Shown here in pieces: positions 1 to 64,000 of a stretch of DNA of 64,000 nt (position 1 is the stretch's first letter; every line of letters starts with the position of its first letter). Source of the stretch: Acinetobacter phage Phab24; the sequence record MZ477002.1; one strand, written 5' to 3'. The position numbers and the translations under genes were made by a program. The notes beneath the pieces are model-generated. The model worked only from the letters and a program-made list of their open reading frames with translations. It had not been told where the DNA came from and ran no database searches.

Positions 1-28
1 GGTGTTTATAAATTTAAGGAGAGTAATA

Positions 29-379
29 ATGAATAAATTGTCATATTATGTGATAAAGTTTTACGAGAAACTTTGGTGTTTGTTTGCTGTATCATACTGG
101 ATACAACTATACGATGACTACCCATACTCTGCTTCGTTTGATGCTTGGATGAGACAATCCTTGAAAGAAGGGCATAAACTAGAAGTTATTGATAAGTATC
201 ATGCAAAGTTTAATGGTAGGGTACTATGGATAGGAAATGTTCCTTACGCTTCGTTTCATTTGGATGAGGAAGGAAAAACGTCGGTATCACCTGCTAGATA
301 TACAAAATACCTAATAAATAAGCAACTTAAAAAGTTAAATAAGGAGAAGAAGAAAAAACTTGTAGAGGGGTGGAAATGA
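29..379 (+). CDS. hypothetical protein (117 aa)
   Basis: ORF 2..379. In-frame ATG at 29 follows AGGAGAG at 17-23. Stop overlaps the next start. Confidence 0.5.
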   Translation: MNKLSYYVIKFYEKLWCLFAVSYWIQLYDDYPYSASFDAWMRQSLKEGHKLEVIDKYHAKFNGRVLWIGNVPYASFHLDEEGKTSVSPARYTKYLINKQLKKLNKEKKKKLVEGWK

Positions 380-645
380 TTTGGTACGGTAGATGGGTGT
401 CAATGTATAAGAATGGTGATAGTGTTCAATTCATACCTAAAAGTGATGGAAAAATACATATCGGTAATTTAAAAATTTTCGGAGAGTATTGTACTAGGGA
501 ACAATATGTAATAACTGATAAGGAAGGTATTGAATATTCTCCTAAAGATATTTTAATTATATCACCTTTTTCTGATTTATACAGAGAAAGACAAAACGAT
601 TTGTATGACATTATACTCAATCATTATTATGATGATGGTGCTTGA
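370..645 (+). CDS. hypothetical protein (91 aa)
   Basis: ORF-track entry. Start overlaps the upstream stop (GAAATGA coupling). Confidence 0.5.
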   Translation: MEMIWYGRWVSMYKNGDSVQFIPKSDGKIHIGNLKIFGEYCTREQYVITDKEGIEYSPKDILIISPFSDLYRERQNDLYDIILNHYYDDGA

Positions 646-710
646 AATGACAATTATGTTGTTTGAAGAGATAAACAGAAAATGTAATTATATTAATTTT
701 AGGAGATAAC

Positions 711-911
711 ATGTTTGATTTAGAAACAACAGGTGCATTAGCAAAACTTTATCCAAAACTACATTCTTTACATGTACAGCTTGAAAAATTAAAAGTTGAA
801 AAATCAGTGTTTACAGATAAAGAAAAGTACGATATACTAATTTCTGAAAAGTCATTGGAAATTGACGATGTAATTTCTGCTATTATGTGTTACGACATAT
901 TCGAGGGGTGA
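711..911 (+). CDS. hypothetical protein (66 aa)
   Basis: AGGAGA RBS lies 5 nt upstream of the ATG. Confidence 0.55.
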   Translation: MFDLETTGALAKLYPKLHSLHVQLEKLKVEKSVFTDKEKYDILISEKSLEIDDVISAIMCYDIFEG

Positions 912-950
912 TATGAAAATATTCACACACCAAACAGGAGAGTATTAGAA

Positions 951-1139
951 ATGATTAACGTAGTTTATTTGGTTTTATATGTACCTGCGGGTGGTCATAC
1001 TGGTGATACTGGTAAAGCAATCACCACAATCCAAATACCGCAAGTCAATATGCAACAGTGTTTGAAAAATGCACAAACATACGGAAATAAAGGTAAAGTC
1101 AAGGATTCTTATTGCATCGTAGGAGTAATGTCGAAATGA
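951..1139 (+). CDS. hypothetical protein (62 aa)
   Basis: AGGAGAG RBS upstream. ATGA overlap with the next gene. Confidence 0.5.
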   Translation: MINVVYLVLYVPAGGHTGDTGKAITTIQIPQVNMQQCLKNAQTYGNKGKVKDSYCIVGVMSK

Positions 1140-1345
1140 TTAAATTTATAGAAGTTGATATAGCAAATTCAGAGTCAAAAACTCTTATTAATGTATCTCA
1201 AATTGTAAATATTGGTACGCATTATAAAAGTGGAAATGGATACATTTCATTTAATTCTAGTGGTCGTGGTGATGAAAATTACATTGAAACCAAACAGAGA
1301 TATGAAGAATTGAAGCAAGCAATCAAATATTGCATGGAGAATTAA
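1136..1345 (+). CDS. hypothetical protein (69 aa)
   Basis: ATG at 1136 overlaps the upstream TGA (ATGA). It is the C-terminal part of track ORF 1112..1345. Confidence 0.45.
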   Translation: MIKFIEVDIANSESKTLINVSQIVNIGTHYKSGNGYISFNSSGRGDENYIETKQRYEELKQAIKYCMEN

Positions 1346-1486
1346 ATGAGCAAGGCAAAATTAGAATGGATTAAGGCGCACATGCCAGATGGATGCTCTC
1401 ATTATGAAGAAAGTAGGGTATATGTTACTTTTATTTTTCAGAATGAGCCACATAAGAATCTAAAAGTTAAAAACCAGAATGGATGA
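1346..1486 (+). CDS. hypothetical small protein (46 aa)
   Basis: Not in the ORF track (<60 aa). GGAGAA RBS plus ATG at 1346. Reading starts right after the upstream stop. Confidence 0.35.
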   Translation: MSKAKLEWIKAHMPDGCSHYEESRVYVTFIFQNEPHKNLKVKNQNG

Positions 1487-1572
1487 TTTAATATGATTAA
1501 ATGTCAATTTTGTGGAAGAGATATTAAAAATCATGCAATTTACTGCCCTTTGATGTATCGGAGTATTTTTAA

Positions 1573-1902
1573 ATGAAACCAGAACAGTTTATTCGTAAGT
1601 ATGGACCAAACACTTTTAGGATATCAATGTCTTTCGTAAATACGGCTAAGTATTTGGTGGTTCATGATGATGAGATTGATTTTACAGATCAAATCAAGCC
1701 TCATCATGGCGATCGTGTATTTGAACGGTCCGTGGTCAAGCGTCTGGTGGAATCGGTTGATTTAGTCGAATCATGGGGTGGAATTGATGATGTAAAGCTT
1801 TATGACTTGTCTCATTGCAAAGACAAGCCTGAATCGGCTGGATACAAGTTGCTTCAAGCAATTGCTGATTACGAATCAATATATGGAGGCGGGGATGAGT
1901 AA
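1573..1902 (+). CDS. hypothetical protein (109 aa)
   Basis: ORF track. First gene of a higher-GC island. Confidence 0.55.
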   Translation: MKPEQFIRKYGPNTFRISMSFVNTAKYLVVHDDEIDFTDQIKPHHGDRVFERSVVKRLVESVDLVESWGGIDDVKLYDLSHCKDKPESAGYKLLQAIADYESIYGGGDE

Positions 1903-2140
1903 ATTCAAAAATGAAGTGAAAGCCACGCTAAAGGATTTTAAAAAGCTTTATACACATGATTGGTGGGAGATCAAAGAGTCATTTCAATTTTATAAACAAG
2001 CGTTCCGTGACTTTGTGTATGCAACGAAACTATTACTGATGGCGTTGCTCGGAGTTATTTATTTATTTACAGCACCATTTCTAATTCCTGCTGCAATCGT
2101 AATAAGAGTTTTACGAAAAGGAGGTAGCCATGAATCTTAA
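1895..2140 (+). CDS. hypothetical membrane protein (81 aa)
   Basis: In-frame ATG at 1895 after GGAGGCGGGG. The C-terminal hydrophobic helix (LLLMALLGVIYLFTAPFLIPAAIVI) is a TM segment. The start overlaps the upstream gene end. Confidence 0.5.
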   Translation: MSKFKNEVKATLKDFKKLYTHDWWEIKESFQFYKQAFRDFVYATKLLLMALLGVIYLFTAPFLIPAAIVIRVLRKGGSHES

Positions 2141-2726
2141 ACAATGGCAACGAAGTGAAAAAATAAAGGCTGAAGCAGAGGCAGCAGCTAAGCGCACAAT
2201 TGAGCGTGTATTAAATGCAGTGAAGGAGCCAGCCATGAGTGAGTTTAAAGTCGGAGATTGGGTCAAGATGAAGGATGATTCTTCTGCGTGGATGGGTAGG
2301 GTAGAAGCTATAGAGTACAAGCCGTGTTTCGATTCAAAGTGGAACAGATATGAGATTGAGATTCTTGTTTTTGAAGATGGCAAGAAATTGGGTTCTGAGT
2401 GGGCTATTCATGTTGTTAAAGCAGCAGGTCACCGCATTGACATGCCTTCTCTGCCTGAGCCAGTAGGAAGCTTACAAGAATTGCATCCCGAGTTTGCAAA
2501 AGTCTTGCACGAGAACTTTCTAGAGTTGCTAGGTGATGAATCCAACACTGTTCAGGTGGCAAAAGATGCAATTGAACATGGTAACGACTTAGCAATGGTG
2601 TCAATTGAAGGTGTTGAGCATGTATCTATAGCTCATGTAATCAACCCGTTTCCTTGTAAGGAATTAGGCGACGACTTCCCCATAGAAAACCACATAAGCC
2701 CGCTGTGTAAATCAAAGGATGTTTGA
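2130..2726 (+). CDS. hypothetical protein (198 aa)
   Basis: AAGGAGGTAGCC ATG RBS. The ORF is about 45 % GC, versus about 30 % for the window. Confidence 0.6.
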   Translation: MNLKQWQRSEKIKAEAEAAAKRTIERVLNAVKEPAMSEFKVGDWVKMKDDSSAWMGRVEAIEYKPCFDSKWNRYEIEILVFEDGKKLGSEWAIHVVKAAGHRIDMPSLPEPVGSLQELHPEFAKVLHENFLELLGDESNTVQVAKDAIEHGNDLAMVSIEGVEHVSIAHVINPFPCKELGDDFPIENHISPLCKSKDV

Positions 2727-3282
2727 GATGGATAAGAAAGCACTATTAGAACAGTTTGAAGCATTACCGCTTATGGTCGCAATTCTAAATGACAGATTCA
2801 TTTATGTGGATCAGACAAACGAATATGCACATCAGAATCTCGAAGATAATCGTGTGACATTAGGCTATGTAAATGGCGCTTGGTACGCGTTTCAGCACCA
2901 GCAAGCGAAAGTTTGTTCTTTGGAAGAACAGGTGGAGGAGCTGCAAAAGCAATTAAGTGAATACATATTTGTGGCTGAAACTATTGATGAAATGTATGTG
3001 AAAGAAGTCCAGAAAAGTGACGAGCTGCAAAAGCGGGTGGATGCAGCAAAGCAACTAATTGAAGATTTAAATAAGTGCTATCAACAAGATCATCAGAATA
3101 AATTTGAATATTGGCGTGGGTTTGCAGACAGCGCAGGAATTTTTGGAAAAAGATTAGAGCAAGCGCTCCACGGTGAATGCACACATGAGTCAGATGGCAG
3201 TTTTCTTCTTAGTAATCCACCAAGAACTAAATGCAAGAAGTGTGGTGAATTCTATTTTAAAGTACTCAAGGAGGAAGGATGA
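2719..3282 (+). CDS. hypothetical protein with NGAWYAxQ motif plus coiled coil
   Basis: ORF track. It shares the motif NGAWYA(F/W)Q followed by a coiled coil with the minus-strand ORF 26052..26504. C-terminal CxxC. Confidence 0.6.
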   Translation: MFEMDKKALLEQFEALPLMVAILNDRFIYVDQTNEYAHQNLEDNRVTLGYVNGAWYAFQHQQAKVCSLEEQVEELQKQLSEYIFVAETIDEMYVKEVQKSDELQKRVDAAKQLIEDLNKCYQQDHQNKFEYWRGFADSAGIFGKRLEQALHGECTHESDGSFLLSNPPRTKCKKCGEFYFKVLKEEG

Positions 3283-3638
3283 TAACATTTGTAATCAGTG
3301 TGCTAATCATCTATTCAGTGAGCATTACGGTTTTATTCTTCATGATGCGTGAAATGCTTCATAAATACATTCAAAGTAACGAAAATGAAGAACCTAAAAC
3401 TAAATATGATTGGTCAAAAATTCCAGATGATGTGGATTGGGTGGCGACAAATGAAAACGGATTTGCGTGGGGGTATGAAGGGAAACCTTTAAGTGGATGG
3501 TTGCATTCGGGGTTTTGGTATTGTGGAGGCAATAAAAGACTTGTATATTGGTGCAATGAAAATCCATATAAGGGAGATTGGCAAGATTCGTTGGAAAAGA
3601 GACCAGAAATAAAAGTATTTAACAGTAAGTCGATATGA
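3279..3638 (+). CDS. membrane-anchored hypothetical protein (119 aa)
   Basis: N-terminal TM helix. AAGGAGGAAGG RBS. ATGA overlap. Confidence 0.55.
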   Translation: MITFVISVLIIYSVSITVLFFMMREMLHKYIQSNENEEPKTKYDWSKIPDDVDWVATNENGFAWGYEGKPLSGWLHSGFWYCGGNKRLVYWCNENPYKGDWQDSLEKRPEIKVFNSKSI

Positions 3639-3747
3639 AGAGTATGAATTAATGAAAAGATGAACGGATTGGTCATTTGTTTGGCTTGTTATTGCTGGAA
3701 TTTGTGTTTTTATTCTTCTGGTGAAGAATTAATTAGAGGATGTCATA

Positions 3748-3993
3748 ATGAATAAATTAATTATCGTTATTTTAACTTTGATACTAACTGCATGTTCAAA
3801 GGAAACCAAGAACATATCAGAAAGATATCAACTACCAGAGGAATTGAGTGATTGTAAGGTGTACAGAATGAGAGATGAAGGAGGGAATGTTATAACTCTG
3901 GTTAGATGTCCTAATTCAAGCACAACTACGAGTTATACAAGATCAAGCGGTAAAAGTTCAAGTCGTTATAGTAACACGGTGGTTGAAAAATGA
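3748..3993 (+). CDS. putative lipoprotein (81 aa)
   Basis: Signal peptide with lipobox (ILTLILTAC | S). Confidence 0.55.
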   Translation: MNKLIIVILTLILTACSKETKNISERYQLPEELSDCKVYRMRDEGGNVITLVRCPNSSTTTSYTRSSGKSSSRYSNTVVEK

Positions 3994-4265
3994 TTAAGTC
4001 AGTAGAGTTGGCTAGAAAGAAAGGATTTCACCATAAATTTGATTTTGCAATGTCAAGAATATGGTTGACAAAGGACAGTCATGAGATGGTTGGAAATTAT
4101 GTGTTAATCCATTTCATGAATAATAAAAAGATATTTGGTGTTGATTATATAGCTTGCGAAAATCAATCCGAATTAAATAAAGCAAAATCAGATATGCTCA
4201 ATAAAGGATTTAAAATTGAGTGGTGTGTGTTTCAAGATGCTTTGGAGTTTATAAGTGAACATTGA
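3990..4265 (+). CDS. hypothetical protein (91 aa)
   Basis: ORF track. ATGA coupling. Confidence 0.5.
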   Translation: MIKSVELARKKGFHHKFDFAMSRIWLTKDSHEMVGNYVLIHFMNNKKIFGVDYIACENQSELNKAKSDMLNKGFKIEWCVFQDALEFISEH

Positions 4266-4453
4266 TGAAATCAGAAAGAACAAGCCATACGGTGCAACGC
4301 ATTATTGTAGTGAACCGTATATTGGGTATTTTTATTTTGATTTCCAGTGGTTTGAGTGGGATGAGCGTGAAGATTGTTGGTTATCATTGCATTTTGACCC
4401 TAGAAAATATAGAGACATTAAACCGATTTATTAGGAGTGAAGATGGACATTGA
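4262..4453 (+). CDS. hypothetical protein (63 aa)
   Basis: ORF track. ATGA coupling. Hydrophobic core. Confidence 0.4.
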   Translation: MMKSERTSHTVQRIIVVNRILGIFILISSGLSGMSVKIVGYHCILTLENIETLNRFIRSEDGH

Positions 4454-4544
4454 TGAGATTAAGAATTTTCGAGAGGATATTAAAGAGATTGGGGACTTCT
4501 GCACATTCACCAATGGTAACGATTACTGGTTGAGTGCTTATTAA
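4443..4544 (+). CDS. hypothetical small protein (33 aa)
   Basis: Not in the ORF track. AGGAGTGA RBS plus ATG at 4443. TAATG overlap with the HNH gene. Confidence 0.4.
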   Translation: MDIDEIKNFREDIKEIGDFCTFTNGNDYWLSAY

Positions 4545-5089
4545 TGGAAAGAGTATTTGTTAGACCAGTGGTCGGCTTTGAGAAAGAATATGTTGTATCA
4601 AATAGTGGTGATGTTTATTCGATTCCAAGAAAGGGGACATGGGTTTTAAAAAAACTAACACCTCAAATAAATCACAATGGATACAAGAGAGTAACACTGA
4701 CTAAAGGAGGTAAGAGAAACTACCTATTTATTCACAGAATAGTTGCAATAACATTTATTGATAACCCTTTAAATAAATCAACTGTTAATCATATTGATGG
4801 AGTAAAATTTAATAATAATTTGCTAAATCTAGAGTGGGCTACTCAATCAGAAAACACTCAACATGCGGTTGATAATAACCTTATTCGTAGAGCAAAGGGT
4901 GAGGATATGTCTAGAGTCTTGACAGAAAGCGACATTGTGGAAATATTGAGATTAAGGTCAAAAGGTATGACTCAAAAGGAAATAGGTGTGAAAATAGGTA
5001 GACCAACCTCAACAATACAATGCATACTTAATGGTAGGAGATGGTCTCACATAACAGGGATTAGATTTGGAATAGACAAGCCTCTTTAA
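4544..5089 (+). CDS. HNH homing endonuclease (NUMOD4 plus HNH_3) with C-terminal HTH
   Basis: YVVSNSGDVYS...GYKRV (NUMOD4-like), then HRIVAITFIDNP...VNHIDGVKFNNNLLNLEWATQSENTQH (HNH_3 signature). The C-terminal GMTQKEIGVKIGRPTSTIQ is a sigma-region-4-like HTH. Confidence 0.85.
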   Translation: MERVFVRPVVGFEKEYVVSNSGDVYSIPRKGTWVLKKLTPQINHNGYKRVTLTKGGKRNYLFIHRIVAITFIDNPLNKSTVNHIDGVKFNNNLLNLEWATQSENTQHAVDNNLIRRAKGEDMSRVLTESDIVEILRLRSKGMTQKEIGVKIGRPTSTIQCILNGRRWSHITGIRFGIDKPL

Positions 5090-5102
5090 TGGGGCTTTTT
5101 TA
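5078..5102 (+). terminator. rho-independent terminator
   Basis: AAGCC...GGCTT stem followed by T7. The stop codon of the HNH gene lies in the loop. Confidence 0.5.
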
Positions 5103-5168
5103 TAACCATTACTTGCTATAATCAATCAAATGTTTTATTCTTATACATAACACAAGGAGTATTAAATA

Positions 5169-5396
5169 ATGCTACATATAGTTTCAGATCATATAATGAT
5201 ACCATCCTCCTATTATCTTGTACATAACAGTGAGGAAATGTGTGTTATCTATCATGGGGGTATTTTCTATATCACACATTATACGTTTGGTGTTTATATG
5301 GAAATAGTTGGTATATTTGTATATGGGTGGCAAGTTATGCAAGCTTGGGATAAATTCTACAGCTCTGAAGATTTTGGGAAAAATTTTTGGAAGTAG
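5169..5396 (+). CDS. hypothetical protein (75 aa)
   Basis: Good AAGGAG RBS 9 nt upstream of the ATG. The composition is odd (Tyr/His/Ile-rich). Confidence 0.35.
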   Translation: MLHIVSDHIMIPSSYYLVHNSEEMCVIYHGGIFYITHYTFGVYMEIVGIFVYGWQVMQAWDKFYSSEDFGKNFWK

Positions 5397-5400
5397 GTTT

Positions 5401-5428
5401 TTAGAATTGGGGGTGGGGGTGTTATAGT
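5401..5428 (+). promoter_or_regulatory. sigma70-like extended -10 promoter (TTAGAA-16-TGtTATAGT)
   Basis: TGTTATAGT box identical to those at 10491 and 51767. It faces an ORF-free 550-bp stretch. Confidence 0.4.
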
Positions 5429-5950
5429 TGGAAAATATCTGTTGTGTTTAGGAGGGGTGAGAGATACTTATCAAGAAGAGGGATGATTTTACAATTTATG
5501 TGTTAGATCATCTATATACTTTAGTGCTTAACACCTTCCGACCGCCCTCAATAATTAAGCCTTTCATATTTTAAAATATCCTATAATATCGCTTCAAAGA
5601 TTAATGACTTTAATTTCACATTGCCCGTGTATCCCATGCACGGGTAGATAGGTAAGCACATAAGCTTTTAATCTTTGTTTATATCTTTTGTCAGAAACAT
5701 TCTTCTTTAGCTTTTTTATTCTTACATGTGGGGTGTTGGTTTAATTCTTTAACGATTTAAATTTAAATAACAGTGTTAAACTTTAATCTCTATTTATTAA
5801 CATTCTTTTATTTGCTCATATAGAGCTATTACAGCAATGTTTACCAATTAAGGTAGGATAGTACAGCTATATCCAATTAAAGCTTAATAAAGCTTGTATA
5901 CGGCGCTATAATGCCATGTTATTTGATCTATTCTCTATTACTTTTCTTTA

Positions 5951-5985
5951 GACAATAAAAAGCCCGCATATAGCGGGCATTATTT
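5951..5985. terminator. bidirectional rho-independent terminator
   Basis: GCCCGC-ATATA-GCGGGC hairpin flanked by A5 and T-rich runs. It sits just 3' of minus-strand gene 5996..6232. It is preceded by TTAGACAATAAAAAGC, like the element at 6736. Confidence 0.6.
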
Positions 5986-5995
5986 AGAGTAGGGA

Positions 5996-6232
5996 TTAGT
6001 TAGGGGTTAAGACTACAGAACCTCCTTTTTTGTCTACTCCATGACATTGGAACTCTACGTTGGATTTAGAGCTTATTTGATCTTGAATCTCTAGCATCAT
6101 CGCAATGCAATCATCTTGTTTCATGTTACGTTTCATTTCTATTTTATCAATGACTCGTGGATAATAATTTTTAGCTACTGGTGTTTGTGTAGGCGAATAG
6201 ATAACTAAAACTAAAGCATATAATATATTCAT
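5996..6232 (-). CDS. hypothetical secreted or membrane protein (78 aa)
   Basis: Hydrophobic N-terminus (MNILYALVLVIYSP). Confidence 0.5.
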   Translation of the reverse strand: MNILYALVLVIYSPTQTPVAKNYYPRVIDKIEMKRNMKQDDCIAMMLEIQDQISSKSNVEFQCHGVDKKGGSVVLTPN

Positions 6233-6234
6233 GT

Positions 6235-6453
6235 TTACACCCCTTGTGAGTAAAGTTGGTTTAATAATTCCTGATTATGATTGATCTTTCGACCTGATTT
6301 AATCACTTGTTTGGTGAAGAACAAGGACCAACCTTTGTATGTTGCATAACGTTCTACTGTTAAGAAGTCGTTGTAATACTCTACATAAGCTTCATTCAAT
6401 TCAATAGCTAACTGTTTTTGATTGATCATGTTCATACTCCTTATGAAAACCAT
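6235..6453 (-). CDS. hypothetical protein (72 aa)
   Basis: ORF track. Tightly packed. Confidence 0.5.
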   Translation of the reverse strand: MVFIRSMNMINQKQLAIELNEAYVEYYNDFLTVERYATYKGWSLFFTKQVIKSGRKINHNQELLNQLYSQGV

Positions 6454-6701
6454 ATTAAAATTAAATCATCGTAACGTATTAAGTCACGCTCTAATATTTC
6501 TTTCACACTGCGCAAATCATATCTGTTGACATGATGTAGAAAACTTTCTAAACGGTTTTGTACTTGAATCATTTCATCAATATCAGAACGTAATTCAAAT
6601 TTTCGACTAATTGTGCCATTATGACTTGTAAAGCGTAATTCTAATTTCATAGTATTGCCTTTGAGTTTTATCACTTCAATAAATTCATTATACAGAAACA
6701 A
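6441..6701 (-). CDS. hypothetical protein (86 aa; start may be internal M)
   Basis: ORF track. Confidence 0.45.
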   Translation of the reverse strand: MFLYNEFIEVIKLKGNTMKLELRFTSHNGTISRKFELRSDIDEMIQVQNRLESFLHHVNRYDLRSVKEILERDLIRYDDLILIWFS

Positions 6702-6735
6702 AAAAAAGGATGCAATCCTATTTTTAATTATTTTT

Positions 6736-6768
6736 AGACAATAAAAAGCGCCAATTAAGGCGCTGCAA
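6736..6768 (-). terminator. rho-independent terminator
   Basis: GGCGC-AATTAA-GCGCC hairpin followed on the minus strand by TTTTTATTGTCTAAA. Same flanking motif as the 5951 terminator. Confidence 0.55.
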
Positions 6769-6784
6769 GGTAAAGCTAGATAAG

Positions 6785-7015
6785 CTAACTTTTAACAATA
6801 TTGATTTTAGCTAACATACTGTAAGCAGGAACATCACACAATAGAAATTGCTTATGCCCCTGAGATAACATTTCAATGAATGATTCATCACATGGCTTAT
6901 AGCTTTTAATCACTTTCATGTTATTGACTTTATGAGCACATATTGATGTTTTGCCTGATATAGGGCATTTGTAACGGTTAATAATTAACATTGTGTTATA
7001 CCTCCTTTCAAGCAT
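6785..7015 (-). CDS. Cys-rich (zinc-finger-like) small protein (76 aa)
   Basis: CPISGKTSICAH...CDESF...LLCD arrangement. Confidence 0.5.
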   Translation of the reverse strand: MLERRYNTMLIINRYKCPISGKTSICAHKVNNMKVIKSYKPCDESFIEMLSQGHKQFLLCDVPAYSMLAKINIVKS

Positions 7016-7289
7016 AAATACGTTGTAACCAGATCATAACATCATTACTGTTTTCTTTAATATCTAAATGCAACATAAAGAAATCATTTAATAAATCTTC
7101 AAAAGGTGTATCATAATCATACAACGCTTCATAGAACTCAACATCTTGTCTAAATGTGTAAATGTCCCTGTCATCTAACTCATCATTAACGGCAATAATG
7201 TCATTAATATTACGTAATGCTATCATTTTCCAGCGTTCTGTTTGATTAACAGATAAATAGTCAATAATTTCTTGCTTAGATAATTTCAT
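7008..7289 (-). CDS. hypothetical protein (93 aa)
   Basis: ORF track. Confidence 0.5.
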   Translation of the reverse strand: MKLSKQEIIDYLSVNQTERWKMIALRNINDIIAVNDELDDRDIYTFRQDVEFYEALYDYDTPFEDLLNDFFMLHLDIKENSNDVMIWLQRIYA

Positions 7290-7304
7290 GATGTATTACT
7301 CCGA

Positions 7305-7472
7305 TTAAACTTTATTAAACTTGTCGTTCAATTCTTTAGCTTTTAGTTCAGCTTTGGCTTTCGTTGATTCCACATAATATGTTCTAAAAGCTTTAGACTT
7401 AACTCGCCACACTTTTTTATTGGCTTTATTACTAAATCCTCTTTCAACATACCATAATTTAATATAGCTCAT
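7305..7472 (-). CDS. basic small protein (55 aa)
   Basis: Not in the ORF track. AAGGA RBS plus ATG. MSYIKLWYVERGFSNKANKKVWRVKSKAFR... Confidence 0.4.
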   Translation of the reverse strand: MSYIKLWYVERGFSNKANKKVWRVKSKAFRTYYVESTKAKAELKAKELNDKFNKV

Positions 7473-7491
7473 TGTCTTAAATCCTATTTTA

Positions 7492-7695
7492 TCAATTTAA
7501 ATCTAAAGTTAAAAAATCAGAAGAAACTAATATTTCAGCACCACTTAACAGTTTTATCACAAAGTAGTTTGGTTCAAATGTTTTTCGCAAAATAATAGCC
7601 TTGTGATCTAAACGTTTAAAATCTTTTGGTACACCTTTATAAATAACTTTATTGCCAACTTTATACATTTTTAAATACCTAAAATAAAGATTCAT
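7492..7695 (-). CDS. hypothetical protein (67 aa)
   Basis: ORF track. Confidence 0.45.
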   Translation of the reverse strand: MNLYFRYLKMYKVGNKVIYKGVPKDFKRLDHKAIILRKTFEPNYFVIKLLSGAEILVSSDFLTLDLN

Positions 7696-7870
7696 TTAAT
7701 ATTGTGCATCATACTGTTATTAATACAATGCACGTTTGCTCAGTGTTGCTTAGTCAATAAAACGTATATTTTGTCCCAGTTTAAAAGCTTGTTCTAAAGC
7801 TTCACCAACACTTTTTACGTATATCACTTGATAGTTTTCTAATGTAACTTTTAACATGTTGTTTATCCTT

Positions 7871-8239
7871 TTAAAGAGCTTGTAAAAACTTATATGAGCC
7901 GTACTTATTCCAAGCACTAAAATCATGATTCACATAACACAAAGCTTTTAGAAAATCTAAGTCTTGAACGTTTAATTTGTCATTACCTAAATTCTGCTTA
8001 ACATATACATCAGCAGCTTTTTGCACTGCAACACTAAGTTTATTAAAACCGCAACCGCTTACACTAACTTGAACCATTTCTGAACCATGTAAGTGTAAAT
8101 ACAAGTATAATTTACCCATACCGTCTTTAGGGTACTTAACAGTCATAGTGCCTTTTTGATCGCCTTCATTGTCAATGATCACATATGCAGACACTTGATC
8201 GAAATGTTTAGAATGTTTGTCGTATACTGAAGTAGTCAT
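7871..8239 (-). CDS. hypothetical protein (122 aa)
   Basis: AAAGGAAAG RBS plus ATG at 8239. First gene after the non-coding region. Confidence 0.55.
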   Translation of the reverse strand: MTTSVYDKHSKHFDQVSAYVIIDNEGDQKGTMTVKYPKDGMGKLYLYLHLHGSEMVQVSVSGCGFNKLSVAVQKAADVYVKQNLGNDKLNVQDLDFLKALCYVNHDFSAWNKYGSYKFLQAL

Positions 8240-8283
8240 AATCTTTCCTTTAAGCTGTTAGCTTGTTTCGTTTCGATGAGTTC

Positions 8284-8311
8284 ATAATAACAAATTTTAG
8301 AATCATTGCAA
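8284..8311 (-). promoter_or_regulatory. sigma70-like promoter (TTGCAA-16-TATTAT) on the minus strand
   Basis: Sits about 40 nt upstream of the 8239 start codon. Confidence 0.4.
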
Positions 8312-8761
8312 GCACTTTTTTCAAATAATTTTAAAATAATACTAAAAATAATCATAAATACATGAAAATAAAGTGAATTTAATTAGTTATTTTATTAAAT
8401 CTTTTATTAGTAGCTTTGGAAAATCATTTATTTAGGTGAATTAAGCGCCGTCTTTTATCATTACTAGCAAGGAAACAAAGGATATTCACCAATGGAAAGG
8501 TTGAGATACACCCTTTCATCTTTCGTATAAATAGAAACGCGTGTGAATAACATAGAAATAATTGTAAATCAATAAAAATTACATTTCTTTACCTTTCATT
8601 CTACATAAAAATAATGTATTATATCGATAAAACCCGATATGATTTTTCACTCACCAGTATTTTCAAAATAAATTGCAAAATTCTCTAAAAATTTTTCACG
8701 CAGGCTCGTGCGAGAGGGTAATCGTTCTTTCTATAAAACAAATATAAATTCTTATATAAGA

Positions 8762-9004
8762 TTATATAAAACTAATCAAACTAAATAGTAAAATTAACCA
8801 TATAGTACACACAAACAAGGTAAAACTAACTACAATTACACCAATACTTTCTACGATATTAGGTGGTCTATAGTCCCATAGAAGGTTAACACCAATAAAA
8901 CATAAAGATAAAATACAACAAACCACGACAAATGCTGTAAATGCTCCAAACAATTCCACAATAATCTCCATAATTACTAGTTTAAGAAGAGGGAGGGGTG
9001 CCAT
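8762..9004 (-). CDS. small multi-pass membrane protein
   Basis: Three hydrophobic segments. The start is uncertain (ATG at 9004 or 8968) and no clear SD was found. Confidence 0.35.
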   Translation of the reverse strand: MAPLPLLKLVIMEIIVELFGAFTAFVVVCCILSLCFIGVNLLWDYRPPNIVESIGVIVVSFTLFVCTIWLILLFSLISFI

Positions 9005-9042
9005 CAAAAAGTAACGGCATTTTGTTTTACAAATCAAGAATA

Positions 9043-9603
9043 TCATATACTGCACGATTCAATCATTGCAGTTGCAACCCTATCATCTAGTCTGTGTTGG
9101 TACTTCTCAATCAATTGATTAACATACACTAATCTTTCAACCAAATAAACTTGATGAGCTTCCTCAACACTATCAAAATAACCTAAATGAATATGTTTTC
9201 CAAATTTACTAATAGCAGACTTAAACTTCTTCTTTCTTTTTTCTTTAAATACACCTTCGGGAAGGTCATGTTTAAAACTTCGTCTAAACATATTATTTAT
9301 TTCAGCAGGTACAAAAACACAAACATCTTCTGAATAAATAGTTCCATCACCAACAATGTCTTTATCAATAGCCCATAACCTACCACAAGGTTCTAAATTT
9401 AAGAAACCTTTTTGTTGTTTAGCCCAATCTAAATACCAATCGTAATTCTTAAAGTTATCACTAACACTTACACCATCGTAATGTTTATCACTTTTAACAC
9501 GGTTAATCATCCCTGTCCACTGAGTATATTCTTTTCTTATAACTTTAACACCATCTACAACTTCACTAATTGGATTTTTCCATCTATTCCACTTACCGCC
9601 CAT
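9043..9603 (-). CDS. HNH-like homing endonuclease with C-terminal AP2 DNA-binding domain
   Basis: WAIDKDIVGDGTIYSEDVCVFVPAEIN motif shared with 21929..22510 and 41098..41850. C-terminal GVFKEK...HLGYFDSVEEAHQVY is AP2-like. Confidence 0.7.
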   Translation of the reverse strand: MGGKWNRWKNPISEVVDGVKVIRKEYTQWTGMINRVKSDKHYDGVSVSDNFKNYDWYLDWAKQQKGFLNLEPCGRLWAIDKDIVGDGTIYSEDVCVFVPAEINNMFRRSFKHDLPEGVFKEKRKKKFKSAISKFGKHIHLGYFDSVEEAHQVYLVERLVYVNQLIEKYQHRLDDRVATAMIESCSI

Positions 9604-10470
9604 TTTAACTCCTCATATAAAATAACACTTATCCATTATAACATATATTGTTCGCTAAGAACAATGGATATTCACATAAGTTCATATACAAATACACATA
9701 AGATTAAAAGCAAAAGCATCTACGCTATCGCTAGATAGACACAGAAAAGCAAAAAGAAAAAGCAAAAACTATATTGTTGGTGACAACAATGGATAAACAC
9801 TATAGTCATATATAAGTACACATACAGTTATTCGTAGAATAAAGCAATAGCTATAGATTAAGAAAACAACAGATAATTGTAATTGTAAATTACATAGTAA
9901 CCCTAATTAATAACGATTAGTTATTAGTAGAATTACAAAATATAACAAATTTTATTTGTTGACATATATTCTTGTAAGGTGATTAACATTCTCATTCCAT
10001 TCCAATGTAATCCCCATTCCAAGTTATCACTCTTTTTAACTATGTTCTTTTGTTGTGTAAATTCTTTACACCTATTGGTTTTACTATGTTCTAACGAACA
10101 TTAGTGCATTGTTGTTATACATATGATGTTATATATTTATATATGATCTTAACGATCATGATGTTAGTGATATGCATATGTTGTACACCACAACATAATA
10201 ACATTTATATTACATTGTCTCTTATTCTTCTATATTGTTGTTTTATGTGTATTTAACACTAGCAACCAATACAATAGTTATAGTAAGGATTTATTCACTG
10301 TAATATATTAGTTACACAAAACATACAATTAAGAGTAGAGAATATAACCATAACCTTACTATCTCAAATCAATACAAACAGTAGGAATACTAACAATTAT
10401 ACTATAAATATACTGCTACTATTTTTATGAGAATTTACCTATATAATATAGGGATTTTTCCCAAATTTAG

Positions 10471-10499
10471 TTGCATTTACTACAAAAACGTGTTATAGT
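10471..10499 (+). promoter_or_regulatory. sigma70 promoter TTGCAT-17-(TGt)TATAGT
   Basis: Consensus spacing and an extended -10, immediately upstream of the 10517 ORF. Confidence 0.55.
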
Positions 10500-10516
10500 C
10501 CACTTACTGATTAGTT

Positions 10517-12400
10517 TTGCAGGTGGTTATTACAGTGTTAGAAAAAGAGGAATTATCAAGTAAACTTGTTGTTAATACAGGTGGTGTTGTTGCTGAAAGT
10601 GTTTTAAATATTAAAGCACCTTACAGTAGACTTAGTGATGTAATGGATGATTTACCTGATAATGTTTATTTAAACAAGACAACTACAGGTTGTGGTGCTA
10701 CTCACCTATGTCTTACCAACAGTGTAAATTATGTTGTATTAGTACCATACATTTCACTAATTAACAATAAAAAGAAAGATAAGAGTATTAAGAACCTATT
10801 CCCTGTCTTCGGTAATGTTTCCGTAGAGCAGATTGTTTGTTATTTAAATGAAAATCACAATGGTGTGTCTAAGATTATATCAACGTATGATAGTTTTCAT
10901 AAAGTAGTTAGAGCGCTAGATATAGTTGACCGTATTAAAGAATTTAAAGTATGTCTTGATGAAGCACATTCACTGATATCCTTGTCAAAAATTAAAGGTA
11001 AAGTGTTTAACTATTTCTATAATCATTTTAGGAGATTTAAGAGTTTTGTTTTTGTTACTGCTACTCCTAACGATGCTGACTTATTGCCTAGTAATTTAAG
11101 TGACGTTCCGTTTGTTAGAGTTGTTTGGGAGAACTCTGTGTTAGTTAATATTAAGGAAAAACACACAGAAACATTAGCGGATTGCAACAAGTTAGTGGTT
11201 GAAGTTTGCAAACAGCATCTACTTGGTGAAGTGGATGGTAATGCTTATATATTCTATAATAGCGTACAAGAGATCGTTAGTGTCATTAAAAAGTTAAAGA
11301 AGCTCGATGGTTTTTCTGCTGAGAATGTTAACATCTTTTGTGCGTCAACAGATAGAAATAATCACAAGATTGCAAATCAGTTAGGTGTTAGATTTCTAAA
11401 AGGTGAACTTGAAGACAATAAAAAGATCAACTTCCTAACCTCTACTACATATGAGGGTTGTGATATCAACGATCCTAATGGGAGAACTTACATCGTTGTT
11501 TCATCTAAGCGGGATAGCACAGCTCTAACAAACCACATTCTTGTTCCTCAGATTTGTGGGAGGTTACGTAACAGTAAATATAAGAAGGAAGCTGTAATGT
11601 TTGTTTGTGGTTTTAATAATGACATTTACACTCAAGGTAAGAGTCATTTCTTAAAGAAGCTAGAGGAAATGAAAGCTAAGGCTATTTACGACATACAAAG
11701 AGCAATAAAAGCCAAAGAAGATGGTTATGAAGATTTATTTAAAGAGGATATGGAGAGGTTTGCATCATCTCCTTTTATTACTGAGGATGAACAAGGACTA
11801 CCTGTGTTAAATGAGGATGCAACAAAGCTTGAGGAGCAAACATATAGAGCGTTCAATCAGCACTGCATTACTGTTGAAAGTGGGTATGAGGTTGCTAACA
11901 CAGTTAGAACGTATGATCAAGATATGTTTAGTATGAGTGATCTAACGAAACTGTTGATTGATAAAAAGGTTGATTATAGCAGATTAATGAAGCAGTACAT
12001 TAAAGCTTTAAGTCTTAATGATACAGAAACTATAAAAACAATTGAGGATTATAGTGAAGAACACAAAAGACACGTAAATGTTCTTGGTGTAGATAAGATT
12101 AAGTCCATCGGAATCAATAAGACAAAAATCTCCAATGCTTATCAATTACAATTGAAGTTTAATGAAAATAACTTCAAAATTAAAAGTCAATTGTCAGGAA
12201 TAAAGATCGGGGAAAGGTACACTTTATTAGAGGTCACAGATTTGTTGCAGAAAGCTTACAGTAATCTTAATATTCCAAAGAAAGCAAAGAGTACAGACAT
12301 TAAGAACTTCTTTTCCGTTAAAGATGTTTTCTTAACAAGAAATAACAAACGAAGCAAAGGTTATTTGATACTAGACGACCTTTATAAAGAAATTGTGTAA
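10517..12400 (+). CDS. SF2 (DEAH-box) helicase-like protein with degenerate Walker A
   Basis: Motif I is TTTGCGAT (no Lys). Motif II is LDEAH, III is VTATP and VI is QICGRLRN. The TTG start at 10517 sits only about 11 nt from the predicted TSS, so the true start may be downstream (first ATG is MDDLPD at about 10643). Confidence 0.65.
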   Translation: MQVVITVLEKEELSSKLVVNTGGVVAESVLNIKAPYSRLSDVMDDLPDNVYLNKTTTGCGATHLCLTNSVNYVVLVPYISLINNKKKDKSIKNLFPVFGNVSVEQIVCYLNENHNGVSKIISTYDSFHKVVRALDIVDRIKEFKVCLDEAHSLISLSKIKGKVFNYFYNHFRRFKSFVFVTATPNDADLLPSNLSDVPFVRVVWENSVLVNIKEKHTETLADCNKLVVEVCKQHLLGEVDGNAYIFYNSVQEIVSVIKKLKKLDGFSAENVNIFCASTDRNNHKIANQLGVRFLKGELEDNKKINFLTSTTYEGCDINDPNGRTYIVVSSKRDSTALTNHILVPQICGRLRNSKYKKEAVMFVCGFNNDIYTQGKSHFLKKLEEMKAKAIYDIQRAIKAKEDGYEDLFKEDMERFASSPFITEDEQGLPVLNEDATKLEEQTYRAFNQHCITVESGYEVANTVRTYDQDMFSMSDLTKLLIDKKVDYSRLMKQYIKALSLNDTETIKTIEDYSEEHKRHVNVLGVDKIKSIGINKTKISNAYQLQLKFNENNFKIKSQLSGIKIGERYTLLEVTDLLQKAYSNLNIPKKAKSTDIKNFFSVKDVFLTRNNKRSKGYLILDDLYKEIV

Positions 12401-12424
12401 ATATAAACAGAGGAGTAGTTAAAG

Positions 12425-13195
12425 ATGAATAAAGAAGTCTATATTGTTTACGGAGTAAATGACGAAGTTCTGTATGTCGGAAAAGGTGCTTCTGGTCGAA
12501 GTACACATGCTACGAGTGGTGTTAGTCACAACAGAGAGTTAAATAAATACCTCATCGAGAAAGGTAAGGATAATATGTTTGTAAAAATATTACATAATAA
12601 CTTACGTGATTTCGATGCGACATATATTGAAAAGCTACTAATACAAAAACTCCAACCGAAGTTCAACAAAACTCTAAAAGAGAACACATACCTTAAACAC
12701 AATCTTTTTAATGGTAGTGTGTACAAGGATAAGTTAAGAGAAGAGGTTAGTATTCAATACTCACAATTCAAAACCGTTAGTGATAAGGTAATGAATTTAG
12801 TTAAGAATAAATTACCTCATGACTACGAATTTATCATGAAGTATGGTTTTGACCTTTATGAAAGCCTTCCTGATAAGTGTTATTGTCGGTCTCTTTTGCT
12901 TTCAAACCTTCGTATTAATATTCACCTTCAAAATGTAGAGTGTTTTCATAAAGAGTTAGGTATCAAAGTACACGATATTCTACCCGATAACTTTTTATCT
13001 GAGGGTGTGTTGAGTTACTTTGAAAAATGGTATATACCATTTAAGTTTTATCACGTAGATAGAATCGTAAAAAGCTCATTTGTAATAGATAACTCGACAG
13101 GCGTAAATATCGTTTTAAAACGGAAGTTTGATTGCACTGAATCAGCTAAAGATTTTATGAAGAGTCCTGATTTAATAAGTGTGATGCAAGAATGA
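12425..13195 (+). CDS. GIY-YIG homing endonuclease
   Basis: YIVYGVNDEVLYVGKG (GIY-x10-YVG) followed by conserved R, H, E and N positions. GAGGAG RBS. Confidence 0.85.
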   Translation: MNKEVYIVYGVNDEVLYVGKGASGRSTHATSGVSHNRELNKYLIEKGKDNMFVKILHNNLRDFDATYIEKLLIQKLQPKFNKTLKENTYLKHNLFNGSVYKDKLREEVSIQYSQFKTVSDKVMNLVKNKLPHDYEFIMKYGFDLYESLPDKCYCRSLLLSNLRINIHLQNVECFHKELGIKVHDILPDNFLSEGVLSYFEKWYIPFKFYHVDRIVKSSFVIDNSTGVNIVLKRKFDCTESAKDFMKSPDLISVMQE

Positions 13196-13395
13196 AGTTA
13201 CTTCTAAATTGGTTGCATGACTTACCTCTAGATAATGAGGACTACACACATTTTTCTGACTACTTAAATAAGTGTAAAAACACTTAACATATATTGAATA
13301 ACACCCCTTGCACACTTCAATAATTATTGATATATTGTGTTCATGCAAACGCAAATGTGCGAGGGACACCCTCAAATTACAATAGGAGAAATAAA

Positions 13396-13647
13396 ATGTT
13401 TGACAGATATGTAAGTATGTGCGAATGGTGTTCAAAACCTTTCTCATCAGTCTATAAAGATGAAGTTATTTGTCACGATTGTGATAGTTTGTTGATTGAT
13501 ATGGAACACCCAATCTACACAACCCCTGAGTCTCAAGAGTTGCTTACGAATGGGTACTCACCAAGTGATATTCAAAAACTTATAGAAAAAGACATGACCT
13601 ATATTGACGCTTATGCTACACTAAGAAAAGAGTGTGATAACGTGTGA
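13396..13647 (+). CDS. zinc-ribbon small protein (83 aa)
   Basis: CEWC...CHDC. Preceded by a stem-loop plus TAGGAGAAATAAAATG module. Confidence 0.5.
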   Translation: MFDRYVSMCEWCSKPFSSVYKDEVICHDCDSLLIDMEHPIYTTPESQELLTNGYSPSDIQKLIEKDMTYIDAYATLRKECDNV

Positions 13648-13702
13648 GGGGAATACCTCGAATTATATTAGGAATGTACCTTTCGGTACTAGGAGAAACA
13701 AG

Positions 13703-13879
13703 ATGAAATTCACAGATAAACGTAATAGAGTATGGGAAGTATTTATTGATCGTTCGTACTTTGATTGCATTTGTGTACGATTGGTGACTGATAAGGATTT
13801 TAATTCTAACACCTCATTCCACTTTACAACACAAAAACAAGCTGATAAATTTATTGAAAGTGTTAAAGAAAGTTTTTAA
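13703..13879 (+). CDS. hypothetical small protein (58 aa)
   Basis: Preceded by a stem-loop plus TAGGAGAAACAAGATG module. Confidence 0.45.
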   Translation: MKFTDKRNRVWEVFIDRSYFDCICVRLVTDKDFNSNTSFHFTTQKQADKFIESVKESF

Positions 13880-13913
13880 TTACATTGCGCCTGTTAGTAT
13901 TAGGAGAAACAAA

Positions 13914-14204
13914 ATGAAAGAGTATAATGACGTTATCGCCAATGAACTCGGTATTACAAAAGAAGATATCACATATCACAAAAAACAATTCAATATTCTT
14001 GGAGCGTTATATGTATTAAAACATCCTTATATGGTTGAAACACTTCAAAACAATCCAGAAATGTTAGAAGAAGGTGATTGTTGGTTCTGTGACTCTCATA
14101 GTGATGAAAATTATATGTGCGTTGGAAGTAGAACAGGTAAGGATATTTATTCTGTCTGTAAACATTGTTATATTATACATAATTTTATTAACTTCAACCT
14201 GTAG
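13914..14204 (+). CDS. Cys-rich small protein (96 aa)
   Basis: CWFCDSH...CVGS...CKHC. Preceded by TAGGAGAAACAAAATG. Confidence 0.5.
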   Translation: MKEYNDVIANELGITKEDITYHKKQFNILGALYVLKHPYMVETLQNNPEMLEEGDCWFCDSHSDENYMCVGSRTGKDIYSVCKHCYIIHNFINFNL

Positions 14205-14215
14205 CAGAGAATGAA

Positions 14216-14776
14216 ATGAAAGAGTATTTAGTCAAAAACATGTATGGTGATTATGTACTAACAGACCATCATTCAGGATTTAGTGTCGAAGATTTCATCG
14301 AAGTTCCAGAAGGAGCTGAGATTCTTTATTTTGATAAACGATACAAACCATCAAATCATTTCTTTAAAACAGTAGGTGGAAACTCTTACTACAAATATTT
14401 AGATAGTGGTTCTAAATGGATGAAATACGATGATGTTGAGCTAAATGAATTTAAAGATAACATTGAAAATTTTCGAGTTGTGTGGCAACGAAATGTTACA
14501 ACACTTGATGGTAATAACACATCAACCAAGGAGAAACTCAAATTTATTGAGAAGTGGTTGAATGGTGAGAAGATTCAATTTATATTGGGTGAGGAAACAG
14601 ATAAATCTCAGTGGTATAACCTTACTGAAGGTGCTATGCAATACATTAAACGTTCTGATATTAAGTTTCGTGAAGCTCCTAAATATGTAACAATTAACGG
14701 TGTTGAGTTTAAGAGCGTTGAGAGCTTATTGAAGTATGTTAAGAACAGCTTTGATTTGGAAGATAGTGACTACTGA
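14216..14776 (+). CDS. hypothetical protein (186 aa)
   Basis: ORF track. Confidence 0.6.
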   Translation: MKEYLVKNMYGDYVLTDHHSGFSVEDFIEVPEGAEILYFDKRYKPSNHFFKTVGGNSYYKYLDSGSKWMKYDDVELNEFKDNIENFRVVWQRNVTTLDGNNTSTKEKLKFIEKWLNGEKIQFILGEETDKSQWYNLTEGAMQYIKRSDIKFREAPKYVTINGVEFKSVESLLKYVKNSFDLEDSDY

Positions 14777-14837
14777 TCAAGGTTGGTACGATTATTTGAA
14801 GATGATTGTTAAACATTTGGAAGAATAATATTTTATA

Positions 14838-14870
14838 AAGAGGTCGCATTTATTGTTGACCTCTTTTTTA
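14838..14870 (+). terminator. rho-independent terminator
   Basis: AAGAGGTC...GACCTCTT stem followed by T6. Confidence 0.65.
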
Positions 14871-14910
14871 TTGTCTGATATATTTGTTTTACATTAACAG
14901 GAGATTCAAT

Positions 14911-15351
14911 ATGAAAATTACTGAACAAGACACACTAGCGATTAAGCAAGTATTCAAAGATTTTGATAAATTTATCAAAGATGGGACAAGCCAACTCGGT
15001 TACTTTTCAAAAACGTTTGGTCTTTGTCATAATTTGTTCGATTTAATTGAAGATAATATAACTAATAAAGATGTGCGTGGAAAAACAGAAGACATATCAA
15101 AGTCTTTATTTAGGTCTTGGGAGCATTTCAGTGGTTGTGATTCTTACCCTGTACCGTTCCGTGAAGATCAAGAACAGTGTATGCTGATTCATAAAATAGT
15201 TAACATGAGATATCGCACTGTAACTCCTCACGATGTAGCCTATACTTATTCTAGTAACTTATACGACAAGGCTACTGATTATGGTCGATTACGTCTTGAC
15301 TTATATCAACATATTAAAGATATTATCTTTGATGTAATTAATGAGTTGTGA
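14911..15351 (+). CDS. hypothetical protein (146 aa)
   Basis: ATG at 14911 after AGGAGA. Confidence 0.55.
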   Translation: MKITEQDTLAIKQVFKDFDKFIKDGTSQLGYFSKTFGLCHNLFDLIEDNITNKDVRGKTEDISKSLFRSWEHFSGCDSYPVPFREDQEQCMLIHKIVNMRYRTVTPHDVAYTYSSNLYDKATDYGRLRLDLYQHIKDIIFDVINEL

Positions 15352-15532
15352 GGTTGTTATGGATAAGCTGAAAGAAGATTACGCTTTATCATATGGAATG
15401 TGTATAGTAGTGTTTTCAATTGTAGGAATCATTGGTTTAATTATATTTTCAATATATGTCAAAATTACAGGAAACTATCCAGTTGACCCTATTTTATTGA
15501 AACAACATATATTATCAGTATTTAGAAAATAG
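15341..15532 (+). CDS. small membrane protein (63 aa)
   Basis: One TM helix. Confidence 0.45.
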   Translation: MSCEVVMDKLKEDYALSYGMCIVVFSIVGIIGLIIFSIYVKITGNYPVDPILLKQHILSVFRK

Positions 15533-15545
15533 TTGAGGTTGAATT

Positions 15546-15782
15546 ATGAAACATTATAAAACTGTAAATATGATTGTGTATCCAACTCAAGATGAGATTA
15601 CAAGAGTTGAGTATGGTGGTTATGTGATTCAAATATATCCGACAAATATATTACCACAAAATGAAATGTGCCACGCTATCATTGGTAACGAAAATGGTAA
15701 TGATGTGATAATTGAAATGGATTGTTTGTTAAAATGTATTAAACGTATTGATGGTTGGAATAAAAGAGGTGTTAAGAAGTGA
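15546..15782 (+). CDS. hypothetical protein (78 aa)
   Basis: GAGG RBS. Confidence 0.5.
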   Translation: MKHYKTVNMIVYPTQDEITRVEYGGYVIQIYPTNILPQNEMCHAIIGNENGNDVIIEMDCLLKCIKRIDGWNKRGVKK

Positions 15783-15901
15783 GTATTTTAGACTGCTTAA
15801 TTGTTGCATTTTTATTGTTTCTACCAATAATTTTACATTTAATTTTTGTTGTTCGAGTAGAAGCAAAAGAAGAACGTGTTAATAAGGGTGTTGAGAAATG
15901 A
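15779..15901 (+). CDS. small membrane protein (40 aa, GTG start)
   Basis: Not in the ORF track. GTGA overlap at its 5' end and ATGA overlap at its 3' end. LIVAFLLFLPIILHLIFVV is a TM helix. Confidence 0.35.
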   Translation: MSILDCLIVAFLLFLPIILHLIFVVRVEAKEERVNKGVEK

Positions 15902-16191
15902 ATAGATTGCAAGCTGGTGGTTTGGCTTTATTATTAAAGACAAATAACCCGAATAATTTAATGAAGACTGTCAAGTTGATTCGATTCATAGGACAAGACG
16001 ACTCCTATTTTCATGGAGTCAGAAGTGATTATTGGGAAGTTTATGGTTCGGATTGTGAAATTTACAATCCTTATAATATGCGTGTAATCCAACCAGCAGA
16101 ATACCTATTACCTTTAGGTGATGAAGAAGGTCGTAAATTATACAAACTTGAAGAAGAAAAGTCGGAGAGTAAAAATGTTACAACGTCATAA
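15898..16191 (+). CDS. hypothetical protein (97 aa)
   Basis: ORF track. Confidence 0.5.
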   Translation: MNRLQAGGLALLLKTNNPNNLMKTVKLIRFIGQDDSYFHGVRSDYWEVYGSDCEIYNPYNMRVIQPAEYLLPLGDEEGRKLYKLEEEKSESKNVTTS

Positions 16192-16218
16192 TGTGTTAAA
16201 TTTACAAAAGGAAAATAA

Positions 16219-16758
16219 ATGAGTATATTAGAAAGAAATGATCCGAATGACGCAACACACTATTTCCCTGAAGGAACATCGGTTACTAAGTATTTGAAAA
16301 TTGATGATACTATGTATTTTTTTCTATCAAGTGATAATGAATGGCGTATATCATTAAATAGTAACGAATGGTTTGCTAAAAATTTAATTGAATTACCTAA
16401 AAAACAGGAAAGTGAGATGAAAAAAGATTATGCTAATGGTGAGATTATTGATGCTGTTGATGTACCGCGACTTATTAAAGCAGGCAAAAAGATTCAGTAT
16501 CGATATAAAACAGATGACAACACACGAGCTTGGAGTGACATTTATCTTATTACTGATGAAGAAGATTTCACATTAGGTGATTTAATTAATTCCAGATATG
16601 AGTGGAGAATTAAACCTGAGACTGCTGATATTAATCTTTTAAAACCTAAAAGTATAAAGGTTGATCCAGTTACAGGTGCAGTTGGTTTATTTTATGGCGA
16701 TAATGAGGTTGCAAGAGAAGTAGCTGCTTATTTAGCATCACAATTCTATGAGTTCTAA
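16219..16758 (+). CDS. hypothetical protein (179 aa)
   Basis: ORF track. Confidence 0.6.
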   Translation: MSILERNDPNDATHYFPEGTSVTKYLKIDDTMYFFLSSDNEWRISLNSNEWFAKNLIELPKKQESEMKKDYANGEIIDAVDVPRLIKAGKKIQYRYKTDDNTRAWSDIYLITDEEDFTLGDLINSRYEWRIKPETADINLLKPKSIKVDPVTGAVGLFYGDNEVAREVAAYLASQFYEF

Positions 16759-16821
16759 TATAAATATCCTCTTAACAGACTTGACATAAACGTTGAGTCT
16801 GTTTTATTATGTATATATAAA

Positions 16822-17049
16822 TTGATTTGGAGGTTAATTAATGTGGCTAAGATTGTTAAAGTATTTTCACAAAATACAGGGTTTGATGTTGAATATGAAA
16901 TTGATAAATATATTAAACGCACGAAGCACATTCCACTACAAGTTTCTTCAAGTGTGGCATTATGTATGACAGATAATTATATGCAAGAACCAATTGAGCG
17001 ACACACTGTGACGATCATTTTTGAGACTGATATTAGTCAAGGAGATTAA
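16822..17049 (+). CDS. hypothetical protein (start 16822 or GTG 16843)
   Basis: GGAGG sits 7 nt upstream of the GTG at 16843. Confidence 0.4.
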   Translation: MIWRLINVAKIVKVFSQNTGFDVEYEIDKYIKRTKHIPLQVSSSVALCMTDNYMQEPIERHTVTIIFETDISQGD

Positions 17050-17051
17050 AT

Positions 17052-17225
17052 ATGAGTAATGATATCTGTGTATACGTTCGCCAAAGTTACAGCAACACAT
17101 TAGTTTTCTACACTTGTAGTCAAGCTACTGTAGAATTGTTTGGTGGTATTGATAAAGTACCGTTATATGTTTGTGGCTTTTATATTAGTGTAGATCATTT
17201 ACAAAACTTTGAAGTGTTCGAGTAA
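17052..17225 (+). CDS. hypothetical small protein (57 aa)
   Basis: Not in the ORF track. ATG lies 3 nt after the upstream stop, preceded by GGAGA. Confidence 0.4.
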   Translation: MSNDICVYVRQSYSNTLVFYTCSQATVELFGGIDKVPLYVCGFYISVDHLQNFEVFE

Positions 17226-17242
17226 AAAGGAGGGTATTACTG

Positions 17243-17851
17243 ATGATTTTTGATGAGGTATTTGAATTAATGACTGGTCATATTGATCCAGAAACATTAA
17301 CTAAATCATTAGCTGATGTACATTTAAAAGGTGTGTTTAGTTTAGTTGTTGGTGGAACAGAGAATGGTAATTTAACTCGTATCTTTATTGCTAATAAAAA
17401 GATTAAACCTTTTGATATTCAGTTTCACTCACATCGTTATGATTTAACTATTGGTGTTGTTCATGGTTGTTTTGAACATCATGTTGCACTTGAAGAAACT
17501 GATCAGTCTTACTATAACGCTGAGTCAGTTCGTTTAAAAACATATGTGTATCGAGCTCCTTTAAACGGAGGTAACGGTTTAGTAAGAACAGGTATAAGTA
17601 ATTGGAGACTGGAATCTACACAATTACCAGTAGGTTCTGAAATATTTTTACCAAGTGATCTTGTTCATTCCGTATCATGCTCAAAAGGTACAATATGGAT
17701 TGTGAAGGAACATGGTTTTGTTGAAGAAAGTAGTGTTGTTTTAGGTAATTCTTTTATTACTGAAGGTTTATACAATCAACCACAACAATATCAAGTGAAT
17801 GATAATTTTCAATTAGTTTTGGAAAAGTTAAAGAAATTAGTTGACAACTAA
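17243..17851 (+). CDS. His-rich cupin-like protein (202 aa)
   Basis: AAGGAGGG RBS. HSHRYDLTIGVVHG and HSVSCSKGTIWIVKEHG segments suggest a metal-binding beta-barrel. This assignment is inferred. Confidence 0.55.
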   Translation: MIFDEVFELMTGHIDPETLTKSLADVHLKGVFSLVVGGTENGNLTRIFIANKKIKPFDIQFHSHRYDLTIGVVHGCFEHHVALEETDQSYYNAESVRLKTYVYRAPLNGGNGLVRTGISNWRLESTQLPVGSEIFLPSDLVHSVSCSKGTIWIVKEHGFVEESSVVLGNSFITEGLYNQPQQYQVNDNFQLVLEKLKKLVDN

Positions 17852-17863
17852 ATATATTAATGA

Positions 17864-17897
17864 GATGATTATCCCAAGTTGATAGTCATCTTTTTTA
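17864..17897 (+). terminator. rho-independent terminator
   Basis: GATGATTATC...GATAGTCATC stem followed by T6. Confidence 0.5.
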
Positions 17898-17910
17898 TTG
17901 GAGATTTAAA

Positions 17911-18081
17911 ATGTGGATTTTAATTATTTTAACTAATATTTATAGTCAAGGTGTGACAGGAGCTATGACCTCTCCAAACATCACAACAGTTGAGATTTCC
18001 TCAAGAGAACGTTGTATTAAAGCTGCTGAATTTACCAAGAAACAACCCAACATTAGTAACGCTTTTTGTGTTCAAAAGTAG
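17911..18081 (+). CDS. small secreted or membrane protein (56 aa)
   Basis: Not in the ORF track. GGAG RBS. Hydrophobic N-terminus. Confidence 0.4.
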   Translation: MWILIILTNIYSQGVTGAMTSPNITTVEISSRERCIKAAEFTKKQPNISNAFCVQK

Positions 18082-18089
18082 GTGATATT

Positions 18090-18293
18090 ATGTGTAATGA
18101 CAAAATGCTTCATCAAATGTGTTACCACGAGAAAAGTAAAACATGGTTTCGTGTCACTAAACATGGGGAATATTTAACGCATGTTCAAAAGATAAAGCTT
18201 GGTTTGTTTGATGAAACAGAAATATTACCAGTTCATGCTTTATTACACACTAAAGATTTGAAATTTTATCCGTGGAAGGTCGGAGGTAATTAA
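18090..18293 (+). CDS. hypothetical protein (67 aa)
   Basis: ATG at 18090 after AGGTGA. Confidence 0.45.
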   Translation: MCNDKMLHQMCYHEKSKTWFRVTKHGEYLTHVQKIKLGLFDETEILPVHALLHTKDLKFYPWKVGGN

Positions 18294-18407
18294 TGGGTTT
18301 ATATGATAGACAAATTGAATCACTTGAACTTTTGATTCATAACTGGTATGATATTAAAAGTAGAGAAGATTTTTTAGTTGGTTATGATGAAATTGGAGAT
18401 TTTAATG

Positions 18408-18776
18408 GCTACATATGAAGAGTTCTTAGAACGAATTAAAGTAACTGTAAATGGGCGAGAATTCAATTCAATTAGTGATGTAAGAGTGCCATCGTTTAAA
18501 TTTGCTTTTATAAAAGATGGCTATAAAATTAACCAACATCACTTATCTATTCAAGCAAGTGAATATCATTATTGCTTACCACGTGAGAACGTGAAAGAAT
18601 ATACACATGTTGAAATTGGTTTTCCATCATTTGAATTTAGTGAAGATTTCATTAATAAATATGCTGATGACCCTACAGAACCATGTGATACAATTTATGG
18701 GTATGTTCCAATTGAAGAGTTGGCTTTGGAATTACATAATTTTTGTAAAAAACAACATAACGAGACAATTTTCTAG
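18408..18776 (+). CDS. hypothetical protein (122 aa)
   Basis: ATG at 18408 after GGAG. Confidence 0.5.
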   Translation, partial: ATYEEFLERIKVTVNGREFNSISDVRVPSFKFAFIKDGYKINQHHLSIQASEYHYCLPRENVKEYTHVEIGFPSFEFSEDFINKYADDPTEPCDTIYGYVPIEELALELHNFCKKQHNETIF

Positions 18777-18786
18777 GAGATATGAA

Positions 18787-19278
18787 ATGACACAATCGAA
18801 TGAAGTAATGAAATTAGTTGGTGAATACCTTGCGGTTAAAAAGGAATATGAATCAAAACTAAGTCAATTAACTTCAAAACACATTGAAGCTTACGCAGAA
18901 ATTATTGGTGAAAATCATGGTAACTTCGTATTAGTCGTTAGGGGTATGACCCCTACATTTAATGATGGTGATATTTGCGAACATAGTTATGATTATAGTC
19001 TTGTAACTAGCCCTAATCGGTGGGGTTTTGATAACGATGACCTATACATCTATGACAGTTTCGATAATGATGATGTATATACAGAGTTGTTTGAGTACGA
19101 TGAAGAAAACAAAACAACAATTAATACATGTTACGTAAATAATAAAAGCTTTGAAGAGGGTATCACTAACTTCGCTTCATTTATTGATGATGTGAATGAT
19201 ACAAACTATGAAGTACGAGTTAAGTACAAAGATGGTGTTGTTAGTTATGTATCAGAATATTGTGATCCTGATTATTAA
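18787..19278 (+). CDS. highly acidic protein (163 aa)
   Basis: AGGAGA RBS. Very D/E-rich with many aromatic residues. Confidence 0.55.
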   Translation: MTQSNEVMKLVGEYLAVKKEYESKLSQLTSKHIEAYAEIIGENHGNFVLVVRGMTPTFNDGDICEHSYDYSLVTSPNRWGFDNDDLYIYDSFDNDDVYTELFEYDEENKTTINTCYVNNKSFEEGITNFASFIDDVNDTNYEVRVKYKDGVVSYVSEYCDPDY

Positions 19279-19327
19279 TTAATATATTATTAACACAAGA
19301 CGGGTAGCTTATGTTATCCGTTTTCTT

Positions 19328-19831
19328 TTGGAGAAATATATGGAACACGTAAAAACACTGTCTTCAGCAACACTTTTAAGAACAAAAAACATTCCACTAA
19401 CTTACTGTAAATATAAAAAAGTTTTATCCGAAGACCATCTCAAGTCAGTTGTTTGTAATTTCCACCCTACTATTCAGTTAATTATACATGAAATATTAAA
19501 ACATACAGAAGGATTATTTGAGAAGTATGATCACTGTTATCTTAATGTTAAAGTTCGTGATCTGAAAACTGGAGATTCAGGTGACGACCTTAATCAAGTT
19601 CATTTAGATTGGACAAATGATCCTAATCACCCTAATAAAGAAGAAACACACTTCTTATACACAAGTACAGGTGGTACAAAGTTCTATGTATATGATGAAG
19701 TTATTGGTGAAACATTACCGAACAGTATTTATAAATATCATCGTGAATATCATCAAAGTCCGCGTGTAAAAAGTGCTTGCAAAAGAGTTATGATTCGATT
19801 ATCATTTGTAGACACTTTATGTCAGAGGTAA
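19328..19831 (+). CDS. hypothetical protein (167 aa)
   Basis: ORF track. Confidence 0.5.
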   Translation: MEKYMEHVKTLSSATLLRTKNIPLTYCKYKKVLSEDHLKSVVCNFHPTIQLIIHEILKHTEGLFEKYDHCYLNVKVRDLKTGDSGDDLNQVHLDWTNDPNHPNKEETHFLYTSTGGTKFYVYDEVIGETLPNSIYKYHREYHQSPRVKSACKRVMIRLSFVDTLCQR

Positions 19832-19859
19832 ATCTCATGAAACATTCTGGAGAAAGTTA

Positions 19860-20372
19860 ATGGAAATTATGTGGATCATATTATCAATTATGTTTGGAAT
19901 AGTAGCTACAATCTTTGTACACGACTTTATCAATAATGATGGAAAATCAAAATCTAAAAAATCACCTATAACATTTGTAAGAACAAGGGGTTTAGAGTCT
20001 CTAAAAGCTGAATACAAAGCTAATTATCTTTGGGCTTGTAAAACATTTGGAGTGTCCCATAGTGTATTTACTGACACATCTGAAACAGAATATGGTGGTA
20101 GGTATTGGTTGTATAAGCATGTAGTACGAATAGGCGATTCATACGGAGGTAAATATTTATACCCTCATAATTTACCATTCCCAAAAACACAGATTTCTGA
20201 AACAGGACTCTGTTTTGATAAAGAAGCTCCTACTTGGGTGTATTCTTTCATGGTTGAATTTAACGAAATTGTAAACAAGGTTAGGGACTTTCACAATTCA
20301 GAAGATATTAAACTTTACATCAAGTACGGTGTAAGTTATAAATGTCTTATGAGAAACATTATTGGAGATTAA
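19860..20372 (+). CDS. N-terminally membrane-anchored protein, paralog A (170 aa)
   Basis: N-terminal TM. The C-terminal IKLYIKYGVSYKCLMRNII resembles the C-terminus of its neighbour. Confidence 0.55.
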   Translation: MEIMWIILSIMFGIVATIFVHDFINNDGKSKSKKSPITFVRTRGLESLKAEYKANYLWACKTFGVSHSVFTDTSETEYGGRYWLYKHVVRIGDSYGGKYLYPHNLPFPKTQISETGLCFDKEAPTWVYSFMVEFNEIVNKVRDFHNSEDIKLYIKYGVSYKCLMRNIIGD

Positions 20373-20856
20373 AATGGTTTGGTTATTATTCATATTATGT
20401 ATAGCAATCGCTCTATTCATATGGTTTATTATTTTTAGTGGTGATAAATTGGAGACAGAGAAAACTTTACATGGTTCAACCTACGTAAAAGCAAATAATA
20501 AAGAGAAGTTTATTCTTAATTATCAATGGTGTGTTGAAAATTTAACATTAAACTACAAGAATTTGTTTATTGATTATGAGCAATATCTCGATGATTCTAG
20601 ACGTTTTGATTATTTTATTGTTTATAAACTGTCTAACTATCAGGCAACTTACTCGTTCAAAGAGTTAGGAAATCTTAATGTAAAAGTAACTAATGGTGCC
20701 GGTTATGATTGTGGAAATGTAAATGCATTTTATAACAAGTTTAACAGTAAGGTAGAAGCAATACGTAAACTTTTAGATCAACAAGATATGATTTTATATA
20801 AAAAATATAAAATTAATTATACAAACTTGTTGACAAACATTTTAAAAAACAAGTAA
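20362..20856 (+). CDS. N-terminally membrane-anchored protein, paralog B (164 aa)
   Basis: N-terminal TM. C-terminal MILYKKYKINYTNLLTNIL. Confidence 0.55.
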   Translation: MEIKMVWLLFILCIAIALFIWFIIFSGDKLETEKTLHGSTYVKANNKEKFILNYQWCVENLTLNYKNLFIDYEQYLDDSRRFDYFIVYKLSNYQATYSFKELGNLNVKVTNGAGYDCGNVNAFYNKFNSKVEAIRKLLDQQDMILYKKYKINYTNLLTNILKNK

Positions 20857-20923
20857 TATACAAACACACAAGGAGAGAGAAATTTATTCTCCTCCCAATT
20901 TAATTAAACAAAGGAGAGACATT

Positions 20924-21607
20924 ATGTCATGGTTATCTAAATTACTTTCAGTATCATCTAACGTAGTAACTGAGAAAGCTGAAAAAGTGTTGGACAATGT
21001 AGTAGATATTAAACGTGAAGGTGGAGCAATTATTCGTAAGATTGACGGTAAAGTTACGGCACTTCGCACACGTTTAACTGAAGCACAAACTCAAGTTCAA
21101 ATGAACAAAGATGAAATTAAAACTTTAAATCAACAAGTAGCATTAATGAATGAAACAGCAGCTCGTGCCGTTAAAGCTGGTAATGATGAAGATGCTATTC
21201 AAGCACTCAATCGTGCAGAGTTGTTTACTGAAACAATCAATAGCTTACAGCAATCTAACGATATTTTAGAACCTGTTATTGCACAACAGTTAAATTATAT
21301 CCAAACACTGGAAGCTGAGAAGCGCAGTTTAGAGACAGAGATTCGTAGAATGGCTATTGAAGAAAAAGCTTATAATTTACGCGCTGATATGTTGGGTGGT
21401 GTTGATGGAACATTTGGTTATAATATTGATGATCTACGTAAACGTGTACAGAAAGCTAAAGCATCCGTAGAAGCTAAAGAGATTATTTCTGAGAAACTTG
21501 GTGAGAACGTTGAGAAGAAATATGAATCAGCTCCTCGTGCTTCAATTGAAAGTAAACTTGAGGCATTGAAATTACAGCATGGTAAATCAGAAACTACTTC
21601 TGAATAA
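20924..21607 (+). CDS. PspA/IM30 (phage-shock protein A / LiaH)-like coiled-coil protein
   Basis: N-terminal [20 protein letters not shown] matches PspA [39 protein letters not shown] matches ALLKEREDLARAALIEK. The rest is a long amphipathic coiled coil. Confidence 0.5.
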   Translation: [227 protein letters not shown]

Positions 21608-21635
21608 TATTTAAAATTAAGACAAGCTTAAAATT

Positions 21636-21660
21636 AAGACACCTTCGGGTGTCTTTTTTA
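21636..21660 (+). terminator. rho-independent terminator
   Basis: AAGACACC-TTCG-GGTGTCTT followed by T6. Confidence 0.8.
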
Positions 21661-21689
21661 TTGACAATAGTTTTATGCCATGTCATACT
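21661..21689 (+). promoter_or_regulatory. sigma70-like promoter TTGACA-14-(TGt)CATACT
   Basis: It follows the terminator immediately. Confidence 0.45.
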
Positions 21690-21726
21690 CTATAAATCAT
21701 CTACACTGAGTAATAGGAATAGTATT

Positions 21727-21918
21727 ATGACTATTAAAGAGTTAAATAAATTATATCTTAAATGGAATAGTGGGACTAGACAGCAGTTATTTGGACAATA
21801 TGTTTTAGCTAACTCTGTATTATCACACCATTTAACTGAAGAACAATGTAATTATATTTATTATGAGACTAACAGTGTTGTTGCTTATAATAAAATTTTA
21901 TTAATTTGTACTGACTAA
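21727..21918 (+). CDS. hypothetical protein (63 aa)
   Basis: ATG at 21727. Confidence 0.45.
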   Translation: MTIKELNKLYLKWNSGTRQQLFGQYVLANSVLSHHLTEEQCNYIYYETNSVVAYNKILLICTD

Positions 21919-21928
21919 GGAGAAAACT

Positions 21929-22510
21929 ATGATATATGGATTTGGTGTCAATGATGTTCCAGAAAAGACATGGGATATTATTAATGGTAAACGAGTTATT
22001 AATCCATACTATGATCGATGGAAAAACTTAATTCGAAGATGTTATAGTGAGAAGTTACACGGTAAACGTCCAAATTATGTAAACACAGTTGTATCTGATG
22101 AGTGGAAATATTTTTCTATTTTTAAAGAATGGATGGTTTTGCAAAACTGGAAAGGGATGCATTTGGATAAAGATTTAATAGGCAATGGAAAAGAGTATTC
22201 AAAAGATACTTGTTTATTCATACACCCGTCAGTAAATACTTTTATAACGGATAGAGGTAATTATCGAAGTTCAAAACTACCAATTGGTGTTTATTTAGAA
22301 AATAATGGTAAATACAAATCACACATTAACGAGTTTAATACTGGAAAAACTAGATATCTTGGAACTTTTGATACACCAGAAGAAGCTTTTAATTGTTGGT
22401 TTAAAAACAAATTAATTGAAGCTAAGAAATTAACTGGATTACAAGGTGCAGAACATCTTGAAAGTTTTTATGAACGTAATTATAATGATTATTTAACAGG
22501 TAAAAAATAG
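21929..22510 (+). CDS. HNH-like homing endonuclease with AP2 domain
   Basis: HLDKDLIGNGKEYSKDTCLFIHPSVNTFI plus AP2-like IGVYLENNGKYKSHINEFNTGKTRYLGTFDTPEEAF. Confidence 0.75.
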   Translation: MIYGFGVNDVPEKTWDIINGKRVINPYYDRWKNLIRRCYSEKLHGKRPNYVNTVVSDEWKYFSIFKEWMVLQNWKGMHLDKDLIGNGKEYSKDTCLFIHPSVNTFITDRGNYRSSKLPIGVYLENNGKYKSHINEFNTGKTRYLGTFDTPEEAFNCWFKNKLIEAKKLTGLQGAEHLESFYERNYNDYLTGKK

Positions 22511-22520
22511 GAGAACAGAA

Positions 22521-23192
22521 GTGGGGAGCGACATCTGGTATAATTTTCAAAATAAACAAGGTGATGAGTGGGTTAATTTAGACCTTGACACCTCATCAGA
22601 ACTTGTTGAAACAGAAACAGGTTGGCAATTCAAAAAGAAACAATTTAGAATTGGTCGTCACTATCAATTATTTGCTGTATTAGCTGACGTAAGAAATGGT
22701 TATGGTTTTGCTGGATGTATTACAGGTATTCCAGTTGTGCCTATTTCAAAACCACGTGGTTTGCCAGATGATATTGAAGCCGAGCGATATGACGAAGATG
22801 ATGACTATTGGTATAACGATTATGGTAATCATTCATACTCATGGTTATTAGGTACTGAGATGTTAGATTGGTGGAAAACAGCACCAACTGTCACAAAGAT
22901 CGGTATCCTAACCCTTGAAGATTTTCTTAATTGGGATGGTAAATCAGAATATGAAGGTTCATGGTGTGGCGGTATTAGTGGTAATGGTGTTCATGTTTAT
23001 GACACACTTGAGAAAGACGATGCGTGGATAATTCGAAACTTAGACTTTAAACAATATTCACATATCACACATGTCAGAACATCTTGGCAAGTTGATTTAA
23101 AGAATGAATTATCATATTTCTTTGACGGGATGATTAAACCTCTTGTTGATGAGTATGGTGAAATTCGTTTTGTATTTGGTTTTGATTCTTGA
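22521..23192 (+). CDS. hypothetical protein (223 aa, GTG start)
   Basis: GGAGAACAGAA RBS then GTG. Confidence 0.55.
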   Translation: MGSDIWYNFQNKQGDEWVNLDLDTSSELVETETGWQFKKKQFRIGRHYQLFAVLADVRNGYGFAGCITGIPVVPISKPRGLPDDIEAERYDEDDDYWYNDYGNHSYSWLLGTEMLDWWKTAPTVTKIGILTLEDFLNWDGKSEYEGSWCGGISGNGVHVYDTLEKDDAWIIRNLDFKQYSHITHVRTSWQVDLKNELSYFFDGMIKPLVDEYGEIRFVFGFDS

Positions 23193-23217
23193 GTTAAGGA
23201 AGTTATAGGAAGTTATT

Positions 23218-23424
23218 ATGAAATTAGAGAAAGATATTCAAAAAGAGATAGATCGTCTTTGGGATGTTTACAATGAATCTATTGATAAAATGGTAGAATC
23301 TGGAACTAAAGATGAAAATGCTTGGATTATGAGCGTATGTGCCTATACTCGACTTGATGCTTTAAATTGGGTTTTAGAAAAATGTGAAGAAGGAATATTA
23401 ATATGTATGTTGTATCGTTTGTAA
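23218..23424 (+). CDS. hypothetical protein (68 aa)
   Basis: ORF track. Confidence 0.45.
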   Translation: MKLEKDIQKEIDRLWDVYNESIDKMVESGTKDENAWIMSVCAYTRLDALNWVLEKCEEGILICMLYRL

Positions 23425-23612
23425 TTGGTTTATTTCTACTGTGTTCATTTCCAACAGTAGTGTCTCTGATATATATTGCTTTTCGTGAAAAAGAGCTGGA
23501 TAAACTATCTAAAGAATATTCGTTAATAGGTGTAATTGTTAGTGGTTTGTTATTACAATTAGTAGTTTGTTTTATTACAGTAATGGTTCTTCTGTCACAC
23601 ATTCTTGCTTGA
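23403..23612 (+). CDS. small membrane protein (69 aa, 2 TM)
   Basis: Two hydrophobic helices. Confidence 0.4.
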   Translation: MYVVSFVIGLFLLCSFPTVVSLIYIAFREKELDKLSKEYSLIGVIVSGLLLQLVVCFITVMVLLSHILA

Positions 23613-23681
23613 CAAATATAAGTTAAAACATTAACATACAAGAGAGCCGAAGCTCTCTTTTTATTTTACAGGAGTTATATA

Positions 23682-24440
23682 ATGTCTTTAACAAACAATA
23701 TCACTAAACAAACACCAATTCGTGTTCTGTGTGCTTTTGATAACCCTTCGGCAATCCGTCCTAAACTGACATCTAAGGCTGCTAAAGTGCTAGATTATAC
23801 GTTAGACTACTTTATACAGAACTATTGCTCTAATCGAAGCGCATATAGCTTAAAAGAAGTTTATATCGAAGAATATAACTATATTCTAATGCAGCTATGT
23901 TTGAATGATGTGATCTCGTTATCAGATATTACTCACGGGAACGGCATTAAGACAATCACAAACATCCATGACGATTACTTAAAGCTGTGTGAACCCTCTA
24001 CAATTTCGATCTTTGAACGTACAGGAATTAACTTAGATTACGAATTAGATTTACGCAACACCAACGAAGCATTTAGTCAATTGTGTGTAGATACTAACAA
24101 AGTACCATTTGATACGTATGTATCTATTAAACTTTTACATAAACAAATCCAGTGTGCAAGACGAGGTATTGAGTTTGCTTTAACATTCTCTGATATGAAA
24201 AGATTAATGTCTCGTAAACGTTGTTATTATTCTGGTGTTGAATTAACAGTAGATGGTTTGCATTCTTTATCTTTAGATCGTATTGACAGCACAAAAGGGT
24301 ACAATAGCGAAAATACAGTTGCTTGTTCTGCATACATTAATGCGTTGAAGAATGAAGTGTTAGAAAGCAAGGTTGCTACTCGTGACATTTCACCAAAAGA
24401 ATTGAAACGAGTGTTATTGAAGTTTGCTGAAATGTTATAA
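23682..24440 (+). CDS. HNH endonuclease-domain protein (252 aa)
   Basis: C-terminal RGIEFALTFSDMKRL..RCYYSGVEL...SLDRIDSTKGYNSENTVACSAYINALK is an HNH motif. Confidence 0.6.
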   Translation: MSLTNNITKQTPIRVLCAFDNPSAIRPKLTSKAAKVLDYTLDYFIQNYCSNRSAYSLKEVYIEEYNYILMQLCLNDVISLSDITHGNGIKTITNIHDDYLKLCEPSTISIFERTGINLDYELDLRNTNEAFSQLCVDTNKVPFDTYVSIKLLHKQIQCARRGIEFALTFSDMKRLMSRKRCYYSGVELTVDGLHSLSLDRIDSTKGYNSENTVACSAYINALKNEVLESKVATRDISPKELKRVLLKFAEML

Positions 24441-24451
24441 ACAACAGATAT

Positions 24452-24485
24452 AAAAAAGCCCTGCTCATGCAGGGTTTCTTTTTGA
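24452..24485. terminator. bidirectional rho-independent terminator between convergent blocks
   Basis: A6 then GCCCTGC-TCAT-GCAGGGT then T5. Confidence 0.7.
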
Positions 24486-24492
24486 ATAAATA

Positions 24493-24711
24493 TTAATTTA
24501 ATTTCTCAAACTGAAATCCATCGAAGTCTTCCGTACTTAGAGGCATAACAAAAAGATAACCCACCCGATTATCTTGATATTTAAACTGTACAAAGTGTTC
24601 ACCAACATCCGTAACTTCATAAACAGAAGAAGAAAGGCGTGACTTAATAATATTACCTTTCTTTAGTAAGCTCCAATCTTTTAACAACGAAAGTTGCTTT
24701 TTACTTAGCAT
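24493..24711 (-). CDS. hypothetical protein (72 aa)
   Basis: ORF track. Confidence 0.45.
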   Translation of the reverse strand: MLSKKQLSLLKDWSLLKKGNIIKSRLSSSVYEVTDVGEHFVQFKYQDNRVGYLFVMPLSTEDFDGFQFEKLN

Positions 24712-25079
24712 AATTCCTCCAACAAGAATGAAATGATTTCATTATGTACATATTCTTTTTCATCTTCAGATAACTCTAAAGTCTCACCACAACAGTTTAC
24801 AACTTCTAAATCATAATCTAAAGTATCTTCATCAATCTCAATCCATCCGCTACCTTCTACTCCATAACTATCTGCTCTTAAATCAACATTGTTAACTGTT
24901 ACATAGATTACCCAATCATTAGAGTTAATATCAACATAATTAAATTCAATGTTGTCTGCTGTATTACCATACTTTTCAATTTTGATGTGGTTCATAGCAT
25001 TGTTCATAGTGTATCTCCTGTGTATGAATATAATATATAGGAACACAAAAAACATGTCAACATCTTTCGACATTGACAT
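24705..25079 (-). CDS. hypothetical acidic protein (124 aa)
   Basis: ORF track. Confidence 0.5.
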   Translation of the reverse strand: MSMSKDVDMFFVFLYIIFIHRRYTMNNAMNHIKIEKYGNTADNIEFNYVDINSNDWVIYVTVNNVDLRADSYGVEGSGWIEIDEDTLDYDLEVVNCCGETLELSEDEKEYVHNEIISFLLEELC

Positions 25080-25126
25080 GTAAAATAATCTAAGTTAATT
25101 TTTTAGTAGCTTACCTAAAGATACAA

Positions 25127-25417
25127 CTAACTGTTAATCTCAAGGCTGTTCATTTCAGATACAAACTTCTTATTACCACACGAAAATTCAAGAATATTTG
25201 AAATGTTAAATGATCGGTATTCTTTCTTTTCACAATCAAAGACACGAATAGTATTTTCATTTAGTTTAGATAGTTTACGTTTGTTTGGTTTTTTAGACAG
25301 GAACTTCTTGATTCCTGTTTTTGCGAACATTGTGCGAACCTCACCGTTAGCTTTTATAAATTTAACCATAAACATGCGTGAGTTGGTTGACATAATTAAA
25401 GATTTTAAATTTTCCAT
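25127..25417 (-). CDS. hypothetical basic protein (96 aa)
   Basis: ORF track. Confidence 0.5.
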   Translation of the reverse strand: MENLKSLIMSTNSRMFMVKFIKANGEVRTMFAKTGIKKFLSKKPNKRKLSKLNENTIRVFDCEKKEYRSFNISNILEFSCGNKKFVSEMNSLEINS

Positions 25418-25455
25418 AACACGTTCCTCTTGTTGATATGATAAATATACTTGAA

Positions 25456-25647
25456 TTATTTATATTCGTCAAGCTCTGATTCTTTAAACCATAAATTTAA
25501 TGGTGTTATTTTATACCAACGTTCGTTATGGTTAGTATAACATTCACTTATAACACCAGTCTCAAGTAAATATTCTCCACAATTAACCATAACGAAGACT
25601 TGATTCTTGTATTGAATAAGTCCTTCTAGTTTATCTTCAGTGTTCAT
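25456..25647 (-). CDS. hypothetical protein (63 aa)
   Basis: ORF track. Confidence 0.45.
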   Translation of the reverse strand: MNTEDKLEGLIQYKNQVFVMVNCGEYLLETGVISECYTNHNERWYKITPLNLWFKESELDEYK

Positions 25648-25883
25648 TACAAACTCTCCTGTAAATAAGAAATATATCCATCAATAACTCTCAACATGTT
25701 TGGTGATGTTTTAACAAGTTCTTTATCAAAACACGCTTCAACTCTCAGTGATTCCAATTTATCAAACACTTCTGTATCTGTTAAATATGAATCTTCAAGA
25801 TATCCCTTTATTTTATTAAATATTGTTGATAGTTTTAAGTCAATATCTTCATACCAACAGTCAGGTGTTTTTATTTCACTCAT
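25647..25883 (-). CDS. hypothetical protein (78 aa)
   Basis: The internal ATG at 25883 has a GAGGAAAGTGAGG RBS. The track ORF extends to 25922. Confidence 0.45.
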   Translation of the reverse strand: MSEIKTPDCWYEDIDLKLSTIFNKIKGYLEDSYLTDTEVFDKLESLRVEACFDKELVKTSPNMLRVIDGYISYLQESL

Positions 25884-26055
25884 CCTCACTTTCCTCTTTA
25901 ACTTCTTCAGCATTAACAACAATAGCGGTTAAATCTGGATAGTCTTGTTGTAAGTATTGAATAGCTAATTCTTTTGCATGCTCTTCACTACAAGCTGTAG
26001 TTATGGTGAAGCTGACATAACCCATTACACTCAAATCTATGTTGTAATCACTCAT
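25876..26055 (-). CDS. hypothetical acidic small protein (59 aa)
   Basis: Not in the ORF track. ATGAGTGA overlap downstream and ATGA coupling upstream. Confidence 0.4.
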   Translation of the reverse strand: MSDYNIDLSVMGYVSFTITTACSEEHAKELAIQYLQQDYPDLTAIVVNAEEVKEESEDE

Positions 26056-26504
26056 CCCTCAGCTCCAGATTCGCTTGCTTCAACAGCCTTACATATGGCT
26101 TGTTGATCATCATTCATAATGTTTTCATCATCGTGAGTGTTATTTGGATGGCACATTGCTATGCCAATATGACCAATTGTTCGTTCTGCAACATCTTTCG
26201 GCACAACAACATGCGTATCTGGCACAGCCTGATCATTATTAATCTGTGCATACAAATCTTGTCTTTCATCAAGCAATTCAGTGATTCGATCTTGAAGGCG
26301 ACCAATCTCAAAAGATTGTTGCACCACCTGAGCTTTGACTTTTTCTTGCCATGCGTACCAAGCTCCATTGATAAATGATTCTGCACATGAGTTGAATGGT
26401 AAGTTGTAGAAATCACCATTAAAATGAGATTTTTCTTCATTTAGTATTTCTGCAATTTCAGACAAGTTCTCAAACTCACTTCTTAACTTATTTAAATCTT
26501 TCAT
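26052..26504 (-). CDS. hypothetical protein with NGAWYAxQ motif plus coiled coil (150 aa)
   Basis: Shares SFINGAWYAWQEK plus a coiled coil with the 2719..3282 product. Confidence 0.55.
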   Translation of the reverse strand: MKDLNKLRSEFENLSEIAEILNEEKSHFNGDFYNLPFNSCAESFINGAWYAWQEKVKAQVVQQSFEIGRLQDRITELLDERQDLYAQINNDQAVPDTHVVVPKDVAERTIGHIGIAMCHPNNTHDDENIMNDDQQAICKAVEASESGAEG

Positions 26505-26689
26505 TTTAAACCCTCAGCTTTTGCATAAAAATAACCAGTAAAACAAATTTGTATTTTCTCATTTATGAACGTAGGTACTTCATTAATCCATTCATAACTT
26601 TTATCAGTCTTTTCAAACAAGTCTGTACAAAGTTTTGACTCAAGAAAATCAAGAAGAATTAAATTAACCACTTCATTTCTAGTTTTCAT
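26501..26689 (-). CDS. hypothetical protein (62 aa)
   Basis: ORF track. Confidence 0.45.
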   Translation of the reverse strand: MKTRNEVVNLILLDFLESKLCTDLFEKTDKSYEWINEVPTFINEKIQICFTGYFYAKAEGLK

Positions 26690-26771
26690 TTCAAATCTCC
26701 AAATAAAAAGGACACATCGTTATCGACATGTCCTTATATTATTAGATTAAATTTTATTTGTCAAATTAATT

Positions 26772-26906
26772 TTACAGTAACTCTTCTAAAAATGGGAAGT
26801 GTTTTAGAATCTGTTCTTTAGCCTTACGAGCAACATCAACTACTTCTTTCTGGGCTGTCCCTTCATCATCACGAACATTAATGAAATGTAGCCATTTAAG
26901 AACCAT
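26772..26906 (-). CDS. hypothetical small protein (44 aa)
   Basis: Not in the ORF track. ATG lies 5 nt after the upstream stop. Confidence 0.3.
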   Translation of the reverse strand: MVLKWLHFINVRDDEGTAQKEVVDVARKAKEQILKHFPFLEELL

Positions 26907-27408
26907 GTCCCTCTCCATATCCTAACTCTTTCTGCTTAGTATACCTAAAATCACAAGCAGCAGCAAAAGCGTCTTCATACTTCTTGGTAGAAAAATACTT
27001 CACTTTGTTTTTACCACCTTCGACCCAACGCACACGAAAATACAAAGTACCTGAAGAGTTATAATACTCACTAACACCAATAAACCCCGATGTGTTATTG
27101 CTCGGCTTTCTTCTGTTCTTTGCTTGCTCGCCTTTTTCAATCCAAGTACAATTACTCTTACAATAATCTCCGTTTACATCAATTCTTTCCAAAGTAAGTC
27201 CTTCTGAATATGTTGAATACATGTCGTTTTTGAATCCAGAGAAATCGGACCAAGAATCATCATAACTTATACCTCTACCACCATAACAGTAATAAAAATC
27301 GTGGTTTATGTTATCACAACGATATTTCATATTTTCCCAAATATCGTAAAACTTTGAGTTCGACATATTATGTTTAGTATTCCTCTCCAATAACCTATCC
27401 CTTATCAA
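26896..27408 (-). CDS. HNH–AP2 homing endonuclease, C-terminal portion (−1 frame)
   Basis: YDIWENMKYRC...YGGRGISYDDSW..F..F, ERIDVNGDYCKSNCTWIEKGEQAKNRR (HNH), and SGFIGVSEYYNSSGTLYFRVRWVEGGKNKVKYFSTKKYEDAFAA (AP2). The frame is open upstream to give KTGNTKSCGCL. Confidence 0.7.
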   Translation of the reverse strand: MIRDRLLERNTKHNMSNSKFYDIWENMKYRCDNINHDFYYCYGGRGISYDDSWSDFSGFKNDMYSTYSEGLTLERIDVNGDYCKSNCTWIEKGEQAKNRRKPSNNTSGFIGVSEYYNSSGTLYFRVRWVEGGKNKVKYFSTKKYEDAFAAACDFRYTKQKELGYGEGHGS

Positions 27409-27596
27409 ACACCCACAAGATTTCGTATTTCCAGTTTTAAAGAGTTTTCTCTAACTTCTACATTACTTCCACAATCGCACCGACAAAACCAAGCTCTATA
27501 ACGCCCTTTAATCTTCTTAGTCTCATGTAAAACAAGCAATCTTCCGTATTTATTTCCAGATAAATCGTCAGTATTTTTCAAAATAAACCTCAACAA
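27405..27596 (-). CDS. HNH–AP2 homing endonuclease, N-terminal portion (0 frame)
   Basis: GNKYGRLLVLHE...WFCRCDCGSNVEVRENSL is the typical N-terminal zinc module of this family. It ends just after a U_UUA_AAA heptamer at 27435..27441. Confidence 0.65.
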   Translation of the reverse strand: MLRFILKNTDDLSGNKYGRLLVLHETKKIKGRYRAWFCRCDCGSNVEVRENSLKLEIRNLVGV

Positions 27597-28666
27597 AACA
27601 TCTTCATGCGTTCTTCAAAATTAAATTCATAGCAAGTGTTGTTTTTTAGTGTATGGCGATATTGAATCCAACCACGAAAGTTAGCACTACACAGCTCACC
27701 GTAACGATTACGATGAGTGACACCATCTTGCCAATTATCTGAATCTGAATATGAAATCTCCGAACCATCTAAGGGTATGTCAAACTCAAAATCTTTATCA
27801 CAGATAGGCGTAGCAACGTGTTCAGCAGGGCTTGAGTGTAACACATCAGCCTCTAGTAACCGCTTATAAATATCTTGTGATTTCTCCAAAGTCATCTCTT
27901 CAGTACGGTATGATACCGAAGCACAACGAGCAATAGAATACTTAATAGCTTGATCCAATGTCAAAGTGTTTTCAAACTTATAACCATCTGTTTCTGTCCC
28001 CGTAGTATCAACATTCCAAATATAATAATACGTGTTCTTAGGGTTGTATTGATCTTGAGAAATTTCTAAATAAGGTAAGTGGAACTCTCCACAACGTAAC
28101 GTGTTAGGTACAGAGGCTTCAATAGCTTTATAAATCTTATAAGCCAGCATCAGAATTTCGGGTTGAGCATCTGGATGAATCCGTAGGTTAAAGAAATTGT
28201 CCCAATCGGTAGCAGTTAAAACTTGCTTAACCATCTGAAACGGTTCTAACAATCGTCCGCTAATCTGCTTATGTAATTCACACTCATTATCTAGTCGTTC
28301 AACAATATGAATCATTTCATCTTTTGCTTCATTCCATAAATATAGAGCATGCAGTTTACTTTCACTATTAATTTCAACTTCAGCCGACATTCCACTCTGT
28401 TTCTTACCTAAATACAAAGGCTCGAACCCATTATCTCTAATTTGCTGAATGGCTTTTTTCAAAGTTATTGCTCGTGTACTCGAACAGTTTTTACTAATAG
28501 CATTATGTGTGTTAATTTCAGCAAGGACAATTCGTGGAGCTTCAACTTCTAGTGTTGTAATACGAATACCTTGCTCATTAATACTATCACAAATAACTTT
28601 AGCTGTAATATTTGTTGATCTGTTAAAAAATTCTTTAGTTAGCGACATTACCATACTCCTTTTCAA
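27590..28666 (-). CDS. ThyX (flavin-dependent thymidylate synthase, Thy1 fold)-like protein, divergent
   Basis: [27 protein letters not shown] aligns with ThyX [36 protein letters not shown] aligns with GHETPFEHI. A second [10 protein letters not shown] sits near the C-terminus. RHR is replaced by THN in the first copy. Confidence 0.45.
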   Translation of the reverse strand: [358 protein letters not shown]

Positions 28667-28958
28667 ATTTTACATATTTAGTATTATTACTAGCAACTAA
28701 TGGTAGTGTTTCAATTTCATCATTATAAAGATACATTTCCTCTACCTGATTATTTTTCTTATTAAGACGTAAAATCGTATAACAACAAATACAATCATTA
28801 ATGTAATAAACACCATCTCTGTTCGTTATTCTAGTTGAGTCAGAAACAAACCATTTCTTTCCTTTATACAGAACAATATCACCAACTTTACGGATGAACT
28901 TTTCTGATTCTTTGTATTGAAAATCACGATCATCATTATAATATTTACTTGTAGTCAT
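28635..28958 (-). CDS. hypothetical protein (107 aa)
   Basis: ORF track. Confidence 0.5.
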   Translation of the reverse strand: MTTSKYYNDDRDFQYKESEKFIRKVGDIVLYKGKKWFVSDSTRITNRDGVYYINDCICCYTILRLNKKNNQVEEMYLYNDEIETLPLVASNNTKYVKFEKEYGNVAN

Positions 28959-29146
28959 TATTCATCATCCTCTTCAAATGTTAAATCATAGACAACCTTA
29001 CTATCCATCTTGTACCAATAGTCACCAAAGTCACTAGGTTTAACATTCACACCTAATTTCTCATTTAAGTAATCACAGAATAAATGTTGTGCTTCTGAAT
29101 AGATTTTCTCATATTCATCAAAATCTATATAAATTTTATCTCTCAT
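28958..29146 (-). CDS. hypothetical protein (62 aa)
   Basis: ORF track. Confidence 0.45.
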   Translation of the reverse strand: MRDKIYIDFDEYEKIYSEAQHLFCDYLNEKLGVNVKPSDFGDYWYKMDSKVVYDLTFEEDDE

Positions 29147-29462
29147 TAAAACCTCCTAGATTTTCAAATATTTCCGGAAAATCTTTTTTAAGCTTCAAAA
29201 CACTTTCAGAAATAAAGATATAAGTTTCCTCTTCACCGTGCTTGTATTCACTTTTATTTTCAGTAAAAGCTAAAGGTATTAATGGTGAATATACGCGTAT
29301 ATAATGATAACCAAATCTCTCATAAACACCGAGTTTAAGAATACATTTATATTCCTTGTCCTGAAGAATCCAATACTCTTTAATATCAACATCATCTAAA
29401 ATATTATAAGATAATGGATCGACTTTATCGCTCACTAATATACTCATTACTCTATCTCCCAA
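29136..29462 (-). CDS. hypothetical protein (108 aa)
   Basis: ORF track. Confidence 0.5.
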   Translation of the reverse strand: MGDRVMSILVSDKVDPLSYNILDDVDIKEYWILQDKEYKCILKLGVYERFGYHYIRVYSPLIPLAFTENKSEYKHGEEETYIFISESVLKLKKDFPEIFENLGGFNER

Positions 29463-29686
29463 TATTCATGTTTAGATTCGTCAAACTTAAAACTGTGATA
29501 CTCAAATAAATTATACAATTCTTGATCATAATTACTACAGTTTATATTCTCGAAATCCTCTAATATAATACACCAACCTTCCCAACGATCTCTGAAATCA
29601 CCACCATCAATAACCTTAATTAAATCAACCATTATCTTTATCCTTAAAGTAATGAACTTCAATGGTGAAAATGTTGATACGTTCAT
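29447..29686 (-). CDS. hypothetical protein (79 aa)
   Basis: ORF track. Confidence 0.45.
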   Translation of the reverse strand: MNVSTFSPLKFITLRIKIMVDLIKVIDGGDFRDRWEGWCIILEDFENINCSNYDQELYNLFEYHSFKFDESKHEYWEIE

Positions 29687-29807
29687 CGAAAGAAACTAAT
29701 GACTGATGTTTCTCAATAGCTTCTTCAACATTATCAAAGACTCCATGATCATCCAACCATTCACCAGAATCATTATACTGGTTTATAATATATCTAATCT
29801 TCATCAT
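29625..29807 (-). CDS. hypothetical protein (60 aa)
   Basis: ORF track. Confidence 0.45.
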   Translation of the reverse strand: MMKIRYIINQYNDSGEWLDDHGVFDNVEEAIEKHQSLVSFDERINIFTIEVHYFKDKDNG

Positions 29808-29983
29808 ACCTCCCCTTTATATTCTGCACGAACACCATAAAACAATTCATCACCTTCCCATACAACATCACGATCCCATTCACCAGTATCTAAAGCAATT
29901 TCTTTTGCTTCATCTGCTGTATCAGCAGCAATATATTGATACTCAACCACTAAACGTTCAACAAGGTATAACTTCTTAGTCAT
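29804..29983 (-). CDS. hypothetical acidic small protein (59 aa)
   Basis: Not in the ORF track. ATGA overlap downstream and ATGACTAAG overlap with the upstream stop. Confidence 0.4.
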   Translation of the reverse strand: MTKKLYLVERLVVEYQYIAADTADEAKEIALDTGEWDRDVVWEGDELFYGVRAEYKGEV

Positions 29984-30257
29984 TTAACTTCTCCAAAATA
30001 TTTTTAACTAAACAAGCTACAACAGCGTGTTCTCCGAAATCATTTACATAAGAATCAAAACGCTCTTGCTCTTCTTTTGTAAACAAAAGATTAACATGCT
30101 CTTCATTTTGTGTAAAGAATTGATCTAAATAACTATAGACTTCAGACATACAGTTTAGTTCTGTCTCAGACATATCTTTAATGCATTGGACTATAACTTC
30201 TTCAGGAATATCCACACCTGAATCTGAATTAATATTATTAATGTTAAATGTACTCAT
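29976..30257 (-). CDS. hypothetical protein (93 aa)
   Basis: ORF track. Confidence 0.5.
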   Translation of the reverse strand: MSTFNINNINSDSGVDIPEEVIVQCIKDMSETELNCMSEVYSYLDQFFTQNEEHVNLLFTKEEQERFDSYVNDFGEHAVVACLVKNILEKLND

Positions 30258-30469
30258 TACCGAATCTCAACACTATAACCCAAATAATTCAACGCTTCTA
30301 CAAGTAAGTCCTCAACGTAAAAGTCATTGTTTCCGTAACAACTACCAACAGGAATATGCTCAAAAACAACCTCACCATCAACGGTTACTCGACCACCTTG
30401 TTCTGAACCACCACCACATTGTTCACAATCGGAATAATTAGTCATTTGTTCAATTACAATTTTCTTCAT
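30257..30469 (-). CDS. Cys-containing small protein (70 aa)
   Basis: CEQCGGG...SCYGNNDFY. Confidence 0.45.
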   Translation of the reverse strand: MKKIVIEQMTNYSDCEQCGGGSEQGGRVTVDGEVVFEHIPVGSCYGNNDFYVEDLLVEALNYLGYSVEIR

Positions 30470-30789
30470 TATTTAATCTCTCCACGAATGTAATTCAATT
30501 TACCAAGAGTCGCTACACAACGATCAATTGTAGAGCTTACACGATCATTTAAAGCTTGTAAATCCTCAAACCCTACCAACCCTACCTCTAAAGAGTAAAT
30601 ACGCTGTAACACTACATTAAGGCTTGAATAATAACCTACAACATATCGTGCAACTTCTCCAACACTCTTACCTTTCTGAGCAATAGTTAGCTTATACAAA
30701 ATAATGTTAAAATCATCACCATCAATTGCATAACCAACTTCTACATTCCCATCATCCAACTGAATCGGATGTTTCAGAACTAACATCAC
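30469..30789 (-). CDS. hypothetical protein (106 aa)
   Basis: ORF track. Confidence 0.5.
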   Translation of the reverse strand: MMLVLKHPIQLDDGNVEVGYAIDGDDFNIILYKLTIAQKGKSVGEVARYVVGYYSSLNVVLQRIYSLEVGLVGFEDLQALNDRVSSTIDRCVATLGKLNYIRGEIK

Positions 30790-31234
30790 CTTCCTCCTTA
30801 ATTTCCTCTAAAATCATTTTCAGATTCCATCTAGCATCAAAATAGTTATTTAATTGATCTTTTAATCTATCAAGATCGTCGGATTGAGCAATTTGACTAC
30901 CATCTCCATACTCATCAACAATACTCGCTACATAAAAATATGACTTATTTGTTTCATATTCTTTTATTTGCTTTGGGGTTTTATGTAGATGTTCATAATT
31001 TGGAAAAATTGCAAACATTTCAGAATTAGATAATACAACCTTTTTCTCCAACGCTCTCATTCGAGTTCTATCTTTCAGTGATTTTTCAATATAATCTTGC
31101 AAAACCACTTCTGACGTAAAAACAGTACCATCGAATGCTTTATAAGTTACATCACCAATATGACGAACAATCTCAACATTATCCCACGGTACGAATTCAA
31201 ATCTATTCAACTTAAATACTTTCACATCCGACAT
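30752..31234 (-). CDS. hypothetical protein (160 aa)
   Basis: ORF track. Confidence 0.5.
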   Translation of the reverse strand: MSDVKVFKLNRFEFVPWDNVEIVRHIGDVTYKAFDGTVFTSEVVLQDYIEKSLKDRTRMRALEKKVVLSNSEMFAIFPNYEHLHKTPKQIKEYETNKSYFYVASIVDEYGDGSQIAQSDDLDRLKDQLNNYFDARWNLKMILEEIKEEGDVSSETSDSVG

Positions 31235-31235
31235 G

Positions 31236-31472
31236 TTAGTTATCCTTAGTTTTTAAAAATTCACTCTCGATCTTTATAATACCTGATTCAAATAAATACT
31301 CAACATCGAATTGATCTAAAACGTATTCTTCAAATAAATTATAATCTTGACTAAGATCGGACCACTTATCTCTACACTGTTCAACGAGTGTGTCAATATA
31401 AGAGTTTAATCTATCTTTATCAACATTTGTATATAGTGATAACTTTAATTCACTCAAGCTCGTATCATTCAT
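31236..31472 (-). CDS. hypothetical protein (78 aa)
   Basis: ORF track. Confidence 0.5.
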   Translation of the reverse strand: MNDTSLSELKLSLYTNVDKDRLNSYIDTLVEQCRDKWSDLSQDYNLFEEYVLDQFDVEYLFESGIIKIESEFLKTKDN

Positions 31473-31635
31473 CTAGACATTCCTCATCTATTGTAAAAGG
31501 AATGTTATTAGCAAGGACAGAAATAACCAACTTACACTCTTCTTTGCTTAAATTAGCAAAACCTTCAACCCAATCTCCATCATTGAGAATTTTATCAACC
31601 TCATCTACAATTTCTAACCACCGTTGCCTATCCAT
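31465..31635 (-). CDS. hypothetical small protein (56 aa)
   Basis: Not in the ORF track. TAATG overlap upstream and ATGAATGA overlap downstream. Confidence 0.4.
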   Translation of the reverse strand: MDRQRWLEIVDEVDKILNDGDWVEGFANLSKEECKLVISVLANNIPFTIDEECLDE

Positions 31636-31832
31636 TAACAAAACTCCTTATTTAAGCTACAATACAAGCTGTCCTGAATACTTTCACTCTCACCTGATAC
31701 AAACATACCATCAACATCGTAATCTCGCTGTAATCGCTTATTTCGAGCTTCTACAGCACCTTTCTTAATACGTTTCTTAGCTTGCTCATATTCATAGTCA
31801 GATTTAAAATTACTTACGTCCAAACGTTTCAT
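31635..31832 (-). CDS. basic small protein (65 aa)
   Basis: ORF track. Confidence 0.45.
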   Translation of the reverse strand: MKRLDVSNFKSDYEYEQAKKRIKKGAVEARNKRLQRDYDVDGMFVSGESESIQDSLYCSLNKEFC

Positions 31833-31963
31833 TTGTATATTTCCTATTTGTATTTACCTTTAATTAAATCAAGCATAATGACTCCAAATGTCATGTATTT
31901 AACTTTTTATATTATTACCGACAATAAAAAAGATGTCAAGCCTTTTGACCTGACATCTCGAAA

Positions 31964-32197
31964 TTATTTTAAAATATTTTTTAACTCTTGAAGACCACCT
32001 AAATAGTTTCCATCAGAGGTAATCATAGGAAAGGACTTATGCTTACCACCACTAACTTCCAAGAACTCTTTTAGTTGATAATCAGAACCTAGTGTCAGGT
32101 ATTTGTAAGAAACTCCTTTCATCTCACACAACTGTTTAGCTTCAGAACACCCAGAACATCCAGACTTACCATAAATTTCAATCATCATATACCCCAC
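31964..32197 (-). CDS. NrdH-like glutaredoxin
   Basis: 77 aa. YGKSGCSGCSEAKQL shows the CxxC redox motif in a glutaredoxin/NrdH context. It sits immediately downstream of the RNR genes. The CSGC spacing differs from classical CVQC. Confidence 0.65.
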   Translation of the reverse strand: MGYMMIEIYGKSGCSGCSEAKQLCEMKGVSYKYLTLGSDYQLKEFLEVSGGKHKSFPMITSDGNYLGGLQELKNILK

Positions 32198-33942
32198 TAA
32201 CCACTACAACTATCACACTCAAAATTAGTTTTAATGCTAGCATCCCTCATTCCTGTGTGATAATACAGACTAACAATGTGTTCCTTTAAATACGCATAAA
32301 GATACACTTTACTAATCTCCTTACCAGACATGTTTGCAATAAATAAATTGCAACTTTGTGCTTGGGAAATATTAGGTTGTCGCTGATCAACCATATCAAT
32401 ATGAACATATGGGCTGATTTCAAACGCTGTTCTAAATACCGCTTTCTCTTCTTCAGTGAATTCAGGTCTGTGTTGAATACTTCCTTTATGGTTGTTTATA
32501 TCACCAAGTAACTTAGCTGTATCAACATCATCATCTCCTTTGTATAGACCTTTATCTTTCAATAATTGCAAGAAAGAAGGGTCGATACGAACAACCTCAC
32601 CAGAAGGTGTTGATTGCGTGAATACATAGGCTGGTTGAGGGTTAATACCTTCAGAAACACCTCCCATAATAAGTGCAGTACTCTTAGTAGGAGCAATTGC
32701 TGTAATATGTGTATTTCTCATACCAGTTCCAACACACCACTCTGGCTCTCCATAAATGGACGCTAACCACTTAGATGCACTCTCACCTTCTTGTCGGATT
32801 TTTTCGAAGATTTCCTCATTCAGAACTTGAGAATCAAAACCACCATAAACCAGTTTTTCATCAAGTAAAAGAGAATGGAAACCCATGACTCCATAACCTA
32901 ACGCACGACTCTTCTCTGTGAATCTTACTGCTTTTTCTAAACCTTGAATCTCCTTACCTCTACGAATGAAATCTTCAGCTACACAATCCAACATCACCGT
33001 TCCAACAAAGGCTAAGTTGTCTGGTCTTTGACGATATTTCTTCAAGTTTTCTGAAGATAGTACACAAGTATAAGTATGGTCTTGATCAGAAAACAGAGTG
33101 ATTTCTGTACAAAGTTGAGATGCTTTTATATCTAAGTTATTAAGGTGATATGCTAAAGGTTTTTGACGGTTAGCTTTATCTACAAAGAATTGATAACCTA
33201 AGCCTACAGATGTTTTTGTGGACAACATCTTACCCCAGCGTTTAATAGCTTTCTTGTCTCCGATCAACAACTTATCACGAAAAGAGTCAGTTAAACACCA
33301 ACCACCATTGTTACCGTCTGTTTCATACTCAAGGTAATGAACTAACTCGTCAAAATCTTCCCCTTCAATAGGGTAATACCAAGCACTCGCACCGCGTCTA
33401 CTACTCCCTTGACTAATCTTTTTTGAATCATCAACAAACATTTCAGCAACAGGTTGTGCGCCTGAAGCCTCACCACCTTTCATCTTACTACCACGAGGAC
33501 GGATATCTCCAAGATATACAGAAGTCCCAAAACCCTCTTTACTCAACAAAGCGTTCTGTTTTCGTGTCTCATAAAAATCATAAACACTGTCACCAACATA
33601 ACTACCACTACAGCTAACAGACTGTCCAAAGTTTGTCCCTGTGTTTGTTAGAACAGGAGTAGAAGGTGAGATAAACCCGTCAAACATAACAGAGAAGAAA
33701 GCCTCTTCCCAAGTCTTTCCTTTAAAATATTCATTGTCATCCCACCAATCAGGGTAAACATCCTTCATATACGAAGCTAATGTTTTCGCTATCCGTTTAT
33801 GTTGGTCTTTTAAACTCTTACTTTCACCATTCATATATTTGGTTGAAAATAATTGCCAACCTTGTGTTGTCATCCAATCAGGAAGCACTCCACTCTTCTG
33901 CAAATCCTTTCTTTCTTTACTAAAATCTCGAACCTTAGACAC
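32197..33942 (-). CDS. ribonucleotide reductase class I large (alpha) subunit, no ATP-cone
   Basis: 581 aa. Catalytic-site region QLCTEIT (compare NLCSEI). Conserved GLGYQ / ALGYGVMGFH blocks. C-terminal CDSCSG redox tail. Confidence 0.9.
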   Translation of the reverse strand: MSKVRDFSKERKDLQKSGVLPDWMTTQGWQLFSTKYMNGESKSLKDQHKRIAKTLASYMKDVYPDWWDDNEYFKGKTWEEAFFSVMFDGFISPSTPVLTNTGTNFGQSVSCSGSYVGDSVYDFYETRKQNALLSKEGFGTSVYLGDIRPRGSKMKGGEASGAQPVAEMFVDDSKKISQGSSRRGASAWYYPIEGEDFDELVHYLEYETDGNNGGWCLTDSFRDKLLIGDKKAIKRWGKMLSTKTSVGLGYQFFVDKANRQKPLAYHLNNLDIKASQLCTEITLFSDQDHTYTCVLSSENLKKYRQRPDNLAFVGTVMLDCVAEDFIRRGKEIQGLEKAVRFTEKSRALGYGVMGFHSLLLDEKLVYGGFDSQVLNEEIFEKIRQEGESASKWLASIYGEPEWCVGTGMRNTHITAIAPTKSTALIMGGVSEGINPQPAYVFTQSTPSGEVVRIDPSFLQLLKDKGLYKGDDDVDTAKLLGDINNHKGSIQHRPEFTEEEKAVFRTAFEISPYVHIDMVDQRQPNISQAQSCNLFIANMSGKEISKVYLYAYLKEHIVSLYYHTGMRDASIKTNFECDSCSG

Positions 33943-34966
33943 TTAAATCATACCCTGCCTTATACAAAACATCATTATAACTACCATCAGAAAATATGTC
34001 AAAATCTTTCTCTGAGAATTCCTTTTTATAGTTTCTACCTCGACTGTAGAAGTTATCGTTAAACTTAAACGAGTTCATAGAAGAATAAAACCAACTACTG
34101 ATAGTATCGCCAGTCTCATCAAAAACACTAGGATAACCTAAAGCATTCAAAACAACATTACAACGATGAGCAGCAAAAGCTTCTAGTTCTTCAGCAGACG
34201 CAAAAGGAATATCACCCTTTGAGAGCATAGCTTTGATAATCATCTTCTCATGTTCTAGAACATACTCAGCTTGAGTATAAATCTTGTCTCGAAGCTCTTG
34301 TAACTCAGCAGAACTTCTCTTCTCTTGTGATAATTGGAGTTTAAAAATCTCAGAAGCCATCTCCATGTGATGCGCCTCATCCAAACAACTCATATCAATA
34401 CCAGAGATTAGGTTTGGCATAAGGTTCTGACCTTTAACCCCAAGAGATTTAATCATAGCGAAAGCAGTAAATAAAACAGCACCCTCCATGAAAGCAAACC
34501 CTCCCATTGAAGCTAAAGAGTCCTTATCAGCTACAAGCTCTTTCATGAACTTTACACGCTCAATAAGTAATGGGTCTGTCTCAAACTGAGAGTAAAACTC
34601 ATCATTGTGAGTACCCAGCACCTCATTAACTCTTCGGTAGAACGGGAAATGAATATTCATCTCTACATCAGAGAAACACACCGCCATTCGTTGAATTTCA
34701 TGACGCTTATATCGTTTTAAAACAACATTAGCCCAATAATCAACACCAATCACGTTCTCGTATTTTGTAAACAGTTTCTGGTTAAATGAAAGAGCGTGAC
34801 GTTGAGCATCAGTAAGTTTTTTCTTCAGGTCATGCTTATCCTTTTTTAGATCAATTTCCTTTTCTGTCCAGAATAAGTCTTCTTTCTGTTTTACTATCGC
34901 CTCAATGAATTGAGGATATTTATCAACATAACTGCTCGTTTCTTGAAATAAATCACTTACTTTCAC
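33935..34966 (-). CDS. ribonucleotide reductase class I small (beta) subunit
   Basis: 343 aa ferritin-like protein with EAHHMEM iron-ligand block. It overlaps the alpha-subunit start by 8 nt. Confidence 0.85.
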   Translation of the reverse strand: MKVSDLFQETSSYVDKYPQFIEAIVKQKEDLFWTEKEIDLKKDKHDLKKKLTDAQRHALSFNQKLFTKYENVIGVDYWANVVLKRYKRHEIQRMAVCFSDVEMNIHFPFYRRVNEVLGTHNDEFYSQFETDPLLIERVKFMKELVADKDSLASMGGFAFMEGAVLFTAFAMIKSLGVKGQNLMPNLISGIDMSCLDEAHHMEMASEIFKLQLSQEKRSSAELQELRDKIYTQAEYVLEHEKMIIKAMLSKGDIPFASAEELEAFAAHRCNVVLNALGYPSVFDETGDTISSWFYSSMNSFKFNDNFYSRGRNYKKEFSEKDFDIFSDGSYNDVLYKAGYDLSV

Positions 34967-35220
34967 TTATTACCTCGTTTAAAAATCAAACTATAAATCC
35001 AAACCACTAACGATTTTGTTAATTTAAACATTACCCAAATCGGTGTAATGAAAACTAAAACAGAAAAGTAAAAACCTTTGAACTTAAAGTAATGATCAAC
35101 TGTTTCATCATCACCAACAAACTCACGAAATGCTTCTTTATTATCTTCAGCATTCTTCACTGTCAAAGTTGCTAGTATTACACCAACAAATAAGTATAAC
35201 ATAAATATATAGAACATCAA
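34963..35220 (-). CDS. small membrane protein (85 aa, 2 TM)
   Basis: Two hydrophobic helices. ATGA coupling. Confidence 0.45.
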   Translation of the reverse strand: MMFYIFMLYLFVGVILATLTVKNAEDNKEAFREFVGDDETVDHYFKFKGFYFSVLVFITPIWVMFKLTKSLVVWIYSLIFKRGNK

Positions 35221-35645
35221 ATCTCTCCGTGACTACCAAATAGTACAGCAGTCTTCATTTGATCTGAACACATTCTGCTGCTTACCCAAGCTTTATCTTC
35301 TCTTTCCAAACCAGTATATCGTTTCTCATTGAGAACAATCTGACCTGTTAATAATGTTTTTTGTTTTTCAACAACTTCAACTTCATACCATCCATCCCTA
35401 AAACCAAATAAGTTTTTAAGAATAGCTTGAATTGATTCTTCTGTGTAATTGGTGACAACAAGCTCTTTAACAACTTTCTTATCATCACCCTCACCAACCT
35501 CTTTCTCTACAATCGTGTAATTTTCTGGTTTAATCAATCCACATTGAACAGCAAGAAAAGCAACATCAGCATTTTTTAAATCACTCTCTGTAGCAAACAC
35601 CCCAACACGATGTTGTATTTTATCTTCTTTAATCTTCTTTTTCAT
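35217..35645 (-). CDS. hypothetical protein (142 aa)
   Basis: ORF track. Confidence 0.5.
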   Translation of the reverse strand: MKKKIKEDKIQHRVGVFATESDLKNADVAFLAVQCGLIKPENYTIVEKEVGEGDDKKVVKELVVTNYTEESIQAILKNLFGFRDGWYEVEVVEKQKTLLTGQIVLNEKRYTGLEREDKAWVSSRMCSDQMKTAVLFGSHGEI

Positions 35646-36279
35646 CTTTAATTTCCATATTCATGTATTGTTCTGTTAGCTCTTCAGCTAAATCTTCTAA
35701 GTCAACACCAACAAAATGTTCAGGTTTACGACACTTACCACTTTCATTAACAAGAAGATAATAACGAACACCATCAACCACTGTAGATTTAGGGAATAAA
35801 GTTTCTCCTTTTGGTGACACCCATGTTCTGAAATAATCAACATCTGTTGTTACTTTTGACATATTATTTTCAATAATACGATCAACAGCTTTTTCAAGAA
35901 CGTTATAACTACCATCTACATCGGCAGGTAGATTAGACAATACAAAATTACCAATAGCTAAAATTAAGTTTGTGTGCTTATAATTAACAATAATACCTTC
36001 ACGTTTCTTAGCTTCTTCGATTAAATAGTGCAAATAAGAAAGTGTATAAATCACATCAACAGCACCATCAATTTCTTCTACTAAATCTAATCCGTAGTTA
36101 TCAATCCACTCAATAATTTCTTCTTTTGTTACGACATTAGACTGAGTGAAAATTGCTTCTTCTAATTCTTCTTTTGTATATTCTTCTACTGCTTTACCAC
36201 GAATAATTTTATTTAATAATATTGCAGATTGTAACGCTTTATTTAAAATACTTTTATATTGCTCAACATTATTTACCAA
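35629..36279 (-). CDS. hypothetical protein (about 216 aa, probable TTG start)
   Basis: AGGAGAG RBS then a TTG at 36279. The track ORF runs on to 36333 with no SD there. Confidence 0.45.
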   Translation of the reverse strand: MVNNVEQYKSILNKALQSAILLNKIIRGKAVEEYTKEELEEAIFTQSNVVTKEEIIEWIDNYGLDLVEEIDGAVDVIYTLSYLHYLIEEAKKREGIIVNYKHTNLILAIGNFVLSNLPADVDGSYNVLEKAVDRIIENNMSKVTTDVDYFRTWVSPKGETLFPKSTVVDGVRYYLLVNESGKCRKPEHFVGVDLEDLAEELTEQYMNMEIKDEKED

Positions 36280-36414
36280 CTTATCTCTCCTACATTGATT
36301 TGGTAGTCGTGTCGGGTACTGCCCCCGAATCAAGCCCTTATCTAGGGAAATGGTTTATAAATCCACCTGCTTTCTTTAAGCTACACGACCTGTATTAAAT
36401 TATAATAATTAATT

Positions 36415-36491
36415 TGGCGCGCTGTACAGGGCTTGAACCTGTGACCATTCACTTAGAAGGCGAATGCTCTATCCAACTGAGCTAACAGCGC
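36415..36491 (-). tRNA. tRNA-Arg (anticodon UCU), CCA encoded
   Basis: Reverse complement GCGCTGT-TA-GCTC-AGTTGGATA-GAGC-A-TTCGC-CTTCTAA-GTGAA-TGGTC-ACAGG-TTCAAGC-CCTGT-ACAGCGC-G-CCA folds as a canonical cloverleaf with a TCT anticodon. Confidence 0.85.
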
Positions 36492-36568
36492 TTTATGAGA
36501 TGAATAATGACACACCAACTAGAATGTGTCAAGATTTATTTTAAATTCAAAGTCTAAGTGTTGTTATT

Positions 36569-36838
36569 TTAACCTTTAAATAACCCTTTTAAGTCAGAAA
36601 TCAACTTTTCTACATTAGCGTGTTGATATGATTCATGAGGTTTAACTTTAAACTCGACATAACCAATATCTTCATCGTGAATAAGAAACTTTAATACCAC
36701 TTCGGGTTTTGGTGAATATGCGTATAACATTCTATTAACGTCTACATCCAATAAGTTATCACAAGTTAAACCCTTCAAACCAACAACTTTTGATTCAACA
36801 TCAATCTTCTTAATAGTTTCTTTAACTGTAATTTTCAT
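36569..36838 (-). CDS. hypothetical protein (89 aa)
   Basis: ORF track. Confidence 0.5.
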   Translation of the reverse strand: MKITVKETIKKIDVESKVVGLKGLTCDNLLDVDVNRMLYAYSPKPEVVLKFLIHDEDIGYVEFKVKPHESYQHANVEKLISDLKGLFKG

Positions 36839-36839
36839 T

Positions 36840-37067
36840 TTATAACACCTCTATAGCTTCTAGAACATTAATATACGTATATATCACTTTACCATTTAAA
36901 GTAACTGAATACTCACAACCAACTTTCTCAATTAAAAGTTTATCACCAAAAACATTTTGATATGTGTGTAATGCACACCGACCAGAAGTCTTTGACTCAG
37001 CTAATACGTAGTTTTTGAAATTTTCTAGAACATCAAAAATATTTTCTTTCTCTAGAATTTTCATCAT
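36840..37067 (-). CDS. hypothetical protein (75 aa)
   Basis: ORF track. Confidence 0.45.
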   Translation of the reverse strand: MMKILEKENIFDVLENFKNYVLAESKTSGRCALHTYQNVFGDKLLIEKVGCEYSVTLNGKVIYTYINVLEAIEVL

Positions 37068-38035
37068 TTAGACACCGTTGTCAAAGCTTTAGTTTCACCA
37101 CGTAAGTTTGTTGCTCTACTAACAGCACCACAATTACCACAACGATATGCTTCGTATTGGTATCTAGTAGTGGTTGCTAACTTATTCAACTTAGATACGT
37201 TATGATGCCCACAATTAGGACATGCCAATTCAGAACTATCATTAAATGTAGCAAGATTGACCCCATCATTTGAATACCCTCTTAATTTTAAATACACTTC
37301 CCGAAGGGTTTGTATATCACCTCGGTTATAGGCAGCCATCTCTTCTAAAATTTCATCAGAATAACCAATAGAGGCAAGCTTCCAGAATTTATTACCATCA
37401 TTACTAATTTTCTGAGTTACATTTAAATATTGTGCTAAATATTTTAGACTCTTAAAAGGTGTTCTAAACATCTTCTTAGCAATACTCAATGTATCAATCA
37501 CCTTATAAGGGGACGGTAAAGGTAAGTTATAACGAAGGAATGCTGCATTAATTTCCTTGATGTCATAACCACGACCATTGTGAGCTACAACGACATTTGC
37601 CTGATCTAATAAATGCCAAATTTTTAGAACCAAATCAAAATCAATATCTGTTGTTACATCATTCTGCACGATAGATCGAAGTAAATCACCTCGAATTGCT
37701 TCCGCTTTTAAAACCTCACTACGAATATCCCCGTCACCCCACGCATAAGAAAAAGAAAGAATATAACTCTCTTTTAACTTAGCCTCTTGAGCTAAATTAA
37801 CACCCCATTGTTGATAGTGACCAGAAAAAGCAAAAGTTTTTTCAATATCAATATAAAGCATTTTCTGATTTTTATTCAACAATGCGTCAACAGCTTGTTG
37901 CTCTACATCATGTCGTGCGAAAAAATCATTGATAGAACTTTTCTGTGTTTTTCTCCAACCTAACTTCTCACAAATCTTTCTTGATGATAACCCTTGCTCT
38001 CGATATTCAAGGGCTTTGATTTGCCAATCTTTCAT
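37064..38035 (-). CDS. DEDD-family (DnaQ-like) 3'-5' exonuclease with C-terminal zinc ribbon
   Basis: LYIDIEKTFAFSG is Exo I, VVAHNGRGYDI is Exo II, and YNRGDIQTLREVY is Exo III (YxxxD). C-terminal CPNCGHH...CGNCG. Confidence 0.65.
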   Translation of the reverse strand: MKDWQIKALEYREQGLSSRKICEKLGWRKTQKSSINDFFARHDVEQQAVDALLNKNQKMLYIDIEKTFAFSGHYQQWGVNLAQEAKLKESYILSFSYAWGDGDIRSEVLKAEAIRGDLLRSIVQNDVTTDIDFDLVLKIWHLLDQANVVVAHNGRGYDIKEINAAFLRYNLPLPSPYKVIDTLSIAKKMFRTPFKSLKYLAQYLNVTQKISNDGNKFWKLASIGYSDEILEEMAAYNRGDIQTLREVYLKLRGYSNDGVNLATFNDSSELACPNCGHHNVSKLNKLATTTRYQYEAYRCGNCGAVSRATNLRGETKALTTVSK

Positions 38036-38238
38036 TTATTTTCCTCAATTGAACATATACAATCTGGTAAGCACTCTTTTGCCGATCTCCACTCAAAATC
38101 CCAATCAGTATCGACAATCTCAGGTTCTGAGACGTATTCTCCTTTAGTCACCCTCTCTAAAGCTTCTTCTAATGAATTAGCTTCTACAGCGAAGGTTTCC
38201 TCACCCTTAATAGGAACAGTAAACCAATATACACTCAC
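38032..38238 (-). CDS. hypothetical protein (68 aa)
   Basis: ORF track. Confidence 0.45.
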   Translation of the reverse strand: MSVYWFTVPIKGEETFAVEANSLEEALERVTKGEYVSEPEIVDTDWDFEWRSAKECLPDCICSIEENK

Positions 38239-38501
38239 TCAACAATCTCCACATGGTTAATTGATTCATAGAATACTTTAGAAATAAATAAAGCATTAAA
38301 CAACAACTCAGCATCCATATCTTTACCTTCAAAGAATTCATCATAAGCAGAAAGAAGACTTTCGTCTTCCTCTTTGATGTCGATACTTAGAAGATTCTCG
38401 TGATTCTTATACACCAAATAGAACTTTTCAAGCTCTTCTGTTGTTGGTAAGAAATCAGAAAGTGTAACATTCAAAATATTATTCATCGTCTTCAGTTTCA
38501 C
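38235..38501 (-). CDS. hypothetical protein (88 aa)
   Basis: ORF track. Confidence 0.45.
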   Translation of the reverse strand: MKLKTMNNILNVTLSDFLPTTEELEKFYLVYKNHENLLSIDIKEEDESLLSAYDEFFEGKDMDAELLFNALFISKVFYESINHVEIVE

Positions 38502-38793
38502 CTAACAGAATTTGATACTTATCAATCAGTGATTCTAGTTTCTCAACACTACCTTCAATATCGTCCTTCAATTGAGCTTCCACAAGCTTGTTAACTTCTG
38601 TCTTACTAAGTTTAAATGCATCCGCTACTACTGACACATCATCCTTCAAAAGCTCCTGTGAGCGATGTACAGAGGCTTTCTGACGAGCTAAATTATGGAT
38701 AGCTTCAACAAACTGCTTTCGACCTTCTGGTTTAGCAATAATCTCATCAAATGTTTTGTTTTCGTTTTGTTCAATAGTTTTTAAATCAGTCAT
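38479..38793 (-). CDS. hypothetical protein (104 aa)
   Basis: ORF track. Confidence 0.5.
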   Translation of the reverse strand: MTDLKTIEQNENKTFDEIIAKPEGRKQFVEAIHNLARQKASVHRSQELLKDDVSVVADAFKLSKTEVNKLVEAQLKDDIEGSVEKLESLIDKYQILLGETEDDE

Positions 38794-38817
38794 CTTAAAT
38801 CTCCAATAATAAATAAA

Positions 38818-39123
38818 TTATACAAGTTTCCATTCGGTAATAACAACAGTCTTTTCAACTGGAATTACTTCATGTAAATTAACACCACCAGCATCATCGT
38901 GTGTATAGTGATAACCTGAGCTGTAGCTACCAGTCCGATTTAAAGTGTATTTGTAATACTTTCCAGTTGAAGTACATTTAACAACGCTTTTTTGAATATC
39001 ATAAGTACCATCAGATATCCAATCACCTTCTTCAATCATCTGCCACTTATCACCTTCAATCGGGTCAATACGAGCATATTCAACACCTTCAAAGTCTTCT
39101 AATTTAACAAATAAACTAGGCAT
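38818..39123 (-). CDS. hypothetical protein (101 aa)
   Basis: ORF track. Confidence 0.5.
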   Translation of the reverse strand: MPSLFVKLEDFEGVEYARIDPIEGDKWQMIEEGDWISDGTYDIQKSVVKCTSTGKYYKYTLNRTGSYSSGYHYTHDDAGGVNLHEVIPVEKTVVITEWKLV

Positions 39124-39685
39124 TACCTTCTCCCAACATAATTTCCTCTAAAAGCTGCTTTTGAGCTTTCTTTGTTTTAGGTATTAATTCTATTCCAAGT
39201 GATTTAAGTTTGTCAACAACTTTATTGCTATCTTTACAAATATTAATAAACTCTTTTTTAATTTTAGCTTGCTCGAATGTAATACCGTCTTTCTGAGAAA
39301 GACTCACTACTTCATGACACTCTTTACAAACAAGACGTAAATCATCTTTTGTGACCATAACCATATCAATAACGAATTGTTGGATGTCGTTAATTTCTGT
39401 GAATTTACTAAAGTGTGACCTGATATGATCTACCTGAATATCAGATTGTTTAAACAAACCTTCACAAAGTTCACATTTACAACCCCATACTGTAGGTTTA
39501 TTACCTCTTGGGTTTGGGTTTGGAATTTGAACTCTTCGCTCCTGAATTACTTGTAGCTTCACGGGGTTCTTTTCCCAACATCCTCTACGAATACCACCAC
39601 GTATAAAACTTAAATATTTAGACTTCGTGTTCCAAATATCAGAGTGCTTCTCAAGAATTTCTTCTAGTTTTTCTTCAGGTGTCAT
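39116..39685 (-). CDS. HNH nuclease (189 aa)
   Basis: CKCELCEGLF....IQVDHIRSH........CKECH is a classic HNH arrangement. Confidence 0.6.
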   Translation of the reverse strand: MTPEEKLEEILEKHSDIWNTKSKYLSFIRGGIRRGCWEKNPVKLQVIQERRVQIPNPNPRGNKPTVWGCKCELCEGLFKQSDIQVDHIRSHFSKFTEINDIQQFVIDMVMVTKDDLRLVCKECHEVVSLSQKDGITFEQAKIKKEFINICKDSNKVVDKLKSLGIELIPKTKKAQKQLLEEIMLGEGNA

Positions 39686-39896
39686 GTATCACCCATTCTA
39701 TTTCGTTCTGAGATGACTCTTCTCCTTCATGGTTTTCACAAGTCTTATTACTACAATAGCACCACCAATCAGAGTATTTAGATTGAGGAAATTTTTCTGT
39801 GTCCCAATTAACACAGCAATAAATAACATCCCAACCGCAGGACTTACAGGAGACACCTTTTTTAATCCAAACATTATCACTCATAATTATTATCAT
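39675..39896 (-). CDS. Cys-rich zinc-finger small protein (73 aa)
   Basis: CKSCGW...CC...CYCSNKTCENH. Confidence 0.45.
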   Translation of the reverse strand: MIIIMSDNVWIKKGVSCKSCGWDVIYCCVNWDTEKFPQSKYSDWWCYCSNKTCENHEGEESSQNEIEWVIHDT

Positions 39897-40818
39897 CCAC
39901 TAAGAACTCATTAACATCAAAAATTTTATTTCTTTTTGGTGTTATATAAATTAACTTACCTGTAAAATCTAAAGCTTCCTTCCAACCATCACCATAAGAC
40001 AACTTATAAACATCTACTAGACGATTCTTCATTTCAGGAATAGATTCTTTTACATCTTCTAATAGCTTCTTAGCTGTCCCTTCACCAATAGATTTAGTTG
40101 ATACTTTATACTTCTCTTTTAATTCTGGTGAAACAAAGTCAATACCTTTAATATTATCCGTCCCTCTATCCCCAATCATCAACTGAATGCAAAGATTGTA
40201 AAAAGCTTGTTCTGGTGAAATCCAGAATACACCCATATCAAGATAGCCGTAGTTTAAAAAGAAGGCTGATTGGTTAAACAGGTCTTTATCAACACAAGAT
40301 ATAACACCATTCTCATCAGCTAAAGCGTCTGCTAGACAATGATCTTCCGCTTCATATCCGTGACAGACAATTGGTTTGTATTTCTTAACAGCGTATGAGT
40401 AACAATACTTATGTAATAAAGGTTTTGCAGCTCGATTGCCTTTGTAATTCTCATCCAATTGTTTTCGGAAATTATCAACACCACCAACATAATAAGAAAC
40501 TTTATCAATCCATTCTCTATCTAAGATAGCATCAACTTTTGCGTTTATGTTTCCGTATGCAAAATATAGAATTGGAACTTCAAAGTCATTTATTGTAAAG
40601 TTCTTACCTTTATCGTCATGATCTAAGAAGTTCTGGAAAGCATCAAAGTTTTCAAATGTTTTTGTTCTTCCTGTTTTCTTATGTGTAACTTGACATGGTT
40701 GTTTTGCACATGAAGCAGCAGCAGAGAATATACAAGTATCCATATCAACATATAAATTATATTTCTTATTATAATCAAACTTGTCAAAATCATAACAAGA
40801 GTAATCTCTCTTCGACAC
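39877..40818 (-). CDS. 5'-3' exonuclease / flap endonuclease (FEN, RNase H-like)
   Basis: YKGNRAAKP, GYEAEDH and IGDRGTDNIKGI are PIN/FEN metal-binding motifs. This is a T5 D15 / T4 RNase H-type protein. Confidence 0.75.
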   Translation of the reverse strand: MSKRDYSCYDFDKFDYNKKYNLYVDMDTCIFSAAASCAKQPCQVTHKKTGRTKTFENFDAFQNFLDHDDKGKNFTINDFEVPILYFAYGNINAKVDAILDREWIDKVSYYVGGVDNFRKQLDENYKGNRAAKPLLHKYCYSYAVKKYKPIVCHGYEAEDHCLADALADENGVISCVDKDLFNQSAFFLNYGYLDMGVFWISPEQAFYNLCIQLMIGDRGTDNIKGIDFVSPELKEKYKVSTKSIGEGTAKKLLEDVKESIPEMKNRLVDVYKLSYGDGWKEALDFTGKLIYITPKRNKIFDVNEFLVDDNNYE

Positions 40819-40885
40819 TATCCCTCCTATGTGAATAAATCAATATAACACAACCATAAAAATAAAATTAAAATATAAAGTGTTA

Positions 40886-41083
40886 TCATGTTTTATATGC
40901 TAAATAAATCAAAACACCTAACATGATAATTAACCATAAACCAAAAGAAATGATCATAGGTAAAAATACTAACCACCATGACCATGTAATAACACCTGTT
41001 AACTTCAGCGTAATAAATACAATTGTTAACAAACCAACAAAACCAATACCACCACTGCTTGTATTGTTATTTACTTGTGACAT
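40886..41083 (-). CDS. small membrane protein (65 aa, 2 TM)
   Basis: Two hydrophobic helices. Confidence 0.45.
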   Translation of the reverse strand: MSQVNNNTSSGGIGFVGLLTIVFITLKLTGVITWSWWLVFLPMIISFGLWLIIMLGVLIYLAYKT

Positions 41084-41097
41084 TATTTAGTTCTCCG

Positions 41098-41850
41098 TTA
41101 ATCATTAATATCAACCTCATAATTCATAAGAGCTTGAAAAGCTCTCTCATCTATTTGATCTTTCCATCTATGTGCTAATTCCCTAGCATAAGATTCTTTA
41201 GCTTCTTTATATGCTTTAAAAGCTTCTTCTGGTGTATTGAAATAACCCAAAACTTTATCCACATTGTCAATTTTAATCCTTGCTGAAAACTTGTTTTTAT
41301 ATTTCGAAAAAGAAACACCACAAGGGTATAGACTCCTGAATTTCTTTCCACTTAATAAAAAAGTATTTAATCTAGGTGGAAGAAAACAACAGGTATCCTT
41401 AGAATAAACCTTATTCCCCTTAATTAGTAGGTCTTTATCTAAATGCCAACCAACCTTATCAGACCCGACCATACCAAGAACATCATTTTTAAAACTAGAG
41501 TAAATTAACCAATCATCAGACATGGTGCATTCTTTATAAGTTGGTCTAATTCTGTGAATATTATCACTATAGCATCTCTTGATAATATTATTCCATAAAA
41601 CATACTCCTTGTCAGAAACTTTATTTGTTTTTGTTCTAATATCACACACACCAACCCCACATATCTTACTATTCTTATGATAAGGGTTTCTAACTGAACC
41701 TGATTTTAAATCACCAAGTCTGGTCTTTAATAAAAACAAACCTTCATAAAACAAAACAACAATTTCTTTATTATTTTTATAATCAATAATAAAACATTTT
41801 CCACTCTTTGTTTCAAATTCAGTCCCAATCAAGTCTAACTTACTTACCAT
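41098..41850 (-). CDS. HNH-like homing endonuclease with AP2 domain
   Basis: GWHLDKDLLIKGNKVYSKDTCCFLPPRLNTFL plus AP2-like YPCGVSFSKYKNKFSARIKI...LGYFNTPEEAFKAY. Confidence 0.75.
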   Translation of the reverse strand: MVSKLDLIGTEFETKSGKCFIIDYKNNKEIVVLFYEGLFLLKTRLGDLKSGSVRNPYHKNSKICGVGVCDIRTKTNKVSDKEYVLWNNIIKRCYSDNIHRIRPTYKECTMSDDWLIYSSFKNDVLGMVGSDKVGWHLDKDLLIKGNKVYSKDTCCFLPPRLNTFLLSGKKFRSLYPCGVSFSKYKNKFSARIKIDNVDKVLGYFNTPEEAFKAYKEAKESYARELAHRWKDQIDERAFQALMNYEVDIND

Positions 41851-41853
41851 AAC

Positions 41854-42207
41854 TTAACCTGATTTATTTAAGGATTTACGTTTATCATTATAAGCCCTTT
41901 CAACTCTAGCTCGAATGTGTTTATACGCATAAAGATTGAGTTCTGGATTTTTCATATTAAGAGCATCTGCTACGACCCTATATATTGTCAATATCTCAGC
42001 TTCAGTAAAATCATCCAGATCTTTCTTGATTGTCTTTCTAAATGATCTGTAAATTTGCTTACTTCTCAGAGTAACAAAAAACCTTCGATGTTGAACAGCT
42101 TTACGAGCAAGTTTTGCTTTTTCGTATGTAGATAAATCCTTTAGATCCTCCTCGTCTTCAACTGTATAAACTTCCTCTACAAACTCATCATCTACATAAT
42201 CATTCAT
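41854..42207 (-). CDS. hypothetical protein (117 aa)
   Basis: ORF track. Confidence 0.5.
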   Translation of the reverse strand: MNDYVDDEFVEEVYTVEDEEDLKDLSTYEKAKLARKAVQHRRFFVTLRSKQIYRSFRKTIKKDLDDFTEAEILTIYRVVADALNMKNPELNLYAYKHIRARVERAYNDKRKSLNKSG

Positions 42208-42218
42208 AATATACCCAA

Positions 42219-42371
42219 CTACTTAGTTTTCTTTTTCTCAAATGATGCTTGATATGTTGCAAACTGTAAAGCTGTATTAAATTGATCAGCTTTCTTTGTA
42301 TTCACATAAATTGCGTCAGAAACACTACCCATATCTAAAGTTAGCATTCCAATTTTAATTATTTTAGTCAT
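42219..42371 (-). CDS. hypothetical small protein (50 aa)
   Basis: Not in the ORF track. GGAGAAATAA RBS plus ATG at 42371. Confidence 0.4.
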   Translation of the reverse strand: MTKIIKIGMLTLDMGSVSDAIYVNTKKADQFNTALQFATYQASFEKKKTK

Positions 42372-42425
42372 TTATTTCTCCAAGAATTAGGAAGGGGCTT
42401 TTTGCCCCTTATTTAAGATTATTAT

Positions 42426-43442
42426 TTAAAACGGTAATGAATCATCCAAATCTTCATCAGTAACAACAGACTCTTTAACTTTGACCTCATCTTTCTTCAT
42501 AAAAGACTGAGGACGAACTTCAAGTAATTGAGCTTGAATAGCACTTCCTTCAAAGTTAGTAGCATTCTCAATTGTATTGATTACGTGCTTACGTAGTTCT
42601 TTCAAAGAATCTGCATCATTAACCTCATCAAACTGAATCAAATGTACTTTATCAACACTCTCTTCTTTTTGACCACGACCTAAAGCTCCAACAAAAGACA
42701 TTTTCTCCGTGTAATACTTCTTACCATCTTTACCAATTGTGTTCTTAATCTGAACTTTAAATTGCAATGTCTTACCAAGAAGTTTATCAATGTCTTGTGG
42801 AAGGAAAGCTTCCTCTTGCTTGATAATCTTAGCTGCTACTGCCATTTTATGTAAAACAGATTTTGGATTAAGTGACCAAACCTTTTCACCATCAACTTTT
42901 GAAATGTTTGTAACCTTCAAAGGTAATAAGTTTTGAATAATCATTTTCTTTTGGAAAGGATTATAGAATTGACCACCAGACCACAAACGTAATGGTTTAG
43001 TTTCACCAGAATCATCACCGAAGAATTGACCTTTGTCTAATTGGATTGATGGGAAATCAACAGCAAATGCAACCGATTGACGATCTTTCTGCTTTACAAA
43101 TTTCTTAATAATCCAATCTTTCTTTTGACCATCGTAAGCTTTAGCGAATTTAGTAATTTTACCGTACTGTTCATCATCAGGGAAGTTAGATGCTAATTGA
43201 TCTTTATACTTCTCCATTAACTCTTCAACAGTTAAATTCTCATCACCAGCATCAACATCATACTCTGAGTCAGGTTGTTTTTGATTACCTAAATCTACAA
43301 TTGCAGAAATTACACCAGTTAAAGTTTCTGGTTGTTCACACTCTGCTGTATCTATAATATATTGATTGAGAGCTTCGAAATTGACAGTTACTTTTGGTTT
43401 AGTTTCTGAACTTGTAGATGTATTATATGCGTTAAAAGCCAT
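42426..43442 (-). CDS. putative single-stranded DNA-binding protein
   Basis: 338 aa with the acidic C-terminal tail ...DEDLDDSLPF, like the E. coli SSB DDDIPF or phage gp2.5/gp32 acidic tails. It sits in the replication operon. AGGAGTAAATAAAATG RBS. Confidence 0.45.
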   Translation of the reverse strand: MAFNAYNTSTSSETKPKVTVNFEALNQYIIDTAECEQPETLTGVISAIVDLGNQKQPDSEYDVDAGDENLTVEELMEKYKDQLASNFPDDEQYGKITKFAKAYDGQKKDWIIKKFVKQKDRQSVAFAVDFPSIQLDKGQFFGDDSGETKPLRLWSGGQFYNPFQKKMIIQNLLPLKVTNISKVDGEKVWSLNPKSVLHKMAVAAKIIKQEEAFLPQDIDKLLGKTLQFKVQIKNTIGKDGKKYYTEKMSFVGALGRGQKEESVDKVHLIQFDEVNDADSLKELRKHVINTIENATNFEGSAIQAQLLEVRPQSFMKKDEVKVKESVVTDEDLDDSLPF

Positions 43443-43935
43443 TTTATTTACTCCTATTATTACACTCTTTGTGTTTTTATTTTAAATATTAATAGACGCT
43501 TTATGCGTTTTTTAATTGTGGAAGTGATAGTCTATTCCTATCAGCCACCGAGCTGAATAACTCAGAATTAATACAAGCATCAATCGGGATTTCATGCCCC
43601 AACCTATTTTCAACTCATACTAAAATCAACCAATTCTGTATAACACAAATGTCACACAATGCAGGTTGTTGCACTTGGTAGTAGTTGCCAGTCTATTCCT
43701 AGCAGTCAAAACAAGTAACCGACCACATAAGCAATCCTCTATACAGAATAAATCACTTGTTTAATAGATTGATCGGCAACGTGCGAATAGTTGCTGGGTT
43801 GTTTCAAATAGCGCTTCTAATGCCACCCTATTGCTAATGGATACTGTCTCGCCCACAGATTCGATCAATCTAGATAAGTATTATTGCAAACATAAATTCC
43901 ATTGTCAACAATAACAATGTTAAGAAATGTTAATG

Positions 43936-44958
43936 TTATCCATTAATATCCTCAAGAAGTCCTTTTACTGCACGATTTACTTCTTCTTTGTCATTCCAAT
44001 AAATAGCATTTAACAATACGTACTTCCACCCTTTTGAGAATTTTAACACTTTGTGTATATTCTTCTCATCCTCAAGAGATGTTTCACTAATAAAGATTGG
44101 AATGTGATTGTTAATACCAAACTCAGAGTACCAAAGAGCTTTGCTCAGCTCTTGAACATCATCGTCTTTCTTACCGACTCTCCAACAATATTTTAAAACA
44201 TTACCGTAAACAAAAGACATATTCTTTGTAATATCAATACATTCAACACCACTCTCATCTGAAGTGTAGTGTTTAGGTTTATTAACTACATCGTCTACTG
44301 GTTTGTCTTGCTTTTCTACATACGGTTTAATAACATCAGAATCACCTTTACGAAGCAGAACAAGATCGTCAATATGGTAGACGAAAATATCATTCTCAAC
44401 TGTCACACCATAAATACCATCAACTTTCATTGATTCTCCGACCTGTTTCATATTCTTGTTCCAATCATACATATCCGTTGTATTTTTCTTAGAAACAATA
44501 CGTACAATATCACAAGTTTCAATTTTCTCTTTTTCAACTACAACATCTAATTGTAAATCACCAGCATTAATCCAAATTGAAGCCTCCTCAAAGTCAACAA
44601 GAATAGGGTTATAAGTACCACCATCATTTTCACGTACAGTACCTTTGATACCTTCTTTTAAATTATAATATTGTGCATTATCAGCACGAGCGTTAGTTAA
44701 AATAACTTTATCACCAGCTTTCAATTCACCAACTTTATTTTCAACATCTTCTTCAACCAATTTAATACCCTCCTCACTAAACCATAAACCATTATCACCA
44801 GTTTTGATAGCATCTAACTTCACAAAATATGGAACACCATCACCAACATCGGATGCAATATCGACAACACCAATATCACCAATGTTAGCTCCATGCTCCG
44901 ATGCTACAGAACTAATAAACTCTACAACCTCTACTTTATCACCTTTTTTATATTTCAT
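43936..44958 (-). CDS. DUF3310-domain protein (340 aa)
   Basis: C-terminal KPKHYTSDESGVECIDITKNMSFVYGNVLKYCWRVGKK matches the DUF3310 signature (HY..IE.IDI....GN.lKY..R.G.K). Confidence 0.55.
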   Translation of the reverse strand: MKYKKGDKVEVVEFISSVASEHGANIGDIGVVDIASDVGDGVPYFVKLDAIKTGDNGLWFSEEGIKLVEEDVENKVGELKAGDKVILTNARADNAQYYNLKEGIKGTVRENDGGTYNPILVDFEEASIWINAGDLQLDVVVEKEKIETCDIVRIVSKKNTTDMYDWNKNMKQVGESMKVDGIYGVTVENDIFVYHIDDLVLLRKGDSDVIKPYVEKQDKPVDDVVNKPKHYTSDESGVECIDITKNMSFVYGNVLKYCWRVGKKDDDVQELSKALWYSEFGINNHIPIFISETSLEDEKNIHKVLKFSKGWKYVLLNAIYWNDKEEVNRAVKGLLEDING

Positions 44959-45111
44959 ACTAAATCTCCTTTAACGAAAAAATTCAAGCAACTTATCTGC
45001 TTGTTCAATGTAATAACTGTAATTAATATCCCACTTGAAATCATTAATATTATTACATGTCTTTACTTTAATACCACTCTCAATACTCATGCGTCTATCG
45101 AGATTGCTGTA

Positions 45112-45561
45112 TTAATGGCATTGGTACTTTCGCAAATACTTTAATGCGCTTTCAATAAGTGTCTCAGAATCGTTAAAAAATCCCAACCCTCTGTTGCAGC
45201 TACCGCAAAGAAGTCCTCTTACCTTGCCTGTATCATGATCATGGTCTACACAAGCTCTAGACTTAGTCCTCTTCCTTTCTGTTGCAAACTCAATATCTGT
45301 CATCGGCTCTGTGCAAATTTTACACTTGCCAGATTGAGAATTCCACATTAACATATATTCTTCTCGCGTTATTCCATAGCATCGTTTCCAATTCTGTTCT
45401 CTTTGCAGTCTTAATACATGCTCTCTATTGTTCTCTCTGTACTTACGCCTCGCCTCTTTATCGCAAGAAATACAACGGCTCTCTTTTCCATCCTTACTTC
45501 TCTTTAAATTGTAGAAGTCGTGCAAAGACTTTACTTCTTTGCACACACGACATTTTTTCAA
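45112..45561 (-). CDS. recombination endonuclease VII (T4 gp49-like Holliday-junction resolvase)
   Basis: N-terminal CRVC...CISC zinc site, and ACVDHDHDTGKVRGLLCGSCNRGLG. Confidence 0.8.
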   Translation of the reverse strand: MKKCRVCKEVKSLHDFYNLKRSKDGKESRCISCDKEARRKYRENNREHVLRLQREQNWKRCYGITREEYMLMWNSQSGKCKICTEPMTDIEFATERKRTKSRACVDHDHDTGKVRGLLCGSCNRGLGFFNDSETLIESALKYLRKYQCH

Positions 45562-45573
45562 AAAACCTCCTTA

Positions 45574-47952
45574 CTAATGGCAATTGTACCAATTCTTACC
45601 AACAACCCATTCAATACCCAGACTAACTTTTAAACCTACAGTTTCTACTGCACGATTAATCGAATTCTCGATAGCTTCAGAAACAACATTAGGCAATGCT
45701 ACAGCTAACTTTCCATTTTTCAACTCAACCTCACCTCCAAGTTTTCCACCTGACCAATTTTTTTTAAACTCTGAAACATCCTCTTCACTATCAAACACTT
45801 TAAACTTGATTAATTCTTTAGACACAGCTAACTGAGCTTCGTCATGGTACTCAATCATGCTACTCATGTCAAGTGCATCGTCTTCAAATGGGTCGCATCT
45901 ATACCCTTTTGACTCCATTTCCTCGTATAAGAACACGGTCGTGTATTTAGCACATATAACCCCTCCAGATTGAAACAAAGCATTTAATAAAGAGTGCTCC
46001 GACCGAGTTCTAATTAATCGACCATCAATACCAACAACAAATGTACCGCCACGTCTCTTCCAGACATCTTTAACGGCATCACGAAGTTCTCTCAATGCGG
46101 GAACAGCATCCCAGTAAGCATCAACAAGAGTCTTAGCCTCTTCCAAAGAACACCCCAACATAGCCATAGCACGTTTTGCACTTCCTCCGTACATAAGCAT
46201 GTAAGAGATAGCTTTTGCAAAATCACGATCAATCCCAAGCTTCTCAGCGTTAATACTATGTATGTCGTTAGGCTTCTTAGCTAGCAACTGTTTTGCCAAC
46301 TCTTCCCCATTAAACGGGAGAATGTAGTGTCCTTGAATACAAGCTTCCAACGATGAGAAGTCAAAACCTAATTGGTACATACCTTCACCACAGCCAAACA
46401 TCGACCTAGCTTCCTTACCAAACACTGAGGATGCTCTTGGCACATTACACACACCAACATGCTTGTAGCGATTAGTAGACGCTCCAATCTCAATTGCTGC
46501 CGTTGGAATACGACCATCTTCTTCTCGGTATAGCGCTAAATATCCTGTATTCGGAGCCTCTTCATCGAAGTCAATATCCTCAGTGTCTCCACCAGCGATA
46601 CTGCTCTTACGGTGCTTGTACGTTAGATAAAGAACAAATTCTTTAGCAAAAGCAACTTTATCCCCTAGCTTCTGTAAGTTCTTACAAAGCTCTTTTTCAA
46701 CACCGACCCGAACAGACGGTGATGTTGGAACACGTACAGGCTTATCTTTCTTTAATGCTAGAGATAGCTCTTTCCTAATCTGCTCCTTATCACTTCCTTT
46801 ACCAAGCTCGCGTAAACGAAGCTTCTTGTACCGACCTTCATCAAATGTCTGATCCAACCATCTGTTTAATGCCTCTATACGCTTCACATAAGAGATAGAT
46901 TGTTTCTTACTATCCTTTGTCAAGTCTCTTAACTTCCATTCCGTAGGAACCCATCCAAGAGAAATTAGGTGCTCTTTCACCAAATCCAAATCATCGATAG
47001 ACGCTGGTTCTTGAAACTTCAAAGGCTGTGTCAATGGTAAATTTAAAACTTCACCTTCGTACTTACACTTGCTATCGCCAAGATATTCAATGTTATGTTT
47101 ATCCATAAAATTAATCATGTGGGCACTAAGAGAACCGTCTGACTTCTTAAATTGCGAAGCAGGAGGAGTAAACTTCTTAAGGTTCGTTTTATTTAGTTTC
47201 TTAGGTGGCAATAAAGGATTAACAATTTGTGCTAATCGGTCCATTTCTTTAACTAAGAAATCTAAATTCTTAAGAGCTAACTCCTTATCAAACCAAAAAC
47301 CATAACTCTCACGTCTAATCGAAATATCAGCTAATTTGTTTTCCATCTTCTCAGGTCGAATCCAACCTGCATAAGCATCGTACTCTTTCTTTAAGTCCTT
47401 ATAAATCTCTACAGTTACTTTGGTATCCTGAACACAGTAATCAAGCATAATTTGAGAATACACTGAGAATTCAGCACCTTTAGGTGCATTTCTTTCAATT
47501 AAACCAGCATCAATACTTTGTTGTCTGAAGTCATCCTTATACTCTCCTTTACGCTCACCCCAAGCTTTTAAGCTGTGACCTCCTCTGCGATCTGGGTTTA
47601 ATAAACGAGATAAAATAAGAGTATCTGTAATCTTAACTTCTCTCCCAAACAATTTGTCTGGTTTGTCTAAGTAGCCAATTTCATAATCAAGAACACCAAA
47701 TAATTTTAAAGCAATAAAGTCAAACTTAATTCCGTTGTGAGCAATAATCTCTGTCGCATCTTTTAACTTTTCTTCAAACCATTCTTTTGTTAATTCCTCT
47801 AGACAACCTACATCCACTTCGTCTGTGTCAACATCACGGATAACCACGCACCATAGTTTAGCTGAGTCTTTTAATTTGTAAGGTAAAGTCCTAAAATCTA
47901 GCATTCCTGATAATAAGTTGTTCGTCTCAATATCTAAAACTTTTCTTGCCAT
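45574..47952 (-). CDS. family A DNA polymerase with 3'-5' exonuclease domain
   Basis: VLDIETNN is Exo I. FDFSSLEA is motif A. RDFAKAISYMLMYGGSAKR is motif B. 792 aa continuous ORF. Confidence 0.9.
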   Translation of the reverse strand: MARKVLDIETNNLLSGMLDFRTLPYKLKDSAKLWCVVIRDVDTDEVDVGCLEELTKEWFEEKLKDATEIIAHNGIKFDFIALKLFGVLDYEIGYLDKPDKLFGREVKITDTLILSRLLNPDRRGGHSLKAWGERKGEYKDDFRQQSIDAGLIERNAPKGAEFSVYSQIMLDYCVQDTKVTVEIYKDLKKEYDAYAGWIRPEKMENKLADISIRRESYGFWFDKELALKNLDFLVKEMDRLAQIVNPLLPPKKLNKTNLKKFTPPASQFKKSDGSLSAHMINFMDKHNIEYLGDSKCKYEGEVLNLPLTQPLKFQEPASIDDLDLVKEHLISLGWVPTEWKLRDLTKDSKKQSISYVKRIEALNRWLDQTFDEGRYKKLRLRELGKGSDKEQIRKELSLALKKDKPVRVPTSPSVRVGVEKELCKNLQKLGDKVAFAKEFVLYLTYKHRKSSIAGGDTEDIDFDEEAPNTGYLALYREEDGRIPTAAIEIGASTNRYKHVGVCNVPRASSVFGKEARSMFGCGEGMYQLGFDFSSLEACIQGHYILPFNGEELAKQLLAKKPNDIHSINAEKLGIDRDFAKAISYMLMYGGSAKRAMAMLGCSLEEAKTLVDAYWDAVPALRELRDAVKDVWKRRGGTFVVGIDGRLIRTRSEHSLLNALFQSGGVICAKYTTVFLYEEMESKGYRCDPFEDDALDMSSMIEYHDEAQLAVSKELIKFKVFDSEEDVSEFKKNWSGGKLGGEVELKNGKLAVALPNVVSEAIENSINRAVETVGLKVSLGIEWVVGKNWYNCH

Positions 47953-48011
47953 AACACCTCCAGTAAATTATGTATTATACAAATTAAAAGAGGTCTGTCA
48001 AGACCTCAGTA

Positions 48012-49742
48012 TTAGAAAGCTGATTTTTCGTCAATTTCTTGGTCTGGATCAACAGTGTTTCCTGCAAACTGATCATCCTCGTAATGAATAATAGACCAAT
48101 CATTTTCATTCAAAATGAATGTGTCTGCAACACCAAGATCACCCCCCTCTCGATTTTTCAGAACAACCCAACGAACACGTCCTCGTTTTCGGTTAGGTAA
48201 AATCTCCTGCTCAATAGCAAGAACGTTCCAAGCAATCTGCTCTAAAGCACCAGAACCCCGCATACTTTCTTTTGTTACTGTAATCCAGTACGGTTCATTC
48301 TCTTTTCCTTTTGGTGGAGGAGGAATAGCAGAGCCTTGTCGGTTCAAATGAACAACCAACATAATTGCAACATCGTTAGCAGCACAGAATGCAGCAAGCT
48401 CAGTCATAACCATATCAATTTCTTTACGCTCATCCGCAACATCACTTCCAGAGATAACCATTGATAAATGATCAAGAAGAATGTAACGGCAACCTTCAAC
48501 AAAATACAAGTGACGAACCTTAGCCATTAATTCTGAAATAGGTAATGAGCCAAAGTGATCAACAAAAACTAATTGCTTGTTTTGTTTTAACTTCTCATAC
48601 GCTTCATGAGCTTTTTCACGAGATGTAACAGATAAAGGATTACGCTTAAACTTCTTATAAGATACTTTTAACTCAGAAGCAACAAATCTCTGCAATGTCT
48701 GCTTAATCTTCTCTTCCAGATAGATAGCTCCTAACCGTTCACCTTGATCAATAGCATCTTCAGCAATCTTAGTCATACAAGTTGTTTTACCTCCTCCTGA
48801 ACGAGAAGTAACAATTGTTAACTCTCCTGTTCTCCACGTATAAAGCATCTCATTTAGCTTAGGGAAACTTGTAATCGTAATACCTTGTGCAATTGGAGTC
48901 ACCACATCTTCGAAATCAATATCTTCAATGTGAGCAATCTTCTCTGTAACCATTGGCTTACGATCAAATTGAACCAACTTAGCTAAAGCTTTCTGAGCTT
49001 CTGCGTAGTTCTTAAACACACCATTCTTATTTTGCAAGTAATCAGAAGCATCTTTTAAACCGTGCGTAGGCTGAACACACCACAACTCTACAGAACCAAT
49101 AAAAGCAGCAGCTACGGCTTCACGAGCCTCTTTACCTCTCATCACCCCCTTCTTAAGCTCAGCAGGTGTTGCCTCATCATTATCAAAGAATACGGTCATT
49201 GAATCAAAGCTCTCAACAAAATCCTTATTGTGGAGTAAGCTCTCTACAGCATTCTTAGTCCCTAAAGGAATAGAAACAACAAAAGGCTCTTGCCCTTCGA
49301 ATTTAGTTCCTTTAACACTCTCGCATTGAGCCTGATAGATTGATAAGCAGTCCCACTGACCTTCCGTAACTGTAAAGTTTGTATGCTTTCGACCAATAGT
49401 TTCCGCGACATTCTGACCAAACAATTTATTGCCGATTGCAACATTACCAATCGCAGACCAATGACCTTTCTCGTCTTTTGACTTCGTAACGTCTTGTTTT
49501 GTATAACCAACAACCTCACCGTAATTGTTATAAGAAGGGAAATAATAAGCCTCTACAGTCTTACCATCTTTCTCGCTTAGTGCAGCTCTTACTCCGAATC
49601 TCTCACAAGTTGCCTTTGTAATATTTCTTTCTTTATTCTCAGCAAATCCGTAACCTTGAATCTCCCTTACCGTTTCCTTCACATACACTTCATTCATTTC
49701 ACTTCCACTCTTCTTCACCTTATAATCGTAAGCCATAATCAC
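48012..49742 (-). CDS. bifunctional primase-helicase (T7 gp4-like; TOPRIM plus DnaB-family helicase)
   Basis: TOPRIM acidic clusters (FFDNDEA, DASDYL). Walker A is SRSGGGKTT. Walker B is ILLDHLSMV. GTG at 49742 or ATG at 49736. Confidence 0.85.
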   Translation of the reverse strand: MIMAYDYKVKKSGSEMNEVYVKETVREIQGYGFAENKERNITKATCERFGVRAALSEKDGKTVEAYYFPSYNNYGEVVGYTKQDVTKSKDEKGHWSAIGNVAIGNKLFGQNVAETIGRKHTNFTVTEGQWDCLSIYQAQCESVKGTKFEGQEPFVVSIPLGTKNAVESLLHNKDFVESFDSMTVFFDNDEATPAELKKGVMRGKEAREAVAAAFIGSVELWCVQPTHGLKDASDYLQNKNGVFKNYAEAQKALAKLVQFDRKPMVTEKIAHIEDIDFEDVVTPIAQGITITSFPKLNEMLYTWRTGELTIVTSRSGGGKTTCMTKIAEDAIDQGERLGAIYLEEKIKQTLQRFVASELKVSYKKFKRNPLSVTSREKAHEAYEKLKQNKQLVFVDHFGSLPISELMAKVRHLYFVEGCRYILLDHLSMVISGSDVADERKEIDMVMTELAAFCAANDVAIMLVVHLNRQGSAIPPPPKGKENEPYWITVTKESMRGSGALEQIAWNVLAIEQEILPNRKRGRVRWVVLKNREGGDLGVADTFILNENDWSIIHYEDDQFAGNTVDPDQEIDEKSAF

Positions 49743-49909
49743 CAGTTCATAACTTTATCAACAGCAGCATCAACTTCGACACCAGCTTTAAAACATTTCT
49801 TAAATTTAGCAACTAATTCTTTATATTCATCTTCTTCCAATGTATCCATATAAAAACCATTGTCAGTTAGGATGTCATCAATATCACTTAAATACTCTGT
49901 AAAATTCAT
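49739..49909 (-). CDS. hypothetical acidic small protein (56 aa)
   Basis: Not in the ORF track. GTGA overlap with the primase-helicase start. Confidence 0.4.
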   Translation of the reverse strand: MNFTEYLSDIDDILTDNGFYMDTLEEDEYKELVAKFKKCFKAGVEVDAAVDKVMNW

Positions 49910-49931
49910 AAACTATAAACCTCAATATAAC

Positions 49932-50285
49932 TCACTTATCAAAAACCCACAACTCACCTAATTCATCACCAGCTAGTAGCTCAATATCAGAAACATCATC
50001 ATTCTTTAGCACTACCAACGGTTTACCGATATAACCTTCAGGAAACGGGGTAAACACAGTTTGAATAACCCCACGTTTAGCTAAAGACTTACGCAAGAAG
50101 AACTGACCGTATGCTTTACGACCTAAACCTTTTATATACGGAATAAATACTTCTTCATTCACTTCAACTTCAACAACGCTTCCAGATTTAATCGTTGATC
50201 TATTCTTAACTGTTAACTTTATAATACTATACACTATATTTCCTCTAATATCAAATTTTGATAATGTTTTCAGACCACCAATCAA
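49932..50285 (-). CDS. hypothetical protein (117 aa)
   Basis: ORF track. Confidence 0.5.
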   Translation of the reverse strand: MIGGLKTLSKFDIRGNIVYSIIKLTVKNRSTIKSGSVVEVEVNEEVFIPYIKGLGRKAYGQFFLRKSLAKRGVIQTVFTPFPEGYIGKPLVVLKNDDVSDIELLAGDELGELWVFDK

Positions 50286-50317
50286 TCAACCCTTAAATGA
50301 TCTAACCTTAATCCCAG

Positions 50318-51100
50318 CTAACCATGACTAAATTGGTTAACTTTATACAAACTATCTTTCATCTTAATTTTCTGACAATTCACTGATGTTAAAAAATCTT
50401 CTTGTGTTATGTACTCAAAAAACTCAGAAACACCTTTGATTTTAATGTTTGGAAATTTTAAGCTTCTTCTAAAAGACCCTAATACATTCTTTTCAACAAA
50501 TTGCAATTCTTTTTCATTCGAAAATTCAACACTGCAAATAGACTTTGTATATTCAATTTGTTCGTGTGAATATTTAATAATATTTAATCTTTTCGTTAAG
50601 GTGTTAGTTAATCCGATCTTATAGAAAGCTTTACCGCCTATTTTTATCTCAGCAAGATACACACAACCACCACTCTTATATAGATCAGACCTTAACGGTT
50701 TATTTAATTTTGCACAATATTTGCAGCCTTTCCCAGATTTATGATTATCAGGAGTTATTTTAAAATCTCCATGTAAATAACATGTCACAACGGAGTGGAT
50801 TTTTGATTTATTATATCTAAATTTAGAGTAATCGTACTGAAAGAAATGAACACTGTTAAAAGAATCAATTACATCCTCCTTTGTGCACAATTTTTTACTT
50901 TTAGTAATCATTATCCCGCATAATCTACAACCATGTTTCAAGTGGTTGTATGGTATTTGTTTAAACTCACCATGAATCTTACAAATAATAGAGCTTTTCT
51001 TATCCCAACCATTGTACACAAACCTAGAATAATCATAAGTATCACCCCACTTGTTTTTAAAATCTTTTACGTAATCTTCTGTTTTATCAGATTTACTCAT
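50318..51100 (-). CDS. T5orf172 (GIY-YIG-like) domain protein with two N-terminal zinc-ribbon repeats
   Basis: Repeats CKIHGEFKQIPYNHLKHGCRLC and CYLHGDFKITPDNHKSGKGCKYC. C-terminal GGCVYLAEIKIGGKAFYKIGLTNTLTKRLNII is the T5orf172 signature. Confidence 0.5.
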   Translation of the reverse strand: MSKSDKTEDYVKDFKNKWGDTYDYSRFVYNGWDKKSSIICKIHGEFKQIPYNHLKHGCRLCGIMITKSKKLCTKEDVIDSFNSVHFFQYDYSKFRYNKSKIHSVVTCYLHGDFKITPDNHKSGKGCKYCAKLNKPLRSDLYKSGGCVYLAEIKIGGKAFYKIGLTNTLTKRLNIIKYSHEQIEYTKSICSVEFSNEKELQFVEKNVLGSFRRSLKFPNIKIKGVSEFFEYITQEDFLTSVNCQKIKMKDSLYKVNQFSHG

Positions 51101-51347
51101 ACAAACCTCTTTTGTATATTAACTTAACATTGCAGATTAAAAAAGAATACGCATCAATTTCTTTATAAAATTTATATATCTTTGAGTTTTTATCTGATAA
51201 AACACTCAATTTTATATATTGCCACTCATCTTTTGGTAGAACAATTTCAACATTTGACCCCAAGTTACTAGAAACAAATGCTCCGTTTATACTCATACAC
51301 GCTTTCAATATTTTAGAATTGTAATTCTCAATATCTTGTCCTGTCAT
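51093..51347 (-). CDS. hypothetical protein (84 aa)
   Basis: ORF track. Confidence 0.45.
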   Translation of the reverse strand: MTGQDIENYNSKILKACMSINGAFVSSNLGSNVEIVLPKDEWQYIKLSVLSDKNSKIYKFYKEIDAYSFLICNVKLIYKRGLYE

Positions 51348-51670
51348 TTAAACCTCCATTTCATTTCTTTAACCTCAACAATTTCAATTGGTTTTAAATC
51401 ATCAACAATATCCTCAAACGAAAAATCATCTCCGCAATCAGAATCAAAAGCCCAAGACTCAACTTCAGCACCAAAGTATATAGTATCATCTCCATCATAA
51501 ACCTGAAACACAACAAGGTTTATTGGTGCATGACGACCAATCTCTATTAACTCAATGTGATGAAAATTAAAACTGTTACAATCGTCTTCTATTTGATTCA
51601 AATATTCTTCACGTATATCCACAATACCTCCAACAAATCTCATAACTTTCATACAAGATAACATTATCAT
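51344..51670 (-). CDS. hypothetical acidic protein (108 aa; start possibly internal)
   Basis: ORF track. No SD at 51670. Confidence 0.45.
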   Translation of the reverse strand: MIMLSCMKVMRFVGGIVDIREEYLNQIEDDCNSFNFHHIELIEIGRHAPINLVVFQVYDGDDTIYFGAEVESWAFDSDCGDDFSFEDIVDDLKPIEIVEVKEMKWRFK

Positions 51671-51746
51671 TTGAGTGTTTGTTCGTCAATAGTTTATACA
51701 ATTTAACAACAAAGACAATTAAATTGTTGTTGTTTTGTTAAATATA

Positions 51747-51775
51747 TTGACACACCCTCTTGACAATGTTATAGT
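51747..51775 (+). promoter_or_regulatory. sigma70 promoter TTGACA-17-(TGt)TATAGT on the + strand
   Basis: Near-perfect consensus. It is oriented antisense to the surrounding minus-strand genes. Confidence 0.45.
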
Positions 51776-51907
51776 GAATTTTTCTTTGGTCACTTTCTTT
51801 TAAACGATAATGTGTGAACTATGTGAACAACATTAATGTCAATCATGTTAATGATTGTTACGAATAAACGATAGTTTATTTGGTTTATCTAATATAACAC
51901 TAAATAA

Positions 51908-52252
51908 TTAATAATATAATAACCAATAAGCGTTAATATCAATATCTCCTTTACTTAACTTAACTAACTCGTTATATGATGTTGTTGATAAATATATTTC
52001 ATTACCTGTCATTATCATGTTAACCAAATCTTTTAAGTAGTCTTTAACTTCCTCTTGTTTTTGTAATAAGAAATTCTTAACATAAATCTCTTTAACAACC
52101 TTATCAAACCTGAATGTTCTCCAAGAGAACTTATAACTAATTACTTCTTCTTTCTTCATATCCTCTAATTTTAGATTAGACACAATCTCTAAGCATTCAT
52201 TCACCATTTTTAATGTGTCTTGTTTGTTTTTCAATAACACATGTCCTTTCAT
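51908..52252 (-). CDS. hypothetical protein (114 aa)
   Basis: ORF track. Confidence 0.5.
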   Translation of the reverse strand: MKGHVLLKNKQDTLKMVNECLEIVSNLKLEDMKKEEVISYKFSWRTFRFDKVVKEIYVKNFLLQKQEEVKDYLKDLVNMIMTGNEIYLSTTSYNELVKLSKGDIDINAYWLLYY

Positions 52253-52470
52253 TTGTTCATCTCCTTCTCTTTGCCTTTACCTCTCAAATACATTTTATGT
52301 ACATTCATTGCTTCTACAATGTCACTATGGTTAGTAGAAGCTTTGATTGTATGACCTTTCTTAACCTCACAATTCTCTACTGTGTATTCATACAAGAAAT
52401 ACCAATCCTCATCCCATATGGTATCTTTTTCAATGATGTATAATTCATCTTGATAATAGTAATTTGTCAT
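52249..52470 (-). CDS. hypothetical protein (73 aa)
   Basis: AGGAGATATT RBS. Confidence 0.5.
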   Translation of the reverse strand: MTNYYYQDELYIIEKDTIWDEDWYFLYEYTVENCEVKKGHTIKASTNHSDIVEAMNVHKMYLRGKGKEKEMNK

Positions 52471-52478
52471 AATATCTC

Positions 52479-52655
52479 CTATTTGTTCGGTCTAGATGGT
52501 CTCATCCAGTGTGTTACATTACAATAAGTGTCAACACCTTCAGTATCGTAGAAATGTCCATCTTTATACCAAGAAACAAACCAAGTTCGGGTGTAGACTA
52601 AAACCTCTTCATTTTCATCAGGTAAATAATCATCTACACTAATCCAGCTAATCAT
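52479..52655 (-). CDS. DUF551-like small protein (58 aa)
   Basis: Not in the ORF track. MISWISVDDYLPDENEEVLVYT...THWMRPSRP resembles DUF551. Confidence 0.45.
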   Translation of the reverse strand: MISWISVDDYLPDENEEVLVYTRTWFVSWYKDGHFYDTEGVDTYCNVTHWMRPSRPNK

Positions 52656-52848
52656 CAATCTCTCCTAAAGCTTTTTCTAAAGATTCTATCACACATGTTA
52701 AATCCTGTATATAATTACATTCAGGTGGACATTCCTCACCAAATGCGTTCCAGTCTAGGAATTTCTTGTATATATCAGCATACATTTCTTGTGCTGCATC
52801 TAAAGCAAACTCAATTCTGTTTTTAAGCATGTCTTTATTCATCACCAA
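52648..52848 (-). CDS. hypothetical protein (66 aa)
   Basis: ORF track. Confidence 0.45.
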   Translation of the reverse strand: MVMNKDMLKNRIEFALDAAQEMYADIYKKFLDWNAFGEECPPECNYIQDLTCVIESLEKALGEIDD

Positions 52849-53110
52849 AATCCTTTATAAATAAAATATTAAAAACTGGAAGATTTGTTGATAGTACCTT
52901 TTTAAAACCAAAAACATCAACATCTTCAGAATATATTTTTGATGGTATTCCCGAAGATATAGGAAATAATCCCGCCCATCCCCAATGATAATTATCATAA
53001 ATATCATTGAATCTTGGTGTTAAATCTTTTAGTCCAAAAAACCTAAGTGTGGCATTCGTATGATGTCTTAAACAATAATTTAATTCTTTCTGGTTTACTG
53101 AGTCGATCAT
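52835..53110 (-). CDS. hypothetical protein (91 aa)
   Basis: ORF track. Confidence 0.45.
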   Translation of the reverse strand: MIDSVNQKELNYCLRHHTNATLRFFGLKDLTPRFNDIYDNYHWGWAGLFPISSGIPSKIYSEDVDVFGFKKVLSTNLPVFNILFIKDFGDE

Positions 53111-53134
53111 AAAACGTTCTCCGTATTAACTAAC

Positions 53135-53473
53135 TTATTTGTCATACATTGTATATTTTTCCATTAGATTAAGCAAGTCCTGCTCAAAACAATAATGGTC
53201 ATGTAGCACAACCTTATCTTTATCTAAAGATTTTAAATACTCACCAGAATACTCAATTGACTTAACGTCAATATTATTCGATATTGACTTGTTAAAGTAT
53301 TTAGAAACCTGTGCTGATATTTCTACTTTACTGGCTTCTGTCTTAGCAATAATAACAACAGACCTACCTTCCAAGAATACTTGACGAGCAGCTTCAAATA
53401 TCATACGTCTTGTACGACCAGTGCTACGCTTCTTAACCATTGATTCTTTAAATTCTTGTAAATAAGTTTTCAT
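53135..53473 (-). CDS. hypothetical basic protein (112 aa)
   Basis: The internal ATG at 53473 has a TTAGGAGAAAAACA RBS. The track ORF extends to 53629. Confidence 0.45.
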   Translation of the reverse strand: MKTYLQEFKESMVKKRSTGRTRRMIFEAARQVFLEGRSVVIIAKTEASKVEISAQVSKYFNKSISNNIDVKSIEYSGEYLKSLDKDKVVLHDHYCFEQDLLNLMEKYTMYDK

Positions 53474-53483
53474 TGTTTTTCTC

Positions 53484-53780
53484 CTAATAATATAACAACT
53501 CTTCTTCACCACTGATAGATTGAATGTACTCCAAAACATCGAGTAAGTTAATACTACTATAATCGTATTCAGCATCAGCGTCAATTCTTTTCCTAACTGG
53601 TGTGTAATATGCTTCAAAGAACAACTCACCTTTAATCCTTGTTAAAGCAATTGACCAATTATTAGTCTTACAAAACACATAAGGCTTACCATATGGAATA
53701 TCATCATTATAATAATCCCAAATAAACCTATGGTCGTTTAACCATTGACTCTCTTTATTAACATCAAATATGTAAGTCAA
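53484..53780 (-). CDS. hypothetical protein (98 aa)
   Basis: ORF track. Confidence 0.5.
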   Translation of the reverse strand: MTYIFDVNKESQWLNDHRFIWDYYNDDIPYGKPYVFCKTNNWSIALTRIKGELFFEAYYTPVRKRIDADAEYDYSSINLLDVLEYIQSISGEEELLYY

Positions 53781-53807
53781 TTTAGTCTCCTGTACGAAAA
53801 GACAACA

Positions 53808-54599
53808 TCAGTAATCTTCATTAAACTCATATTGCATTTGCCCCATTTGATATATCTTCTTTCTATCTTCTGAAGCACCTTGTTTAAAGACACTACCAAC
53901 TAATGTACTTAATGTCAACTCTTTATCTTTATGTTCAACTGGTAAATCATTAGTAGAATGATTATTCAAAGCATGTAACATTGCTGCATCACATTCATCG
54001 TATTCAGATTGTGTTAATTCATAATCCTCTAAATCTTCTTGGTGTTGTTCAACCTTTGATTCTTCAACAACATCTTTCTTTCTTTTCAGTAAATGTTTCA
54101 ATGATTCTGGTACACCACTTTTAACCACATTATCTCTTGGTTTTCCTTGTTCCTCAAAAGACTTCTTCATAGATTCTGAGACACCAGACGAAACATTCGA
54201 TTTAAGCGTATTTTTCGCATGATATGGCTTAGTTTTAGATGTATGTGGTACTACCATACATGAATCATCTTTCTTCTTACTACGGTGATCTGACAGTGTT
54301 TTATTGTCATCTTCAACATCTATTAAAATCCTCAACACCCTAACCTGTTTTGTTTGTCCCTTTCTCATCTTTGTGTCTTCCAACAAACCATCATCAATCA
54401 TAGACGTTATAGCGGTCATGATTGTTCTTCTGTCTAATAAAGTATCTTCTGCTATCTTAGCAACAGAAGGAAAACACAAACCATCATCTCCTGCTCTGTC
54501 TGCAAGATTTAACATGATTAATTTCTTTATTGCTCTGTTCTTTCCATTAAAAGAAAAGCTCCAAACAGATTTAGTGTACTTAAAACTCACAATAAACAA
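53808..54599 (-). CDS. winged-helix DNA-binding protein (replisome-organiser N-terminal-like)
   Basis: IMLNLADRAGDDGLCFPSVAKIAEDTLLDRRTIMTAITSMIDDGLL matches the HTH of phage replication-initiation/organiser N-domains. The C-terminus is acidic. Confidence 0.45.
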   Translation of the reverse strand: MFIVSFKYTKSVWSFSFNGKNRAIKKLIMLNLADRAGDDGLCFPSVAKIAEDTLLDRRTIMTAITSMIDDGLLEDTKMRKGQTKQVRVLRILIDVEDDNKTLSDHRSKKKDDSCMVVPHTSKTKPYHAKNTLKSNVSSGVSESMKKSFEEQGKPRDNVVKSGVPESLKHLLKRKKDVVEESKVEQHQEDLEDYELTQSEYDECDAAMLHALNNHSTNDLPVEHKDKELTLSTLVGSVFKQGASEDRKKIYQMGQMQYEFNEDY

Positions 54600-54868
54600 C
54601 CTCTAACGTATAAGAGATTAAACTAGCTTCCTTCACTAATTTAATCGTCTATCAATCTAACTGAAGCAATCATACATAAACAGTATCAATCTTGTCAAAT
54701 TTATCCCTTCTAAATAGTTACATCTTTGTCAATAATAGTGACATTTTTGCATATAAACAGTATCAAGTTTGCTAGATAACGGTATCAAAGACGATACACG
54801 GAATCTTTTAATAACCATTAAATAATCATTAAAGAATCAAAACATTTTAATTTTATAAACAACAGACG

Positions 54869-54899
54869 TAAAAAATCCCCACCTTCGGGTGGGGATTTA
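54869..54899. terminator. rho-independent terminator (bidirectional)
   Basis: A6-TCCCCACC-TTCG-GGTGGGGA-TTT. It lies 3' of the minus-strand structural operon. Confidence 0.8.
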
Positions 54900-54923
54900 T
54901 GGATAGTATAAAATACACATTTA

Positions 54924-55697
54924 TTAGAAAACAATACCGCGATTTCTCATACGCCCTTTAGATCGTTCAGCAACAGACATGATTTCCTCTAGAGTTAAAG
55001 CCTTATTGAATATAATAGCCTCATTGTAAGTTGCAGAACCTGCTACACCAGTATATGCAACATTCCCAATACCAAACTTATTTAAAGCAGCATCGTAGGA
55101 TGGAGCTCCATAAGTAGCTTCGTTACTAGACTCTACCCCCATTTGTTTTGCATAAATAATCCCTTTCTTGGTTACTTTATTAACACTGATAGCAATAAAG
55201 AAATTATCAGTTTGTGTGATTGATGCTGCTGGTGTTAGTGATCCAATGCCTGCACCACCAGTACCTGTTATTGCTTTCAGAGTCAGATATGCTTTTCCTG
55301 CACTTGCAAAACCTCCAAGACCGCTACTTAAAGTTGAGTCACTACGAACTAAATTTCCTAGTAAAATTGATAATGCTGTAGAAGAACATTTCACAACTGC
55401 ACACAATGTCACACTCTGATCTGACGAATCTACTAAATCGGACACGAGGGCATTACCATTGGTTAGTGAGAGTGTTACTGATTTAGCTGCGTAAACTGGT
55501 TGAATAGTTGCTCCAGATTGTAACGAGAGTAATCTTCCATTTACAACATCAATAAGTGATGATGAATCACCACCAAATAACCAGTGCCCATAGGCTTCAT
55601 ACTCAAGACTTGGTAACAAGTCGTCAAGATTTGAGATTGTAGGTAAGTTTGACCTACTAGATACAAAATTTTCAGATTGAAACAATAAATCCGCCAT
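54924..55697 (-). CDS. putative tail fibre / receptor-binding associated protein (257 aa, S/T/G/A-rich)
   Basis: Low-complexity beta-rich sequence directly downstream of a tail-fibre gene. Confidence 0.4.
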   Translation of the reverse strand: MADLLFQSENFVSSRSNLPTISNLDDLLPSLEYEAYGHWLFGGDSSSLIDVVNGRLLSLQSGATIQPVYAAKSVTLSLTNGNALVSDLVDSSDQSVTLCAVVKCSSTALSILLGNLVRSDSTLSSGLGGFASAGKAYLTLKAITGTGGAGIGSLTPAASITQTDNFFIAISVNKVTKKGIIYAKQMGVESSNEATYGAPSYDAALNKFGIGNVAYTGVAGSATYNEAIIFNKALTLEEIMSVAERSKGRMRNRGIVF

Positions 55698-55698
55698 A

Positions 55699-57771
55699 TT
55701 AAATCCCCTTAATTTTATTTACTTTCATTTCAAAATGTGGACAAACGTGGTAAAGTGGTTTAGAAACACCACCAATATCTACACTATCTGTTGTTGAATC
55801 ACGAAGGTTGCCTGAAGCACCACCTGTCAGGTTTATACCAGTTCCTAGATAATCCAGTGCATAACGTACATACACATCACCTACTGGTTCGGATTGTAGT
55901 TCTATGGTAAGAACTTCACCTTCTACCGTTATGTTAGATATCCCTGCGGTGTTTCCATTATCTGTTACTCTAAAACCATAATCAGTTGTCGGGGCTAAAG
56001 TGGTATTATCCAAAACTAATGGTGCATTAGGTGCGTAAAACTTAACATGGATGAATTTTCCATTAACATAGGCAGATACAGGATTTAAAAAATCTGGCTT
56101 CCTACCGTCAATTACATACTGTTTATACGCCCTTCCAATGTAAGCCCCAAACCATTTGTAACCAACATTTGTTAAATGGACGTTATCGACAGCATAAGGA
56201 AAATGATACATCGGTGTGGATAACATAAATTTGTCACTCTCTTTTGACAAATCTAGTTGAGCTTTAGCAATGTCGGGATGTGTTCTAGCAGCATAAGATA
56301 CTTGATATGTCATAAATCGAACATCATCAACCTGTCCTGTAATTTCTTTTATATCAGAATCAACATCTTTTTGTAGCTGTATGAGTTTATTTTTATAGAC
56401 ACTATAAGGAGTCTGAGTCCCCGTAATAGCATCATTTTCACCTTGTATCCACGGTACTAAGTTAACTTGAAAGCTTTTACCAGCATTTAGGTTCTTGGCT
56501 TTTGTAACATGATCAAGTAAAAAATTATACCAAGCAGTTCCTTTATTTAACTGATCAATTCGATAACTTCCGTGTCCTGCTGTACTGGCAAAAATTACGT
56601 GTTCTTGTGGGTCTATACCAGATTCGGTCATCATTTTCACAGACGCGTAGTTTGCCATACCTGAACAAACTGTTTCTCCTCTGTTGTCATAACCATCAGA
56701 TGAAGGGTTGTTGAACATCTCTACTAATGGTATAATAGAGGTTGCTGGTGAGTCTTGTCTTGGTCCAGTATTGAAAGTTATATTAAAGTAAGGTTGAGAA
56801 TTGCTTAGAATATTAATAGCAGTTGCCCCTAAACCAAGAGATTGCCCGTAAACAACTACATGGTTTACATCTTTTACTTCAAGACTTTTTGAGAAATAGT
56901 AAAATCTTTTATCAGTGTTTATCATTGAGAGGCTGCTTGTAGTAAAGCCTACAGGTTCATCCTTTAACTTGTCCCAACCAAGCAAAATATTACCTAAAGC
57001 ATCAACTAATATGGCAATATATCTATCATCTTCATATCGTTTGATTTGTGACAATATTGTAAAAATTTGCTCTAACAAACCACCCCCAACAAACAAATCT
57101 TTGTTTTTGTCATAATATACTAAGGCTTTCCCATCCTTGTCTGCAAGTATCGGAATAATATCGGGGTCGTCAGATTTTTTTAAAGTTATCTTATTTGTAA
57201 GACTTGATATTTCTTTGTCTGTATAGTGTCTCGATTTCTCAAGATAGTCGAGAGAAGATTTATTAAGTGCTGTACCATCCCACTGATACAATCCGTTGTT
57301 ATCTGCATTATAATCGTTTAAGATAAATACTGCGCTGTTAATTGGAATATTTTCAATATCAGACTGGGCATCTACTAATGTTTTGTATGCTTTGTTTCCT
57401 GTGTTTGCATATGCTGCAATTAGGTCTTCTAAATTTACTTCAATTCTATCTACTTCTGACTTGGTATAGGTATTATTTTTATCTGATTTCTTGTTCAGCG
57501 CTTCTTGTACAGCAAAACTGACAGGTTTATTAACATCCGAGGTATTGTCAACATTACCTAAACCTACTTGCTCTTTAGTTACATTGTGGGGATTTTCTTT
57601 ATCGTTGGTATGCAAATCTAATTGGTCTTTTGTTGCAAATCCGTTATTTAATTTAAAATGTTCTGCGATTTGACCAATTGTTACAGCATAATCACCAAAT
57701 CCACCAGTAGGGATTTTCATAGTATCTAATGGTATTTTCACTGGTAGATTTTGAATTTTTATATTAGCCAT
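55699..57771 (-). CDS. tail fibre/spike protein with SGNH (SASA-type) esterase domain
   Basis: The N-terminal KENPHNVTKEQVGLGNVDNTSDVNKPVS..Q.AL is the conserved phage tail-fibre attachment motif. The central VVVYGQSLGLG is a GDSL/SGNH catalytic-Ser block. Confidence 0.55.
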   Translation of the reverse strand: MANIKIQNLPVKIPLDTMKIPTGGFGDYAVTIGQIAEHFKLNNGFATKDQLDLHTNDKENPHNVTKEQVGLGNVDNTSDVNKPVSFAVQEALNKKSDKNNTYTKSEVDRIEVNLEDLIAAYANTGNKAYKTLVDAQSDIENIPINSAVFILNDYNADNNGLYQWDGTALNKSSLDYLEKSRHYTDKEISSLTNKITLKKSDDPDIIPILADKDGKALVYYDKNKDLFVGGGLLEQIFTILSQIKRYEDDRYIAILVDALGNILLGWDKLKDEPVGFTTSSLSMINTDKRFYYFSKSLEVKDVNHVVVYGQSLGLGATAINILSNSQPYFNITFNTGPRQDSPATSIIPLVEMFNNPSSDGYDNRGETVCSGMANYASVKMMTESGIDPQEHVIFASTAGHGSYRIDQLNKGTAWYNFLLDHVTKAKNLNAGKSFQVNLVPWIQGENDAITGTQTPYSVYKNKLIQLQKDVDSDIKEITGQVDDVRFMTYQVSYAARTHPDIAKAQLDLSKESDKFMLSTPMYHFPYAVDNVHLTNVGYKWFGAYIGRAYKQYVIDGRKPDFLNPVSAYVNGKFIHVKFYAPNAPLVLDNTTLAPTTDYGFRVTDNGNTAGISNITVEGEVLTIELQSEPVGDVYVRYALDYLGTGINLTGGASGNLRDSTTDSVDIGGVSKPLYHVCPHFEMKVNKIKGI

Positions 57772-57780
57772 ATATTCCTC

Positions 57781-58377
57781 TTAAAACAATGCTTCTTTAA
57801 ATGTTGATGCATATTCAGAAATTAATTTTGCTCTGTCTGTACCATTAATTATTCTTCTTGCATTATAATAATCTGTCTTTGAGTGGTTGATATAATCTGA
57901 TAACTTACGATCTGTAAACCAGCCATCCATCATTCCAACCACCAGAATTTCAGATGCATATTTTAAATCCATAACAAGTTTTGGGTTTCTGAGGAAATCA
58001 ACACCAAGAATCTTTCCTGCTTTTTCGTAATTATCGAACCATGTTAATTGAGGAAATGATCTACCATAATACAAGTGTGGAAAGTCTTTATACAAATAAG
58101 CTGTATTTTTATTTCCATTCTTCCAAGAATACAACTCACCTTTTGAGTTTTTATACCAAGTTCCATAGGGTCTACCTTTACCTTTGCCGTACTCTTCGAT
58201 TGGTTGCATTGTTCTTGCTGTCTCATGGTAAACAGTTGCATAAACATATGCTGCTTGTTCTTTTGAAATTCCATGCTTATTTATTGATTCTAAGATAGCG
58301 TTAATTCCATCAACTTGAGATTGCTTCAACGATCCACCAAATAAAGAGTTTCTAATTTTATCAAAGTTCATTTTCAT
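57781..58377 (-). CDS. glycoside hydrolase family 19 endolysin
   Basis: AAYVYATVYHETA matches the GH19 AAFLAQTSHETG block. GRSFPQLTWFDNY....LGVDFLRNPKLV matches the GH19 GRGPIQLSWNYNY...IGVDLLNNPDLV block. Confidence 0.75.
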   Translation of the reverse strand: MKMNFDKIRNSLFGGSLKQSQVDGINAILESINKHGISKEQAAYVYATVYHETARTMQPIEEYGKGKGRPYGTWYKNSKGELYSWKNGNKNTAYLYKDFPHLYYGRSFPQLTWFDNYEKAGKILGVDFLRNPKLVMDLKYASEILVVGMMDGWFTDRKLSDYINHSKTDYYNARRIINGTDRAKLISEYASTFKEALF

Positions 58378-58690
58378 TTTTGTTTTTTCTCCTTAATTTG
58401 GATATTCTTCTAACTCTTTCAAAATATTCAAGCATGATATATTTGACTAATAATACTGTGAATACAATCGAAGCAAAGAAAGCGATAAATGTACAGTAAT
58501 ATGGGAGTAGCGCTAACATAGGAACATAACTACCAATAACTAAAAATAATATAGCTATAATAAAACGTAGCAGAACACTTTTCCATGTATTAGCCCATAA
58601 AGGACTGTGTTCACATATAAATATAATAATTGTATTAATTAAAAGAAATAGCTGGATTAAAGCGATATAAATGATCATTTTTTCTTCCAT
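58361..58690 (-). CDS. holin-like membrane protein (109 aa, 3 TM)
   Basis: Three TM helices plus a charged C-terminus. Its 3' end overlaps the endolysin start. Confidence 0.5.
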   Translation of the reverse strand: MEEKMIIYIALIQLFLLINTIIIFICEHSPLWANTWKSVLLRFIIAILFLVIGSYVPMLALLPYYCTFIAFFASIVFTVLLVKYIMLEYFERVRRISKLRRKNKNENEL

Positions 58691-59073
58691 CTTGAAGTTA
58701 TAGTTTCAAAGAATGTAGTTACAACATCTTTAAGACCATTGAAAACAGTTGATAATATATCATCACTATTTTTAACAATAGCATCTAATAACTTTAGTGA
58801 TGACAGACTTGAGAACATATATACACCGAAGCAATACCAGTATTCTACAAGACCAAAATAAATAATAAGTGAGTTACCGAGAGCAAGACCAATGGAGACA
58901 CCAACAACAATTGCTGCAATCCCTACAAAGCTGTAGAAAATCTTTTCATCTAAAGTTTTTTCTTTCCATTTTATATCATTTCTTTTATACCATACTGCTA
59001 AAGCACTTCCGATTAAAGAAGGGTACAAAAACTTTAGTAGACCTATTAGAGAGGTTGTTGAAGTGCCATCCAC
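58675..59073 (-). CDS. membrane protein (132 aa; holin/antiholin candidate)
   Basis: Three to four TM helices. It overlaps the downstream gene. Confidence 0.45.
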   Translation of the reverse strand: MDGTSTTSLIGLLKFLYPSLIGSALAVWYKRNDIKWKEKTLDEKIFYSFVGIAAIVVGVSIGLALGNSLIIYFGLVEYWYCFGVYMFSSLSSLKLLDAIVKNSDDILSTVFNGLKDVVTTFFETITSRWKKK

Positions 59074-59194
59074 TTTCTTCTCCTATTATTTGACGCGAAT
59101 TAAGTGATCCATTATGGTGTTCTTTGGGGATTTATTTTAGTGAGTGTTTAGAGAAACAACCATCTTAAAGATACTGTAGTATTCATACATAATT

Positions 59195-60310
59195 TTATGC
59201 TATGCGTCTCCACACATATACTGTGATAGATGGTTGTACGTTATTATGTGCTGTTGCTTCTATAATTGGTAATCCATTTGAACCAATAGGATTCGATGTT
59301 CTGGCAAGATCAGGGATTTTATCACTTGTACCACCCATAACGTACCCCTTATAGTCAGATTCAGTTCTATTTGCAGACGTAGCAATATTATTCGTTACGT
59401 TTAAATCACTATCACCACCGTACTGACCTTTGATTGCATAGTGAGTATGCGGAGCTATGTTATCGCCTGTTAATTTAACAGAATACTCACCTGCTACACC
59501 TCCACCAATCTTAGTCCATTCAGGAACGTCAGCGGATGTCGATGTACTAAAACCTACTAAAGCTTTACCTTCAGCATATCTAGCCCAAGTACCGTAACCA
59601 AGATGTGTAGATGGGTTTTCTCCATTAGTTGTTAAATATAAATCCCCAACTTTATACAACTGTATGTATTCTAAAAGTACGTCCATTGTTACAACTTTTT
59701 TAGAATACTCAGATACACTTGATGGTTTATCAAATATTGCTGCTACTTCACCATTTTTCAGAATTATTGGGTTTTGTCCATCATGGAACAAACCATCATT
59801 CTCGTTATCAACGAATGAATAACCAAAATTATCATTACCGCTTGCTGATAACCCGATGTTTGCTACATAAGATGTACCATAAAATTTTCCAGTAGCTTCA
59901 GGATTTGCCTTACTTACATATAAATCAAGATAACCTTCCTGTGTTTTTATCTTATCAACGTCTAATTGTACTTCAGCAGAACTACCAAAAGTATCAAAAG
60001 CTTGTCTCCAGATATCTGTATAAGTTAAAGGATCACGGTCTGTATTTTGCGATAATGCTTTATAAATAACACCAGCACGTTTTACGTACCCGTTTTCTGG
60101 ATAAGTTTCTGTTGCCACCCACTCTGAAATACCTTGCTGAAACAAGTAGACAATTCCTTTATCTTGTCTGTTTTGAATCCAGTTCATTACCTCTTTTAAA
60201 GGTTTTTCTACAATATGACCAATCTCAATCTTTTCTGATGTAGGAGCAGCAATATCACCATTCGATGCCCATACTCCTACAGAATAATCTGGTCTATTAA
60301 CTACCGCCAT
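59195..60310 (-). CDS. tail fibre protein (371 aa)
   Basis: Sits after the baseplate gpI-like gene. The N-terminus is fibre-like. Confidence 0.5.
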   Translation of the reverse strand: MAVVNRPDYSVGVWASNGDIAAPTSEKIEIGHIVEKPLKEVMNWIQNRQDKGIVYLFQQGISEWVATETYPENGYVKRAGVIYKALSQNTDRDPLTYTDIWRQAFDTFGSSAEVQLDVDKIKTQEGYLDLYVSKANPEATGKFYGTSYVANIGLSASGNDNFGYSFVDNENDGLFHDGQNPIILKNGEVAAIFDKPSSVSEYSKKVVTMDVLLEYIQLYKVGDLYLTTNGENPSTHLGYGTWARYAEGKALVGFSTSTSADVPEWTKIGGGVAGEYSVKLTGDNIAPHTHYAIKGQYGGDSDLNVTNNIATSANRTESDYKGYVMGGTSDKIPDLARTSNPIGSNGLPIIEATAHNNVQPSITVYVWRRIA

Positions 60311-60934
60311 TTATATCTCCACTTGTTCTGCTCTTATTCCATATCCGATAGGTAAGATGTTGTCATCTAATTCTAATCGAGACATAAAATAAGCTAATAA
60401 ACCACTATCATCTACAGCTCTTATTTTTAAAAGACCGTGACGTTCTCTTGTGATTGATGCAGAAGTATTTCCTGTTATTAGGTTAATTACATTTAGTAAA
60501 TCTGTTCTAGTGCAAAAGCTATTATTAAAAATAACTCTAGCCTTAATTATTCTTCTGTATTCTTCATCTGTTAGCTTTCTAGCAGAAGCGGTGTTGAAAG
60601 TATCCATTGAATTCCAATACCCGCCAAGAGAGGGGTTAGAGGCTGTTGAGAACGTTTCAGACTGATAACTTCCTTCGAATCCAAAATAAGGTTCTGTGTT
60701 AAATGAAACTAACAATCTTGGTTGACCAACAATCATTCCAATAAAATCAAGATGCCATTTCTCAGCAACCTCAATGTTTAATAAGTTTTCAGATAACCAG
60801 ATAAAGTCTTTTTGTTGCTCGTGATAATACTCTACAATGGCGTCAAGGAATGCTAGATATATCGGACTTTGATTAAGAAGAGAAGAACTTCCTTCTTGTG
60901 CTTCTTTAACGTAATCTATAATTGATACTGTCAT
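60311..60934 (-). CDS. baseplate protein, P2 gpI-like (207 aa)
   Basis: It immediately follows the gpJ-like gene with no gap; the call rests on synteny only. Confidence 0.4.
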   Translation of the reverse strand: MTVSIIDYVKEAQEGSSSLLNQSPIYLAFLDAIVEYYHEQQKDFIWLSENLLNIEVAEKWHLDFIGMIVGQPRLLVSFNTEPYFGFEGSYQSETFSTASNPSLGGYWNSMDTFNTASARKLTDEEYRRIIKARVIFNNSFCTRTDLLNVINLITGNTSASITRERHGLLKIRAVDDSGLLAYFMSRLELDDNILPIGYGIRAEQVEI

Positions 60935-62388
60935 TAGCTACCACCAATATAAATATTCTCTGCACTGATTGTTGCTACTTCATTATGACCTAAGATAATA
61001 TCTTCAGTTCCATAACTACCATTTAATTTACCAACTTGAAGATTACGAACACTAAATCCGCTAACAGAGTTAATTGGTTCGTACAATCTTGAGTAATAAA
61101 TATCGTCACCAACTTGCATGCTGTTAAACCAATCAACAATTGCTTGTTTAATTAAATTTTTACCATTTGCAGGGAAAGTTGGCGAAATAGTGATTGCCAT
61201 TGAGACTTTAAGTGGAACAGCTTGCGGTCTTGAGAATCTTACAGTTTGATCACCACCATTAATATCTTTTACAACTTTAGTAATTGTTCCCGATGTTTCA
61301 ATACCATCTGCAATCGCATCCGCAATAGCAATGGCAATTTCATCTTCATTACCACCTTGTACAGTAATCGCTAAACCATTATTAATGATTCCAGAACCAG
61401 TTGGTGATGATGTAGTGTTTGCTTGAATGTTTAAGAAACTAACTCCACGAACTGCTAATATTCTTGCTAGTAATGAGTTGCGCGAGGATGCATTATTATT
61501 ACCCTTGATTAAATTACCACGATATTTATAGTCATCGTCTAACTCGACACCTTGAGAAGATTCAACCACAAACGGATTAGTAACCCCTCTCCAGCCTAAC
61601 ACTGTTGTTCGAATAGTTGTAATTTGATTAACTGCACTTTCAGAGGACTGATAAGTATTCGATGTAACATAAACAGGCTTGTATGTTCTATTGATTGTCA
61701 TTTTACCTGAAACTGAGAAGTCACCAGTACTGTTTTGATCTGTGATGACAATCTTAACAGTTAAGTCATTATTCTTTGACGCTGTTAAATAAGATGCTTG
61801 CGAATTCACTGCATCAACAATCCTATCTGCAATGTTTTCAATGGTTACATCTTTAGAACCAGCAACAACGGTAATACTAGGTGATTGAGATAGAAATCCG
61901 TTTACAGAATAATTAATCGTGTAAGTACCACCAACAGAGGATATTAACAATTCAATACCGTTACAGTCATTTTCGTTGAAAGTCACATCTTGGTTTGTTG
62001 AGTAAATGTCACCTGTTTTTGAATTAGAAACCTCACTACCTTTAGCAACTAATGTTCCGACATCACCGTATAACATAACCAAACCTTCAGCTTGTGAAAT
62101 ACCTTTTCGTTTAATACGATGAATCTGCCATAAGAGATTATCAAGTTGAACCTTACTAGCTTTGTTAATATCAAATTGATCAAGGATTGGTTGTAATATT
62201 TGAGCATTCTGTGCAGCGGGTCTAGCAACAGTAGCTAGTTGTCTACCGATAACACTAGAGTCATCTGTTTTTAATTCTGTATTTCCTAGAAATGGTGCAA
62301 GGTTAACTTTTGCATTAGCAGACATCTCATCTCTAATTTGTTCTTGTGTGGGGATTACTAATCCTGTTTCACTAAATGATATTGTCAT
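60934..62388 (-). CDS. baseplate J-like protein (gpJ/gp6 family)
   Basis: 484 aa with a C-terminal GDDIYYSRLYEPINSVSGFSVRNL block typical of Baseplate_J. Ordered V-W-J-I. Confidence 0.6.
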   Translation of the reverse strand: MTISFSETGLVIPTQEQIRDEMSANAKVNLAPFLGNTELKTDDSSVIGRQLATVARPAAQNAQILQPILDQFDINKASKVQLDNLLWQIHRIKRKGISQAEGLVMLYGDVGTLVAKGSEVSNSKTGDIYSTNQDVTFNENDCNGIELLISSVGGTYTINYSVNGFLSQSPSITVVAGSKDVTIENIADRIVDAVNSQASYLTASKNNDLTVKIVITDQNSTGDFSVSGKMTINRTYKPVYVTSNTYQSSESAVNQITTIRTTVLGWRGVTNPFVVESSQGVELDDDYKYRGNLIKGNNNASSRNSLLARILAVRGVSFLNIQANTTSSPTGSGIINNGLAITVQGGNEDEIAIAIADAIADGIETSGTITKVVKDINGGDQTVRFSRPQAVPLKVSMAITISPTFPANGKNLIKQAIVDWFNSMQVGDDIYYSRLYEPINSVSGFSVRNLQVGKLNGSYGTEDIILGHNEVATISAENIYIGGS

Positions 62389-62396
62389 TGTATCCT

Positions 62397-62813
62397 CTAA
62401 GCTAACTGTGCAACAAGAATATTCCCATTCTCGTCTGTAAGTGTTAATCCTTCTTCAGTAATAAGTGTGTAGAATATAACTGGAACATCTACGCTTAATA
62501 ATTTAACTGAAAATTTACATCCATATTTATAATCACGAATCTCTGAATCGTATTCTATTACGTAATCAACCATTTCCTCTTTTTGAATTTCATTAATAAA
62601 TAAAGCATCAACTGTACTTTTATTTCTATTCAATCCATACACTTTATTTAAGTAGTCGATTCCGTAAGACGGATTCCAGAACAAATCTCTAATGAAAGTT
62701 TTTAATCTAATAAATAACCTTTGTACGAGTTGATCTGGTTGGTTAGTAATAATTTGAAAATCACCATCAACTAAAACAAGGTCTTTTGTATTTTGGTCTA
62801 AAAAGAAATCCAT
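62397..62813 (-). CDS. baseplate wedge protein gp25/gpW-like
   Basis: 138 aa. LVQRLFIRLKTFIRDLFWNPSYG fits the GPW_gp25 family. Confidence 0.6.
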   Translation of the reverse strand: MDFFLDQNTKDLVLVDGDFQIITNQPDQLVQRLFIRLKTFIRDLFWNPSYGIDYLNKVYGLNRNKSTVDALFINEIQKEEMVDYVIEYDSEIRDYKYGCKFSVKLLSVDVPVIFYTLITEEGLTLTDENGNILVAQLA

Positions 62814-62825
62814 ATATTGTCCTTG

Positions 62826-63548
62826 TTATAATGGGTTGGGTGGAGCTGTATTGCTTGAACCACTTTGTACACCAGCATGTGTGTGGGATGTCATAAATTG
62901 ATAAACTGACTTACCTTTAATTGATAAATCATTTTCTGTTTTTATAAGAGAGTTTTTAGCATCAATAACAGAAGCATCCACATTTACATTATCAGCTTTA
63001 ACGTCTGCTTGCTTGCATTTAACATCAACCTTATTAGCGATAACACCTAATGTTCCATCAGGATTTAAGGACATCATGATTTCATTATCAGTATTCTTGT
63101 TATGGACAATAGTTAATGATTTATTGTTGATTGAATTTTTATAATTGTTATTGTTATAAACAGATTCTTGATATGGATTAAAACCAATAAAAGCTACAGC
63201 ATTATCTAAAGATAAAAATGAGTTAGTGTTGGGTTCATGTGCCTCTTTTAAGCCCTGTAGATACTCACTAGCGTCACTTTGTGTGAATATTAGTAGTACC
63301 CCATCACCTTGATTAATAGGGACCTGTATGGAGCTTGTAGAGGTGTTTACAGAGACAATTGGTACATCATATATTACATCATACTCAGTATAACCAATAG
63401 TTGATGTGAATTTATCAATCACTGGAGCTACATCAATTAAACCATCAGTTAATCTTTCAATACTAACAACAACTGCTGGCATACAAAAGTTTAAACCTTT
63501 AATTTCATTTAAAGCAATATTTCTAATTACGGGGTTTAAATCTCTCAT
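62826..63548 (-). CDS. baseplate spike/assembly protein gpV-like
   Basis: The N-terminal OB-fold-like region GLNFCMPAVVVSIERLTDGLIDVAPVIDK...GDGVLLIF resembles P2 gpV. Position is upstream of the W-like gene. Confidence 0.5.
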   Translation of the reverse strand: MRDLNPVIRNIALNEIKGLNFCMPAVVVSIERLTDGLIDVAPVIDKFTSTIGYTEYDVIYDVPIVSVNTSTSSIQVPINQGDGVLLIFTQSDASEYLQGLKEAHEPNTNSFLSLDNAVAFIGFNPYQESVYNNNNYKNSINNKSLTIVHNKNTDNEIMMSLNPDGTLGVIANKVDVKCKQADVKADNVNVDASVIDAKNSLIKTENDLSIKGKSVYQFMTSHTHAGVQSGSSNTAPPNPL

Positions 63549-64000
63549 CAGTCAAAACCTCCTGTATCAAGATCAGATTCACTACCGACAGTATATTCTG
63601 AGCCTAAACTACCACTAAAATTAAAGTCACCATCACTGGTTGGATCAACATAAACAACTTTATCTTCTGTATCAACACTCTCCAATGTCATTTCCATATA
63701 GACATCCGCTTTGAAATTATTAATACTAAAATGAACACCACGAACACGATATAACCCACTATTTTCTTTTAATTTTGATTGTATTTCGATAATACTCAAA
63801 GGTCTTACAGCAACGTTTGGTAAAGCTCTTGCTTTTAGATACTTACGTTTTACAGAAATTGTCCCTGCTTTTCTAGGCTTTCTAGGTTTTAAAGTTTTAC
63901 CTTTTTCCTTAGCTTTAGCTTCTCTTTCCGCGCGTTTAGCAGCAGCATTAGCCTCTCGTATGTTTTTGTTCTGTTGTCTTACTTGAGACTCGAATGTTTG
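63548..64000 (-). CDS. structural protein, 5'-truncated by window end (basic K/R-rich N-region)
   Basis: The reading frame stays open from 63799 to 64000 with no in-frame start. The track's TTG at 63799 is internal. Confidence 0.45.
   Translation of the reverse strand, partial: QTFESQVRQQNKNIREANAAAKRAEREAKAKEKGKTLKPRKPRKAGTISVKRKYLKARALPNVAVRPLSIIEIQSKLKENSGLYRVRGVHFSINNFKADVYMEMTLESVDTEDKVVYVDPTSDGDFNFSGSLGSEYTVGSESDLDTGGFD

Follow-up and report, generated by a model that had tools for sequence, protein, structure and literature searches.

What does a phage carry in a long stretch of its genome that holds no gene? Phage annotation consists almost entirely of proteins and tRNAs, and large gene-free gaps are usually ignored; some of the phage records consulted here fill such gaps with spurious tiny ORFs. 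We analysed a stretch of 64,000 nucleotides from Acinetobacter phage Phab24 (MZ477002.1; "the window"), in which a reading made from the sequence alone had singled out one such gap and proposed that it might be a structured non-coding RNA, a long 5′ leader or an origin of replication. Both borders given in that reading proved correct: the gap occupies 43443–43935, between the stop of a DUF3310 gene at 43936 (Pfam PF11753, E = 3e-15) and the ATG of the next gene at 43442. We conclude that the gap is most likely a cluster of small structured non-coding RNAs behind its own promoter.

Coding potential was considered first. There are no ATG-started ORFs in the gap, and the longest ORFs (32–35 aa) begin with TTG; the earlier statement that no ORF reaches 30 aa was therefore slightly too strong, although nothing coding-like is present. 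No CDS is annotated at this place in phages BS46, RM_A1 or AB2, and any reading frame in the gap is broken because of the module mosaic described below. The GC content had been put at 42–45% against about 30% for the window, which overstates the difference: we measured 34.9% for the whole gap (72nd percentile of equal-sized windows), 39.9% for its core at 43525–43870 (94th percentile) and a mean of 33.2% for the 64-kb window. Neither Pfam nor PHROGs backs the label "SSB-like" attached to the downstream gene, which PHROGs assigns to phrog_2544, function unknown; the acidic C-terminus of its product (...DLDDSLPF) appears to be the sole resemblance to an SSB tail. The suggested covariance-model search matched no family in the gap: Rfam 15, run on region 43300–44100 at E ≤ 10, returned two chance-level matches, both outside the RNA core, and neither ARAGORN nor Rfam detected a tRNA. 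The window's only tRNA, a tRNA-Arg at about 36415–36491, is also its only Rfam match at gathering score. No Rfam ribozyme was matched in the gap region or in related loci, antisense targets of the gap RNA within the window were limited to chance-level matches of at most 14 nt, and a plasmid database gave no match.

Compared with shuffled sequence, the minus strand of the gap has a folding z-score of −2.57 and the plus strand one of −0.26. The minus-strand promoter candidate (TTGACA-17-AATAAT) of the sequence-only reading is borne out, as it is the top site within 42300–45200, matching 11 of 12 consensus positions and possessing an extended TG. It is conserved in BS46, which has the same promoter–M1 arrangement, and RM_A1 has its own TTGTAT/TATTAT pair immediately ahead of module M1. 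The predicted transcription start lies near 43873, and the −10 element ends 8 nt ahead of the M1 closing stem. A primary transcript starting there would contain M1, M2, H1, M3a, M3b, h2 and H2 in that order, and would probably continue into the mRNA of the next gene. A terminator scan called neither H1 nor H2, flagged the hairpin in the array tail on the plus strand only, and found no clear minus-strand terminator before the ATG at 43442, so the gap RNA may physically be the leader of that gene too. Obolenskvirus arrays finish in clear intrinsic terminators.

Table 1 Features of the gene-free gap of Phab24 in order of proposed transcription (window coordinates)
Feature	Position	Strand	Details
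Sigma-70-type promoter (candidate)	43880-43908	-	TTGACA 43908-43903, 17-nt spacer, AATAAT 43885-43880
Module M1	43765-43872	-	Cloverleaf-like four-way junction (predicted)
M1 closing stem	43872-43862 with 43775-43765	-	Inverted repeat I1, 11 nt, 100% complementary
M1 5′ hairpin	43858-43844	-	CUGU-GGGCGAG-ACAG
M1 hypervariable middle	~43843-43795	-	
M1 3′ hairpin	43794-43776	-	GCAAC-UAUUCGCAC-GUUGC
Module M2	43709-43764	-	Long hairpin AAACAAGUGA ... UUACUUGUUU; predicted in MFE fold
H copy 1 (H1)	43686-43708	-	UGAC + UGCUAG / GAAUAGA / CUGGCA, one U.G pair
Module M3a	43624-43685	-	Predicted hairpins
Module M3b	43568-43623	-	Long hairpin; outer stem UUAGUAUGAGU / GCUUGUAUUAA, conserved apex UUGGGGCAUGAAAUCCCGAUUGAUG
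Hairpin h2	43548-43565	-	CUGAG-UUAUUCAG-CUCGG
H copy 2 (H2)	43525-43547	-	UGGC + UGAUAG / GAAUAGA / CUAUCA
Array tail and 5′ UTR of next gene	43443-43524	-	97.5% identity to BS46
Weak hairpin	~43510-43494	-	ACGC-AUAAA-GCGU, in array tail
Second, weaker promoter-like site	43485-43456	-	In array tail
Shine-Dalgarno	43455-43451	-	AGGAG, ahead of ATG 43442

The unit is built of discrete modules. Eight variants of M1 have ends of around 26 nt in common, enclosing unrelated middles of 30–80 nt, and the same four-way junction is predicted for most of them. Their thermodynamic z-scores are weak (+0.1 to −2.0), with M1 folding no better than shuffled sequence, and a single compensatory change was found, in BS46. 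M1 is at most tRNA-shaped: it has a contiguous 7+5 stem geometry and a 3′ hairpin that abuts the closing stem, as in the T-arm/acceptor stack of tRNA, but differs in its 9-nt "T" loop, 5-nt "D" loop and 30–80-nt variable arm, and it was negative in ARAGORN and against the Rfam tRNA model at E < 10. M2 is common to Phab24 and BS46, within a 269-nt alignment of 84% overall identity, and RM_A1 has a different module at that position; covariation is little or none in both M1 and M2, the latter having few homologues. M3a is shared with RM_A1 and RM_A2 only (88.5% identity over 191 nt for M3a and M3b together) and is absent from BS46. M3b has a conserved apex in seven variants from Obolenskvirus, Herod-like phages and IMG/VR contigs, joined to outer stems of four unrelated sequences, and RNAalifold reports compensatory changes at 11 of its 25 pairs. 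The h2 stem also covaries among phages beneath a conserved loop (CUAGG/CUUAG, GAUAG/CUAUC and GGCA/UGCC, read from the sequences); RNAalifold missed it because of the alignment register. A long-range pairing of 43749–43740 with 43642–43633 was rejected, finding no support in BS46 or RM_A1.

Pieces of the gap were identified by blastn in the gene-free gaps of 39 Acinetobacter phage records belonging to unrelated groups, with module pieces recurring at 76–95% identity in BS46, Obolenskvirus and Herod-like phages. The sequence-only reading had stated that a lack of conservation in relatives, or an annotated coding gene, would count against it; conservation is strong and BS46 has no CDS here. Elsewhere the same modules are found before unrelated genes, in tRNA arrays, or standing alone with their own terminators. 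Related Acinetobacter arrays stand at the head of tRNA clusters and include tRNA fragments and tRNA-like pieces, and one module of the relatives that is absent from the window, M4, has a Y-RNA-like long stem around a tRNA-like domain. BS46 has the same downstream gene as Phab24, but M4 and M5 replace M3. Similarity between the two phages breaks off at 43685 and returns at 43547, exactly where H1 and H2 have their outer edges. Everything between the two copies of H has been exchanged as one block, with H1 as the left and H2 as the right breakpoint.

H1 and H2 correspond to the near-direct repeat noted in the sequence-only reading. The repeat is real, but its positions, given as 43524 and 43688 (spacing 164), had to be corrected to 43529–43547 and 43690–43708 (19 nt, 89% identical, spacing 161); a 20-mer search allowing up to three mismatches returned these two sites against none expected. 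Each is a copy of a hairpin, H, defined as a UGAC box, 0–1 nt, a stem of 4–6 bp and a GAA(N)AGW loop on the transcribed strand of a gene-free gap. H1 has every feature of the motif and, at 21.5 bits (E = 0.004), is the window's top match to a covariance model derived from 34 variants of H. H2, in which an A-U pair replaces a C-G pair of H1, agrees in stem, loop and context but has UGGC instead of UGAC; as the third-best match in the window (12.1 bits, E = 1) it is not significant alone. Its nearly identical BS46 orthologue has UGAC.

H is conserved in more than 100 unrelated phage contigs. The commonest form, searched as an exact 20–21-mer, is present in 85 IMG/VR viral contigs and in 5 of 185,579 species genomes, making it phage-specific. 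Longer patterns were used for the IMG/VR scan, the 14–15-nt core of H being too short, with many matches on CTAG...CTAG alone; a scan for the h2–H junction gave no matches. Cultured phages of Acinetobacter, Vibrio and Cellulophaga have H. The phages with H arrays infect Proteobacteria and Bacteroidota, and one genome bin assigned to Clostridia has such an array as well. Across the 34 variants, in an alignment that was retrieved in part by a pattern already containing the CTAG...CTAG stem, 81% of stem cells are paired (60% when shuffled) and all six pairs vary on both sides. Covariation in this alignment scores 0.535, a value that none of 500 shuffles reached (shuffled score 0.175). Sites outside retrieval by the search pattern behave in the same way, as 25 of 41 TGAC-N5-7-GAAAGA sites have at least four flanking pairs, compared with 2.7 for shuffled partners and 0 of 27 on control strands. 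Together with M3b, the H stem thus provides the compensatory changes that had been proposed as a check on related phages. G.U cells outnumber A.C cells by 17 to 3, which indicates sense-strand-specific pairing. While the stems are free to vary, the UGAC box and the loop are constant, and the loop tolerates an insertion at position 4 only.

H lies in gene-free gaps and takes the orientation of its neighbours. Outside ORFs of at least 100 aa lie 152 of 164 non-redundant copies, about 90% of copies match the strand of the flanking ORFs, and of the tRNAs nearby 150 share the strand of H and five are opposite. Thirteen copies lie 2–9 nt ahead of a tRNA 5′ end and two at 13–100 nt; others directly precede a terminator, a hammerhead core or a start codon. 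Within the arrays inspected, H closes or separates modules and is never the first element after a promoter. Tight clusters of H with differing stems and little between them also occur, at loci L142 (28–30 nt gaps), L034 (back-to-back), L053 and L137, and at L162 a single H stands alone between two tRNAs, where it cannot tag the 3′ end of a small-RNA module.

Several familiar identities for H were tried. It is not an intrinsic terminator with a GC-rich stem and a direct U tract, since 157 copies together show just a mild excess of U at +3 to +5, though a minority elsewhere have U tracts. No second conserved element was found within 60 nt, which argues against a multi-helix catalytic core. A CRISPR-repeat mimic was rejected, as the same sequence occurs in phages of different host phyla; to our knowledge, the type I-F CRISPR repeat of Acinetobacter bears no resemblance to H. 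A phage RNA-polymerase promoter or sigma-70 −35 box is contradicted by the terminators and start codons that directly follow H and by the lack of a −10 pattern, and a DNA operator palindrome is disfavoured by the asymmetry of G.U and A.C cells. A SECIS or stop-codon readthrough signal (UGA-C plus hairpin) was rejected as H lies outside ORFs, and a three-frame stop element because variants with a 7-nt loop or with other stems no longer have it. Rfam searches of 42 related loci returned tRNA and GOLLD only, with no family matching H. A literature search, including the Weinberg 2017 motif paper, yielded nothing resembling H, and its sequence was not found there.

On balance, we think the gap probably encodes a promoter-driven, modular non-coding RNA precursor in which H hairpins mark the 3′ ends of modules. 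H, a phage-specific RNA motif of wide occurrence, would then serve as punctuation in polycistrons of phage tRNAs and small RNAs, positioned at the 3′ edge of each module, with the RNA 3′ end formed just past it by RNase P acting on a following tRNA, by a hammerhead ribozyme, by a terminator or by an unknown endonuclease. Every module would be freed as a small stable RNA ending in H, which may protect the 3′ end and offer a conserved factor a binding handle. A simple exonuclease block needs no strict conservation of UGAC and loop, so there must be recognition of some other kind. Being short and conserved, the H sequences also act as cassette borders at which phages exchange modules. To give the RNAs a part in an arms race over tRNAs or anti-defence would be guesswork.

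More tentatively, H may be an undescribed cross-phylum phage RNA signal that determines where the small RNAs and tRNAs of phages end and what becomes of them, with the modules as exchangeable payloads. Its reader might be a universal host machine, such as RNase P, RNA polymerase with Nus factors or a 3′ exonuclease, or else a phage protein. The payloads, among them the hypervariable arm of M1 and the tRNA-like cargos of relatives, could be anti-defence or host-takeover RNAs traded at H borders by phages of the same host.

It is also conceivable, if somewhat doubtful, that H itself is the functional unit: a protein-binding hairpin, presented once or many times, that acts as a decoy or sponge for a conserved host factor or defence nuclease, as in CsrB/RsmZ arrays, or that recruits a factor in the manner of boxB, for instance to allow antitermination across untranslated RNA. 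The conserved loop and UGAC box on freely varying stems would suit such a role, as would the tight H clusters and the lone H between tRNAs. So would the restriction of loop insertions to position 4, which fits the kind of loop seen in lambda boxB, GNRA-like with one base extruded, and the GGA within the loop region, GGA being the core of CsrA sites. However, no protein family was common to more than 10 of 96 H loci and no candidate H-binding protein emerged, the window has just two copies 161 nt apart, and the tight spacing of 2–9 nt before tRNA 5′ ends is left unexplained. Phylum limits also weigh against it: we do not know of CsrA in every host phylum involved, nor of N-type antiterminators outside lambdoid phages.

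The structured RNA or long 5′ leader of the sequence-only reading is supported by the minus-strand fold, the promoter, the conserved modules and the compensatory changes, but we regard it as unlikely that the region is chiefly a cis-acting leader regulating the downstream (SSB-like) gene. The gap is on the same strand as that gene with no clear terminator in between, and its last 82 nt, including the Shine-Dalgarno, are highly conserved with BS46 (Table 1). Nevertheless, it is not a dedicated leader, because the same modules elsewhere front unrelated genes, join tRNA arrays or have their own terminators, and because in BS46 the same gene follows different modules; the second promoter-like site, directly ahead of the gene, points in the same direction.

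Decaying or selfish DNA without RNA function, either a tRNA-array relic or a recombination scar with H as a DNA-level hotspot or linker, would account for the mosaic structure, the swap exactly at H copies, the hypervariable middle and weak folding statistics of M1, and the tRNA pieces in related arrays. We consider this quite improbable, as the covariation and the excess of G.U on the sense strand point to RNA pairing, H is co-oriented with genes and tRNAs, the promoter before M1 is conserved, and the loop sequence is kept across phages of different host phyla. An origin of replication beside the polymerase and SSB-like genes is very improbable, for it has only the position in a replication gene block and the inverted repeats in its favour. 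The gap has neither iterons nor an AT-rich unwinding element, its GC content exceeds the window mean, and H and the M1 stem account for the repeats. Cumulative GC skew passes across the gap with no inflection. Other phages have these modules among structural or tRNA genes, and BS46 has an annotated replication-initiator gene about 9 kb away.

Gene-free phage gaps can thus harbour portable, promoter-driven arrays of structured RNA, for which UGAC-stem-GAA(N)AGA is a simple searchable marker. The exchange of cassettes at H also hints at how phages that infect one host, though unrelated, may come to share RNA payloads.

Several known systems resemble parts of this arrangement. The histone mRNA 3′ stem-loop is a short hairpin of fixed size with a conserved flank that tags RNA for 3′-end processing and stability. 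It works in a loosely analogous way, but is eukaryotic and unrelated in sequence, and the 3′-end position of H is inferred. GOLLD, ROOL and bacterial Y RNAs (YrlA) share a phage or prophage context near tRNAs; GOLLD itself is found in the Herod and Ab15 arrays, and Rfam detected none of the three in the window or its modules. In CsrB/RsmZ sponge RNAs, too, hairpins are repeated, their loops conserve a GGA and their stems are free to vary, whereas in H conservation goes beyond a CsrA site to take in the UGAC box and the whole GAAAGA loop, copies often number only one to three, linkage to tRNA 5′ ends is tight and the host range may exceed that of CsrA. Lambda boxB, like H, has a 5–6 bp stem and a purine-rich loop that starts with GAA and ends in A, follows a short conserved single-stranded box and lies in phage early or untranslated RNA. 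In H, however, the loop is 6–7 nt rather than 5, the upstream box is UGAC rather than boxA, several copies occur per transcript, and the phages are non-lambdoid and infect several host phyla.

The PeSL (promoter-early stem-loop) cassettes of T4-type phages, reportedly described by Arbiol et al. in 2010, are similar in organisation: here too, a short conserved intergenic motif flanks exchangeable cassettes and marks recombination breakpoints. PeSL includes a promoter and flanks protein-coding ORFs, whereas H flanks non-coding modules and has no −10/−35 after it. The RNAs of the T5 tRNA region (RNAI, RNAIII, RNAIV, RNA1, RNA2, RNA2H, RNA3 and RNAX) differ from those of the gap in sequence, in the absence of H from the T5 tRNA region, and in their setting, as the array in the window is not beside any tRNA. 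Like the gap RNAs, they are phage-encoded in gene-free stretches; according to the T5 record annotation they share the orientation of the tRNA genes, some resemble tRNAs and none has a known function. The species 1 and 2 RNAs of T4 are similar to these stable RNAs of T5. If the reader of H were identified, it would show by what means phage small RNAs and tRNAs are processed or protected, and would offer a way into the purpose of the long-known stable RNAs of T4 and T5.

The gap at 43443-43935 reads as non-coding, as the sequence-only reading had it, and the record of the related Acinetobacter phage BS46 carries no annotation at the equivalent place. In a blastn search with an 801-nt query covering the gap and the flanking gene ends, the two phages shared about 90% identity over the aligned parts. 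The absence of ORFs of at least 30 aa holds for ATG starts, of which there are none, but TTG starts give up to 32-35 aa. The "SSB-like" label of one bordering gene is backed by an acidic ...DLDDSLPF tail only, the gene otherwise belonging to a family of unknown function (table). The claim of high GC was exaggerated (34.9% in the gap and 39.9% in its core, 43525-43870, against 33.2% in the window). The proposed minus-strand promoter surpasses all sites within 3 kb, and the near-direct repeat was borne out as two 19-nt sites (43529-43547 and 43690-43708, 89% identity) against none expected. Compared with shuffled sequence, the minus (gene) strand alone folds better (z = -2.57; plus strand, z = -0.26). 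Rfam and ARAGORN gave no match on the gap.

Features of the gap and its borders
Feature	Position	Strand	Description
DUF3310-domain gene	one border of gap 43443-43935		Pfam E=3e-15
Gene of 338 aa, function unknown	other border of gap 43443-43935		phrog_2544 match
Promoter TTGACA-17-AATAAT	43908-43880	minus	11/12 matches, extended TG
M1	43872-43765	minus	RNA module; starts about at the expected transcription start
M2	43764-43709	minus	hairpin, common to window and BS46
H1	43708-43686	minus	repeat copy 1
M3a	43685-43624	minus	shared by the window with RM_A1 and RM_A2 only
M3b	43623-43568	minus	long hairpin
h2	43565-43548	minus	small hairpin, covarying stem
H2	43547-43525	minus	repeat copy 2; UGGC and 7-nt loop

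Sensitive blastn against phage genomes matched pieces of the gap to gene-free gaps of unrelated Acinetobacter phages, different pieces in different phages: the 45-kb Obolenskvirus group (AB2, AP22, IME-Ap7, RM_A1 and others), the 97-102 kb group of Herod, Ab15 and AM24, with the match at the front of the tRNA array, and also BS46. An all-against-all comparison split the gap into the modules of the table. M1 is closed by an 11-bp stem, inside which conserved hairpins on the 5′ and 3′ sides flank a hypervariable middle; the 3′ hairpin abuts this stem in the manner of T arm and acceptor stem. The ends of M1 are common to eight variants with unrelated middles, and its folding statistics are weak. 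Every detector used was negative for a tRNA in M1. In M3b, the apex UUGGGGCAUGMAAYCCCGAUUGAUG is kept in seven variants while the outer stem takes four unrelated sequences, with compensatory changes at 11 of 25 pairs (RNAalifold). Tiny "hypothetical proteins" (29-48 aa) annotated over such modules in Ab15 (locus L222, 1349-1495, 1775-1864 and 2010-2108) and several Obolenskvirus records are probably spurious gene calls.

Both copies of the repeat form the same short hairpin, H (UGAC, 6-bp stem, GAAUAGA loop). A relaxed-stem search retrieved many variants with the same loop and UGAC box and differing stems (GCCAC/GUGGC, GCCCG/CGGGC, GUAUG/CAUAC, AAAAG/CUUUU), and gave no matches on reversed or complemented control sequence. 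In a test that took no pairing for granted, based on 41 TGAC-N5-7-GAAAGA sites, none retrieved via the CTAG pattern, 25 had at least four flanking pairs (2.7 with shuffled partners; 0/27 on control strands). Across 34 distinct variants, 81% of cells paired against 60% in shuffles, all six stem pairs varied on both sides, and the covariation score was 0.535 against 0.175 shuffled, a value reached by none of 500 shuffles; slid registers gave at most 0.15. With 17 G.U cells against 3 A.C cells, the pairing belongs to the sense strand, which is what RNA would show. Under the covariance model built from this alignment, H1 was the best match in the 64-kb window (21.5 bits, E=0.004) and H2 the third-best (12.1 bits, E=1).

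Exact matches to the commonest form, GACTGCTAGGAA(N)AGACTAGCA, were found in 85 IMG/VR viral contigs, whose flanks are unrelated, and in just 5 of the 185,579 bacterial and archaeal genomes that each represent a species (Alistipes, Lutibacter and Acinetobacter, Clostridia and Bacteroidota MAGs). Cultured carriers include Acinetobacter phages, Vibrio phages (Schitoviridae VBP32 and VBP47; K248-250; HNL01) and Cellulophaga phages phi19:3 and phi13:2. H is covered by no Rfam family, either in the gap or in related loci, and the literature searched contained no match to its sequence; the motif appears to be undescribed and is widespread in phages. In all copies, the loop with its closing pair (window 43699-43691), GGAAAGAC, recurs identically in E. 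coli 23S rRNA (...GACGGAAAGACC...), as seen in 5426/5426 E. coli genomes, at a site that we take to be positions 2056-2063, in the peptidyl-transferase and macrolide site. At only 8 nt the match may be coincidental, and it is lost in variants whose loop carries an extra base.

H lies outside ORFs of at least 100 aa in 152 of 164 non-redundant copies, and gaps of at least 300 nt hold 94 of 111. Flanking ORFs are co-stranded (117/128 upstream, 116/131 downstream), as are tRNAs in H loci (150 same strand, 5 opposite). The distance from the end of H to the 5′ end of a following tRNA is 2-9 nt for thirteen copies and 13-100 nt for just two. H is followed directly by an intrinsic terminator in L127, L163, L164 and L199 and by a canonical type-I hammerhead core in L063 and L201; elsewhere the next module follows directly or a start codon lies 20-40 nt off. 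No second conserved element was found within 60 nt of H, and no protein family was common to more than 10 of 96 H loci. The hammerhead cores, CCCAU CUGAUGAG stem-II CGAAAC stem-III GUC^AUGGG, lie 2-3 nt past H (L201, an Acinetobacter MAG contig, ~1612-1660; L063, ~1122-1170) and are unreported by Rfam at E<0.5. The module right before H contains GAAAGGAGGUGAUC or GAAAGCGAGGUGAUCC, presumably a near-perfect complement of the 16S rRNA 3′ end, in L199 (~6520-6620), L164 (~4610-4710) and L127 (minus strand, upstream of H at 4356-4375); followed by H and an intrinsic terminator with no gene, the module could be a small RNA aimed at the ribosome. Phage phi19:3 (L206, 2400-2500) carries isolated T-arm-like hairpins, GCAGUUCGAUUCUGC and GGGGUUCGAAUCCCC, between tRNA-Cys and H with no complete tRNA.

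From the promoter as far as 43685, the base after H1, the window is similar to BS46, and similarity returns at 43547, where H2 begins, which marks the H copies as borders of an exchanged cassette. Between them the window has M3a-M3b-h2 (137 nt), whereas BS46 has M4, common to AB2, and M5, common to Herod (366 nt). M4 (BS46 L001 ~3422-3590, AB2 L003 3173-3340, IME-Ap7 L220 ~1590-1745, Herod L004 3258-3410) consists of a conserved leader/trailer stem of 16-17 bp (AAYUUAGAGAAGUGAA ... UUCACUUCAUCUAAGUU), right past H, that encloses variable cargo: a true tRNA-Lys in Herod, a short non-tRNA stretch in Ab15 and, in IME-Ap7, a tRNA-like element that ARAGORN missed but that scores 45 bits with the Rfam tRNA model and, on manual reading, has a 6-nt anticodon loop. 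Its architecture resembles Y RNA, yet YrlA gave no match. M5 (~150 nt, structured; BS46 ~3650-3790, Herod ~3095-3235, 94% identity) has no Rfam match, and its diverged Obolenskvirus copies (L220, L221) have fully compensatory stems (AGACG/CGUCU versus UCUCG/CGAGA). The Obolenskvirus array is a stand-alone unit with its own promoter and clear terminator. BS46 (MN276049) has a second gene-free RNA stretch at 7270-7686, after tRNA-Tyr and tRNA-Leu, with a third H (7500-7518), after which come an M4 stem and a tRNA-like element with a CCA end. In the window, a 149-aa Endonuclease_7 (HNH-like) ORF (45112-45561, minus; Pfam E=1.7e-21) separates the DNA polymerase and DUF3310 genes; these are adjacent in BS46, so it is probably a homing-endonuclease insertion.

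The best-supported reading of the gap is a promoter-driven polycistronic small-RNA precursor, within a phage stable small-RNA array built around H. In the arrays inspected, H closes or separates modules and does not come first after the promoter; it would mark the 3′ edge of each module. The element after it (RNase P-cut tRNA, hammerhead or terminator) would give rise to an RNA end within a few nt downstream, leaving the upstream RNA with H as terminal hairpin. Transcription, processing and a role for H as protector or handle are all inferences. Loop and UGAC box are strictly conserved in phages whose hosts belong to different phyla, which implies recognition by a conserved factor. The hypervariable M1 arm and the tRNA-like cargos of relatives hint, speculatively, at an arms-race function. 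A rival is that H itself acts as a sponge or decoy, or as a boxB-like site for recruitment, supported by H-only clusters with differing stems (L034, L053, L142, L137) and a lone H between two tRNAs in L162. That the gap is a dedicated leader of the downstream gene is contradicted by the differing modules of BS46 and by the other settings in which the gap's own modules occur. Mosaic DNA that has no function, with H serving as a linker for recombination, is contradicted by the covariation, the strand asymmetry and the co-orientation with genes. An origin of replication is unsupported: the gap lacks iterons and a GC-skew inflection, and elsewhere the same modules sit among structural or tRNA genes. 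The sequence-only observation is confirmed in part, and of its interpretations the structured RNA is supported, on minus-strand fold, covariation and conserved modules.

The precursor reading has its closest precedent in T5, where "stable RNAs with unknown functions", some tRNA-like, are annotated among tRNAs; they lack the H hairpin and any sequence similarity to the window array. Species 1 and 2 RNAs of T4 resemble these T5 RNAs. GOLLD (RF02032) lies unannotated in the tRNA arrays of Herod (L004, 4225-4593, 225 bits), ~1 kb downstream of the H-punctuated modules, and Ab15 (L222, 2582-2947, 219 bits), and is absent from the window by Rfam. By analogy, we take the shape of H to be like lambda boxB and CsrB-type sponge hairpins, its place at cassette borders like the PeSL motifs of T4-type phages, and its proposed role like that of the histone mRNA 3′ stem-loop. 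Phage stable small-RNA arrays are already known; the H hairpin at the core of this one appears to be new.
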